Origin: Octopus vulgaris | Lineage: Eukaryota | Assembly: GCA_951406725.2 (NCBI GenBank) | Contig: OX597830.1 | Span: 54,498,001 to 54,562,000, forward strand | DNA length: 64,000 nt | Direction: 5' to 3' | Shown: in pieces, positions 1 to 64,000 of the stretch | How positions within the stretch are numbered: the first letter of the stretch is position 1 | Layout of the letters: every line of letters begins with the position of its first letter | Notes under the pieces: generated by a model | What the model was told of the DNA's origin: nothing | Databases searched by the model: none | Seen by the model: the letters and a program-made list of their open reading frames with translations, nothing else | Translations under genes and position numbers: made by a program

Positions 1-224
1 TGTTTCAAATGATTTTTAAAATAAATGAGGTATTTAATAAAATGACTTTCTCGTTATTAAGCTGAGGTCTGGAACAAATTTACATAAAATTATGATGGAA
101 GATTATAATTTAGACCACTTTGAAACAGTAAATTTATGTCACAGAACCTAGGGCAGCCTCAGGTGGGTTGGTATCAAAAGGAAGAACCAGCAGGGGCCTC
201 AGTTTGGTTGTTATTGAAAGAGTT

Positions 225-258
<34 letters not shown>

Positions 259-420
259 TTATATTCCCTTTTACTTTTAAGGTGAAATTTTAACTCCTTC
301 CAATTCTAATAATGTATAATCCTTGTAAAACAAAAAACACTCTAACAAACAAAAAAAGAGAAGCAATCTGGTGTCATAAGATCTAATCTTTATTGGTTAA
401 ATATTTAGCAAATTACTTAC

Positions 421-510
421 TTGTCGTAGAAATTTAATTGGGCTTTGTCCTGTCGCATGGCAGTCACCAATATTGGCTCGGATTACTTCTGTGAATGGTT
501 TTGGTACTCC
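421..510 (-). CDS. GPT: Alanine aminotransferase, coding exon 2 (90 nt; not in the ORF track)
   Basis: The reverse complement reads tttacag|GGA GTA CCA...CGA CAA|gtaagt, giving [30 protein letters not shown]. This matches [32 protein letters not shown], has canonical AG/GT sites and is phase 0/0, in frame with exon 1. The gene continues off the left edge. Confidence 0.95.
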
Positions 511-594
511 CTGTAAAGTAGTACAAATTGAAAATTGTCTTTAATAAAATGGCAAAAATCTTGTGAAAAATTTGGAATAAGAATATGTGTTTGT

Positions 595-1330
595 AACAGG
601 GTGGATTAGGATAAAATCCGAGTGCTTTGGGAAGGAATAGGGAGGAGAAGAGTGTAATGGAGGGGATTAAAGGGTAACCAAGTGGATTAGAAAGTAACCA
701 GGAAGGTTGGAGAGTAAGAGGATACCCTGGAAAGTAACAGGGTGGAGTGAAAAGTAATTGAGAGGATTAGAGAGTCAGAGGATACACTAAAGAATAAGGA
801 GGAGGATTAAAGAATAAGAAGGAGGATTAATCCTCTTTCTTACACTGGAGGATACACTGGAGAGCAACAGGGTGATTTGGAAAGTAACTGAGGGGATTTA
901 GAGAGTCGGAGGATACACTAGAGAATAAGAGGGTGGATTAAAGAGTAACTGGGAAGATTGGAGAGTAAGAGACTGCACTGGAGAGTAAGTAAGTGAATTG
1001 GTGGGTAAGGATGGATGGAAGCAGGAGTTGAATGCACCAGGTCAAGAGGTGGACGGTAGGAAAGTAGGTCCTTGATTAGGGTGGGAGGCTACAGGATATG
1101 GATGGAGTTTATAATGTGTAAATGTAGAAAGGTTGGAGTATGCAGTTATGTAGGGAACTATAAGAAGAGTGAGGAGGAAAGAGAGAAAGAGTTAGAGAGT
1201 GGGATACAGAAAGAAAGAAAGAGAAGTATATGTATGTGTGGAAGATAGAGACATGTAAGAATAAAAGAGAAAGAGAAGTATATGTATGTGTGGAAGATAG
1301 AGACATGTAAGAATAAAAGAGAAAGAGAAG
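595..1330. repeat. Purine-rich degenerate ~20-bp minisatellite plus a 52-bp tandem duplication (1217-1330)
   Basis: Recurrent GGATTAGAGAGTAAC / GGATACACTGGAGAG units; exact 52-bp unit present about 2.2 times. Confidence 0.7.
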
Positions 1331-2054
1331 TGGAGAAAGAGGTTGTTTCCTGTATGGAAATAAGACAAAGAGATACTAGTGTGTGTGTGGAAGTCTAAAG
1401 ACATACATGCAGCCAGGCAGGTAGGGTGATCTTACAGTTTATTCTCTTTTATAAGCAATGTATGTGATTAGCACGTTTATTGGTGAAGGTGTAATTTCAT
1501 CATCACTAACTCACTTTACACCTCCTAAAGATTAAAATACCACCATATATACAGCATTAAAATACCTCTCATATATTATTGGAACATAGCAAGAATTTGG
1601 TAAACTGACCCAAAAACCTCCAGAAATAGACTAAAATCTACCAAAATACAGCAAAACCACAGAATGCCTTGGATAATTTCCAAGACACACTTTGTTCTTG
1701 CAACACATTAACTGTCCTTCTGAACCATTGTACATTGCACACCAACCTCCACCATATAACCAATAGTAAAAGTAGAAATTGTAGTAGTAGTAGTAGTAGG
1801 TGGTAGAGGTGCGAATAACTTTTAGTGGGTATGATTATTATCATTATTACATTACTATTATTAAGGTAGTGAGCTGGCAGAGACATTAGTACACCAAACA
1901 AAATGCTTAGTTGCATTTCATCTGTCTTCACATTCTAAGCTCAAATTTTACCAAGGTCAACTGCCACTTTTCTTCTTGAGGATGATAAAATAAGTACCAG
2001 TTAAATACTGGGGTCGATGTAATTGCTGGTCATACGCCAAAATTTGAAACTGCT

Positions 2055-2815
2055 ATTATTATTATCATTATATGTTTGACTTTTGCTTTGTATTTGTAAA
2101 GTTGGCTCCAAGCCTCACCCAGAGATCTCAAGAGACAACAAGCTAGAAGTTCATGTTGGTGTTATGCCTAGGGTGCCATATATTTGGTTTTGCACATGGT
2201 GTTGTTCTAAAGAATGTTTAAGGAAACATAAGAAAATTATGAGTTTGTTTCAAAATTTGGGATTACATAGACAGTATTTTACATAGGATATGGGCAGTTC
2301 CCATGAGTATTATCTTTTGAATTTCTACAATTTTGGGGTTTCCTGGTATCTGAGCTAGATAGCAATCAGTTCCCTTTTGCTATCATTCCTAGAGCACCTA
2401 TGACAACAGGTATTGCTTTAGATTTGAGGTTCCACATTTTGCATAAATTCTATTTCAAGATCTTTTTACTTGCTCAGTTTTTGGTAGGTCTTGATAGACA
2501 CATTTATGTTAATTGGGACAGTCATATCAATGAAGAGACATGATTTTTGTCTGAAGTCTTTCAATATAATGTCTGGCCTATTCACAATTATCCTTCTGTC
2601 AGTTTGAATGGTGAAGTTCCAGAGGATTGAGATGTGATCAATTTCAAGCACTGGAGTTGGTTTGTGTTCCCACCAGTTTTTATCATGGGGCAGGATTTTG
2701 CAAATTACCCAGTGAATATATTGTGCTGCTCTATCATGCCTATTAAGATACTCTGTAGGTGCAAGAAGACTGCACATGGAGACAACATGATCAATGGTTT
2801 CATTTTGTTGTTGAC
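2055..2815 (-). mobile_element. 3' fragment of an RLE-type non-LTR element (R4/Dong-like)
   Basis: ORF 2777-2466 has the knuckle remnant ...C...YLNRHD and the restriction-like endonuclease signature ILWNFTIQTDR...RPDIIL...IDMTVP. The 3' end abuts (TAA)n. Related 3'-end pieces lie at about 13140-13530. Confidence 0.75.
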
Positions 2816-5042
2816 ATGCATGATTAAAGGAAATGAACTGGCAGGATCATCAGAGCATCAGAAGAGAATGCTTCATGGTATTTGTTTGAGCTTTTTAGTT
2901 TTAAGTTCAAAATATTGCAGAGGTGAACATTAATTTCATCCAGCTGAAGTCGAGCAAATCGATCCCAGAACTTATTCTTTGTAAGCCTAGTACTTATTCT
3001 ATCAGTCTCTTTTGCTGAACTGCTAATTACAGGGACATAAACTCATCAGGATTAGTTGTCAAGCAATGGCAGTGGGGACAAACACAGACACATACACATA
3101 TACATACAAAACAAGCTTCTTTCAGTTTCTGTCTACCAAATCCACTCACAAGGCTTTGGTCAGCCTGAGGCTATAATAGAAGACACCTATCCAAGGGACT
3201 GAACCTGGAAACATGTTGTTGGGAAGCTAGTTTCTAACCACACCTCAGCCTGTGCCAGCGTGGAAAATGGATGATGATGATGATAATACTGTCTGTATAT
3301 GTATGTGTGAGAGAGAGAGAGGAAGAGAGAGAAAGGAGGGGGAGAAAGAGAGAGAAAGGAGGGGGAGAAAGAGAGAGAGAGGAAGAGAGAGAAAGGAAGA
3401 TGGGGAGAGAGAGAGAGAGAGAGAGATGTTATTTGATACAAATAATTTATAGTCAGTCAAAGGAAATTTCTTAAAGATTAGTTTAAGTTTACAAGGAGAA
3501 TGAATAGCTGTAACATGATGTCATCTTTGCAAGGAGAACATTTTAATTAAATATTATCGTTTTATATTTGTGAAATATTTTTGCTTTATTTTCTGTCACA
3601 TGCAAACGAATGTGATGAGAGAGAGAGAGAGAGAGAGAGAGCAAACTTCAGAGTAAGGAACCACAACTACAATGAAAATCAAATATTTGGCGCAGATCTG
3701 GAATGGTTATGTTTGGTTTGGTTACCACCCAGCTTGATGTAGTTACTGCATGAATGACACAAAGTGTGCTGCAGTGTGAACCAAAAGAACAAGGGCAATT
3801 ACTGAGACATCAATGCTGCTCAGCACCGCTGCAAATAGTGTGTGTGTGTGAGAGAGAGAGAGAGTGTGTGTCTCTTCTCAATATGGTATGATAGTCATAA
3901 ATGAGAATCACCATCACACAAGTGGTGTCAATCATTTCCAATATTCTACAAAAATACGTCAATCCAAGGGGAAGTATCACGTTGCTTGGAAACAAGTGAA
4001 GGTTGGCAACAGCAGGAGCATCCTGTTGGAACCCTACCCTAGGAAAAATCTACCTGAAAGAATTATATCTAATCTATGCAAGCATGGAAAACTGGACGTT
4101 AAATGATGATGAGGAAACAAAGACCGTAAAAATTGTACAAATGCATCTTTCACCTCTACAGCTACCTTTGTCATCAGACACCATATAATATTTTCCAGTG
4201 GAGGTCAAGAGGTAGAATCAGTTCATTTTGAGAAGCATTGGTCTAAAATGTAGTAGAATATTTTGTTTGTTTGTTTTTTTTTTTAATACTAGAATATGGA
4301 TAAAATTACGGAGATGTACTTGCATAGCAAGTGACCTGATCTGAGATTGTGTGCTGGAACGAAAACAATTGCAGCGTGGAAAGTGTTTATAAGCCATTTA
4401 AGAAACACACAAAAACCATTAGATTCACTTCAACATTTAAATTTAATTTGTCAAAATATTTCCGTTGCTTTGAGACCGCGACCTGTTCACTGACAAAACT
4501 TCATGCTGTGGATTAAATATTTTGCAAGTAAAAAGTACCACTTGTTTCAAATAACAAATCTCTCTCTCTCTCTCTCTCTCTTCTTATTCTTTCTCCCTCA
4601 CTCCAACTTTTCTCTTGCCCTCTGTCTCACTTTTCTCTCTCTCCCCTCTCACTCTCTCCATTCTCTGTCTCTCCCCTTCTCTTTCCACTCTCTGTCTCTC
4701 CTCCTCTCCCTCTCTCTCCTTTCCCATTCTCTCTCCCTCAAGAGTAGAGATATATTGTTTGACACTTTAATAAAAAAAAGAATTAAATATTAAATAATCT
4801 GGTTGCACTCCATGTTGTTTCTGCAACAGTTCAGTGACACAAATAAAGAAATCATAAAATGACGCAATACTTCAAATAATGATTTATATTACAAAACACT
4901 ACATTAGGAAAAATTACCAGTCATAAGGCCATGTACTTCAGAGAAGGGGAGAAGGCAACAGTCAAATACAAAGACTTTTGAAATACAGCTCAGAATTTTG
5001 TCTTGCAGGCTAAGGATTCTGCCAACTTGCCACTGTCAATAA

Positions 5043-5047
<5 letters not shown>

Positions 5048-5095
<48 letters not shown>

Positions 5096-5306
5096 GTTTC
5101 AAATTTTGTCACCAGGGCAGCAATTTTGAGGGAGGGGATGGGTCAGTTACATCGAACCCAGTACTCAAATGGTACTTAATCTATCAACCCCGAAAGGATG
5201 AAAGGTAAAGTTGACCTCGATGGAATTTGAACTCAGAATGTAGCAACAAGCATAATACTGCTAAGCATTTCACCCAGCATGCTAACGATTCTGCCAGCTC
5301 ACCATC

Positions 5307-5341
<35 letters not shown>

Positions 5342-6172
5342 CTTTTCTATTCTAGGCACGAGGCCCAAAATTTTAGGGGATGGGACCTGTTGATTAAATC
5401 AACTCCACTACACAACTGGTACTTAATTTATCGACCCCAAACGGATGAAAGGCGAAGTTGACCTCGGCGGAATTTGGACTCAGAACGTAAAAACAGATGC
5501 AATACCGCTAAGCATTTCACCCGGTGTGCTAACGTTTCTGCCTTTCTACTAAAGGCACATGCCCTAAAATTTTTGGGGAGGGGTCTAGTTGATTACATCG
5601 ACCCCAATGTTTCACTGGTACTTAATTTATCAACTCTGAAAGGATGAAAGGGAAAGTCGACCTCAACAGAATTTGTCCTCAAGATGCAAAGACAGATGAA
5701 GTATTGCTGAGTATTTCATCTGGTGTGCTAATTCTGCCAGCTCACTACCTTCAATGATAACAAATAATAATAATCCTTTCTACTATAGGTACAAAGCCTG
5801 AAATTTTGAGAGAAGTGGAATAGTCAATGACATCAAGTCGAGTGTTGCATTGGTATTTAATTTATCAGTCCTGAAATGATGAAAGGCAAAGTTGACCTTG
5901 GAAGAATTTGAACTCAGAATGTGAGGACAGGCAAAATACCTGTTTCTTTATTACCTACAAGGGGCTAAACATAGAGGGGACAAACAAGGACAGACAAACG
6001 GATTAAGTTGATTACATCGACTCCAGTGTGTAACTGGTACTTAATTTATCGACCCCAAAAGGATGAAAGGCAAAGTCGACTTTGGCGGATTTGAACTCAA
6101 AATGTAACAGCAGGCAAAATACCGCTAAGCATTTCGCCCAGTGTGCTAACGATTCTGCCAGCTTGCTGCCTT
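5048..6172 (-). mobile_element. Cluster of about 5-6 co-oriented SINE family B units separated by (AAT)n
   Basis: Repeated GGATGAAAGGCAAAGTCGACCTCGG...TTTGAACTCAGAA units. Similar chains at 14966-15735(+), 17225-17805(-) and 24585-24977(-). Confidence 0.88.
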
Positions 6173-6477
6173 CTTAATAATGAAACAGCTAATATGAAGA
6201 GCACAATGCAATTGAAATAGATTGTTTATTGGTTTGAAGGATATTTCAACAGCTTGCCTGTCTCTTTCAAGTTCGAAATGTAAAATGAAACACAGAAATT
6301 CGAAATTTTTTATTTCTGTGTTCGTTTTACATTTTGAACATGAAAAAGACAGGCAAGCTGTTGAAATCATTGAAACTGGTAAACAATCCATTTTAATTGC
6401 ATGGCACTCTTTGTATTGCCTAGTTAATTTCATGAAGAGTTACGTAAATCCCTTTAAAATATGATGATAACAATAAC

Positions 6478-6516
<39 letters not shown>

Positions 6517-7179
6517 CAGAAGAAGAAGAAGAAGAAGAAGAAGAAGAATCCTTTCTAATATAGGCACAAGGCTTATAATTCTGGAGAAGGGGTTAGTTGA
6601 TTACACTGATCCCAGTACTCAACTGGTACTTGATAATAATAATAATAAGAAGAACAATGCTTTCTAATTTTTTGGTATAAAGCCATTAATGAATTGAGGA
6701 AAGGGTAAGTAGTAGATACCATCAATTTGACCTGCACTATATCTTACCAAGCCTGGAGTGATGGCAGTTGGTACAAGCATGGTTGTGTGCTTTAAATTCA
6801 CCTCTGAAAGTCTCATGGTTTTGTGTTCAGTCTTATTGTGAAGGCTGACACTTTTGGGTCTGCTGTTATAAGCTTATATAGAGTTGAAGGACACCTGTAG
6901 GGTGGGCAGCAAACTTGAGGTCATCCTGGGTACCCTAGCTTCGCCACTGGGTGAAGAAACAGAGGTTTGTACCTTTCATTTGTTTCTTAACAGAAGAAAA
7001 AAACATGAGATGGCGTAGGAGTGGCTTGCTTGCCGAACCACATGGTTCCAGGTTCAATCCCACTGCATGGTACCTTGGACAAGTGTCTTCTACTATAGCC
7101 TCAGGCCAACCAAAACCTAATGAGTGGATTTGGTAGACGGAAACTGAAGGAAGCCCGTCGTATATATATATATATATAT

Positions 7180-7607
7180 TGTATATTTTTCCCTCACGGG
7201 CTATTCTTTACTGGAAAGCAATACTCTAGTATTGCATTACTAATTTATTGAAACTTCTTCACCGTTCTCGTGCTGTTAGCGTTTCGGCGTTTCAGTCGAG
7301 TGTAATGGCATTAATGTGGTAACATCTGAAAGGTTGTCGTGGTATATGTTTGGCTGATGAAGATAGATCAAGTTTATGGGTGGCAGACATATCTTGAAAA
7401 ATCTGAAACCTGCGCAGGTCCCACATTATCCTTTTCCAGGTATTTCATCTTTCAGATGTTCTCCCTGGAGGTAAGACAATTTTTTCTAGTTTGTTGCACA
7501 CACGCATTTTTGCTAGTACATACGCGGTGAAGCTATACATTAGCGTCGTATTATTACGTTCGCTATTTCCAGTAAATATCGGTACTTCGTTGTGCCATAT
7601 ATTTACT

Positions 7608-7612
<5 letters not shown>
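7180..7612 (+). mobile_element. Hammerhead-bearing non-coding insert (retrozyme / Penelope-like terminal repeat type) in the (TA)n tract of a SINE
   Basis: Unique ~430-nt segment flanked on both sides by (TA)n, splitting an otherwise colinear SINE. It contains the hammerhead and has no credible ORF. Confidence 0.65.
7346..7426 (+). ncRNA. Type I hammerhead ribozyme
   Basis: Core CTGATGA 7354-7360; stem II AGAT/ATCT extended by TCAAG/CTTGA and TATG/CATA; GAAA 7405-7408; stem III palindrome ACCTGCGCAGGT 7408-7419; GTC cleavage triplet 7418-7420; stem I ATG(TT)TGG/CCACAT. Confidence 0.85.
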
Positions 7613-7675
<63 letters not shown>

Positions 7676-8399
7676 ATATGTTTGTGTGTCTGTGTTTGTC
7701 CCCCCAACATCACTTGACAACCAATGCTGGTGTGTTTACGTCCCTGTAACTTAGCTGTTTGACAAGACACCGATAGAATAAGTACTAGGCCTACAAAGAA
7801 TAAGTCCTGGGGTTGATTTACTCGACTAAAAAGCAGTGTTCCAGCATGACCACAGTCAAATGACTGAAACAAGTAAAAAGAGAAAAAAGAGAAAGCGGTC
7901 CAACTTGTAACCTTTGGATACACAACTGTCCCATATGGGACTTCAGTGACACATTTGCTTGAATATGAATACAATGTCCTCGCTGATCAATGCAGTGAGG
8001 ACAAAGATCAATGTCTTTACTGATCAATACTGGAACACAGGTGGAATGATACGAAAAGACGAAAAATAAAAGAAAACAAATATGAAATATGACCAAAATA
8101 GCAATGTATTATGAGTTTCAAATGAGAGATTAGAGACCTCAAGTGGAGGACATGATACATGAGTGCAACAGTTGTAGTGAAATGCAACACACAACACACA
8201 CATAAATATATGGGGAGAAAGAGTGTCTCATGGTAATGTTACGTCTGACGTCGATGACTTCAGAAATTAGTGCATTCAAATACTGACCTAAATAAATGAA
8301 ATAGTAATATATTTCCTTTTGCATGATGTCAGTAAGTAGAGAAATGAGAAGTGGGGAGGCAGTTTACTCAAATACAGGCCACATATGAACTGAGATATG

Positions 8400-9490
<1,091 letters not shown>

Positions 9491-11633
9491 TGTGCGTGTG
9501 TGTGTGTTTCTAGCTTTGTAGCTATGCTGTTTCCTTCATATGTCAGTGAGTACAGAAATTAGAAGTGGATTGTGAAGTATATTCAAATGTTGTCCGCATA
9601 TATACTAATATATATATATATATACGTCATAGAATTAGTATTTCCTACCATTTGTTGGCCCAGTACAGAAATTAGAAGTGAGAGCGGAAGGAGAGGAACA
9701 GGGAAACCTATGTTGAGCTATTAACCACATAGGAAAGAGATACGTTTATACACACACATATTGATATAGTTTCATAGCCAAGACTATTTCTGGCAGGTAA
9801 TGTTGGTGAGAGAAGAAACTAGTCACAAGAGGTGGATATGTTCAAATATTGACTTACAGACTATTATAAATAGATAAATAAAAACTTAATTTCTTCCTGG
9901 TGGTGAGAGTAAAACGTAGTGAAGTAGGTTCAAATACTGATATATTATGTAGAGATAAAATAATGGTTTCTAATTTCGATGCAAGGCCAGCAACTTTTGA
10001 GGGGAGGGTGTCAGTGGATATCATGTGCTTGTCAGGTGCTTTATTTTTTTGAACCTGGAAGGATGAAAGATAAGGTTGACTTAGGCTGGATTTTAACACA
10101 GAATGGGAAGAGCTAGAAGAAATACACCAAGGTGTATTCTCAGATGGGAAAAAGACATTAACTAAATGACTGATATTATTTTTAGAATTTCCAGCAAATA
10201 AGGGAGACAACTCCAGACATTTTCCAGCTATATTGTACCTCCTCAGTAACACAAAGACATCACAGTGCTTGCCAAAGTAGTAGTCATGAAGGGAATCCCT
10301 GAATAAATGTACAAAATTGCATGATTTGTTTCAATTCCGATTCTACACTTTACTTATTCTATCAATCTCTTTTACTAAACCACTAGGTTATGGGAATATA
10401 AACAAACCAACACTGGTTGTCAAGCGGTGATGAAGGACAAATACAACACTAACACAAAGACACAAACACATAGACAGACAGACAGAAACACACACACAAC
10501 AGGCTTCTTTCAGTCTCCATGTATCAAATCCACTCATAAGGCTTTTGTAAGTCTAGGATTATTCTAGAAGATCCCCAAGGTGATGTGCAATGGGACTGAA
10601 CCCAAGACCATATGGTTGAGAAAAAAACTTCTTTAAGCACACAGTCATGCTCTGTGTGTGTGTTTGTGTGCGTGTGAGAGAGAGGGAGAGAGATAGAGAG
10701 AGCGGGAGGGAGAGAGAGAAAGCTTTCTTCTTTTTGTAAAATTTTCCACATGTCATCTCTTGCCTGTACCACCAAACTGGCCCTCGTGCTGGAGGCACGT
10801 AAAAGCACCCACTACACTCTCAGAGTGGTTACGAAGGGCATCCAGCTGTAGAAACACTGCCAGATCAGATTGAAGTCTGGTTCGCCAGACCTCAGTCAAA
10901 TCGTCCAACCCATGCTAGCATGGAAAGCAGACGTTAAATGATGATGATGATGATGATCTCTATATTTTCTAAAAAAATATCACTAACATAATAACTCGAT
11001 TCATACCAAGACTGCACAGCAATCCAAAGAGAGCTGTCTTTCATGTAGTGAACTTTTGTTAATTTGGTTAAGTTCATATGCAAGGACAGAAGAGAATCTA
11101 ATTACGACCTTTCCCAGAAAATGATCCTCTACCCCCAACAACATACAAATTTAACAACTCTAACAATTCAATCAAATCTATGACCATCTCTCAGTAATTT
11201 CTGCCAACCCAGAGACCACCACATTCTTTTTTACTTGTTGTTGCTTGCCTTTGTACAAGAGTCATTGTCCTGTACCCACTTATGTATACAAATGTCCAGT
11301 GGCATTGTTTTGCTATTTATGCATATAAATAATGCGACAACGAAATTCAATGTCACTTAATGTTAAATAAGTCGAATGACAATAAATAATAGCTGGTTTC
11401 CGACTGATGAATAATGTGCTGAAACATCCTTACTAACTCTTTACTGCTAAGCGGTGTGAGTGAATGTGTGAACGCACATGCACATGTGGTGTGTGTGACC
11501 TTAATTTAATAGTCACATTACTAAACTAAATGATTAGATTTCTCTTTCCTCTCTTTTCTTTCCTTCCCTTACTCTCGCTCGCTCTCATATATCTATACAT
11601 CTGCAACAATCTATATATCTATACATATAGATA

Positions 11634-11685
<52 letters not shown>

Positions 11686-11760
11686 TCGCCATGTTGATTC
11701 GTTAGTTACTGCACGCATTTTTTTCTCTCCTTCTTTCTGTGTTTTTTTTCTCTCTGTGTA

Positions 11761-11798
11761 TCTTTCTGTTGAAGAGTGTAGGCTCGAAACGTTAAAGA
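11761..11798 (+). ncRNA. Minimal hammerhead-like motif (variant core) in a second (TA)n-flanked insert, about 11684-11897
   Basis: TCTTT-CTGTTGA-A-GAGT gtag GCTC-GAAACGT-T-AAAGA. Stem I TCTTT/AAAGA, stem II GAGU/GCUC, palindromic stem III AACGTT. The core has U at position A6. Confidence 0.55.
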
Positions 11799-14450
11799 CT
11801 TGTTTTATTTATATTTCCTGAGCGCCATACTAATACAATTCTTTGTTTGTTTTCCACCTGCCTTCGTCTTTTGTCTATTTTCATAAAGCTTCCCGTTATA
11901 TATATATATATTTACACACACACACACACACACACTCATACACATTCACACACACACTCACAATTGCATGTACAAACACTTGGCTCTACAAACCAGAGAA
12001 AGAAGATTCATTATGTAAAGCAGAGTATGTATCATCATCATCATTATTTAACGTCCGTTGCCCATGCTGGCATGGTTTACAATCTTTTATTCACAGAGAA
12101 CTATAGCAGAAACTAAGGAGCACAGACTTTCATGCCAAGGGGTCTAGGCTCATGAGTGACATTTGTAGCCCCCTCAACAAATAATATATCATCATCATTG
12201 TCGTTTTATCCTCTGCTTCTCCAAGCTTGTACTGATCAGAAGGAGTTTATCAGGGTAGATTTACTATAGCTGAATGCCCTTCTTATCACCAGCCCATACC
12301 AAACAAAATAATATTTCTTATGGCCAAAGTAATATTTTTCTCGTGTTTTCACACAATATTGAAAGTGAATAATGCTGCTTGTATGACAATAGCACCTGTT
12401 TATATCTACAAGTGATTACAGAGGCACCTAAAACAATTAGTGAAAGTGTGATACAATCTACCAAGTTATACTCACTCATGAGTGACGTGGTAGCATGTAA
12501 GCTTGACCCAGGGGCTAAACAACAACAGCAGCAGTGGCGGCGGCGACCACTACCACTGGAGCAACAACCAGAATCAAACTCAAGACCTTACGATTATAAG
12601 CCAAATACTCTAACCACTAAGCCACAGACCTTCACACTACTACTACTACTACTACTACTAACTATATGTGTCACTGGACAACGCAGTGACAATATAATCT
12701 GCTGCATGTATTCTATAGACTTCCTTGATCATAACTGACCCGGGGCTAAACAGCAACAACAACTAACTAGATATGGTCTGGAAGATTACACAGCAACAGG
12801 CCACAAACTGTCAGTAACAAACACAGATTGATTACATAGTAATAGGTTTTCTGTCAACTGACACAAGTATTTACATAGTATGATATTACACAAAACAATA
12901 TCACTTTTTGTAGTTTCAATGCAGACAATAAGCAGAATTGTTAGTGTGCTGGGCTGGGCAAAATGCTTAGTGGCATGTCACTTGTCGTTATGTTCTCTGA
13001 GTTTAAATTCCGCCAAGGTTGACTTTGCCTTTTGTCCTTTCAAGGTCGATAAGATAAGTACCAGTTGAACACTGGGATCAATGTAATTGACTCATCCTTT
13101 CCCCCCAAAATTGCTGCCCATGTGGCAAAATTTGAAACCCTTATTATTAGTATTATTTTATGTTTGACTTTTGCTTTACATTTGCACAAGTTGGTTCCAA
13201 GTCTCATCCAGAGACCTCAAGAGACAACAAGTTGGAAGTTCACATTGGTGTTATGCCTAGGGTGCCATATCTTTGGTTTTGTACATAGTGTTGTTCTAGA
13301 GAATGTTTAAGAAACCATAAGAAAATTATGTTTGTTTTAAAACTTGAGATTATATAGAAAGTATTTTGCATAGGATATGAGCAGTTCCCAAGAGCACTAT
13401 CTTTTGAATTTCTGCCATTTTGGGGTTTCGGTGGGTTTATTATCATCATTATTATTATTATTATTGCTTTGTTTTATAAGAGTTGTTCCAAGTCTCACCC
13501 AGAGATCTCAAGTAATAGCAAGTTGGATGTTTATTGTTAAATTTCAGTTTTGAAAGAGTTTGAAGAGAATCAGTATTTTCACGTTGACAAATCCTAAGAC
13601 ACGGACTTTGGAATGGGAAAACGGTAAAGGTTGGGCCTATAATAATTGTTTCATTGGGAACCAAATATTATACATAGTGAAATGGGTGAAGGAGATTGGA
13701 ATAGAATATCCAGAGATATTCGACAGAAAGTTTGCCTCTTGGGGACAGGAAAAATTATCAGGAGGATTCTAAGCACTTGAAAGTCTATTGAAAGTTACTG
13801 GATACCTAAGGTTACAGGTAGTAACCCACTACCCACATATATCCTGCCAGGTATAATACTGAACTGAGTCAAATCAATAATAATAGTAATGGTTTCAAAT
13901 TTTGGCACAAGCCCAGGAATTTCAGGGTGAGAGTAAATTGATTACATCAGCCCCAGTGTTCAACTGGTGCTTATGTTATTGACTCTGAAAGGACGAAAGG
14001 CAAAAGACAACCTAAGCAGCACTTGAACTCAGAATATAAAGACAAATGAAATGCTGCTAAGCATTTTGTCTGGTGTGCTAACGATTCTGGATTTGAACTC
14101 AGAACATAAAGTTTAGCTGGATTTAAACTCAGAACATGAAGAACTGGGTACAAGACCACACAAAATGGCACAAGGGGATGTAGTCTGTAAAATCAACCAC
14201 AGTACATTGTTGGTATTTTATCATATTGAAGAATGGCAGATAGAGTTCAGATGTAGGATTTGAATTTCTAAAGAGCCATAGACTAAAAAAGCAGCAGATA
14301 ATATAATGTCTGATTCTACAAACCTTTTTATTCTCATATTACAGCTTGTGTTCTTAAGACAAACGTGACCATCATAACTTTGTTAATCTTTCTTAAACAT
14401 CTTTAATCTTCCTTAAACGTTTCATGCCAATATCATAAATCATTATGTTG

Positions 14451-14499
<49 letters not shown>

Positions 14500-14607
14500 C
14501 ACTTAGTACAAATAAAAATACACACACACATACTGAAACACACATACATACACCCATATGTGCATACATGTACATACACGCGCACATGCACACACACACA
14601 CAGATAA

Positions 14608-14645
<38 letters not shown>

Positions 14646-15160
14646 AAAGTGAGTGAAAGAAAGAGAGAAGAAGGAGCACACAAACACGTACAAATATTCA
14701 CATACATATGTATGTACAGGTTCACAGAACCTACATCTCCTTCCACACACACACACCCATCTCAGAACAATTACTGCAAGCCATTTGTCGAAAAATTTAA
14801 CAGTTCTGTCCAATCACCAACACCACCACTTTAACAGAAAATAATAATTATACCTAACATAGAAAGAGTGCAGCAGCAGCAGCTGCCACCACCACCACCA
14901 CTACCACCACCACCATCATCATCATCATCATTATTATTACAATTATTATTATTATTGTTATTATTAAGGCAGCGAGCTGGCAGAATTGTTAGCACACTGA
15001 ATGAAATGCTTAGCAGTATTTCACCCATTGCTCCGTTCTGAGTTCAAATTCTGCTGAGATTGACTTTGCCTTTTATCCTTTCGGGGTTGATAAATTAAGT
15101 ACCAGTGAAACACTGGTCCCCGCCCTCCAAATTTGAGGCCTTGTGCCTTCAGTAAAAAGG

Positions 15161-15222
<62 letters not shown>

Positions 15223-15421
15223 GGCAGCAAGCTGGTTGAATTGTTAGCACACTGCTTAGCAATATTTTACCAGTTGCTCCATTCTGAGTTCAAATTCTGC
15301 CGAGGTTGACTTTACCTTTCATCCTTTCAGGGTCAATAAAATAAAATCAGTTGAACACTGGGGTTGATGTAATTGACTCATCCCCTCCCATAAAATTGCT
15401 ACCTTTGTGGCAAAATTTGAA

Positions 15422-15475
<54 letters not shown>

Positions 15476-15688
15476 TTTAAGGTAGCGAGCTGGCAGAATC
15501 CTTAGCATGCTAGGCATAATGCTTAGTGGCATTTTGTCCGTCTTTATGTTCTGGGTTCAAATTCCAATGGGGTTGTCTTTGCCTTTCATCCTTTTGCAAT
15601 CAATAAAAATAAGTACCAGTTGAGTACTGGGGGTCAATATAATCAACTTTTCCCTCCCCCAAAATTACTGGCCTTGTACCAAAATTTG

Positions 15689-15736
<48 letters not shown>

Positions 15737-16086
15737 GGTTGTTTACATGTATTTGCATCAGCTCTCAATGGTTTGATTAATTTTGTTGGAAATGACCTGA
15801 TTACCTTCATTAATTTTTGTCAGAACTTTAAATAAACCCCACCCCCACTCTGCTCAATTCCCTAATGAAGGTGGGCACTGCCAAATTGTACCTTAAAGGA
15901 CATAATTGTTATGATGCAGTTTTTCCTCACATTTGTTTTTTTTTTTCTTTTATTTATTTTTGCCTCAAAATTATGATGAGGTTAAAAGCCTACAAATTGT
16001 GTGAATGAAGAGCAGGAGATCCTCCCACAACCACCAGCTTCCTCAGAGAGTGGAGTCTCCACAATACCACAACCATCTCCATTACT

Positions 16087-16118
<32 letters not shown>

Positions 16119-16539
16119 CAACAACAAGAACAATGTTAACAAAATCAAGGTAAACAACAGCAATGCTTGCAAGGGGGGGGGGAAACAGTTATGATTCCAA
16201 CTCACATGCCAGCAAACAAAAGTAGTAGCAGCAACAGCAACCATCACCACCATCACCACGGCAACAATAGCAGCAGTGACAACAACAACAACGACAACGA
16301 CAAAAGCAACAGTAACAACAACAACAGCAACAATAGCAACAGCAGCAGTAAAAAAAAACAATAATAAGAATAAGAACATTAATAACAAAGAAGATAGAGA
16401 GTTGTGGAGGCAAGTTCTTGGATAGACAATCTTTTGCTGGGTTGGCAGCATAAATAATGCAGTTCTTTAAGCTCTTATTAAGTGATAAGGAGAGAAGATC
16501 CTCAGGGGGCTAAACAATTAGTAAAGCTGAATGGGAGAA

Positions 16540-17150
16540 GAGCACAAATTGTTATCCCAGCTGAGGTCTTAGCAGCAATGGCCAGAAAGAGGGTCTCCAT
16601 TTGCTGTATGTTGGCTAAAACCTGACATTTGGAATCAGTGACACAAGTGACCCAGATGGTAAGAGCCCTGGAAGAAATAGGAGCAGATATAGATCATGTG
16701 TCAAAGTTGAGACAATTCAAGAGCTTCAAGGTCCTTTTCAAGAGTGATGCATTCATATTGAATCACTCCATGGCTTTTCTACAAGTAAGAAATTTTATCC
16801 TTTACCCACTCTATTTAGAGATGAGAGCCTTTTGAGTTAAGATAGAAAGAGTCCCACCTGAGTTGAACATCTGGTGGTTGCTAGCATGTATCACTCTGAA
16901 GGGCAGTGAAATACTACTTGACGTGAATGGAGAAGGAGTTTTGGTTTAGGACCACAGTGGAAATCCTCCTCCTGATCAAACCAAAGCAAGTGGAGAAGAT
17001 TGCAGACCTAATCCACCAGCACAGTGGAGTACGGCTGCAAACTGCAGTTGAGGGCAGAAAGCCAAGATATCACCTATGTGTTGCAGAAGGCTACTTCAAG
17101 GTTTTCTGCCCTTAACAAAAAACAGATGAAAGGTTGTTCCCACTGCTGCC
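16540..17150 (+). mobile_element. Degenerate L1/Tx1-type ORF1 relic
   Basis: Broken ORFs include VKIERVPPE and VEGRKPRYHLCVAEGYFKVFCP, a decayed CX2CX4HX4C knuckle preceded by G..P, as in Tx1/L1 ORF1. Confidence 0.45.
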
Positions 17151-18255
17151 AACACTACAGTTCCGACAACAGCGAAAGTGTACAGCAATAGTAGCACCAG
17201 CAGTTGTTGATTGACTCGTACTTTATACTCTTTTCTGCTCTAGTCACAAGGCCCGAAATTTTGGGGGAGGGAGCCAGTTGATTAGACCGATTAGAACTAG
17301 TGCTTAATTCATCAATCCCAAAAGGATGAAAGGCAAAGTCGACCTTGGTGGAATTTGAACTCATAACATAAAGACAGACAAAATACCTATTTCTTTACTG
17401 CCCACAAGGGGCTAAACACAGAAGGGACAAACAAGGACAGACAAATGGATTAAGTCGATTATATCGACCCCAGTGCATAACTGGTACTTATTTAATTGAC
17501 CCTGAAAGGATGAAAGGCAAAGTCGACCTCGGCGGAATTTGAACTCAGAATGTAGAGGCAGACAAAATACCTATTTCTTTATTACCCACAAGGGGCTAAA
17601 CATAGAGGGGACAAACAAGGACAGACATAGGTATTAAGTCGATTACATCGACCCCCAGTGCGTAACTGGTACTTAATTTATCAACCCCGAAAGGATGAAA
17701 GGCAAAGTCGACCTCGGCGGAATTTGAACTCAGAACGTAGAGACAGACAAAATACCACTAAGCATTTCACCCGGTGTGCTAATGTTTCTGCCATCTCGAC
17801 GCCTTACTTGAACTTTATATTATTAACCTGGCAGTGATGAAAGGCAAAGTTATCCTCATCAGGATTTGAACTCAGAATGTAAAGAGCTATCATGATTTCG
17901 CTGATGTGATCATCTATTTTTAGACTGACATTGTAGAGTAGGTGTGAAAGGCCAGGTCTGGCCACTTTTAAAACAGGTAGAATATTTAGACAAGATATAG
18001 CTAGTTTAAATACTGACAGGTTAATTCTTTTGATACCAATCACCTGATATTGTGAAACAGACTTCCTGCTTTGAAGTAACTGAAATTACAACTTTCCATC
18101 AAGATTTCATGTTAATTCATATTCTAAACACCAGATCAATAATGACAAGATTTATTAAACTAAATTCTTCATTGTGTTCAAAATTATTTAACACAATGGC
18201 AGTATATTTCAACAGAAATATGTTACGAAAAGTGTTAAATATTAATATATTTAAT

Positions 18256-18660
18256 GGAGTGGCTGTGTGGTAAGTAGCTTGTTTACCAACCACATGGTTC
18301 CCGGGTTCAGTCCCACTGCGTGGCACCTTGGGCAAGTGTCTTCTACTATAGCCTCAGGCTGACCAAAGCCTTGTGAGTGGATTTGGTAGACGGAAACTGA
18401 AAGAAGCCCGTCGTATATATGTATATATATGTGTGTGTGTGTTTGTGTGTCTGTGTTTGTCCCCCTAGCATTGCTTGACAACCGATGCTGGTGTGTTTAT
18501 GTCCCCGTTACTTAGCGGTTCGGCAAAAGAGACCGATAGAATAAGTACTGGGCTTACAAAAGAATAAGTCCCGGGGTCGAGTTGCTCGATTAAAGGCGGT
18601 GCTCCAGCATGGCCGCAGTCAAATGACTGAAACAAGTAAAAGAGTAAAAGAGTAAAAGAG
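18256..18660 (+). mobile_element. tRNA-derived SINE family A (CORE-like), full-length representative
   Basis: A/B-box-like head TGGCTGTGTGGTAAG...GGTTCAGTCCC, CORE-like CCTTGGGCAAGT, internal TA/TG microsatellite, (GAGTAAAA)n tail. Other copies near 2949-3250(-), 7011-7890(+), 8912-9140(-), 10350-10650(-), 20284-20680(+), 22661-23075(-), 25390-25787(-) and 59290-59640(+). Confidence 0.9.
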
Positions 18661-19226
18661 TATAACTGGTTTAAAATGAAGACAACAATCTAATATAAAC
18701 TGCTGCCAGACATTACACAGGCAAGTTTTTCTAAGGAAATCCCAGCTGTTTCATGTATCAGATTTCTTTTAAAAAGTTTACCGTTCTCTCTGAGTCTATT
18801 GTCATGTTGCCTCTATTATTGTGCTATTACTAACTACAAGGTTATTCATCTTCACACGCCAGCAAATTAACAATTTTTTTTAATTGCAGTAACCTTCCTT
18901 TTATATATTTATTCATGAAATATCAGTAAGATGCACACATTAATTATATCTGCATTATAGTGCACCACCAAGGTTTGTGAATTGTGGTATTATAGTCATT
19001 GTTGCTGCTACTGCTGCTGTCGGTGCTGTTTAAATCTAGATCATCCATAATTGGGTAGACATGGAATGAAAGACATTCCAGTTGTGACCACCCAGTATTT
19101 TTGTTGTGTATATTAGTGTGTATATCATTGTTTACACTATATGAATCCTTCTTTAGTTAACATGGTGTAGTTTGATTTGAGGGAAATTTAGCTGCTATTT
19201 CTAACTGATCAAGTAACCATGTAGAG

Positions 19227-19513
19227 CAGTGGTTCTCAAACTTTTTCAGGCTGCTGCCCCCATGACACCTAGGTCACATTCCTAGCGACCCCCCCCCTCA
19301 AACTAACCATCACAAACGTAGACTTCTTTCTGAAGCAAATTCAAAGCATCTGTATTCCACAAACAAAACTTAACCTAATCAACTCATTATTTTATTGTTT
19401 TTACATGAATAGCTACCCCATTATCACTCCAATTTACTATTTTGCTGACGTGGGCCCCCAAAAATCTTATATAGATCCTTGGGATTCATGTGGCCCCTGG
19501 TTGAGAACCACCA
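19227..19513. mobile_element. hAT/Charlie-like MITE
   Basis: TIRs CAGTGGTTCTCAA / TTGAGAACCAC; no clear TSD. Confidence 0.65.
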
Positions 19514-21898
19514 TACTAGATGGTAATGTTAAACAGGACAACTGATTAAGTGTACCATCTCAGTAGGCCATGCTGGGACTTGAACACAGAACACAAAGAG
19601 CTGGAACAAATACTACAAATGCAAGACATCTAGTCTGATGTTTTTACTCTTCTGCAATCCATCTCTTCAGACTGACATTTTTTATCAATTCCTTATGTCC
19701 TCACCGCCAAAAGGTTTAATCTTCTATCATTCGGATTACTCTGTCAAGTGTAATACTGTTTATTTACTTATATTGTTTACAATTAATCAGGCATTATCTT
19801 TTAGCTTCAAGATTTTGAATGATATGATTGTTTATTTTTAGAATGATGTTGTTGTTGTAGGGTAGGTATATAAGGCTGGATCTGGCTGGTATGAACATAA
19901 AACAGGTAGAATATTTAGGCCAGATATGGCTGGTTCAAATACTAAAAGGTTAAAGGCAAAGTTGACCATGGTGGTGTCTGAACTCAGAGCCTAAAGGATC
20001 GGATGAAAAACTATGAGATATTTCATGTTCTAATGGCACTGCCACAGATTAAATCTACCACCAATGTAGGGATTTGAACACAGAGAACTAAAACAAATAG
20101 AAGCCATGAGGTCTAACATTCTTACAGTTTGACCAATCCATTGTGTTGGATTGGTGCTTTATTTTTGTCAACTGCAAAAGGCTGCAAAGCAAAATTGATT
20201 TTAGTGTGATTTGAACCCAATACCTAAAAGATCAGAACAGCAATTATAAAATAACCTATCCAATCCTCTAATGTCACTACCAACTGTGGCTGTGTTGAAA
20301 GAATTTTGCTGCTAACCACATAGTTCTGGGTTCAGTTCCACTGTGTGACCCCTTGGGCAAGTGTCTCCAACTATAGCCCTGGGCCAACCAAGGTCTTGCA
20401 TGGATTTGATAGATAGAAACTGAAAAAAAAAACCATCGTGTATGTATGTGTGAGTGTATATAAATATAAGCATGTGTCTCTGTCTGTCTTTGTGTTTGTC
20501 TCCCATTACCACTTGACAACCAGAGTTGGTTTGTTGACATCTGCATAATTTAACACTTTGGCAAGAAAGACCAATAAAATATATATCAGGCTTAAAAAAA
20601 GAAAAAATTAGTACTGTGGTCAACATCTTCATCTAAACCCTTCAAGGTAGTGCCCCAGCATGGCTGCAGTCCAATGAAACACGTTTTATTTACTATTTTG
20701 CACGTTACTTAATCATTGTTATATGTTTTATCTTATATTTAATCTTTCTATAAGATGTAATTTTTCTAAATGGTATAATTTAATTTTTCATTATTGAATT
20801 GATAAAAGGTGTTTTTTTTTTCTAATTTATATATATATATTTTATTTTGTGAAATTTGATTTAGTATTTCTAAATTGAATTTTTCCCTGTAAGTTTGGAA
20901 TAATATTCCTTCATATTATTATTATTATTATTTTCATGATATATATATATATATATACAAATTCGTGAACAGCATTGAAAGAACTTTAACTAATAAACAA
21001 CCAATTGATTGATTAACCAGCTCATTAAACAAATGATCATTTAATTAGTTGCTGTGCCTAAGGAGAGACATTAAGGCAATATTGTGAAGACATGCACTGG
21101 TTCAATACCACTCCATTATTATCATTCAGTTGGTTAAATCTCCAACTAACTAATCGATTGAAGGGTTTAGATGAACATATTGATCCCAGTAAGTCGTTTG
21201 CTTTGTTAAACAAACAATCAATTAGTTAATTGACTAATAATAAAGGAGTAGAACTGAACCACTGCATGCATTGATATTGGAATAGTGATTCTGCCTAGAT
21301 ACAATAAAATTTGCTTCAACACTCAAATTCACATAAAGAATGTTGCAAGCCAAATGCAAAAACAAATTAGTCAGATAGTTAACCAGTTGACTAACAATAA
21401 AGAAGTGGAACTGAACCTCTCTGTGCGTGCATTATTATTATTGGCACAATGGCTCTCACAAGACGCAACAAAATTTGTTTCAACAAACATACATCAAGAA
21501 TCTTGCAAACCAAATACACACACACACACACACACACACACATCCCAAAAATAAAACAAGTAAGTGAATCAACGATACAAATAAATATATAAAAATAGAG
21601 TTAATTCAATGGTTTACGTAACAGGGGAAGTTCTCTGATCTACTGACAGCTTGTCTTCTCGGGATGGTTATTCCTGAAAGGTCGTAGTAACAAATGGTGA
21701 AGAATTTATCTGGAAGTTATTGAGGGTGAATATAATAATAGAATGGTGCTTATCACCGAAATGATAGAATGTAAGAGTTCTTAAAGTTTAGGGTTTGAAT
21801 GTTTATTATGTTGTCCTTCATCTCCAGACATAATTGGATGTGTTTTATAACAGGAATTGGTGAAGGATAAACCATTTACTCTCTCTGCATACAGTTAT

Positions 21899-21953
<55 letters not shown>

Positions 21954-22858
21954 CATACGCACATACATATATTCACACACATACTTATTTTTAGATTATT
22001 TAAAATGTGTAACTTATACTATAAGGAATTTTGTACACTACCTCCACTCACTCTCTTTTTCTCTCTCACATACACACATACACACACACACACACTCACA
22101 CACCCCGTACATGCACACACTCACACTTGCACAAACATACAAACACATTCACACTTGCTCTCTTTCACACACACACACACACACACACAAACCATACACA
22201 CACACACATGCATTCTCCCCACAGTCACACCCACTCACACACATATATTGACCTTCACACCCACACACACATACCTTCATTATCCTTGGCATTTTACATG
22301 CACTTTTCCATTCCAACTAATGTTGGATGAGGGAGGCTGATTGCTGAAAGAACCCCTCCCCGCAAACACCCAACAACTTCAGGAAACATCACTGTTAACC
22401 CTTTTTGGTATAATATTTCTGATGAAAGCACTGACTTCGTTACAATTAATTTTGAAAATAACGAAGAAACAAGTTAAATAGCTTTACTAAATTTGTGTTT
22501 GAAATGTAAGTTAATATGAAAGTCTGATGGAAGATTTTATTTTAGATTGCTTTACAAAAGCAAATTTGTATCCTAGAATTAAGGGCAGTCTTGGATGGTT
22601 TGATAGTAAAAAGGTAAAGGTGTCCAGGTGAGTCACAAAATGATGTATGAGAACACATGTACTCTTTTACTCTTTTACTTGTTTCAGTCATTTGACTGCA
22701 GCCATGCTGGAGCACCGTCTTTAGTTGAGCAAATCAACCCCAGGACTTATTCTTTGGAAGCCTAGTACTTATTCTATCGGTCTCTTTTGCCGACTAAGTT
22801 ACGGGGACGTAAACACACCAGCATTGGTTGTCAAGCAATGTTGGGGGGACAAACACAG

Positions 22859-22922
<64 letters not shown>

Positions 22923-23419
22923 GACAGGCTTCTTTCAGTTTCCATCTACCAAATTCACTCACAAGGCTTTGGTTGGCCCGAGGCTATAGTAGAAGACACT
23001 TGCCCAAGGTGCCACACAGTGGGACTGAACCCAGAACCATGTGGTTGGTAGGCAAGCTACTTACCATACAGCCACTATTACAAATTACACAGATGAGAAT
23101 GTGGGGAGAGGATGGGACAGTGTGAGTGTGCATCAAATTAAACCTTCATCATCATCATCACTGTCATTGTTGTCATCATTTTAATGTCTACATCTCTTTG
23201 CTTGCACAAGTCAGATGGAATTTACTTGGGCAGATTTTCTATGAATGGATGCCCTTCCTAATGCTAACTACTTTACAGTGTACTGGATGCTTCTTTCATG
23301 AAGTCATCAAGTAATTTGTAGGACAAAAACAAGACCCATGACTGAGTGGGGTTGTAGTAGGAGGGGGGGGCACTAAGAAAATTTTACCAAACACCATAAT
23401 GTAAATGAGCAAGACACGA

Positions 23420-24018
23420 CAGTGTGCATACACGACAGAATGTAAGTGCCCTAAGAGAAAAGTTGGACATAAGAAGCATCATATATGGTGTGCAAGAGAG
23501 ACAACTGCACTGGTATGGTCATGTGTTGCATATGGATGAGGACAGTAGTGTGAAGAAGTGTCACACCCTAGCAGATGAGGAAACCTGTGGAAGAGGTAGA
23601 CCCAAGAAAACCTGGGATGAGGTGGTGAAGCACGACCTTTGAACGTTGGGCCTCACAGAGGCAATGACAAGTGACTGATACCTTTAGAGATATGCTGTGC
23701 TTGTGAAGACCCAGCAAGCCAAGTGAGACTGTAGCCATGGCCAGTGCTGCCTGACTGGCTTCTGTGCCGGTGGCACATAAAAAGTAGCTTTCAAGCATGG
23801 TTGATGCCAGTGCTGCTTGATTAGCCTCCATGCCAGTGGCACGTAAAAAGCACCCATTACACTCTTGGAGTGGTTGGCATTAGGAAGGGCATCCAGCTGT
23901 AGAAACCTTGCCAGATCAGATTGGAGCCTGGTGCAGCCTCCAGGCTTGCAGTCCTCAGTCAAGCCATCCAACCCATACCAGCATGGAAAGCAGACATTAA
24001 ATGATGATGATGATGATG
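23420..24018 (+). mobile_element. RTE LINE 3' end with 3'UTR and (GAT)n tail
   Basis: RQLHWYGHVLHM...GRGRPKKTW C-terminal motif. The same 3'UTR recurs at about 10770-10957 (+), 33357-33603 (-) and 60678-61110 (-). Confidence 0.8.
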
Positions 24019-24088
24019 TTGACAACAGCAGCTGCAGGAATGCCAGTTCCCATATTCCTTCCTTTGTCTGTTGCCTCTCCCTCCCCCC

Positions 24089-24146
<58 letters not shown>

Positions 24147-25604
24147 TGCAGTTTCTCACTCTCTATTATCCACATCATCTAGTTCTCTGAAAGACAGATA
24201 GAATTCAGGCTGTGATTATTTGTTACATTCTTCATCTGCTCAATATTCTTAAAGAGTCAGCTAACTCAGGAATTCATCTATTCTTCTGTCTATTTTTACC
24301 TTCTGACAAAATTCAGCTACCGCTATCACAGCTCAAGGAGCCATGCACTCCGTTAATGAATGTTCAAATATTTTATTGACGCATGATGTGTACAGACATC
24401 ATCATAATCAACAATAACATTTAATGTCCTTTATTCCATGCTAGCATGGGTTGGACAGCTTGGTAGGCCAGGTTCCATGGTCTGTCTTGGCTTTGCCTTC
24501 TACAGCTTAATGCCCTTCCTAACTCCAACTACTTCACAAAGTATACTAGGTGCTTTTTATATGGCACTCACCAGTTTGGTTTTTATTCTTTTCTATTCAA
24601 GGAACAAGGCCCGAAATTTCTAGGGAGGGGCCAGTCAATTACATCGACCCCAGTATGCAACTGGTACTTAATTTATCGACCCCAAAAGGATGAAAGGCAA
24701 AGTCAACCTCGGAGGAATTAGAACTCAAAACGTAAAGACAGACAAAATACCTATTTCTTTACTACCCACAAGGGGCTAAACACAGCCAGGACAAGCAAGG
24801 ACAGACAAAGGGATTAAGTCAATTACACCAGTACGTAACTGGTACTTAATTTATCGACCCTGAAAGGATGAAAGGCAAAGTCAACCTTGGTAGAATTAGA
24901 ACTCGGAATGTAAAGACAGACAAAATACCGCTAAGCATATTGCTTAGCATGCTAACATTTCTGCCAGCTCGCCGCCTTCCAGTTTGGTTTTTATGTGGAT
25001 CCAACACCAGTGCTTTTTACATGGTAATAGTACCCACACTAATGTTTTTTTACCTTAATAAATGCCATTCTGATTTCTTGATTGCCATTAAATAAATACA
25101 CCTCATCAAAGTGTTTCCTCATTTAGAAAATGTTAAGATCAAGTCAGTTATGAATGACCAATCTATGCAAGCTTACAGCTTTAAGAATCTGAATTTCTTA
25201 AGAATATTCCCAAACGTTACTTTGGTGCAATTTGTAGCACACCATTAACACTTTTGAAATATGCTGCCTTTGTTTCAATTGATTTTTAAAATAATGAAGA
25301 ATTTTGTAAAAAGAGCTTGTTTGTTGTTAACCTTTACATTACTACACTTATATTGAAATACACTGCCTATGTTTTAATTACGAAAAAATTTACTCTTTTA
25401 CTCTTTTACTTGTTTCAGCCATTTGACTCTGACCATGCTGGAGCACTGCCTTTTAGTCGAGCAAATCGACCCCAGGACTTATTCTTTGTAAGCCTAGTAC
25501 TTATTCTATTGGTCTCTTTTGCTGAACTGCTAAGTTATGGGGGACGTAAACACACCAGCATCGGTTGTCAAGCAATGCTGGGGGGGACAAACACATACAC
25601 ACAA

Positions 25605-25651
<47 letters not shown>

Positions 25652-26343
25652 TACGACAGGCTTCTTTCAGTTTCTGTGTACCAAATCCACTCACAAGGCT
25701 TTGGTTGGCCCGAGCCTATAGCAGACAACACTTGTCCAAGGTGCCACACAGTGGGACTGAACCCGGAACCATGTGGTTCATAAGCAAATAGACTTGTGTT
25801 TTTATAGCATAAATTAACATGGAATTTTAAAGGAAGGTTTTAATTTAAATCACTTTAAAACAGAAAGTTTTGTATCATAGAACCGGTGATTGTCTTAGGC
25901 AGGTTGGTACCAAAGGGTTTAAGAAAATTTTCAAAGACTACTTTGGTGCAATTGGCAATATATTTGCTCACTTAGTAATCACTTTATAGAGTATACTCGG
26001 TGTTTTGTATTGGTGGTGCCAGCACTAATGAGGTTGGCTTCTATCCCATATTGCTATCTTATCTGCATGTGTATATTTTTGCAAATGCATGAGTGTGTAT
26101 TTTCCTTCAGTGTCAAAACATATTGTTGCCATAAGAGGCTGAATGTCCAGTCAACCATGCCAAATCTTCAGTGTCCAAAGAACAACATTGCAGGGTGAAG
26201 AGCAGAGCGAGCAATGACAAGACAAGCCGGGAGACAGGACACAATTTGAAAAAGTATGATAATAAAAGCTTGTTGATTGAAGAGGGAAAGGGAACCAGGT
26301 AGAAGAGGCAGAGGAGAGTGAACTAGGTAAAGGTGGATAGACA

Positions 26344-26735
26344 TCTATATATACAAAGCTGAAGTTGTCTGTGTATGGCAGGTTTGGTAGCCTTCAACTA
26401 ACACTATCTCCTCCGAGACCCTGCGGTGCAAGTTGACCAAAATTGAGAGTATGATAGAAGAAGGCTTGCTCTTCAATCCTTAGAAGATAAAATTTAAATC
26501 GGACCATGTTAACACCAAAAATTATTTACATCAAAAAGGTGCTTTTTTTCTATGAAAATCCCTATTTTTTTTACTATTTTTTGACTGCTGTGTTGCCATT
26601 TTTCGGTATATTTCAACCAGAAAAATGTTCACTTAAAGAGAATAACAAGCTACATAATGCAAAATTTTTACTATTCAAAAATCCCAATTCTAAAGGGTCG
26701 AAACAAACCCAAGGAATGCCGGGCAATACTGCTAG
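26344..26735 (+). mobile_element. Non-autonomous Helitron
   Basis: A|TCTATATATAC...CCCAAGGAATGCCGGG CAATACTG CTAG|T: TC start, subterminal hairpin remnant, CTAG end, A/T target, no TSD. Confidence 0.8.
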
Positions 26736-27286
26736 TTTATAAATAAACCAGATAATTATTTTCTTCAATAATAGTATTATCAATATTTAGCCATAAATAG
26801 ATACAAATTTCTAAGAAGAGTTAAAAACATTTTGCTGACAATGGAAAGAGGGAAAGGTTATTGTCAACTAACCAATTTCTGATCTTACTTCTAATGAGAA
26901 ATACCTGGTTTATATGGGATTTCCTTAATTTTTCAAATGGATCAAGAGTTTATCTTTGACCTGTTTTCAGTCACTGGACTGTGGCCATGCTGGAGCACTG
27001 CGTTGAAGGGTTTAGTCAAACAATTCAACCCCAGTACTTATCATTTCTTTTGCAATTTGGTATCTATTCTATCAGTCTCTCTTGCTGAACTGCTAAGTTA
27101 TGAGGATGTAAACAAATAAACATGATGATGGGTGACAAACACACACACACACACACATGATCACCTATCAATCTGGTGGCCACACAAGCCAGAATGACTA
27201 TGTTCTCACCAGAAAGCAGGATAGATAGTTGCTCCTAAATGCAAAGACCTTCCCAGAAGTATTGTACTCCTCTCAACATAGGTTAA

Positions 27287-27505
27287 CCCTTTAGTATTTA
27301 AACCGGCCATATCCGGCCAAAATAGTTAATCTGTTTTATGTTCAAACTGACCGGATCCAGGCTCTCGCACCTACCCTACAATGTTATTCTATATTAAGTA
27401 ATTACACCATCAACATCTTGAAGATATGAGACAATGCATGATTAATTCAAATCAATGGGAATCAATAAGCATTATGTTTGATAGAATAATCTGAACACTA
27501 AAGGG
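27287..27505. mobile_element. piggyBac-type MITE
   Basis: TTAA|CCCTTTAG...CTAAAGGG|TTAA; second copy at 61781-61956; related TTAA-CCCTTT elements near 1-225, 22396-22615 and 25240-25922. Confidence 0.8.
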
Positions 27506-27848
27506 TTAATCTTCAGATTTCAGGTTAAAAGGACTCCAAGAAGGAATCCAGTTGTGGAAAGGAAGAATATGAAAGCTAAGGTTAAACATGGAAGTCTGGG
27601 TTTTAAATCACGAAGATGATATGTAAATACAAATACATTTGTATGCATATGCACTCACACACATATACACACACACACACTGACATGAAGTTTGACATTT
27701 GTTAGCAGGGAGAGATGGTTATGATGATGATAATGATGATAATGATAATAATGTCAATAATGTCAGTTACAATGACAGTTATGAAGCTTCTGCCGATGCT
27801 GCTGAAAGTAGGGTGTTGACAAAGATAATGGTATGTGCTAACAACGGA

Positions 27849-27879
<31 letters not shown>

Positions 27880-28439
27880 GTGTATTTTAACTTGAAAATA
27901 TCAACTGAGAAGAACAGACAGAGAGAGAAAGAGTAAGAAAGGACAGAAAGATTGATTGAGGTAGACAGATGCACAGATAGAGAGATAGTCAGAGAGAAAG
28001 ATAGAGAGACAGAAAACAAAGAGAGAGAGGTAAACAGAGAGAGAGATAATAAGACAGGAAGACAGACAGGTAAATAAATAGAAAGGTAGACACAAGGAGA
28101 AACTGAGGCAGATGGATTGACACGTGTAAGGAGAAAACAGACAGGCAGACAGACAGTGAGACAGACAGGTAGACAGACAGGTAGACAGACAGGTAGACAG
28201 ACAAAATACAGATTCTTTAGCAAGTTGACTTTGAAGTTTGGTAAAAAGGTGAATGTTTGGTGAGTTGAAAGAAATGTGAAGTTATTTTTAACCATTTTGT
28301 AACGCAAACTTCAGATGTGTTTCAACAAAGTGGTGAGGGTAGTGGTGGTGGTGCTTAAAACTACAGATACGTATACATATAACAGCTATGTGCATATATT
28401 TGTGATATGTGCACATGCAGTAACTGATAAACGACAACC

Positions 28440-28477
<38 letters not shown>

Positions 28478-28888
28478 TTATCATCCCTTTTCCATGCTGG
28501 CATGAGTTGGACGGTTTGACAAAGAGCTGTCAAAACAGAAAAATTGTGTCAAGCTCTGTCGTCTGCTACCATGGTTTCTATGGCTGGATGCCTTTCCTAA
28601 AAACAATGAATAGTTGTATTTCGTTTTTGGATTTGATTTGCAAGATTCTTTATATGAGTTCGTGTGTTGAAGCATATTCTGTTGTGTCTGGGGAGAGTCA
28701 TTTTCTTTTTGTGCCTTATAATGTAACACACTCACCGGTAAAATTTCCGCGTTTTTCTTATTTTTATGTGTCCTAAAATTTTCGCTGTCTTGCAACCTTT
28801 TGTGCTGTTACATAATAAGGCACAAAAAGAAAATGACTCTCCCCAGACACAATGAATAGTTGGTGACTTATTTATTGAAACTAATTGT

Positions 28889-29293
28889 GGATCTTTTTGG
28901 TTTGAACGGCAGTTTTTTAACATAATTTCCACGTAACTAAACACTTTTAAACTTTGTATACTGATAGAATGTGATTATAAAACATCTTTTTCTCTTGGCT
29001 TTATTGAGAAAATTCTATAGTTTGTAAGATATTTGTTGTTTTTTTTCTTCAATTTCTGCAATTTCAACCAATCAATGACGTCTATTGAGGTGAAAACATT
29101 CTGTGCTGTATGACTATGTCCCTCGTTTAAGAAACAGATTGGGTTTATTTACATTTCTGAAGAAAAAAAGATACCCTTCCCCTAACCCTAAAACAGATTG
29201 AAATGCAATAGATCGATACTAGGGTCATAATTATGGGTGACAATTTCATATGACACCGCTAGAAAAAAACTGCCGTTCAAACCGAAAAGATCC
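28889..29293. mobile_element. MITE with GG-initiated ~30-bp TIRs (Merlin-like)
   Basis: GGATCTTTTTGGTTTGAACGGCAGTTTTTT / AAAAAACTGCCGTTCAAACCGAAAAGATCC; flanks CTAATTGT / CTAATTAT give a 7/8 TSD. Confidence 0.8.
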
Positions 29294-30724
29294 CTAATTA
29301 TAGTTCACTGAAACAGTGAACAATCAGTGAATGCAGTTCATTGAATCAGTGAACAGCTGATTACTGCAGTTCATTGAAACAGTGAAGACTTGGTTATTGC
29401 TATTCATAATAACAGTGAACAGCTTAGCACAGTAGAAAAAGCAGCAGCAAGTGGAGACGCAATGGCCCAATGATTAGGGCAGCGGACTCAATTCCAAGCT
29501 TGTGTGTGTTTATCGAGTGAAAACACCTAAAGCTCCATGGGGCTCTGGCAGGGGGTGGTGGCGAACCCTATTGTACTCTTTCTCTCACTCTTTCTTCCTG
29601 TTTCTTGTCCCCGACTTCCTACGCAACCGCTGAGCCTGGACGCGCATTCATCCATCCGTCGATGCTCTCGGTGTCGGGGGGGGGGTTGACCTGCTCTCTC
29701 TTCTGTGGGTCTTACGAATAGCAAAGGACCACGTTTCGGACTTCTCTCACTACAGAAGACAGCTTTGCTCAACATCAACATCATCATCACAGCAACAGCA
29801 AAGAAATCTGGAACCATACAAGAACTGTGCCAAATAATGGCTAGAAACTACGCAATGATACTAAAGAACAAAACCAAAGTAAATTACATCAGTAATTCTG
29901 GTCTTTGTTGTTAAAGCCATATGATTGGTTCCATTGAAATTATTAAATTATTAACCCACAAAACCAACAACATGGTCGTTTGTAAATTAATCAGCAATGA
30001 GATTACATAACCAGACTCTAATACAAACAGTGGTGCTTTCAATGAATTCTTCATTTTTTATTTCATTTATTTACATCTTGGCTCAAGTGTTACCATTAAC
30101 CATTGTAAATGTTAGCAGTGGTGATGGTGGTAGTAGTAGTAGTAGTAGTAACAGCCACAGTAGCAGCTGTTTAAGAATTTGGACCTGGAGATCTCCATTT
30201 CCAGCGACTTCGAGGGCCACCTCCCAGTGGTGTCAGGCGTTAACGAAGAGCCCTCGGTTGTCAAGCGATGTTGGGCGGACAAACACAGACACACAAACAT
30301 ACACACGCACATATTATATACATACATACAACGGGCTTCTTTCAGCTGCTGTGATTTGAGTACTGAAACAATAGTTCTTACAGAGCAATGAGCGATTTAT
30401 GCTCTGTCTGTAACTGATGACGTATAACAAAGTAGAAACTAGTGTTTTATTGTCCGATGACGTCATTAATCAATTCCTTCTTGACAAATCTTTAACACGC
30501 TGCTAAGTGTACTTTTTATAGTTCACATATAAAAACGGCCGCTTTTTGTGAAGATGTTGCAGATCTTTTTAGTTCTAGATATCGTGATCATTTCTAGCAT
30601 ATGAATTAAGAATTTGCATTCTCTCGCCAAGAGCCGAAGTTCAGCCATACTTTGCGTGCGTGCGTACGTACGTACGTGCGTTCGTACGTACGTATGTACG
30701 TATGTATGTATGTATTCTATTCTA

Positions 30725-30907
30725 TTTGTTTCAGTCATTTGACTGCGGCCATGCTGGAGCACCGCCTTTAGTCGAGACAATCGACTCCAGAACTTATTCT
30801 GTTGGTCTTTCTTGCCAAACCGTTAAGTGACGGGGACGTAAACACACCAGCATCGGTTGTCAAGCGATGTTGGGAAGACAAACACAGAAACACAAACACA
30901 CGCACAC

Positions 30908-30961
<54 letters not shown>

Positions 30962-31113
30962 GACGGGCTTCTTTCAGTTTCCGTCTACCAAATCCACTCA
31001 CAAGGTTTTGGTCGGCCCGAGGCTATAGTAGAAGACACTTGCCCAAGGTGCCACGCAGTGGGACTGAACCCGGAACTATGTGGTTGGTAAGCAAGCTACT
31101 TACCACACAGCCA
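30725..31113 (-). mobile_element. SINE family A, full-length CpG-intact copy
   Basis: Reverse complement of the 18256 element, ending at ...GCCACTCCTACGCC. Confidence 0.9.
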
Positions 31114-33155
31114 CTCCTACGCCTATAGTTTATGTAAATAGGAGAGTACCAATAGTGACCCTTTGCCTTCCTTGGTTACAGAGAGAGAGGTGGCTGGAAG
31201 AGAGAGAGGATGAAAGAGATAAGAGAGATGGGGTGGTAGAGAGAGGCTGCGAAAGGGAGAAAGAGGGAGGTAGAAAGAGAGAGAAAGAGAGGGTATCGCA
31301 AAGAAGCGAGGGAATGGAGCAGATGCCGACGAAACTGGGACACGCATGTGGCGAACACCACACTATTTGCTGCTGAGCCTACCCACACCCAACCACCAGT
31401 TACCCTACTTCCGGATTTCAAGACAACAAAAAGATTTGGGAAGTATTCCAAACGTGTGATCGTTGGAGCTGGTAGAGACAGCAGCCAAATCTGCCTTAAA
31501 TTATTATTAACCTACGATCTGAGGAAAATAAACGACACGTTGAGCCATTCTGTCTTCTCTGTATACGGGGAAAAGGCAGAATGGTCACGGCTGGAATGGA
31601 ATGCCCTTGATTATAGGTTTACTATATTAAAGGTTGACCTGGAGCTATAAGAACTTCTTTTTTTTTCTGTGTTTACACGTGTAAATAATATATAGAATGT
31701 GTGTATGTGTGTGTGTAACGCAGAATTGCTAAATTAAAGATATGTGCTGTGGTTGATGAAGGTGGTGGTGGGAGATAATAGTACCCCCTCCCTTGTCCTG
31801 TATATCGGTTTAATTAATCATTAATTCTCAACCCACCACCGCTAGCACCACCAACACGCTTTACAAACTTACATAACATACGCACACACACAATATACAT
31901 ACATCCATAATTACACATAAGTCTATTTCAATACATACAGCTATAATGCACCGTACACTGTTTACACACGTTGCAGGTCGCAACAGCAAACACACACGCA
32001 TTAGACCACTTACTGTACACACACAACGGTAGAGGCTATTGTACACATATATAGCAACGTAACCACTATTCACTATGCACGCACACACACACATACATAC
32101 ATATATACATACACGCACACAGACGCATTAACTAATGATTACAATGTTGATGATGGTGGTGTTGGTGGGAGGGAAGAAATAGTGGTGTTATTGACAACGG
32201 CTAGAAGTGAGAAGGTGAACAGGAGGACAAACTGGGCGTTATGTAAAACGAAGGGTCAAATCTAACGTATACACACACACATTCACAAAAATATCTAACA
32301 TACGATTATACACACACACACACACTCCACATGATGTGTAAATTGAGCTCCATTCATAAGTTCCACACCAGTGGCTGAGAAGTGGGGAGGTGAGAACTAT
32401 TGTTTTCGCCAACATCCTGAAAGGAAACTGGGTTCATTTAGTGAGTGTTTGCTAATGGTTGAACAAGTGCGTATGCATGGGTCAAGCATGTATGTGTATA
32501 TAAACACACACACACACACACACACACAGATATAGAAGGAAAAAATTACTAAAGCATAAATCAATGTTTGTAGAAATTGAATGATGCTATAACTCATTGC
32601 ACTCATATTTTAAAAGTTTGAAATAAATATTGTGTGTGTATGTGTGTACATGCATGTAAGTAGCTTTCTTACCAACCACATGGTTCTGGGTTCAGTTCCA
32701 ATGCATGGCACCTTGGGCAAGTGTCTTCTCCTATAGCCTGGTATCTTTATTTTTGGCTAAATGCTTCTCTGCAGTTGCTTTACTATGAAGATAGCATCAG
32801 TAGTGCTTCTTCCAGACACAGAAGCAAACTGTATCTCATCTAGGTTAATTGTTTTGTGTGTGAGTAACAAAGAGGTGATGAGAAGAGACAGCATGGGCAT
32901 GAGAAGATTGCAGCTGCCTTGCTTTGATTGCAACAAGAAAGACAAACTACCATTGTGATGGAGTGGACCCCAGGAGGAGGGAAAAGGCTGAGGGGAAGAC
33001 CAAGCAAGACAGGGTGCAGTAGGTTCTGGGATGACACAATAGTGATGGGGGTTGGCCCAAGTCGAGCCAAGAGGAAGGTGAGCAATTGGGATATTTGCAG
33101 AAGTCTCATTGCCTGTGGTGCTGACACCACTGGAAGATCTAAGAGCTAAAATATT

Positions 33156-33195
<40 letters not shown>

Positions 33196-33257
33196 AATAT
33201 ATGTATAATGATTTTATATATATATATATATATATATAAAATCATTATACATATATT

Positions 33258-33294
<37 letters not shown>

Positions 33295-33309
33295 CATTAT
33301 ACATATATT

Positions 33310-33356
<47 letters not shown>

Positions 33357-33955
33357 CATCATCATCATCGTTTAACGTCCGCTTTCCATGCTAGCCTGGG
33401 TTGGATGATTTGACTGAGGGCTGGTGAACCAGATGGCTGCACCGGACTCCAATCTGATCTGGCAGAGTTTCTACAGCTGGATGCCTTTCCTAACGCCAAT
33501 CACTCCGAGAGTGTAGTGGGTGCTTTTACGTGCTACCGGCACGAAGGCCAGTCAGGCGGTACTGGCAACAGCCACGCTCAAATGGTGCTTTTTATGTGCC
33601 ACCTGTACTCTCATACACACACACACACACATATAGTTTGGCAAAAATCAATGTGAACTACACACAAAAACAGAGATTCCTCTGGAATAACTTATATGGA
33701 TTTTGGAAACAATGAAAAACTTATGAATTACACACACACACACACACACACACATACATATATAATCATCATTATTTAACATCTGTTTTCCATGCTGGCA
33801 TGGGTTAGATGGCTTGACTGAAGGTTGTAAGCTGGAGAGCTGCACCAGAATCCAGTTGTCTGTTTTGATGCATATCGCAAGACTGTAACTTTCAAAAAAA
33901 AAAAAAACACTGTTAAAGTAGTTAAGTACAACCACTAATCTCTCTCTCTCTCTCT

Positions 33956-33989
<34 letters not shown>

Positions 33990-33993
<4 letters not shown>

Positions 33994-34352
33994 ATAGTGG
34001 GGTAGACCGGTTTATGTGGTTACCCTGGGTTTCTTGCTCATAAGGGGTTTAGCCTTACGGCGTATCTTCAGACTGCAAACTGATGGCCTGACACCTCTTT
34101 AATATATGGAGGTGGGGGGGGGGGCAGACTTCGTTTTTAAGGGTAAAACCCTAGGGGATTATTGATTGACTTTAGCGAAGGGAGATAATCAGCTAGGGGG
34201 TTTACCCTTAAAAACGAAACTTTTCCTCCTCCGTATTTTAAAGAGGTCTCAGGCTAGCAGGAATTGGGGTCCGAAGATACGCCGTAAGGTAAAACCCCTT
34301 ATGAGCGAGAAATCCTGGTTAACTCCATAAACTGGCCTACCCCACTATAATA
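33990..34352. repeat. ~360-bp foldback (whole-element imperfect palindrome)
   Basis: TATTATAGTGGGGTAG...CTACCCCACTATAATA with complementarity continuing inward (GCTCATAAGGGGTTT, CCTTACGGCGTATCTTC, TTCGTTTTTAAGGGTAAA). Confidence 0.9.
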
Positions 34353-34440
34353 TTAACTGCTCAACATCTTAGGGTGAGCTTCTCCGGGTTTATGCATTTC
34401 TACAAACGATATATATACAGATATATTATATACATACAGG

Positions 34441-34476
<36 letters not shown>

Positions 34477-34975
34477 CATACATACATGCACACACACACA
34501 ACTACATTTACATATATACACATATATCTACTAATAAAAGATGTACATGTTTATGTTATATATGAAAATATAATTTCATTTGCATCAACACGTTACAAAA
34601 TTTATATAAGTTCATACATACATATACGTTCATAAATATGTACAAACATAATAGATCTATACCCATAAGTACATTCTAATATATTCGTACATTAAAGTAT
34701 TAATATTTACAGCCCCAAATATATCGACCTGGTAGATATAGCAGCCAAATTTCCTTTAACTTTCACTCCACTGTCTTAAAAATGGTCATAGGTTAATTAA
34801 TGTAGTCTCAGGCGTGGGAGTCCTTGATGAGATGTCTAATCACAGGTTTTCCAACCCCTACATCAACACACACACACATATACATATAATACATACGTAC
34901 ACACACACACATACGTATGCATGTGTATGTATATGTGTATACAAATATATACTCTCATAGATAGATAGTACCTAC

Positions 34976-35212
34976 CTTGTTTAAATCAGCTTCGATTTCC
35001 GCAGCCCTTATAACAATTGGTCCCCGAACCGCGTATTCCATTTCCTTTACATGGGGATTCATGCTGGCCACCGATAGTACTTTGGTACGTCGAAGCTGAC
35101 GTTGTAGGTTCCATTTCGGGGCTGGCTCTATGAATCCCGGGATTAAATTATGAAATCCACCACAGCACTGGCGAGATAAAACACTCACCGATTTCTGCCT
35201 AACACAGTGCAT
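34976..35212 (-). CDS. GPT: Alanine aminotransferase, coding exon 1 (79 codons, phase-0 donor)
   Basis: Translation MHCVRQ...KVLSVASMNPHVKEMEYAVRGPIVIRAAEIEADLNK contains the ALT N-terminal motif (EYAVRGPIV.RA). It is followed by the donor AAG|GTAGGT at 34975. An in-frame TAA lies 8 codons upstream of the ATG. Confidence 0.93.
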
Positions 35213-35952
35213 TATTAAGGGTGGACTGTGTGGTTAAGGTGTCGTTTCTAGGAAGTGGAATCTGTTTTTCTTTGTTGTATGGATGAATGTATCGGGACTG
35301 ACTTTACAGTGGAAGGAAGAAGAAGAGGCGGATGAAACGGTGTGTCTTGGTCGCAAGATTTCCCCCAACAACACCAGAATTAGCAGTAGTGGTAGTAGTA
35401 GTAGTAATAATAACAATAATAGTAGCTGTGGTACTGTAGTTAAAGTGAGAATAATATGTATAAGGTGGTTGTGGCAGTGGTAATTGTTGATACCAAACAC
35501 TTGAGATACGGCTGACTGACGATTACAGTAGAGAGAGAGAAAGAAGGAGAGAGAGAACGATGGTGGTGGGTGGGAAAAGAAACTTGTGATAGTTCAGTCA
35601 CGTTGTGGGACGCAGTTATTTCCCTTAGTTGGACTCGCTTCTCCTTGACACATGTACGCGAACACGCACATGACACGCACATGCAGAGAGAACCAGAGGC
35701 AGGCATCTATCCCAACCTGTACTCTTCTACATATAGCACCTGTTAAAGTTAATTATTCTCGTTAATGTATATATATATGATTTAGTTCGATGCACGAGCC
35801 TGTTTTACGTACTCCCTAAGTTTATCCGACATCATGGAAACTCCATAGTTCGTCGTAAGCAAACCACTGAATAGACTTAAATATACTTTTATTTTCTAGA
35901 GTTTGTACCGAGGACCTCTCATTTGTTCACTACCAACGGGCATATATATATA

Positions 35953-36215
35953 TAAACAATATTTTTTTATAATTATGAGTATAATTATAATTAGGGTTCA
36001 ACAAAATTTACTTCGCCACATACCAAACTTTAGAAATAGCAGCCAAAGAACTTAGCTATTTCTTCTACTATAAGAAGAAACTCCCAGACAACATATACTC
36101 AGAAGAAATAGCTAAGTTCTTTGGCTGCTATTTCTAAAGTTCGGTATGTGGCGAAGCAAAGTTTGCTGAACCCTAATTATAATTATACTCATAATTATAA
36201 AAAAAATATTGTTTA
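35953..36215. repeat. Inverted repeat with ~114-bp arms and 34-bp spacer
   Basis: 35953-36066 is the near-perfect reverse complement of 36101-36215. Confidence 0.9.
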
Positions 36216-36317
36216 AATTTACCGAAAATGGTCCTTTTAACATGCCGAATACTACTTGGTGGAATTATGAATTACTAATTAATTAATTAATTAATTTTAC
36301 CCTTTATTATTATTGAT

Positions 36318-36348
<31 letters not shown>

Positions 36349-36353
36349 ATAAT

Positions 36354-36388
<35 letters not shown>

Positions 36389-37079
36389 TACTGATACATT
36401 CGTAAAGGAAAACCATTCTAAATAGGGAGCCTCTACATGGTCGCATACTTTGCTAGAAATAGCAGCCAAGTCTTCCTTCAAATTAACATCTCCCCACCAC
36501 ACATACTTATGTCATTGGAATGCCTTCTTTCATAAGACTGCTAGCACAGGACTGACCTATGATCAAAGACATTCCATCCTTTTCTAAAACGTTAAGTCGT
36601 GCTTTGAGAGTCATTTGGCTGCTATTTCATTTAGGCTTCTGCTATATGCATGGCCTAGTGGTAAGGATATTGGGCTCACGATCGTAAGATAATAGGTTCG
36701 ATTCCTGGACAGGGTTGCTCATTGTGTGTTGAGCAAAGCACTTTAAATCACGTCCTACTCTTGGATGTTGTGCTGGGTCAAGAGTAGGATGACCGAGAAG
36801 GTGTCGTATGTCTGCTCTCGACTGCACAGGCACCAAAAACAATTAGCGACAGCGTGGGATTTGCTTTCTTGTTAACGATAGCTATGATTTTGTTTTAAAC
36901 ACACGCCCGCATGTGAATAAATACTTATAAACACATAACACCACGTTGTCCAGGTTGAAAGAAAACGCCTATGGACAATCGATAAGGCATTTGCAAATCT
37001 AGGACAATAAAAATTTGCAAGACTTTTTTAAGATTGAAAGGACGATGAACAAAGCAAGAAGCTTTACTATCAAGCAGGT

Positions 37080-37477
37080 CAGCGCTGGATTAACCATTAG
37101 GTAAAATAAGCACGTGCTTAGGGCATCAAGGAAAGGAGGGGGGTACCTCAGAAATGGTAAATGGTTTACGGCACAAAAGAAATCACTTTAAACTTGGTAA
37201 AATAACATCTGGGACGCCTTTATCTCTACTAAGTATAGATGCAGCAGATGTGTTACCAAAGATTAATTTGAGGATCTGAACAAAGACTTCCCAATTCAAA
37301 AAAGTAGGAGGAAACTTTTCAAATATACATAAAGTAGAAGTATACAAAAATAAACATTATTTTCCTTCTTACTGTTTTGTTTTGTTTTGAAAAAATAATA
37401 TTATTTTACGGTTTGTTGTCGTTTGTATTTTGAATTACGAAGTGCTTAGGGCCTCCATGGGTCTTAATCCGGTCCTG
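37080..37477. mobile_element. hAT-type MITE with perfect 8-bp TSD
   Basis: Imperfect TIRs CAGCGCTGGATTAA / TTAATCCGGTCCTG; TSD AAGCAGGT at 37072-37079 and 37478-37485; partial copy at about 57747-57866. Confidence 0.85.
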
Positions 37478-38079
37478 AAGCAGGTAGACAGTTAAAGTTA
37501 ATTCTAAATTAAAAAGAGAACAAAAAAATATGCATACATACATGTATACTTACATAAATACATGCATGCATGCACACATACACACATCCATCCATCCATC
37601 CATACATACATACATACATACATACATACATACATACATACATACATACATACATACATGATGATGATGATGATGTTGTCCACTTGTGACCAAGGAAGAC
37701 CATTGCCCATGCAAAAATGCCAACAATGCCCGTGCATGAAGTTAATGTACCAACTGTCAGATTCACCCGGGTTGGTGTCAGTGGATTTCATGATCGCTAC
37801 GGTACTCTGCTGCTCAATCGGGAATCGGATAGTTCCCTCGTCGGCGACTGCACAATCTAAAATAATAGGTCTAATAAGGCTGCACATCACTTAGCAGACC
37901 CTCCCTACCCTAGTGACATGATCCAGGGACAAACCAAGGCTAGATATCTCGCGTCAATGTGGGTCATAGGCTCAGGAAAGTGGGAGCGCCATGGTTTCAA
38001 GCGCAAGTAAAGGATCCCCAAAATGTCCAATGCCATTTCCTGAATATATTTGATTTGATATCTATTAAATATATGCAGG

Positions 38080-38348
38080 ACCGACCAGACCATCAGATGT
38101 TGTTACACATCGCTGGTCACAATGCGTTTAGCCTTCGAATGAGACCACCCCGCTGGCTAAGTGAGCAAGCCAACGGAAGAAAGAGTGGTGAAAGAGTACA
38201 GCAGGGATCACCACCTCCTGCCGAGGCCTCGTGGAACTTCTAGGTGTTTTCGCTCAATAAACACTCACAACGCCCGGTCTGGGAATCGAAACCGCGATCC
38301 TACAACCGCGATTCCTCTGCCCTAACCACTGTGCCATTGCGCCTCCAC
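38080..38348 (-). mobile_element. Third tRNA-headed SINE family
   Basis: Head GTGGAGGCGCAATGGCACAGTGGTTAGGGCAG...GTTTCGATTCCC; homologous copy at about 29451-29750 (+). Confidence 0.7.
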
Positions 38349-38516
38349 GCATATATGTAATCTATGTAATATATGTAAGTGACCTTCTTCTAGAAACATG
38401 TTTTAACAAAAGTTAATCAGTGCCCCACTCCCAATGGTCTTCCAGCAAGCTGGACACCCACCCGGAATTTCTGAAGGCTCGTGCCAATGCAAGATAGTCG
38501 TTGAACCTACAGAAGG

Positions 38517-38690
38517 CACTAGCGCAGCTAGAGATGGGAGGAGGGGGAGTGGTCCTCCATGGGCGGTACGTTTGTGGGGCGGCACCACATTTGGGTCTGC
38601 TGTATGTAATATGTATTTTTTGTTGGGGTGGAGTGGTTTGGCAAACTGAAGGGCCGCTCTGGGGCGGCACACACTCTAGCTACGCTAGTG
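38517..38690. mobile_element. Small GC-rich MITE
   Basis: 17-bp TIRs CACTAGCGCAGCTAGAG / CTCTAGCTACGCTAGTG (16/17 match), internal GGGGCGGCAC repeats. Confidence 0.65.
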
Positions 38691-39135
38691 ATATAAGGTA
38701 AATCCGTCCATTTGACCAGTCTTGTCCTGCTGGGTTTCTAGCCACATTCTCCACCCGACAAGCCAAGTAGGGGTATTGGGTCAGTCGCCAATGACCCGAC
38801 CATGCAATACTTTGTACCGGACTCTATGTTCCCAGTAGTTCTTACGAGAGACTTCACAAGTGACCTGACATACATACATACATACATACATACATACATA
38901 CATACATACATACATAAATACATACATACTTACAAACATACAAACATATATACATACATACATACATACATACATACATACATACATACATACATACATA
39001 CATACATACATACATACATACATACAAACATATATACATACATACATTCATTCATACATACATAAATACATACATACATTCATACATACATTCATACATA
39101 CATACATACATACATACATACATACATACATACAT

Positions 39136-42100
39136 TATGGCTGCCCCCTCGTTATCGAGTATGGCCATTGCACGAAGCTTAACTGTTACTGGTGCTGTGA
39201 TCGAATGTGACTTTTTAGCCCAGCTAAAGATCTACAATGTCTTGTACAAAATTGGCAACTAAGACCTTTACTGGTAATAGCCGGCTGTAGTTGTAACTGG
39301 GATTCATGTACCTTTGCATGTCGTTTAAGTCCTCCTGCCGAATTACACTCTCTTCCACATGCCCGACAGATATGGTTAATATGGTGTGTTACACCACCAC
39401 CAGTGGCCAGGTTGTCGCTCATCTGTCTCGTTTTATGTCTACGAAGATGACTCATGAGTCTAGCTTTACTGAGGCAGGGTCTTGCACAGACATTGCATGT
39501 CAGAATCAAAGGAAGACCCTTCCCTTCTGGAAGTGTAACAGCGATGCCCTTCCTGACATCCCTCCTTACTTTCTCATGTGCAACTCGAGATTTCTCAAAC
39601 GTGGCTGTCCCCTCATGCACAATCCTTCTCCACCTGCTACGATCAATAGCTATGCCTTCCCATGTGTCAGGAGAGATGTAAGTATCTCTTAAGGAAGCCT
39701 TCAGCAAGTCCTTATACCTCTTTTTTGGTTTATGTGGAGGTCGTTCTCCTTTAGCTAACTCTCCATAAAAGAGTTGTTTTGGCGTCCTTGAATCCTTCAT
39801 TCTGACCAGATGACCACTCCATCTGAGCCTTTGCTTTAACACAAGAGCTTCTATACTTACACACCGAGAGCCTTTGAGTATTTCAAGATCACTGATGCGG
39901 TCCTTTCACTTAATGCTATAGATCCGCCTGAGGCACATTTGATGGAAACGTTCCAGATGTTTAAGGTGGTATCGATATGTGACCCACGTCTCGCAGGCAT
40001 AGAGAAGAGAAGGGAGCACACATGCCTTGTACGCCTTTATCTTTGTCTTTCTGCATATGTCTCGCCGACTCCAGAGGCGCTTTTCTAGCCTTCCGAAAGC
40101 AACACTTGCTTTCCTAATTCTATATGGAATTTCATCATCCACATTGCCATATCTATTAATAGTGCTTCCCAGGTAGACAAACTGATCGACTACATCAAGT
40201 CGTTTACCATTCACATAGATAATTTGTACACTATACTGCTTACCAGGGGCAGGTTGATGCATGACAACAGTTTTCTTGAGATTGACTGTCAATCCTAAGG
40301 CAGTGCAAGCATCAGAGAATGCATTCAAAATGTGTTGCATATCAATCTCTGTGTGTGTGCTACTAGCTCACAATCATCAGCATACAAAAGGACTCTTATG
40401 ACAGGGGTAAATATCTTTGTTTTTGCAGCAAGGCGCCTGATATTAAATATGCTGCCAGAGGTTCGATAATGGACGTAAACACCGTTTCTGCAGTTTCTGA
40501 ATGCAATGCAGAACACCATCGCGAAATATATGGAAAATAGGGTCGGTGCCAGAATATACCCCCGTTTCACTCCATTTTGTATTGAAATGGGCTCCGACAA
40601 TCTTCCCTCTAACATTCACCCTATCATTCATGTCTTCATGAAAAGACCTAACCAAAGCAAGGAACTTTTCAGGACACCCAAGTTTCTGGAGGACTTTCCA
40701 CAATGCTTTTCTATTGACGGTATCAAAGGCTTTTGTCAGATCGACAAACACCTGATACAAATCCAGACCCTGTTCCACACACTTTTCCTGAAGCTGTCTA
40801 GCTGAAAAGATTATATCAGCAGTGCCGCGTCCCACACGAAAGCCAGATCTGCATTGCATTTCAGCAGACGATCTGCAATGCATTTCAGCAGACGATCCAG
40901 AAGTATCCTGCATAAAACCTTTCCTACAGCAGACAGCAATGATATTCCCCTATAATTACCACAATCATTCCTGTTGCCCTTTCCCTTATACAGGACCACC
41001 ATTACTGCATCTCTCCAGTCCTCAGGTACAGATTCACTAGTCCATTGCTTACCAAACAAAGAGTGAAGTTTCTGTAGAATTTTCTCACCACCATGCTGTA
41101 ACAACTCCGCATGCATGCCATCCATACCCGGAGACTTCCCATTATTCAACCTTGAGACATCCATTGCAACTTCTTCCAACTTTGGTGGTTCTTCACAGGC
41201 AATCCAGGGATGAGATTGAGAACATCCTCACTAACTACAGACTGCTGATTCAAAAGTTCATCAAAGTGTTCTTGCCACCTTCGCAGAATTCCTTGTGAAT
41301 CACGAAGAAGTTCTTTACCATCCCTGCTTCGAATTGGTGTCATCAAGGAAGATGTCGGTCCATAAACTTCTCGCAAGAGACCATACAACAGCTTTGTGTT
41401 ATTGGAATTTGACGCCGCCTGTATCTCATCAGCCTTCTTACTCCACCACGTATCCCTCATCTGAGAGAGCTTTTGCCTCACACGTGATTTTACGTCCTTG
41501 AGTTCCCTATGCAACACTTCCCTTTCCTGTGACTTTGCTGACAAATAGCATGACAAAGTACGTCTTTTATCAGCCAATAAATAATCTACATGTTCATCAT
41601 TTTCTTTGAACCAATCTTGATGCTTTCTTTGTATCAATCCCAGAACATTTTTGCCTGTATCATAAACTGACTTTTTAAGGGTCGGCCAATCCTCCCCAAT
41701 ATCTGCAGCATTCATTTCCTCTCGTAAAGTTCTCTTCACATTATTATATCTAAGACGATCAACATTCAGCTTTTTAGGCAGGGTCATCCCTGCAACTCAG
41801 ATTTTATGTGTTGTAACTAATTTCACTTTTGCACGTACTAGGCGGTGGTCAGTCCAACACTCAGCTCCACGAAGAACACGAATACACTGCACATCCTGTC
41901 TGTCACGCACCCTAACTAGGATGTAATCCAGAATATGCCATTCTTTAGATGCAGGTGCATCCATGTAGTCTTAAGCTTATTCTTTTGTTGAAACATGGTA
42001 TTGGTAACACACAGACTCAGCTCCTCACACATCTGCAGCAAAAGCATGCCATTACTATTACACTTCCCCACCCCATGCTTTCCAATTACAGTCCATGTGT

Positions 42101-43330
42101 TAAAATCTCTACCCACTCTAGCATTAAAGTCACCCAGTACAATGACTTTGTCTGCCCGAGGGATATTTCTTATAATGCCCTTCAAAGCATGGTAGAAAGA
42201 AAGTTTTTCATCAATATAGCACATAGTTGGAGCATACACACTCACCAAGGTCATATAATTTCCTTTAGCCAAGGGAATTCTCATGGACATAAGACGCTCG
42301 TTAATTCCGATTGGGAATTCTTCCAACTTGTCCACAAGAGTAGTCTTAACAGCAAATGCCACTCCAGCTTCTCCTCTCAGCTCTTCATCTCTCCCTTTCC
42401 AAAAGAATGTATATTTTCCACAAGATTCTGTAAGATGACCATCTCCAGGTAATCTCGTCTCAGATAAAGCAACGATGTCAAGATGATAGCTTTGAAGCTC
42501 CTTCACAACAAGCGCAGTCCTTCTTTCAGGACATTCAGAGGACTTGTGGTCAAGCAATGTCCGTACATTCCAACAGCCAATATTCATTATTTTCTTTGGT
42601 TCTAGTAGCATGATGACAGCCGGGTTCAGATTGTGATGCTCTGGAGCCCCTGCCGGGCCAGACTCTTTCCGCCGATGTGGTTCCAGATTCCTTACTGCCA
42701 TTTATTTTTATACTGTTTTGATACATCATTGATTTTTGCTTTTTAATGTTACAGTCAGCCATTCAGTTGAGACTCACAGCACTATCAACAGTCATGAATT
42801 AGTTAATCACTTTAATCAATCCAATGTAGTTATCGTGCAATACCTGTGCAAAAAGATTTTTTTAAGTGAGGAAAGGCTGTGCACTGAGTCAATCCCACTC
42901 ACTAAGCAACAGCAGCCATAATCCGAAAAGAAGAACAAGTCAACATCATCGGTAACCACTGAGCCGCAGGTTTTATGTCGGAGTTATCCCAGTTACCTGA
43001 GTTACCTTCTCCTAGAAGGGTACCCTAACAAAGGCTAGGAGTCCTTCACTCCCAATGGTTTAACCGCGCGATCGGGTATTCAGTCCGATTATTTCTATGT
43101 CCCCGCGCATGATACAACCTTAAGCCTTAAGAAGAAAAGAAAAAAAAAAGAAAAAAAAACATTTATTGGATGGCCGTTGACTCTCAAGAGTTCCTCCGCC
43201 CTTTGACGGGTTTTGTTTTTCATCCCGCAGGGTGTCCAATAAACACCCTCCTCACCAAGCAAGCTTGGTGGGGTTACCGGTTTAGTCGCCGACGGCCCGA
43301 CCATGCAAAGGTTGTTCTGGGTTACATGTT
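39136..43330 (-). mobile_element. Near full-length RTE-clade LINE, frameshifted (APE endonuclease, RT, three C2H2 zinc fingers)
   Basis: Colinear ORF pieces: 42701-41916 (GCWNVRTL, ALSETR, SVYAPT, GDFNARVG); 41787-41146; 41179-40811 (KSPGMDG, NYRGISLL); 40913-40443 (FVDLTKAFD); 40615-40325 (LLYADD); 40340-39906 (FVYLGS, LLYACETW); 39842-39186 (RLRWSGH plus C2H2 x3). 3' stem CTCG ataa CGAG, and (TACA)n on both flanks. Confidence 0.95.
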
Positions 43331-44539
43331 AACATACATACATACATACATACATACATACATACATACATACATACATACATACATTCATACATACATA
43401 CATACATACATACATACATACATACATACAAACATATATACATACATACATTCATACATACATACATACATACATACATACATACATACATACATACATA
43501 CATACATACATACATACATACATACATACATACGCATGCAAAGTATGGCTGAAATTGGGCTCTTGCCGAGAGAATGCAAATTCTTAATTAATATGCTACA
43601 AACGATCATGATATCTAGAACTAAAAAGATCTGCAACATCTTCACAAAAAGCAGCCGTTCTTGTATGTGAACTATAAAAAGTACCCTTACAAAAATGTCA
43701 AAGATTTGTCAAGACGGAATTGATTAATGACGTCATCGGACAATAACACACTAGTTTCTGCTTTGTTATACGTCATCAGTTACAGACAGAGCATAAATCG
43801 CTCATTACTCTGTAAGAGCTATTGTTTCAGTACTCAAATCACAGCAGCTGTGATATACAGATAAATCTGCCGGCAGAGGAAGTGCCTGTGGCCTCGAAAG
43901 GTTCTCTCAGACTAGGGATATTAATGTGGTTGATGTTCAAGTTGAACATATGTAAGTCTATGATATCGGGTGAAACATTGGATGGTGAAAGAATGGCGTG
44001 GAACGACTGGAATTGTAGTTGGTGCAGAAGCCTACACTGGATTCCATTATGGGTGACAAGAAGCGGAGAGATTAGTATATTGGATGGGTTTGAGTAGAAG
44101 TAGTATGCAGTCTAGCTACATCTGAGAGGCAGAGGCCGTTGTAGTAGTGGTGGAATAGGCGGAGAGTGGTCACAGCGTGACTGTGTGGGCTAGAGATTGG
44201 ACTGTGTTGCTGGCGAATGAATGTTTGCCACTGTGTCAGATGTTATCGTGTGTGCATATACATACATACATACATACATACATACAAACAAACATACATA
44301 CATACAAACATACATACATACATACATACATACATACATACATACATACATACATACATACATACATACATACATACAAAAGTACCCTGTTGTTGATGTT
44401 GAAATTCCAATGAAACCGGTTCTTTCTCTATTGCCAAGAAATCTTGAAATAAAGCTGAATAATGACATACATATCAGCAAAAAGTTATGCCTGGGCATAT
44501 ATATATATATATATATATATATGCAAGCTAGAAGATATC

Positions 44540-46564
44540 AGCAACATTGACAGAAATAGTAGCCTCTCAGTACAAGCCCTGGGTGACGAAGAAGGTTAAA
44601 CGAGAACTTCGACTCAGAGATATTGCTTGGGCTGAATTAAAAAATCTAGATTCGACTGCAGCTTTTGAGGTGTACAAAACTCAACGAGACCGAGCCGTGA
44701 AAATTGAAATGGAAGAACGCTTCAGATACGAATAGAGAATCGCGGCAAACGCCAGTCGCAATCCAAAAACCTTCTTTGCCCATGTCCAACGGAATTCCCG
44801 CTTGAACAACCAAATTTGCAACGTTGGTAGACTCAACAGGCATATCGATTGAGGACCCTTATCAACAGAGTCAGTTATTTGCCGAGGCTTTTTCAACTAT
44901 TTTCAAACAAGATGATGGTCGTGAACCCCCTCCATTTGATAGATCGGTACCTTCAATGCTTAGATTGGTTATCACGCGGGATGAAGTCGAACGCGTTATT
45001 CAAGGCTTCGATGTCAACAAGGGTTACGGCCCTGACGGCATACACCCACGGGTTATCAAAGCGTTGGCTCCGGTCATCTGCGAGCCTTTAACAAGTCTAT
45101 TCAATATGTCATTGGCGACGGGTGTTATACCTGCGGACTGGAGAACAGCGATAATCTGCCGTATTTTCAAGAAAGGGAGCCGCGAAGACCCGCTTAACTA
45201 CCGACCGGTTTCCCTTACTTCAATAATCAGCAAGATGTTCGAAACCATCCTCAAGAAAAGTATGTTACTACACCTCCAAAACACAACCTCTATCTTTGAT
45301 TCAACACGGCTTCGTGCCGAAGTGATCATGCTTGACCAACTTACTGGTAATGGAAGAATTGGTGACGCGCATCCTCGATGATGGCGATGCTGTTGACATC
45401 GTTTTATGGGACTTTGCCAAAGCTTTTTATTCGGTAAACCACCGCCTATTACTTGTCAAGCTTCAAGCATATAGTTTCCATCCGGATATTGTACGATGGG
45501 TTGGTGCCTTCCTCTCAGATCACTCCTTCCAAGTCCAAGTTAATGGTTTGCTGTCCGACGTCTCTAGTGCGAGCAGTGGCGTGCCTCAAGGTTCAGTGCT
45601 TGGGCCCTTATTGTTCTTAGTCTTCATAAATGACTTGCTCGACGACCTCACGCAACACACCCTTCTATTTGCCGATGATGTCAAACTGGTCGCTCCTCGC
45701 GGTGATTTAGAGGATCTTCGTCGATGCCTCCACCAAATTTGGAGATGGTCTAACGAATGGGACCTGTGTCTGAACGTGTCAAAGTGCTGTCATCTGCCTG
45801 TTGGCTCTTCTCCTGCAACTCAACTTGATTTCGAGCTGGGTCGTCTGCTGCTGGAGAGGACCGACCAGGTAAAGGACCTGGATATCTTGGTGGATTCTTC
45901 CTTTTCGCCTTCGGCCCAATGCGTCCATGCTGCCAACAAAGCACGCGGAGTTATGTTTTTGATTCGACGGTCATTCGGAATGCTCACAGCAGCCATATTC
46001 CTACCGCTCTATGTCACGCTGGTGAGACCCATATTGGAGCACGAGATTCAAGCCTCTTCTCCTTATCTCCTCAAAGACATACATCATCTCGAAAGAGTCC
46101 AGAAGCTGGCTACCCGCATGGTTCTTGGTCTCAAGCATTTGTCTTATGAAGAAAGGCTGAAGACGCTCGACCCTTATTCTCTAGAAAAACGACGACGCCG
46201 TCGTGATCTCATTCTTGCTCACAACATCATAAGCGGAAAGTGTAACCTCTCGAAGGAGCTGTTCTTCACTCCTGCTCCAGAGCGTCGGCTGCGGGGTCAC
46301 TCCAAAAAGCTCTATCTGCGACGATTTCATCTCAATCGAAGGAGAGGGGCTTTCTCCGTCCGGGTTGCGGATCTGTGGAATAAGCTGCCGGACGAGATAG
46401 TGAAGATGCCGACGACCGCTCGGTTCAAAGTCTCCCTTGACCACAAGTGGCCTGAACTCTTTACATGAACACCACCCTGTACGTAACTCCATGTCCCCCT
46501 ACATGGCCTTGCTTTTTGTTTTTTGAGCCAAAAAATTAACTAACTAACTAACTAACTAACTAAC
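44540..46564 (+). mobile_element. 5'-truncated CR1-group LINE with (TAAC)n tail
   Basis: RT motifs GPDGIHPRV, NYRPVSLTS, DFAKAF, GVPQGSVLGPLLF, LFADD; CR1-type C-terminus LERVQK.ATR...LSYEERL...RLRGH...FSVRV..LWN.LP; frameshift near 45300-45330; short 3'UTR ending in TAAC repeats. Confidence 0.92.
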
Positions 46565-46792
46565 AACCCATCATACCAAGAAGGAAACGAGTCCACGTTT
46601 CAGTAACAGCTGTTGAAATTTCAAAGAGAGAAAACATACATGCATGCATAGATTTAATATGCACATTACTGTAACGGCCACAAGACCAGCCATTTATGGA
46701 GAATGAGTGAATCGATTATATTGATGCCATTATTATTACTTAAATGAGCTCCAAAGCTAAAGTTGACCTCAATGTGAGAAGTGTGTGAGTTT

Positions 46793-47385
46793 GTATGTAT
46801 GTATGTATGTATGTATGTATGTATGTATGTATGTATGTATGTATGTATGTATGTATGTATGTATGTATGTTAATGTACGTATGTATGTATGTTAATGTAT
46901 GTATGTATGTATGTATGTTAATGTATGTATGTATGTATGTATGTATGTATGTATGTATGTTAATGTATGTATGTATGTATATATGTATGTACGTATGTAT
47001 GTATGTATGTATGTATGTACGTATATATGTATGTACGTATGTATGTATGTATGTATGTACGTATGTATGTATGTTAATGTATGTATGTATGCATGTATGT
47101 ATGTATGTATGTATGTATGTATGCATGTATGTATGTATGTACGTATGTATGTATGTTAATGTATGTATGTATGTATGTTAACGTATGTATGTATGTATGT
47201 ATGTATGCATGTATGTATGTATGTATGTATGTATGTATGTATGTATGTATGTATGTATGAATGTATGTATTTATGTATGTATGAATGTATGTATTTATGT
47301 ATGTATGTATGTATGTATGTATGTATGTATGTATGTATGTATGTATGTATGTATGTATGTATGTATGTATCTACTTATGTATGTA
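46793..47385. repeat. (TATG)n array with recurrent TTAA/TACG variants
   Basis: Direct inspection. Confidence 0.95.
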
Positions 47386-47689
47386 TAACGACGAAGTCAC
47401 CAATTATAACGTTCAGGTGTTGCTGATTAATTAGACTGAATAAAATGACTTAAGAAGAACTATATTAATTGCTTGCTGAGACGGCCATTTTATTCATTCG
47501 ATTATTCTGATAGTCGTTTACAATATAGAATACATAATTTCTTCGAGTTGTTTGTGTAAATGGCTATTTGTTGTTGCAGTAAACAAACTGTCTTTAGTTC
47601 CATAGTCTATTGTGTATGTAAGCTTCAGCTGTGAGTGACTATTAGAGAAAGAAAAAGGGTAATAAAATTTTGGTAGATAGAAACAATTT

Positions 47690-48891
47690 TGTATATTTTA
47701 CAAATTTTATTTGATTACCTTCAAAATACGCCACATGGGAGTTCACACACTGGAACCGCTGGAACGCCATTTCTGGAGTGAAATGGAGCTCCGATCTTGC
47801 TTTCCTCATAATTTCCTCTCGCGACTGAAATCGCTTCCCTTACAGCGTGGCTTTCAATTTGGGCAAGCGCCAGAAGCTATACGCTGCCAAGTCGGGTGAC
47901 TAGGGAGCCAGTCGGTCGAACATTTGGTGTGTTGTTCTTGACCAAGAAAGCTTGGATTATGTCGGCAGAATGAGCAGGTGCACCGTCGTCGTAAAGTTGC
48001 CAATTCTTCGCCGTCCACATGTCCGGCCGCCTTCGACGCACATCATCAAGAAGGCAACGTATAACTTCCAAGTAGTATTGCTTATTGGTTGTTTGGTCTT
48101 GTGGTGCGTATTCATGATGCACAATCCTACGGGAGTCAATGAAACAGATCAACATTACCTTCACATTGCTGCGATCTTGTGCATTTTGGTGGGGCATTGG
48201 TGGTGACAGATGTTTATTGGTTTCCGGGTCGTAACCATAAACCCATATCTCATCACCAGTGTTGAAGTATGGGTCGTAGTTTGCACAGTCCAGTATGCCC
48301 TGAACGATTTCCATGCGGAGTTGCTTCCGTTGCTCCGCCAACACTTTAGTGACGAATTTCGCCGAGACACTCTTCATGCACGAATCTTCTGTTAAAATGA
48401 AATGCACTGATCCTGTGCTTATTCCCTTTTCGTGAGCAATTTCCTGCATTGTTACACTAAGATCTTCCACCACTATCGTCGAACCTTCTCAATCGGTTGC
48501 TTGTTTCGGTTTGTCGATGGCCTGGCTGAGCGTTCCTTGCTCACCACTGAGGTGCGGCTATACTTGAAGCAGTTGTACCCGCACTTGATCTCAATTTTGT
48601 CTATGAAATCATCACCAGAGGTCTGCTGAATCTTCTGGGTAGTTTGAGCTTGAGTATCACCAAACTTTTGGCAAAACTTGACGCAACATCTTTTTGCTCG
48701 ATCGGTGAAAACGAAAGTCTGATGAGCGCGCACTACACGTGTGTACTCTGGGCGTAACAGCCAAAAACTGATGCGGTCTAACAGCGCGAAAATTTTCATA
48801 CATTCGCAGGAAGGGTAACGTCACCTTCCACATGCGGCATTAGTTTTGGCGAGAAAAATTTAAGTAGGATAGTTTTTGAACGCAGCTCGTA
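47690..48891 (-). mobile_element. Mariner transposon relic
   Basis: Terminus TA-CGAGCTGCGTTCAAAAACTATCC at 48891. ORFs 48799-48473 (HTH region, ERSARPST) and 48473-47877 (TGDEIWVYGYDPET, LYDDGAPAH). YSPDLAP is frameshifted. Confidence 0.88.
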
Positions 48892-49219
48892 TGCTTAAAG
48901 CCTGAAATTTAAGGAGATGGGATTAATCGATTACATTGACTCCAGTACTCAACTGATATTTATTTTATTGACCCCGAAAAAATGAAAGCAGTGTCGACCT
49001 CGGCAGAATTTTAACGCAAAATGTAACGAGTCGGAAGAAATAGCACAAAGTATGTTAGACACGCTAACGTAAAATTAAAACGTTACCGGTGAGTTTGTTT
49101 TTAGTTGGCAATCCAAGATAGAGTAGCATCTGTTTAAGCACAGAATTTCACATGGAGTTCATGCAAAAATGAAATAAAATAAAAACAACTATATATGTAC
49201 TACTTTAAAGTATTCACTT

Positions 49220-49708
<489 letters not shown>

Positions 49709-50049
49709 GTGAACAGACTGAAAGAAAGAGAAAGAGAGAGTGGTGCGTGTGAGTGAAAGAAAACATAAGTGAATGGTATACTTGTTTCGGTAATGTCCTT
49801 TAACGCTGCTACGTTTTTTCATATAGCAAAAATTATGTCAACCCCGCCACAATATTGTATAGGAATTGAGGTTCATGCAGTGACACAACCACCCTATCTT
49901 TAAAAGGACCGGGTCGTGCGTGATTAGCGGTAATAAACGAGGCAGGGGGGATAATTCACGGATATTTAATTTAATGATGGAATGTGTGTGTGGACGATAC
50001 AATCGAAGGGAAATAATTTTGCAGCGGGATAACTATAGTGTTGTGTGTG

Positions 50050-50085
<36 letters not shown>

Positions 50086-50799
50086 TAATTAACCCCGGCT
50101 GATATAAAATTTTGACTCAATCCAGCAATTTTAGGGGAAAGGTAAGCTGACCGCATCGATTTCCTCTCTCTTTATTTTATCGAACCCGGAATGGTAAAGT
50201 CAATCTCAGCAGAATTTGAACTCAGAACCCAAAGAATGGGAAGAAATGCCGCTTAGCATTTTGTCCGATGCGCTAACAATTCTGCCAGCTCAACTATCTT
50301 TTATATCTTTATATTCTCTGTGTCCTCCCGCCCAAGACCCCTGTATCTCAGCCTACATTATTTGCTCTACGTAGACATATTATACCCTTTTTGGAATCAG
50401 GATCCTGAGATTGAAAATCTGCCCTTCATTTGGTTCTTGAACATCCAGCATTGGGATCGGGTCTGGATGAAGATTTCTTATATGCTAACAATTGAAAATT
50501 CAAATGTTAAAAGAACTCCCAAAATTTGTGAACTTAAAAATTTTTCATTTAAACTGAATTTAAAGTAATACCAAAATTTTGTGAATTAAAAAAACCCAAT
50601 TATAATTCAGTTCATTTGAAATCAGATCCGAGTTAGAGTGAGAGTCTTCGTGAGGTTTTGAAGTACCGCGGGGTTTGTGAATTGAAGCGCTCGGAAGAAA
50701 GTACTGAAAAGCTCGAACTTTCGACCCAAATCGAACTTTTGGCCCAAATCAGACTTTCGGCCCAAATCGAACTTTTGACTCAAACAGGACTTCGGCCCA

Positions 50800-51246
50800 A
50801 GTACTGTCAGCGAATAGTTGAAATGCATAAGAAACTCCGACAACAACAGCCAGTATTGGTCAATAGAAGAGGACCAATTCTTCTCCACGACATCGCACAA
50901 CTGACCCTGCAGAAGTTGAACGAATTGGGCTACGAAACTCTGCCTCATCCGCCATACTCACCAGACCTCTCGCCTACCGACTACCACTTTTTCAAGCATC
51001 TCGACAACTTACTGCGTGAGAAATGCTTCAAAAATCAAAACGATGCCAAACACGTCTTCAATGACTTCATCGCCACCAGAACGCAGGATTTTTACGCTAC
51101 TGGCATAAATAAACTTGTTTCGCGTTGGCAAAAGTGTGTTGATTCTGATGGTGTTTATTTCGATTAATAAAGATTTGTTTGAGCCGAGATACGTGCATCT
51201 GAATTTAAATGTTACAAACTGCAAGAACTTTCTTGACAACCTAATA
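50800..51246 (+). mobile_element. Mariner 3' half with right TIR
   Basis: PILLHD...HPPYSPDLSPTDYHFF...GINKLVSRWQKCVDSDGVYFD, ending in the TIR-like ...CTTTCTTGACAACCTAATA. Confidence 0.88.
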
Positions 51247-51559
51247 AAAAAGCAAAACTGAAGTGGAAATAAAATAAAATATATGTGAAAATATGTATAA
51301 ACCATTTATTAAAACAGATATAAGCTAATAAATACTTTTTAATGACTTGCGCATGTCTGTGTGTTACGTCGTTATTCGAGTTACTAGGCTGAGTGAAATT
51401 TGTTTTTTTTTTGTATTTCAAGCTTTAAGTAATAATTCTAGCAAATTACATACAAAAAGCATTTATTCAGCAAAATATATCACATCATATTCTAATATCT
51501 ATTGCCATCTTTGTGCCAGAAGCTCAATTTTACGTTTTTCCCTATTTGGTTAGTTTAGA

Positions 51560-52400
51560 GGCAAAAAAAATCCCTACACCCGTTTTCAACGGCATCCAAA
51601 TTGGCTCAGCTATGACTCAGAAAATATGGCAATTTGGTGGGAGGAAGGTTCCGAACTGTGAGGCAGCACTTCCAGCCCTCAAGTTCCTCAACTTTGCAGC
51701 TGGTTACGATGGCAATATTTGCTGGGATATTTTCATGTTGTAGGGGTATGCGTCTTCGATTGATCAATGCCGGGTAGCGGGCTTTCAAAACATAAAATAC
51801 TCACCGCAGTTGTTGAGTATAAAGGTTAGCGTTTATAGCATGATCGTTTAGGACGAGCCCAAAGTGCAACACCACTTCGAAATTTCACTAAACACACAAG
51901 ACCTTCAATTCACACCACCCTTGTTCTGGAGCCTGCACGGAACGAAACCATTGATTCCTCTTATTAGGATTACGAAAATAGATCCAGTTTTCATTTCCAG
52001 TTCGACGCCCAAAAGGGGCATCTCTAGGGCTTGTCAGCAGTTGCTTACAAATGTTCACACGCCGTTGAACCTGATCGTTGAACGTCTGTTCACAATGGCG
52101 AGCTTATGGGGATGCCGATTGAGGTTGCTTTGAGAAGGCCCAAATTCTGCGACGAGTGTTTGTGCTTGGCTGTTGTTCAGTTATTTCAAGCAAGGCCACA
52201 TCTTCCACAATAGAAGGTCTTCCTGACCTTGGTTTGTCCTCGATGTTAGTGTCATCTTGCTTGAAACGTCTGAAAGGTTTTGCGTCACACATTCTTTTGC
52301 TGCTGCCCTTGCACTCTCTCTTTTTCTTTTTCTACTGGCAGCGGAAAAGTTTTGCACTACTCATTGTCAAAACTTCAAAATAAAGAACAAACAATTAATA
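51560..52400 (-). mobile_element. Highly degenerate mariner relic
   Basis: FRRFKQDDTNIEDKPRSGRPS and RYPALINRRRIPLQHEN fragments. Confidence 0.7.
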
Positions 52401-53099
52401 TTTATATGTCATAACTGAAATTAAAGAATAAGCAATTCAGCAACGATTGGACAAGTTTTATCAGATTAATGACATAACATGAAGTTACAAGCTGCCAAAA
52501 GTCATAAGTGAAAATCAAAAGCTTTTGATTCAACCTAGTAAGTTGCATATCATGGAACCAATTACCGACGTAAGTTGAGGTATGCCTGTGTGTGTGTGTG
52601 TGTAAGGTCAGCAAAAGTGTACGTACGCCGCTATATGTATATGTAACGGTATCAGTTACTATTGTAACGGGAGAAATTGATTGGTAAACCATGTTATAAT
52701 GATGCTGGAGTCAGCAATTGTAAAGATAAGATAATGTTGTTATAATTGCATACTGTAGGATGTGAAAGATGGACAATTCATGAAGTTTTAAGGAAATATT
52801 TATTTACCGTTACGTTACAAATACCTTGCCTCGACGGGCAGGTTATGATAAATCCAAAAGCATGCGAAGTAAAGTTTGTGTTTGTGTCCTCTTCATTGTT
52901 TAGTAGTAGTAATTACAGAGAGAGATAGAATGATGTTGTAAGAGAACAGAATTAGAGCTAGAGAGAATTGTAGGGTGTTGTCTGACAGTAAACTTCATTT
53001 CTCTCGCTGACCATTATCTTTAGTAGCTGCATTCCTTGGGATCATGATTCTAGCAGTCTATTCCCTAACTAATTGAGTCGTCACAATGTGACTGAACTC

Positions 53100-53600
53100 G
53101 TTTTCAGAATGCTCAGACCCGTTGGGAACGCACAGACCTTATCAACAAACACAAAACTAAGACCCTTTAACTCAAACGCGAAGACGGTTCTGCTGTACGC
53201 ATGTGAAACATAGCAAGTCACAAAGTTCTTCATTGCCAAGCTCCAAACGTTTGAGTAGATGTCTCCAGAACATTCTCCCGGTGAGATGGCAAGACAGGCT
53301 CACAAACAAAACCTTGTGGAAACAGGCGAATCGGCAACCTATCGAAACTCAGACCAAGAGGAGAAAATGGGGTTGGTTGGGGCACTCCCCACGGAAACCA
53401 GTTTCCAACATTACAAGGCAACTCCCTCCGATGGACATACTCAGACAGAAGAGTGAAGACTAAAAGCAACAGAGTAAAGATCATAGAAACTGAAGCACTG
53501 ACGGGTGGCGACGCCTGAGGACAGCTGTAATCCTTTGTCAAAGATCGAGGCAGGTAGAAATCTCTTGTTGGCGCCTTATGTTCCACATGGTGTTAAAGGA
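53100..53600 (+). mobile_element. Degenerate RTE-type LINE 3' fragment
   Basis: FNSNAKTVLLYACET...WQDRLTN...RRKWGWLGH, with stops and frameshifts. Confidence 0.7.
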
Positions 53601-53778
53601 ATTAACATGAGGCTATATTTATTTCAATACTTTGTCGGTGCATGAAAAGAATCAACGTACTCTCGCTTCATGGTTGAGTGGTTGTTATTATTCAAATATT
53701 CATATGCATATTTCCATGTTAACAATGAAAAAAATCACACAAAAGGAAACACAAACCACTGTATACTATTATATACGA

Positions 53779-53812
<34 letters not shown>

Positions 53813-55380
53813 CTCTCTCTCTCTATATATATACTTTGATAGGTTTCGGCCATTATTGGCCCAGGCCATGTCTAACTTAATAGCACCACCTGTGTATGTG
53901 TATGTGTGTGTGTGTATGTATGTATGTATGTATGTATGTATGTATGTATGTATGTATGTATGTATGTATGTATGTATGTATGTATGTATGTGTAGTGGAT
54001 GTGTGTGTACGTAAATAAATACATAAACTGTTTCATGATTAAAAAGGGATTTATTTACATGGGTTATAAGTACACTACATACAAATGTAAGCAAATGCTA
54101 CGAATTGCTTGTATAGAACACATATTAAAGATGAATATGTTTGTGTGTGTGGGTGTGTGCGTGAATCATTCGAAACAGTAGCCGATAGATACTGTAGGCA
54201 TTTGTCTGTCGTCTCCAAAACGCGGGGCGAGATAAATCTGTCTGCTGGTGTGTCAGCTGCGATTGTGTTTTCTGTTTTCCCCGTTGTATTTATAATATTT
54301 GAGACAGCTAGAAAGATAGATATACTGCAGCAGAGTTAGTACCTGAGTAGGTCAGCGCTTGTCCAGTTGAACTTCGCCTGACATGGCTGAGGTCGCAGGT
54401 CAAAGGGAGATGATCAATCACTTTTTGACAGAACAAAGAGATCCTTAAATTTCGCGCCTATGGCGAGCTGGTAGAATCGTTAGCACGCCGGGCGAAATGC
54501 GTAGCCGTATTTCGTCTGCCGCTACGTCCTGGGTTCAAATTCCGCCGAGGTCGACTTAGCCTTTCATCCTCTCGGGGTCGATAAATTAAGTACCAGTTGC
54601 GCATTGGGGTCGATATAATCGACTTAATCCGTTTGTCTGTCCTTGTTTGTCCCCTCTGTGTTTAGCCCCCTGTGGGTAGTAAAGAAATATATACATGCAT
54701 TGGTTTTTGACGACCGATGATTCTTGGATTCGATTTCGAATCTAGGCTTAGAGAAGGAAGTGCTAACTCTTACATATGTAAACTGTTGGTATACCACAAA
54801 ACGAACCTTGCTACGGCTGCACCTTGGAAAGAGACTGTCCGAGGTGCAGATCCACAGTATCATAAAGCAAACAGGGGCCTGGATATATTTGTATTACAAA
54901 AGAGCTTTGTCGAGAATCTTGTTGTACTCTCGATGCTTAAAGGGCTAAGTGTTGATTTATGACCCTTCACAACCACCTGTAGAATGTTACCACTTAATCA
55001 GGCCTCGATTAAATCTGAAGTTTTTGGTTTGCAATGTCAAAATTTCGATAATTAAATATCAAAATAACAATAAAATAAGTAGAGGGCTGAAGTAGAATAC
55101 TGGCCCTTCAAAGTCCTAAATAATGGGAAGGGGAAACGAACAGAAGTGGTAGTGGTGTTGAGTAAAAATGTTAAAAAAAAAAAAAAAAAAAAAACTCTTG
55201 GAAATTAATTTTTTTTTCAGAATACTAAAAAATGAAGGAAAATTTTACTGTTTTCTTTTCTTTTCTTTTCTTATGAATATGGAAAACTGAAGGAGAGCTG
55301 TTTCAAAAGTCTTTTAAAATTTGTACTGGGGTCGATTTGATGGACTAAAAACACTTTGAAGATGGTAACCTAAAATGATC

Positions 55381-55614
55381 TATTTCTTTACTGTCCACAA
55401 GGGGCTGAACACAAAGGGGACAAACAAGGACAGACAAACGGATTAAGTCGATTACATCTACCCCAGTGCGTAACTGGTACTTAATTTATCGACCCCGAAA
55501 GGATAAAAGGCAAAGTCGACCTCGGCGGAATTTGAACTCAGAACGTAACGGCAGACGAAATACAGCTACGTATTTCGTCCGGCATGCTTACGTTTCTGCC
55601 AGCTCGCCGCCTTG
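55381..55614 (-). mobile_element. SINE family B with 18-bp TSD
   Basis: TSD TGGTAACCTAAAATGATC at 55363-55380 and 55615-55632; an oppositely oriented copy lies at 54461-54688. Confidence 0.9.
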
Positions 55615-56009
55615 TGGTAACCTAAAATGATCGTAATCCGCTGACTGAAATCGGTGAACAAACAGTAAATAAAGCATTTTTGAGGGGAAGAGAGAGAGAG
55701 GTGGGACGGAGAGGGGGGGGGGGGAGAAATATCAATAGATTAATAAAGAAAAACGATAAGAACGGATAAGTGAGAAGAGACAATCAATAATGAGAGTTGT
55801 TTCCCCTTATAGAATTAGCATAACAACAACAAACAACACGAAGTAACACAAATATATAACAAGAGGAGGAGGAGGAGGAGAAGGCTTGTGGGTGGGAGCC
55901 AAAGAGTTTTGCTAGCAGCACAGTTTGCCTGACGGCTGGGTTTGAACTTATCACGTGGCTAACTTAAGAGGTCAACATTACCTTAGTTTCCCTCTGTGTA
56001 GTCTGCAAA

Positions 56010-56057
56010 ATGCTGCTGAAATTAACCCACTTCAGACTCGTCCACAATGTCTTCAAA
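56010..56057 (+). CDS. Candidate first coding exon of an unidentified divergent gene (MLLKLTHFRLVHNVFK)
   Basis: caaaATG start context, strong donor AAA|GTAAGC at 56058, basic peptide with no acidic residues. Lies in non-repetitive CpG-retaining DNA with T-rich intron-like sequence downstream. No homology recognised. Confidence 0.3.
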
Positions 56058-59000
56058 GTAAGCATTTTAAAAATATTCTTTGTTGATTTTAGGCCACGAA
56101 GCTTACTGGTGGTGCATAAGTTTCGGCTACTAAATTCTTTTCCATGTGGGCCAGTTCGCACTGAACTGTTTAGCTTTGTTGTTTTTATTTAGATCTCTCC
56201 CCGCATTTCATGAGTAGACCACAATCGAAGGCGTCCTGCCCAGACCACCCTGTCCCTTTTGTGTGTGTGTGTGCTTCAAGCAAGTCCTTCCTTTTGTTAT
56301 GACAAAGAAATTTTAGCATCAGAGTAACGACTATTTAAGGCGACCTTGTCGATTGTTATCAATACATACGAATATTTATAAATAATTTATTCGGCAACAT
56401 GTGAAGAAAAGGGGAATATTAAAGAAGATGAGATTAGCGGTGTTGGAATGTGGAGGGTTGTAGGGATCTAGTTTGGCTTTCTGAATTATCGAAACATAAG
56501 TTTATGCTTCAAAACATGTAAATCGTAGTACCACCCCTTAACTTTTTCTTTTTTCTTTTATTTTCGATAATTTTACATAATTCGTATGTTAGCATATTTA
56601 TTTATTTATGAATGTATATGTGACAAAGTCCTGTCGATCCTGTATAGAACTTAACATTGTAATTTGTAAGAAATTGCGATTTATTGAAATGAAACGTTAT
56701 ATAAAATGTCATGAATCCGAGAAGGGCGAAAAACATGTTCTTTTTCTGTACCTTCGAAATCTTCCATGTTCAAAACGGAGATTCGCAGATTATAATTAAT
56801 TACTATTAATAAATTAAATTTCAAAAAGTTAAAAGTGGTTGCTACATAAATTTTTATTTTGGAACACTGTTTTTATTCGTTTTGATGATACAGGAGAGCC
56901 AAGACAAGTTTTTACATTACCCATTACTTTAATTTCAAATTTCGCCGCTTTTCTTATTTTCCTTTTAATTGTTAAAAAAAAAAAAACAATTTTTGTTTTC
57001 AATAATTCCTTAATACAAAATACAATCTTGTTTTTATCTTTCTTTTGGTGCATTTTTGTGTGTTTTTCTTCCTGGTAAATAAACTGTGCGTCCTTGTAAT
57101 ATTTGCGTGTTTTTCAAGGCTGTTTTGTTATGCACGATAAACATTTTCAGAATACCTTCGTAAGCAAAAATTATTTTGATAATTCGCTTGTTGTATGTTT
57201 TTTTATATATTTTTTGATTTTATAAAAATTTTTAAAGAATAAATTCGAATCGTCTTTGTTTTGCCCCATTTCAAACCCAGATTTAGCTGCTATTTCTCAC
57301 AGCTTGTCTGACCATGTACAAGTTGTTGTTTCGTCGTAGAACATAAATGAGAAGTGATCCAGTTGACGAAGGTAAAGAATACATACACTTAGTGTTTAGG
57401 GTTGGGGTTTTTGTTACGCCGAAAACTAGTGATGTACGTATTCTTTACCTCCGCCGGTCCAGCCATGGCAGTGCCCATGGTATGTATGTTTAGGCAGTAG
57501 AAAGTAATTCGAGCGAGACTTAACTGTTATTTCTAGCCAATCAGTCATGCTGCCACATAGAAAGCCCTTTATTTCTTATTCCCGCGTGAGATGGCGAACT
57601 CGTAGAAGCCGGAGCAGATCGGAGAAAATGCTTTGGGCATTTCGTCCGTCTTTACGTTCCCGTCGCTGTCTGCTTTGCCTTTCCTTTCGAGATCGATATA
57701 ATTGACTAACCCCCGTCCCATAAAATTCCAGGCCTTGTGTTGTACCCAGCGCTGGATTAACCATTTAGCGAAATAAGCACGTGTTTCGGGTATCACGTAA
57801 AGTGTGTGTGTGTGGGTCACCACAGGAATGGTAAATTGTTTATGGCACAAAGGAAATCACTTTAAATATGCCTAAATAGTATTCGTGATGACTTATGTAG
57901 ATTCGCATCTCATCTTCAAAAATGCATTTTTCTGAAAAAGTTTATTCGGATTCCTAAGTTTTACATATCGGAGATTACGAATATGCAAAAATAATTTTTT
58001 TTTGTATTGTTGTATATTAAAGTGTAGAAGTTTCATTGAGCCAGGTATATAACGTGGTAAAATACGAGGATTTAACAATATCGAAACAACAATTTCTACA
58101 GTTTAGCCAAATGAACATGGAATGTGCATTTTACACACATGCTTTAATGAAATTTCCACACTTCAGTATACAACAATACATTTAAAATGGGGTGAGGTAG
58201 TTCGGGGTGGTGGTGGTGGTTAAAATTTTGGAAAATTTTCTTTTGCATATTCGTAATCTCCGACGTGTAAAACCCGTAGGTTTTTAAGTAGGGGGTAATT
58301 TGAGGAAGATCAGATTGTTATTTCTAGCAGCTGTAGCGGCTACATAACAACTTCTTCGGCCTGTGTGGCGACAAAAATTGACTGTTTAAGGCTTAGATCA
58401 GCAAATCTATAGTTAAAGGGCATTCCACAGGTGACCATCCATTCTTTCTTTACGTCTCGGACACAGTGTATTCGTAATTACGTCATACCAACATATCTTA
58501 CCCTTCTTTCACGATGTGATTTGGTGGTGGAGGTGATGGGGTTGCATGCTACTTCCAGCACGTCGAACAACCACGTAGATCTTTATCGTCGTCGTCGTTG
58601 TCGTTATTTAGCTCTCAGCTCAATTCCGAATGTGTAAGGTCTATGATTAAAGGCATTCTAGCCATGACCATCTCATCTTTTACCAACGTTTAAGGAAGCC
58701 AGAGACAGAAACCCATTATCCAACATGTCCATAAGAGGGTTAACCAGCAGTTCCCCGTCATTTTGACATCGTGGCACTCAGGAGATGAATAACTGGTGCA
58801 CTTTGCACAGAAAGTTTTAAAGCAAAATCTGTTTTAAACTTTAATATTTAGGGAAGAAAAACTTAGTCTGTTGACTAATTGCATGACTAGATTGGTGCCC
58901 TCACCACTTCCCGACTTTTTCTTTATAACTTTCTGGAAAATGTGTGTATTTATAATTGAATTTTTACAGAAATACGTTTTCAAGGGTAGACATGGTTATA

Positions 59001-62000
59001 TTGATAAAATTTAGGACATTTTTGTGGGGGTGTGATTGGCTGGCAATGAGAAGATTTTGGAACTTTCCCCTATCTTTCTTACCATCAGTTTATCATTTTT
59101 CATCTTTTAAGATTTCTTTGTTTGTAACCTAAACATTACATAATCTACACATTTGAAAACATAATTCTAATTTTGCAAAATGTCAGTAAAAAAAAAGACT
59201 TCTGAAGAGGGTTATGAAGAATCCATTGGAAAGTGGAAAGAATGATCAGAGACAACTTGGTAACTTTTATTTTTAATTTCATGAATAAGTGTGGCTGTGT
59301 CGTAAGAAGTCTACTTCCTAACCATAATGTTCCAGGTTCAATCCCACTGCATAGCATCTTGTGCAAGAGTCTTCTACTATAGCCATGGGCCAACTAAAGC
59401 CTTGTGAGTAGATTTGGTCGATGGAAACTAAAAGAAGCTGTGTGTGTTTTTGTGTCGGTGTTTGTGTCCCGTTCCTGCTTACCAACTGGCGTTGGTGTGT
59501 TTACATACTCATAACTTAGCAGTCAGCATAAGTTACTGATAGAATAAGTACCAGGCTTTAAAAAAAGTACTGGGGTTGGTTTATTTGACTAAAAATTCTT
59601 CAAGGTGGTACCCCAAGCATGACTGCTAATTAACAACTGAAAGATAATTGTAATCTTCACCTGGAGAAAACAATCTCTGTAAAATTTTATATGAAGTCAC
59701 TTTTTAGAGACTTATGAGAAAAACGTTGTGGGCACTAAAGTGTAGTTGTGCCTTATTCATTCTTGTGTATAGCGAAGTTATGAACATGATTTTTAAGATG
59801 CTCAACTATTGATATGGACTTTTTAAACTCTGGTGCACATGAAAACCATTATGGTGAGTGATGTGAGGGGGAGATTTAGTTACTATTTCTCAAACAGTTG
59901 GGTGACAATGCAGAGATTCCTTGTTGGCTTGTGACTCACACATTGTATATATACATGTGTCTGTATGCATTTTTGTGTATGTGTTAGCATAATATAATTC
60001 TGCTAGTATTGCAAATAGCAGATATTTTTGTTGCAAGGTCAGCAATGAAATTGTAATCCAACCCTTGCAACTAATCTTATCTTTTGCTGTGCATTTTTTT
60101 CCCCTTTAAAAGCGTTTACTAATTACATTGAATAAATGTGCAAATTTGTTAAGTTTGCAAAATGTGCAAATTTAAGTTTGCGAGGTGAGTTCTTATGTAC
60201 TGAACAAGACAAACTTGGGCTTTTCTTTAAAGCAAAATGTGATGTTTGATAAAGCCAGTAGTTGTTTAGCATCTGGTTAACCTTAAGTAGACATTTGATC
60301 AAGGGTATTCCAGTCATGGCTTTTCCATCTTTTTGTATATCATATCGTAGTTTTAAATGTTGATTTGTGTGATTTGTGGAAGATTTGACTGCTATTTCTA
60401 GCAGATTGAGTGAAGTGGCCATGAAGGGGTTCTTTCATTAGGTTGGGTAGATGTGTATATCTATATATGTGAGTTTGTATATATGTGGTTCATAGTTTTT
60501 ATGTTTGCTTTTCCAAGCTGGAATGTGTTGAACTGAACTTTTTGAGAAAGTGTTTTATGGTTGGACACCTTTCATGTGGAACTTTTCAATCACCTCATAC
60601 AATATGCAGGAATATAATGTATCTACTGTAAAAAACCAAGGGACACCTAGTATTGTGTGTGTGTGTGTGTGCCTGTATCATCATCATCGTTTAATGTTCG
60701 TTTTCCATGCTGGCATGTATTGGACGGTTTGACTGAGATCTGGAAAGCCAGCGGCTGCACCAGGCTCAGATCTGATCTGGCAATGTTTTTACAGCTGGAT
60801 GCCTTTCCTAATGCCAACCACTCCGAGAGTAGTAGGTGCTTTTTACGTGCCACTGGCACAGGAGCCAGCCAGCCAAGCAGGCCTGGAGTAAATCACATTA
60901 AGATAGTGCTATTTATGTGCCACCAGAACAGGGGCCAGTCAGGGATCACTGGCCACAGCTACGATTTTGATTTTACTTGACTCAACAGGTCTTCTCAAGC
61001 ATATCAAATCGCCTGACGCATCAGGGGTACTCTTAAATGGGCCAGGCATGCAACACTGGCATCGGCCATGGCTGTGATCTCACTTTAGTTGCTGGGTCTT
61101 CTCAATCACAGCATACCTCCAAAGTTCAGTAAAAGAGAACAATAAAATGTGAGGCATCCATGCCAGCGACATGTGTGAGGCACTCAGTACACTATGTAGT
61201 GGTTGGCATTAAGAAGGGTATCCTACCATAGGAACCAAGCCAAAACAGACTGGGGTTGGTGCAGCTCTTTGGCTTACCATTTCCAGTCAAACCATCTAAC
61301 CCATGCTAGCATGGAAAGCAGATGCTAAGTGCTGATGGTGTTGATGTTTATGGAAGGTGAGTGAAATGAAAACTGCTTTACTTGAAAAAACAGGAAAGGG
61401 TTTGCAAAAAGAAGGGCACACATACACACTCATAAATACGAGAGCCAAATATAAAAAAAGACAAAAACCACAGACATCCCTTCCTTGCATATATATTCAT
61501 TTGCAGTCCCCTTCTACTCACACTGACCTTACATATACATGTATGCATACGAGTCCCCACATGGTCTGTAAGCCTACTAGAAATAGCAACTAAATTTCCC
61601 ACAGATATCACACTACAATTAAAAAACAGGAAGGACATGTTGGATGATGTATTGTATTCCCTGATACCCACCCCTGAAAGGACAAGATGGTCCTGGCTAC
61701 AACACCTTTGATCATCAGTTCTGACCTGGAACCAAATAACACACACACACATACACACCACCTGTGTTGTCTTTGTTTAACCCTTTAGCAATTAAACTGG
61801 CCATATCTGGCCCAAATATTCTATTTTTTTATGTTCAAACTGGTCAGATCTGTTATTCTAAAATTAAACAAGCATGCCATAGAAATCTCAATTCTATGAA
61901 ATAATGCTTGATTAATTCAAAACATTGCATTTGGCAGTTATCTGAATACTAAAGGGATTAAACAGATGTCTCTAGTTGTGTCATTATATTAATTAGACAC

Positions 62001-62300
62001 AGGTTAATTCAGAACAGGGTTGGGTAGAGGTGGATCCGTTATCAATCTGGTTCACTCCTTGAATCAGATTTTTCTCTCAGAAAAAAAAAAATAAAATAAA
62101 ACCAAGATATTGTGCTTTAATCCCCTTCTTTCTCTGTCCTCATCCTCCTTGTATTAAGTTGTTGACCTAAATTATAATTTCCATCACCTCATCCACCCAC
62201 CCTAGTCTTTCCAAGACAGAGTAAACCGCTGCGTCTTCTCTCAATCTGCTAAAAATAAATTTTGCAAAATACACTTTTATAATTTTAGGAAAAGATATCT

Positions 62301-62533
62301 GTTTCTTTATTACCCACAAGGGGCTAAACATAGAGGGGACAAACAAGGACAGACAAAGGGATTAAGTCGATTACATCGACCCCAGTGCATAACTGGTACT
62401 TTATTTATCGACCCCGAAAGGATGAAAGGCAAAGTTGACCTTGGCAGAATTTGAACTCAGAACGTAACGGCAGACGAAATACGGCTACGCATTTCGCCCA
62501 GCGTGCTAACGGTTCTGCCAGCTCGCCGCCTTA
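62301..62533 (-). mobile_element. SINE family B (Nin/Deu-domain-like) with 14-bp TSD
   Basis: Head GGCGGCGAGCTGGCAGAA, B-box GAGTTCAAATTC, Nin/Deu-like GCCTTTCATCCTTTCGGGGTCGATAAA..AAGTACC; TSD AGGAAAAGATATCT at 62287-62300 and 62534-62547. Confidence 0.9.
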
Positions 62534-63160
62534 AGGAAAAGATATCTTTCGATAACATGTCCCCCTGTTCTCCTGCATGTAGGAAAATGGCTGTGTGTAC
62601 CTCAAGAGAACATCATATAACAGTATTCAAAGAAGAGGAGGCTGAGGATTGATCCTTGGTGAACCCTTACTTCTACCTGGAATTCTTCACTATACTCGTT
62701 GCCAATCTTCACCTTATTGACAATATCCATGTACAGGGTTTGTACAGCTCTTACCAACCACTTGTCTATCCTCAGTTTCTGCATTGACCACCAGTCTATG
62801 TATGTGTGCACACATGTTTTGATAATGTGCAGCAGTTGTAAACAAGCACCACTGTCATAAGTAGGGTCGTTTATTTCCAATCTTTCATGGAAACATGTCT
62901 GGCCATGGGAAAATATTATTTTGCAAGGAAATAGTTGAGAGGGACTCAATGAATTTGACCTGATTCATAAAAACAGGGAAAAATGGACATTAAAACTATG
63001 GTGATATATATTCTTGATCTTATAAGAATTTATAAACATTTGGGGGAATGAGAAATAAATTCTTTAGTGGATTTGGTAGATGGAAACTGAAAGAAACCTA
63101 CTGTGTGTGTGTCTATATACATAGAATGGGCAAAAGCGCTAATATATAATATATGTTATA

Positions 63161-64000
63161 TCTATATATATAAAACTCTAGTTGTGTGAGTGTCTGTCCC
63201 CTTCGATTTAGATTCCTAACTCCTCCCACATTTTGCGGTGCAGTTTAACCAAATTCGGGTATCTTATAGTCGTGATTCATATCGAGCCCGTCTGACTATT
63301 AGCGCGCGTCAACGATGAGTCTACGATTTTAAAAATAATTTAACATCATTTTTTATTCCATTTTAATGCATAAAATGCATCGTGTGTCGATGGCGGCGGA
63401 GTTGGCGTCCACGCTCACAGCTGCACCTGTTTGCTTCTCCCCCTTCCCTCCCTCGTGAAGCTGTGGGGAAGGGAGTGTAAAGAAATCAACGTCGTAATGC
63501 GTTGTGAAGGAAACCAGCGTTCTTTTAGAACAACGACTTCATGGCTTGAAGACACCAAAACAAAAATGGCTAAGAAAGCCCGAATTTATAAGGGAAGTAA
63601 CTCTCTAAAAATGCTTATAAAGTTATTTCCCTTACAAACCCGAGCAACGCCGGGCGATACTGCTAGTATATATATATAAAACTGTAGTTGTGTGAGTGTC
63701 TGTCCCCTTCGATTTAGATTCCTAACTACTCCCATATTTTGCAGTGCAGTTTAACCAAAACCGGGTATCTTATAGTCGTGATTCATATCGAGACGGTCTG
63801 GGTATTAGCGCGCGTCTACGATGAGTCTACGATTTAAAAAATAATTTAACATCATTTCTTATTCCATTTTAATGCATATTTTTTCGTGTGTCGATGGCGG
63901 CGGAGTTGGCGTCCATGCTCACGCATGCACCTGTGTTGCTTCTCCCCCTTCTTCCCTCCCTCGTGAAGCTGTGGGGAAGGGAGTGTAAGGAAATCAACGT
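63161..64000 (+). mobile_element. Tandem non-autonomous Helitrons (63161-63666, and 63667 to the window edge)
   Basis: A|TCTATATATATAAAACT...CCCGAGCAACGCCGGG CGATACTG CTAG is followed immediately by a second, highly similar copy. Confidence 0.85.

Follow-up and report, generated by a model that had tools for sequence, protein, structure and literature searches.

A preliminary description of a stretch of Octopus vulgaris DNA (64,000 nucleotides of contig OX597830.1; the window) reported an insert of about 430 nt at positions 7180–7612, said to fold as a strictly nested rod with a self-cleaving ribozyme at its tip. What kind of element is this insert, and how did it reach its present site? Our analysis makes it highly probable that the insert is a unit of a multicopy, protein-less hammerhead repeat with a conserved branched fold, and that it is likely a non-LTR retrozyme which the reverse transcriptase (RT) and endonuclease of a Penelope-like element (PLE) copied into (TA)n.

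The Insert Is One Complete Unit of a Noncoding Repeat

The region around 7180–7612 is AT-rich, microsatellite-rich animal genome DNA. A genome search with the unit gave 113 matches of 97–99% identity among the best 40 of 1,516 candidates, and paralogues in these matches join unit position 432 to position 1 head to tail. One complete monomer of 432 nt thus spans 7180–7611 on the + strand; the reported extent was right to within one nucleotide, position 7612 already being the start of the TA tract. The window copy is exactly one unit with a single hammerhead, and because of this it could not release a unit-length RNA by itself. When the unit was tripled, its longest stop-free frame was 84 codons and its longest ATG frame 57 codons. 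The unit is a noncoding, protein-less repeat, as had been proposed.

The insert splits a TA tract that belongs to a SINE-like repeat of very high abundance. The left part of the tract (7160–7179) lies within that repeat (about 7030–7160); beyond the right part (7612–7665), the host repeat resumes and runs to about 7890. The ends of the copy abut TA repeats, and a paralogous SINE has the tract unbroken, which bears out the earlier idea of a retroelement inserting into (TA)n. We looked for a target-site duplication of >4 bp; any such duplication would be hidden because both flanks are TA repeats. Elsewhere in the window, a SINE-like repeat forms short tandem arrays with a period of 184–267 bp (5061–5731, 15164–15736, and 17295–17756) and is also present near 6000–6150.

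The family is large. An 18-mer starting at 7566 has 1,297 exact genomic matches (controls, 0–1), a number that counts arms, not insertions. Genome motif counts allowing at most one mismatch gave 274 young-type and 155 older-type ribozyme cores. We recovered an older subfamily (79% identity for the first copy found; the subfamilies are about 80% alike) and a third lineage, about 90% identical (e.g., loci L181 and L243–L261). Contigs from sequencing runs of four other organisms contain this stretch, with related copies in the three examined. The unit is also covered by contigs from putative RNA runs, and some of these contigs span the 432-to-1 junction; they are uninformative on circles or expression because the same junction is present in genomic DNA. 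One contig type resembles the third lineage yet differs across the ribozyme region (7362–7432), and its depth is comparatively high in runs X1, X2, and X12 (guessed RNA).

Rare variants show no A>G excess of the kind that A-to-I editing would imprint. The third lineage has 8 A>G changes at 103 A against 3–4 T>C changes at 161 T (P 0.03–0.07), a comparison picked after looking. Several of its derived A>G changes turn A-U into G-U. These changes could be fixed A-to-I edits, a statistically weak reading that we do not claim.

The class of non-LTR retrozymes has been described (PMC7229834), and the insert family is a new sequence family within the known animal members. A search of mostly open papers found no literature on a cephalopod retrozyme family; the present one may already be catalogued, for example in Repbase or Dfam.

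A Likely Type I Hammerhead Ribozyme

From its sequence, the unit likely carries a type I hammerhead (7346–7426, + strand) with predicted self-cleavage after position 7420. Its parts are stem I (7346–7353/7421–7426, with a 2-nt bulge), the core CUGAUGA (7354–7360), a long stem II (7361–7404), GAAA (7405–7408), and a palindromic stem III (7408–7419). The cut predicted after the GUC triplet (7418–7420; unit position 241) follows from established hammerhead geometry. The 13 core positions are identical in 50–55 of 55 copies, and all three stems show double changes. In the aligned full units, stem I has two (in 26/55 and 27/55) and stem II has three (in 27/55, 24/55, and 3/55); in stem III, 61 of about 145 segments have G-C in place of U-A, with the palindrome preserved. 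Both polarities were scanned, and the core was found on the + strand of the unit only. With either gathering or E-value thresholds, Rfam models detected no ribozyme in the unit, probably because they cannot accommodate the long stem II. Two other window sites, 30414–30438 (+) and 43755–43779 (−), gave near-identical 25-nt matches to a loose hammerhead pattern and are probably copies of another repeat.

The ribozyme differs between subfamilies. In older copies, stem I is a perfect 6-bp helix and the palindromic stem III is minimal, the form described as working as dimers in axolotl retrozymes (PMC7229834). Young copies have a bulged stem I, a longer stem III, and a ribozyme that is predicted to be self-masked. 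In per-copy ensembles, stem I is predicted to form in 23/27 older copies vs. 0/28 young copies, and the masking helices of the window copy's optimal fold are not retained by the older subfamily.

A Branched Fold of the Whole Unit

Folded as a linear RNA, 7180–7612 has a predicted energy of −125.7 kcal/mol, with z-scores against shuffles of −5.16 for the + strand and −3.18 for the − strand; as a circle, the values are −5.28 and −3.29. Both strands therefore beat their shuffles in both topologies, the + strand by more. Perfect helices of at least 11 bp number 2, vs. 0.022 expected from 1000 shuffles. All six complementarities listed in the preliminary description are present at their coordinates, but the strictly nested rod drawn from them does not hold: forcing all six costs about 11 kcal/mol, and the predicted ensemble is branched.

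Three of the six are strongly predicted on the circular RNA, namely 7207–7217/7566–7576 (mean pair probability 0.89), 7257–7264/7525–7532 (0.99), and the local hairpin at 7218–7235 (0.96). Two are not. The helix 7270–7280/7512–7519 has a probability of 0.002, with one pair broken in 42/55 copies and another in 28/55; the helix 7300–7308/7491–7499 has a probability of 0.0 and one pair broken in 47/55 copies. The last, 7321–7332/7449–7460, has a probability of 0.01, with its closing G-C in 4/55 copies, and survives at best as an alternative.

The supported fold is an interrupted backbone in which 7207–7217, 7257–7265, and 7301–7324 pair with 7492–7576. It is multibranched, with six side hairpins, and the hammerhead sits at its distal end, so that the ribozyme is indeed at the tip. 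The 11-bp basal helix (7207–7217 with 7566–7576, the 3′ arm beginning the abundant 18-mer) is nearly invariant, with 99% of alignment cells paired and no lineage-level change. Next to it lies the tail hairpin (7218–7235), part of a 69-nt tail, with a conserved stem and a variable loop. The backbone helix 7257–7265/7524–7532 has undergone, in the older subfamily, a double change from C-G to U-A (both changes are CpG-type), and the helices joining 7301–7324 to 7492–7520 carry double changes from A-U to G-C in the older subfamily and from C-G to U-A in the third lineage. Beside the ribozyme, a side hairpin (7435–7469) has C-G, U-G, and U-A at 7437/7467; it is incompatible with the helix 7321–7332/7449–7460.

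Selection on the Fold

For the backbone, we counted all 108 predicted pairs outside unit positions 160–255, setting one gap pair aside. Between the window copy and the older-subfamily majority, 17/108 pairs are touched; 12 are still paired and 5 are broken, vs. 10.3 broken pairs expected (P 0.0002), and 4 double changes stand against 0.51 expected (P 0.0005). Differences fall at 23/216 paired positions vs. 23/120 unpaired ones. The third lineage gave a weaker result: 11/19 touched pairs are kept, 7 are broken vs. 9.5 expected (P 0.03), and there are 2 double changes vs. 0.37 expected (P 0.04). An older copy folded by itself takes the same topology (z −9.67 for +, −7.44 for −). Per-copy ensembles support the backbone helices in 41–49 of 55 copies. 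The structure on which the aligned copies were scored for paired cells and double changes contains one pair added after inspection and leaves out the U-rich helix 7326–7338/7475–7489; that helix is poorly kept and is the source of most broken pairs. Conservation is highest at the pole opposite the ribozyme, where 2/29 and 3/31 positions differ vs. 31/96 in the ribozyme region.

Comparison of the aligned copies upheld the backbone, the hammerhead stems, and three of the helices first described, and spoke against those starting at 7270 and 7300; the covariation rests on three lineages and hence on few independent events, one double change being CpG-type. The compensatory changes on the + strand, in ribozyme and backbone alike, agree with the original suggestion of selection on RNA structure rather than a DNA inverted duplication. 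The alignments support selection on the + strand RNA structure well outside the ribozyme too.

Insertion Anatomy and Two Fixed 3′ Ends

We analyzed 145 sequence-distinct young-group insertions, selected by best match or by motif (for 40, by end B), some of which are probably assembly or segmental duplicates. Ninety-two are inverted, with two arms joined head to head. Among these, 80 have one end at site A and one at site B, 12 have one other end, and none has A+A or B+B. As defined by arm ends, site A is unit 424–432 and site B is unit 60–71. In the window copy, 3′ end A, a putative reverse-transcription start, corresponds to 7605–7611 (+) at the unit junction, beyond which TGTATA or TA repeats follow; 3′ end B, the second putative start, corresponds to 7240–7248 (+) at the end of the 69-nt tail, where paralogues continue into TA repeats (107 exact tail-to-TA junctions in the genome motif count). 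TA repeats lie within 30 nt of 163/184 ends of inverted insertions and of 47/48 single A or B ends. The 51 single arms end at A in 32 cases and at B in 16; 2 further insertions are complex. The same two ends are present in the older and third lineages.

The copies are 5′-truncated partial tandems with variable 5′ ends and 3′ ends fixed at two sites, and not, as had been considered, random circular permutations. Arms exceed one unit in 64/252 cases and hold two complete ribozymes in 5/252; the tandem at locus L246 reaches about 2.6 units. In 19 arms, as in the window copy, the 5′ end falls at unit 1–20. At the 40 loci picked by end B, 16/72 arms reach position 255, of which 5 stop at 236–255 and 11 pass. 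No clear 5′-end pile-up at the predicted cleavage site was seen at these loci, so cleaved linear monomers would not be the sole template, and the 11 of 16 arms that pass the site would need a circle or an uncleaved multimer. Rare variants are common to tandem units in 8 cases and to both inverted arms in 28, and the two full units at L246 have three changes in common. Eleven of these 36 cases, in L181, turned out to be marks of an unsampled subfamily, which leaves the shared-variant test suggestive of a single template.

Penelope-Like Elements as Candidate Partners

PLE copies are described as 5′-truncated and partially tandem, with an inverted 5′ copy, a tail at one end, and a (TA)n bias (PMC8557442). 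A purified PLE makes a nick in each strand and begins at two sites within the RNA, which define the tail, and uncleaved RNA was its main substrate in vitro (PMC11167929); multiunit arms would for that reason need no circle. The footprint of the present family (A+B inverted arms, tail, and TA ends) matches this anatomy. PMC7229834 proposed that non-LTR retrozymes depend on PLEs, and Li, Clavereau, and Pollet (2026; 10.64898/2026.07.22.740005) argued the case from homology.

The octopus genome has many GIY-YIG elements: a first look gave 6,136 candidates, of which 44 loci were examined. A young, abundant PLE among them encodes a 765-aa ORF with an RT, a CX4CXXC linker, and, at its C terminus, a GIY-YIG domain (loci L091–L099; e.g., L095:1754–5080). 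It ends in (TA)n, with an extra 35-nt hairpin tail in 2/9 copies, and is a candidate, only that, for the partner of the retrozyme unit. By blastn, the unit has no similarity to any of the 44 GIY-YIG-bearing loci, the 765-aa element included, nor thereby to an autonomous-PLE terminus that would mark it as a nonautonomous PLE. Of the loci that we screened with tblastn, none has PLE coding sequence joined directly to a retrozyme arm; the closest adjacency, at locus L142, has a 240-bp spacer. With a sample of 44 loci, the missing match lowers the probability that the unit derives from a known PLE, not that a PLE moves it. The 765-aa element also has a possible hammerhead variant about 60 nt before its end, with U3/A8, a palindromic stem III, and an unconvincing stem I. 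At L069 and L126, another GIY-YIG element lies between two inverted hammerhead-like motifs with palindromic stem III.

Comparison with Known Elements

By its testable features, the family matches the metazoan non-LTR retrozymes and is neither a viroid nor a plant LTR retrozyme. Hammerhead viroids have ribozymes in both polarities and no DNA phase. Like those of the Avsunviroidae, the octopus unit is small, structured, and hammerhead-bearing, with a ribozyme predicted to be masked in the young subfamily; unlike them, it has a ribozyme in one polarity, of type I and not type III, and over a thousand genomic arms. The viroid-like character first suggested for it gives way to the multibranched fold, the single polarity, and the genomic copies. 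Plant LTR retrozymes carry a type III hammerhead in their LTRs, a PBS and PPT, and a 4-bp target-site duplication; the family here differs in its type I topology and has no LTR pair.

Metazoan non-LTR retrozyme units are given as 220–245 bp in coral, 350–390 bp in mussel, and 330–350 bp in axolotl (Cervera and de la Pena 2020; PMC7229834). As described there, they share with the octopus family a short noncoding AT-rich unit, a type I hammerhead (here a core and three stems with compensatory changes), tandem copies (here the 432-to-1 junctions and the 5/252 arms with two ribozymes, the window copy being monomeric), a highly self-paired predicted fold, coexisting PLEs (their proposed mobilizer), and a short palindromic stem III suited to dimers, here in the older subfamily. 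In contrast to that description, the present unit is 432 nt of new sequence, and the family is dispersed, mostly of fewer than two units, and TA-targeted, with two fixed 3′ ends, inverted arms, and a very long stem II. The whole-unit fold was tested here by covariation, whereas the folds given in PMC7229834 are energy predictions; conversely, cleavage and circles were demonstrated for those retrozymes and are, for the octopus family, predicted and plausible, respectively.

The retrozymes of Li et al. (10.64898/2026.07.22.740005), with units of 51–972 bp, likewise include dispersed monomers for which PLE dependence was concluded. Their evidence, as presented, is co-occurrence and homology to pseudo-LTRs (pLTRs) in vertebrates; ours is insertion anatomy, with no pLTR homologue found. 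They report cleavage in only 1/9 constructs, which counsels caution for the unit here. With PLEs of the Neptune/Naiad type (PMC8557442) and the Anolis Poseidon PAc (PMC11167929), the family shares the 5′ truncation and partial tandems, the inverted 5′ copy, the tail at one end, and the (TA)n bias; two RT starts with double nicking are described there and inferred here. The octopus unit differs in having no ORF and a tail of about 63–69 nt vs. 30–40 in the described PLEs. Its putative starts A and B lie at TA-like microhomologies, whereas the PAc starts are reported as not homologous to the cut DNA (PMC11167929).

A Proposed Mechanism and Its Alternatives

We propose that a rare locus with two tandem ribozymes would be transcribed, that self-cleavage after unit position 241 would free a 432-nt monomer, and that the backbone would hold the monomer ends together for ligation into a circle. 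Retrozymes of coral, mussel, and axolotl have been shown to be ligated into circles (PMC7229834). A Penelope-type enzyme would then bind the conserved basal helix and tail hairpin at the pole opposite the ribozyme and nick both strands of a TA tract, and reverse transcription would start from A on one strand and from B on the other. Synthesis would end at random, at times beyond one lap, and the two cDNAs would join head to head. The window copy would be a product with a single arm, ending at A, whose synthesis halted after exactly one unit. By analogy with these systems, a circular RNA intermediate, already raised in the preliminary description, is plausible, and we lean toward a circle as template or intermediate. 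More tentatively, and with doubt prevailing, one may picture a circular RNA machine with two poles. The hammerhead would occupy one of them, and the nearly invariant basal helix and tail hairpin at the other would dock a PLE RT dimer, with one start per nicked strand, so that one circle would template both arms by rolling-circle reverse transcription; between subfamilies, the ribozyme would have exchanged an open form, working only as a dimer, for a self-masked one with a longer stem III.

The same element might do without a circle, its template being an uncleaved linear multimer from tandem loci and its ribozyme merely trimming RNA ends. Tandem loci with two or more ribozymes do exist, unprocessed RNA was used by a PLE in vitro (PMC11167929), and the ribozyme is predicted to be masked in young copies; yet the variants shared by successive units and by both arms (8 tandem and 28 inverted cases, less those 11 subfamily marks), the three changes common to the full units of L246, the strong structural selection on the ribozyme, and the accumulation of tested animal retrozymes as circles (PMC7229834) make this rather unlikely. 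We also consider it unlikely that the unit originated as a pseudo-LTR detached from an unsampled autonomous PLE, with a fold inherited rather than adapted to circular life. Such an origin of retrozymes was proposed by Li et al., with 24/57 Xenopus retrozyme families matching PLE termini (10.64898/2026.07.22.740005), the octopus ends act like PLE ends, and only 44 of the 6,136 GIY-YIG candidates were examined. Against it stand the lack of similarity to those 44 loci, the lack of PLE coding sequence abutting an arm in the loci screened, and the compensatory changes, which arose inside protein-less lineages. An RNA that switches between two folds, one with the rod-like helix 7321–7332/7449–7460 closing the ribozyme domain, is quite improbable. 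That helix stays 89.7% paired in 55 copies, RNAalifold preferred 10 bp of it over the 7435–7469 hairpin, and in the window copy it lies only 3.4 kcal/mol above the optimum; but it has no double change, its probability exceeds 0.5 in 3/55 copies, the third lineage breaks 3/4 of its affected pairs, and its arms are conserved anyway through other helices.

Two further readings would remove the element from the retrozymes. An endogenized viroid-like replicon, copied from RNA to RNA, would fit the size, the folding z-scores, and the hammerhead, and mussel retrozyme circles are reported not to match genomic copies exactly (PMC7229834). The core in one polarity only, with no other ribozyme found by Rfam, the branched fold, and the successive genomic subfamilies with a retrotransposition footprint render this very improbable. 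A foldback or MITE-like DNA element, with inverted repeats that would only mimic RNA structure, could account for the minus strand also folding better than shuffles. The unit has no terminal inverted repeats, however; its copies are randomly truncated at the 5′ end, its G-U-tolerant changes occur specifically on the + strand, and its catalytic core is conserved. The covariation in 55 copies, backbone pair counts, core conservation, and insertion anatomy refute this reading, and we give it next to no weight.

Implications

A retrozyme copied into (TA)n by a PLE enzyme thus remains our preferred reading. The way in which animal retrozymes move has so far been a matter of proposals, and this family supplies material for a direct test: the published in vitro PLE assay could ask whether ribozyme RNA is copied by a Penelope-type enzyme, whether the conserved pole is needed, and whether the template is a circle or a linear multimer. 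What is new here is a covariation-supported structure for an entire retrozyme unit, together with two precisely mapped putative start sites. The alignments point to selection on RNA structure far outside the ribozyme in a selfish, noncoding element.
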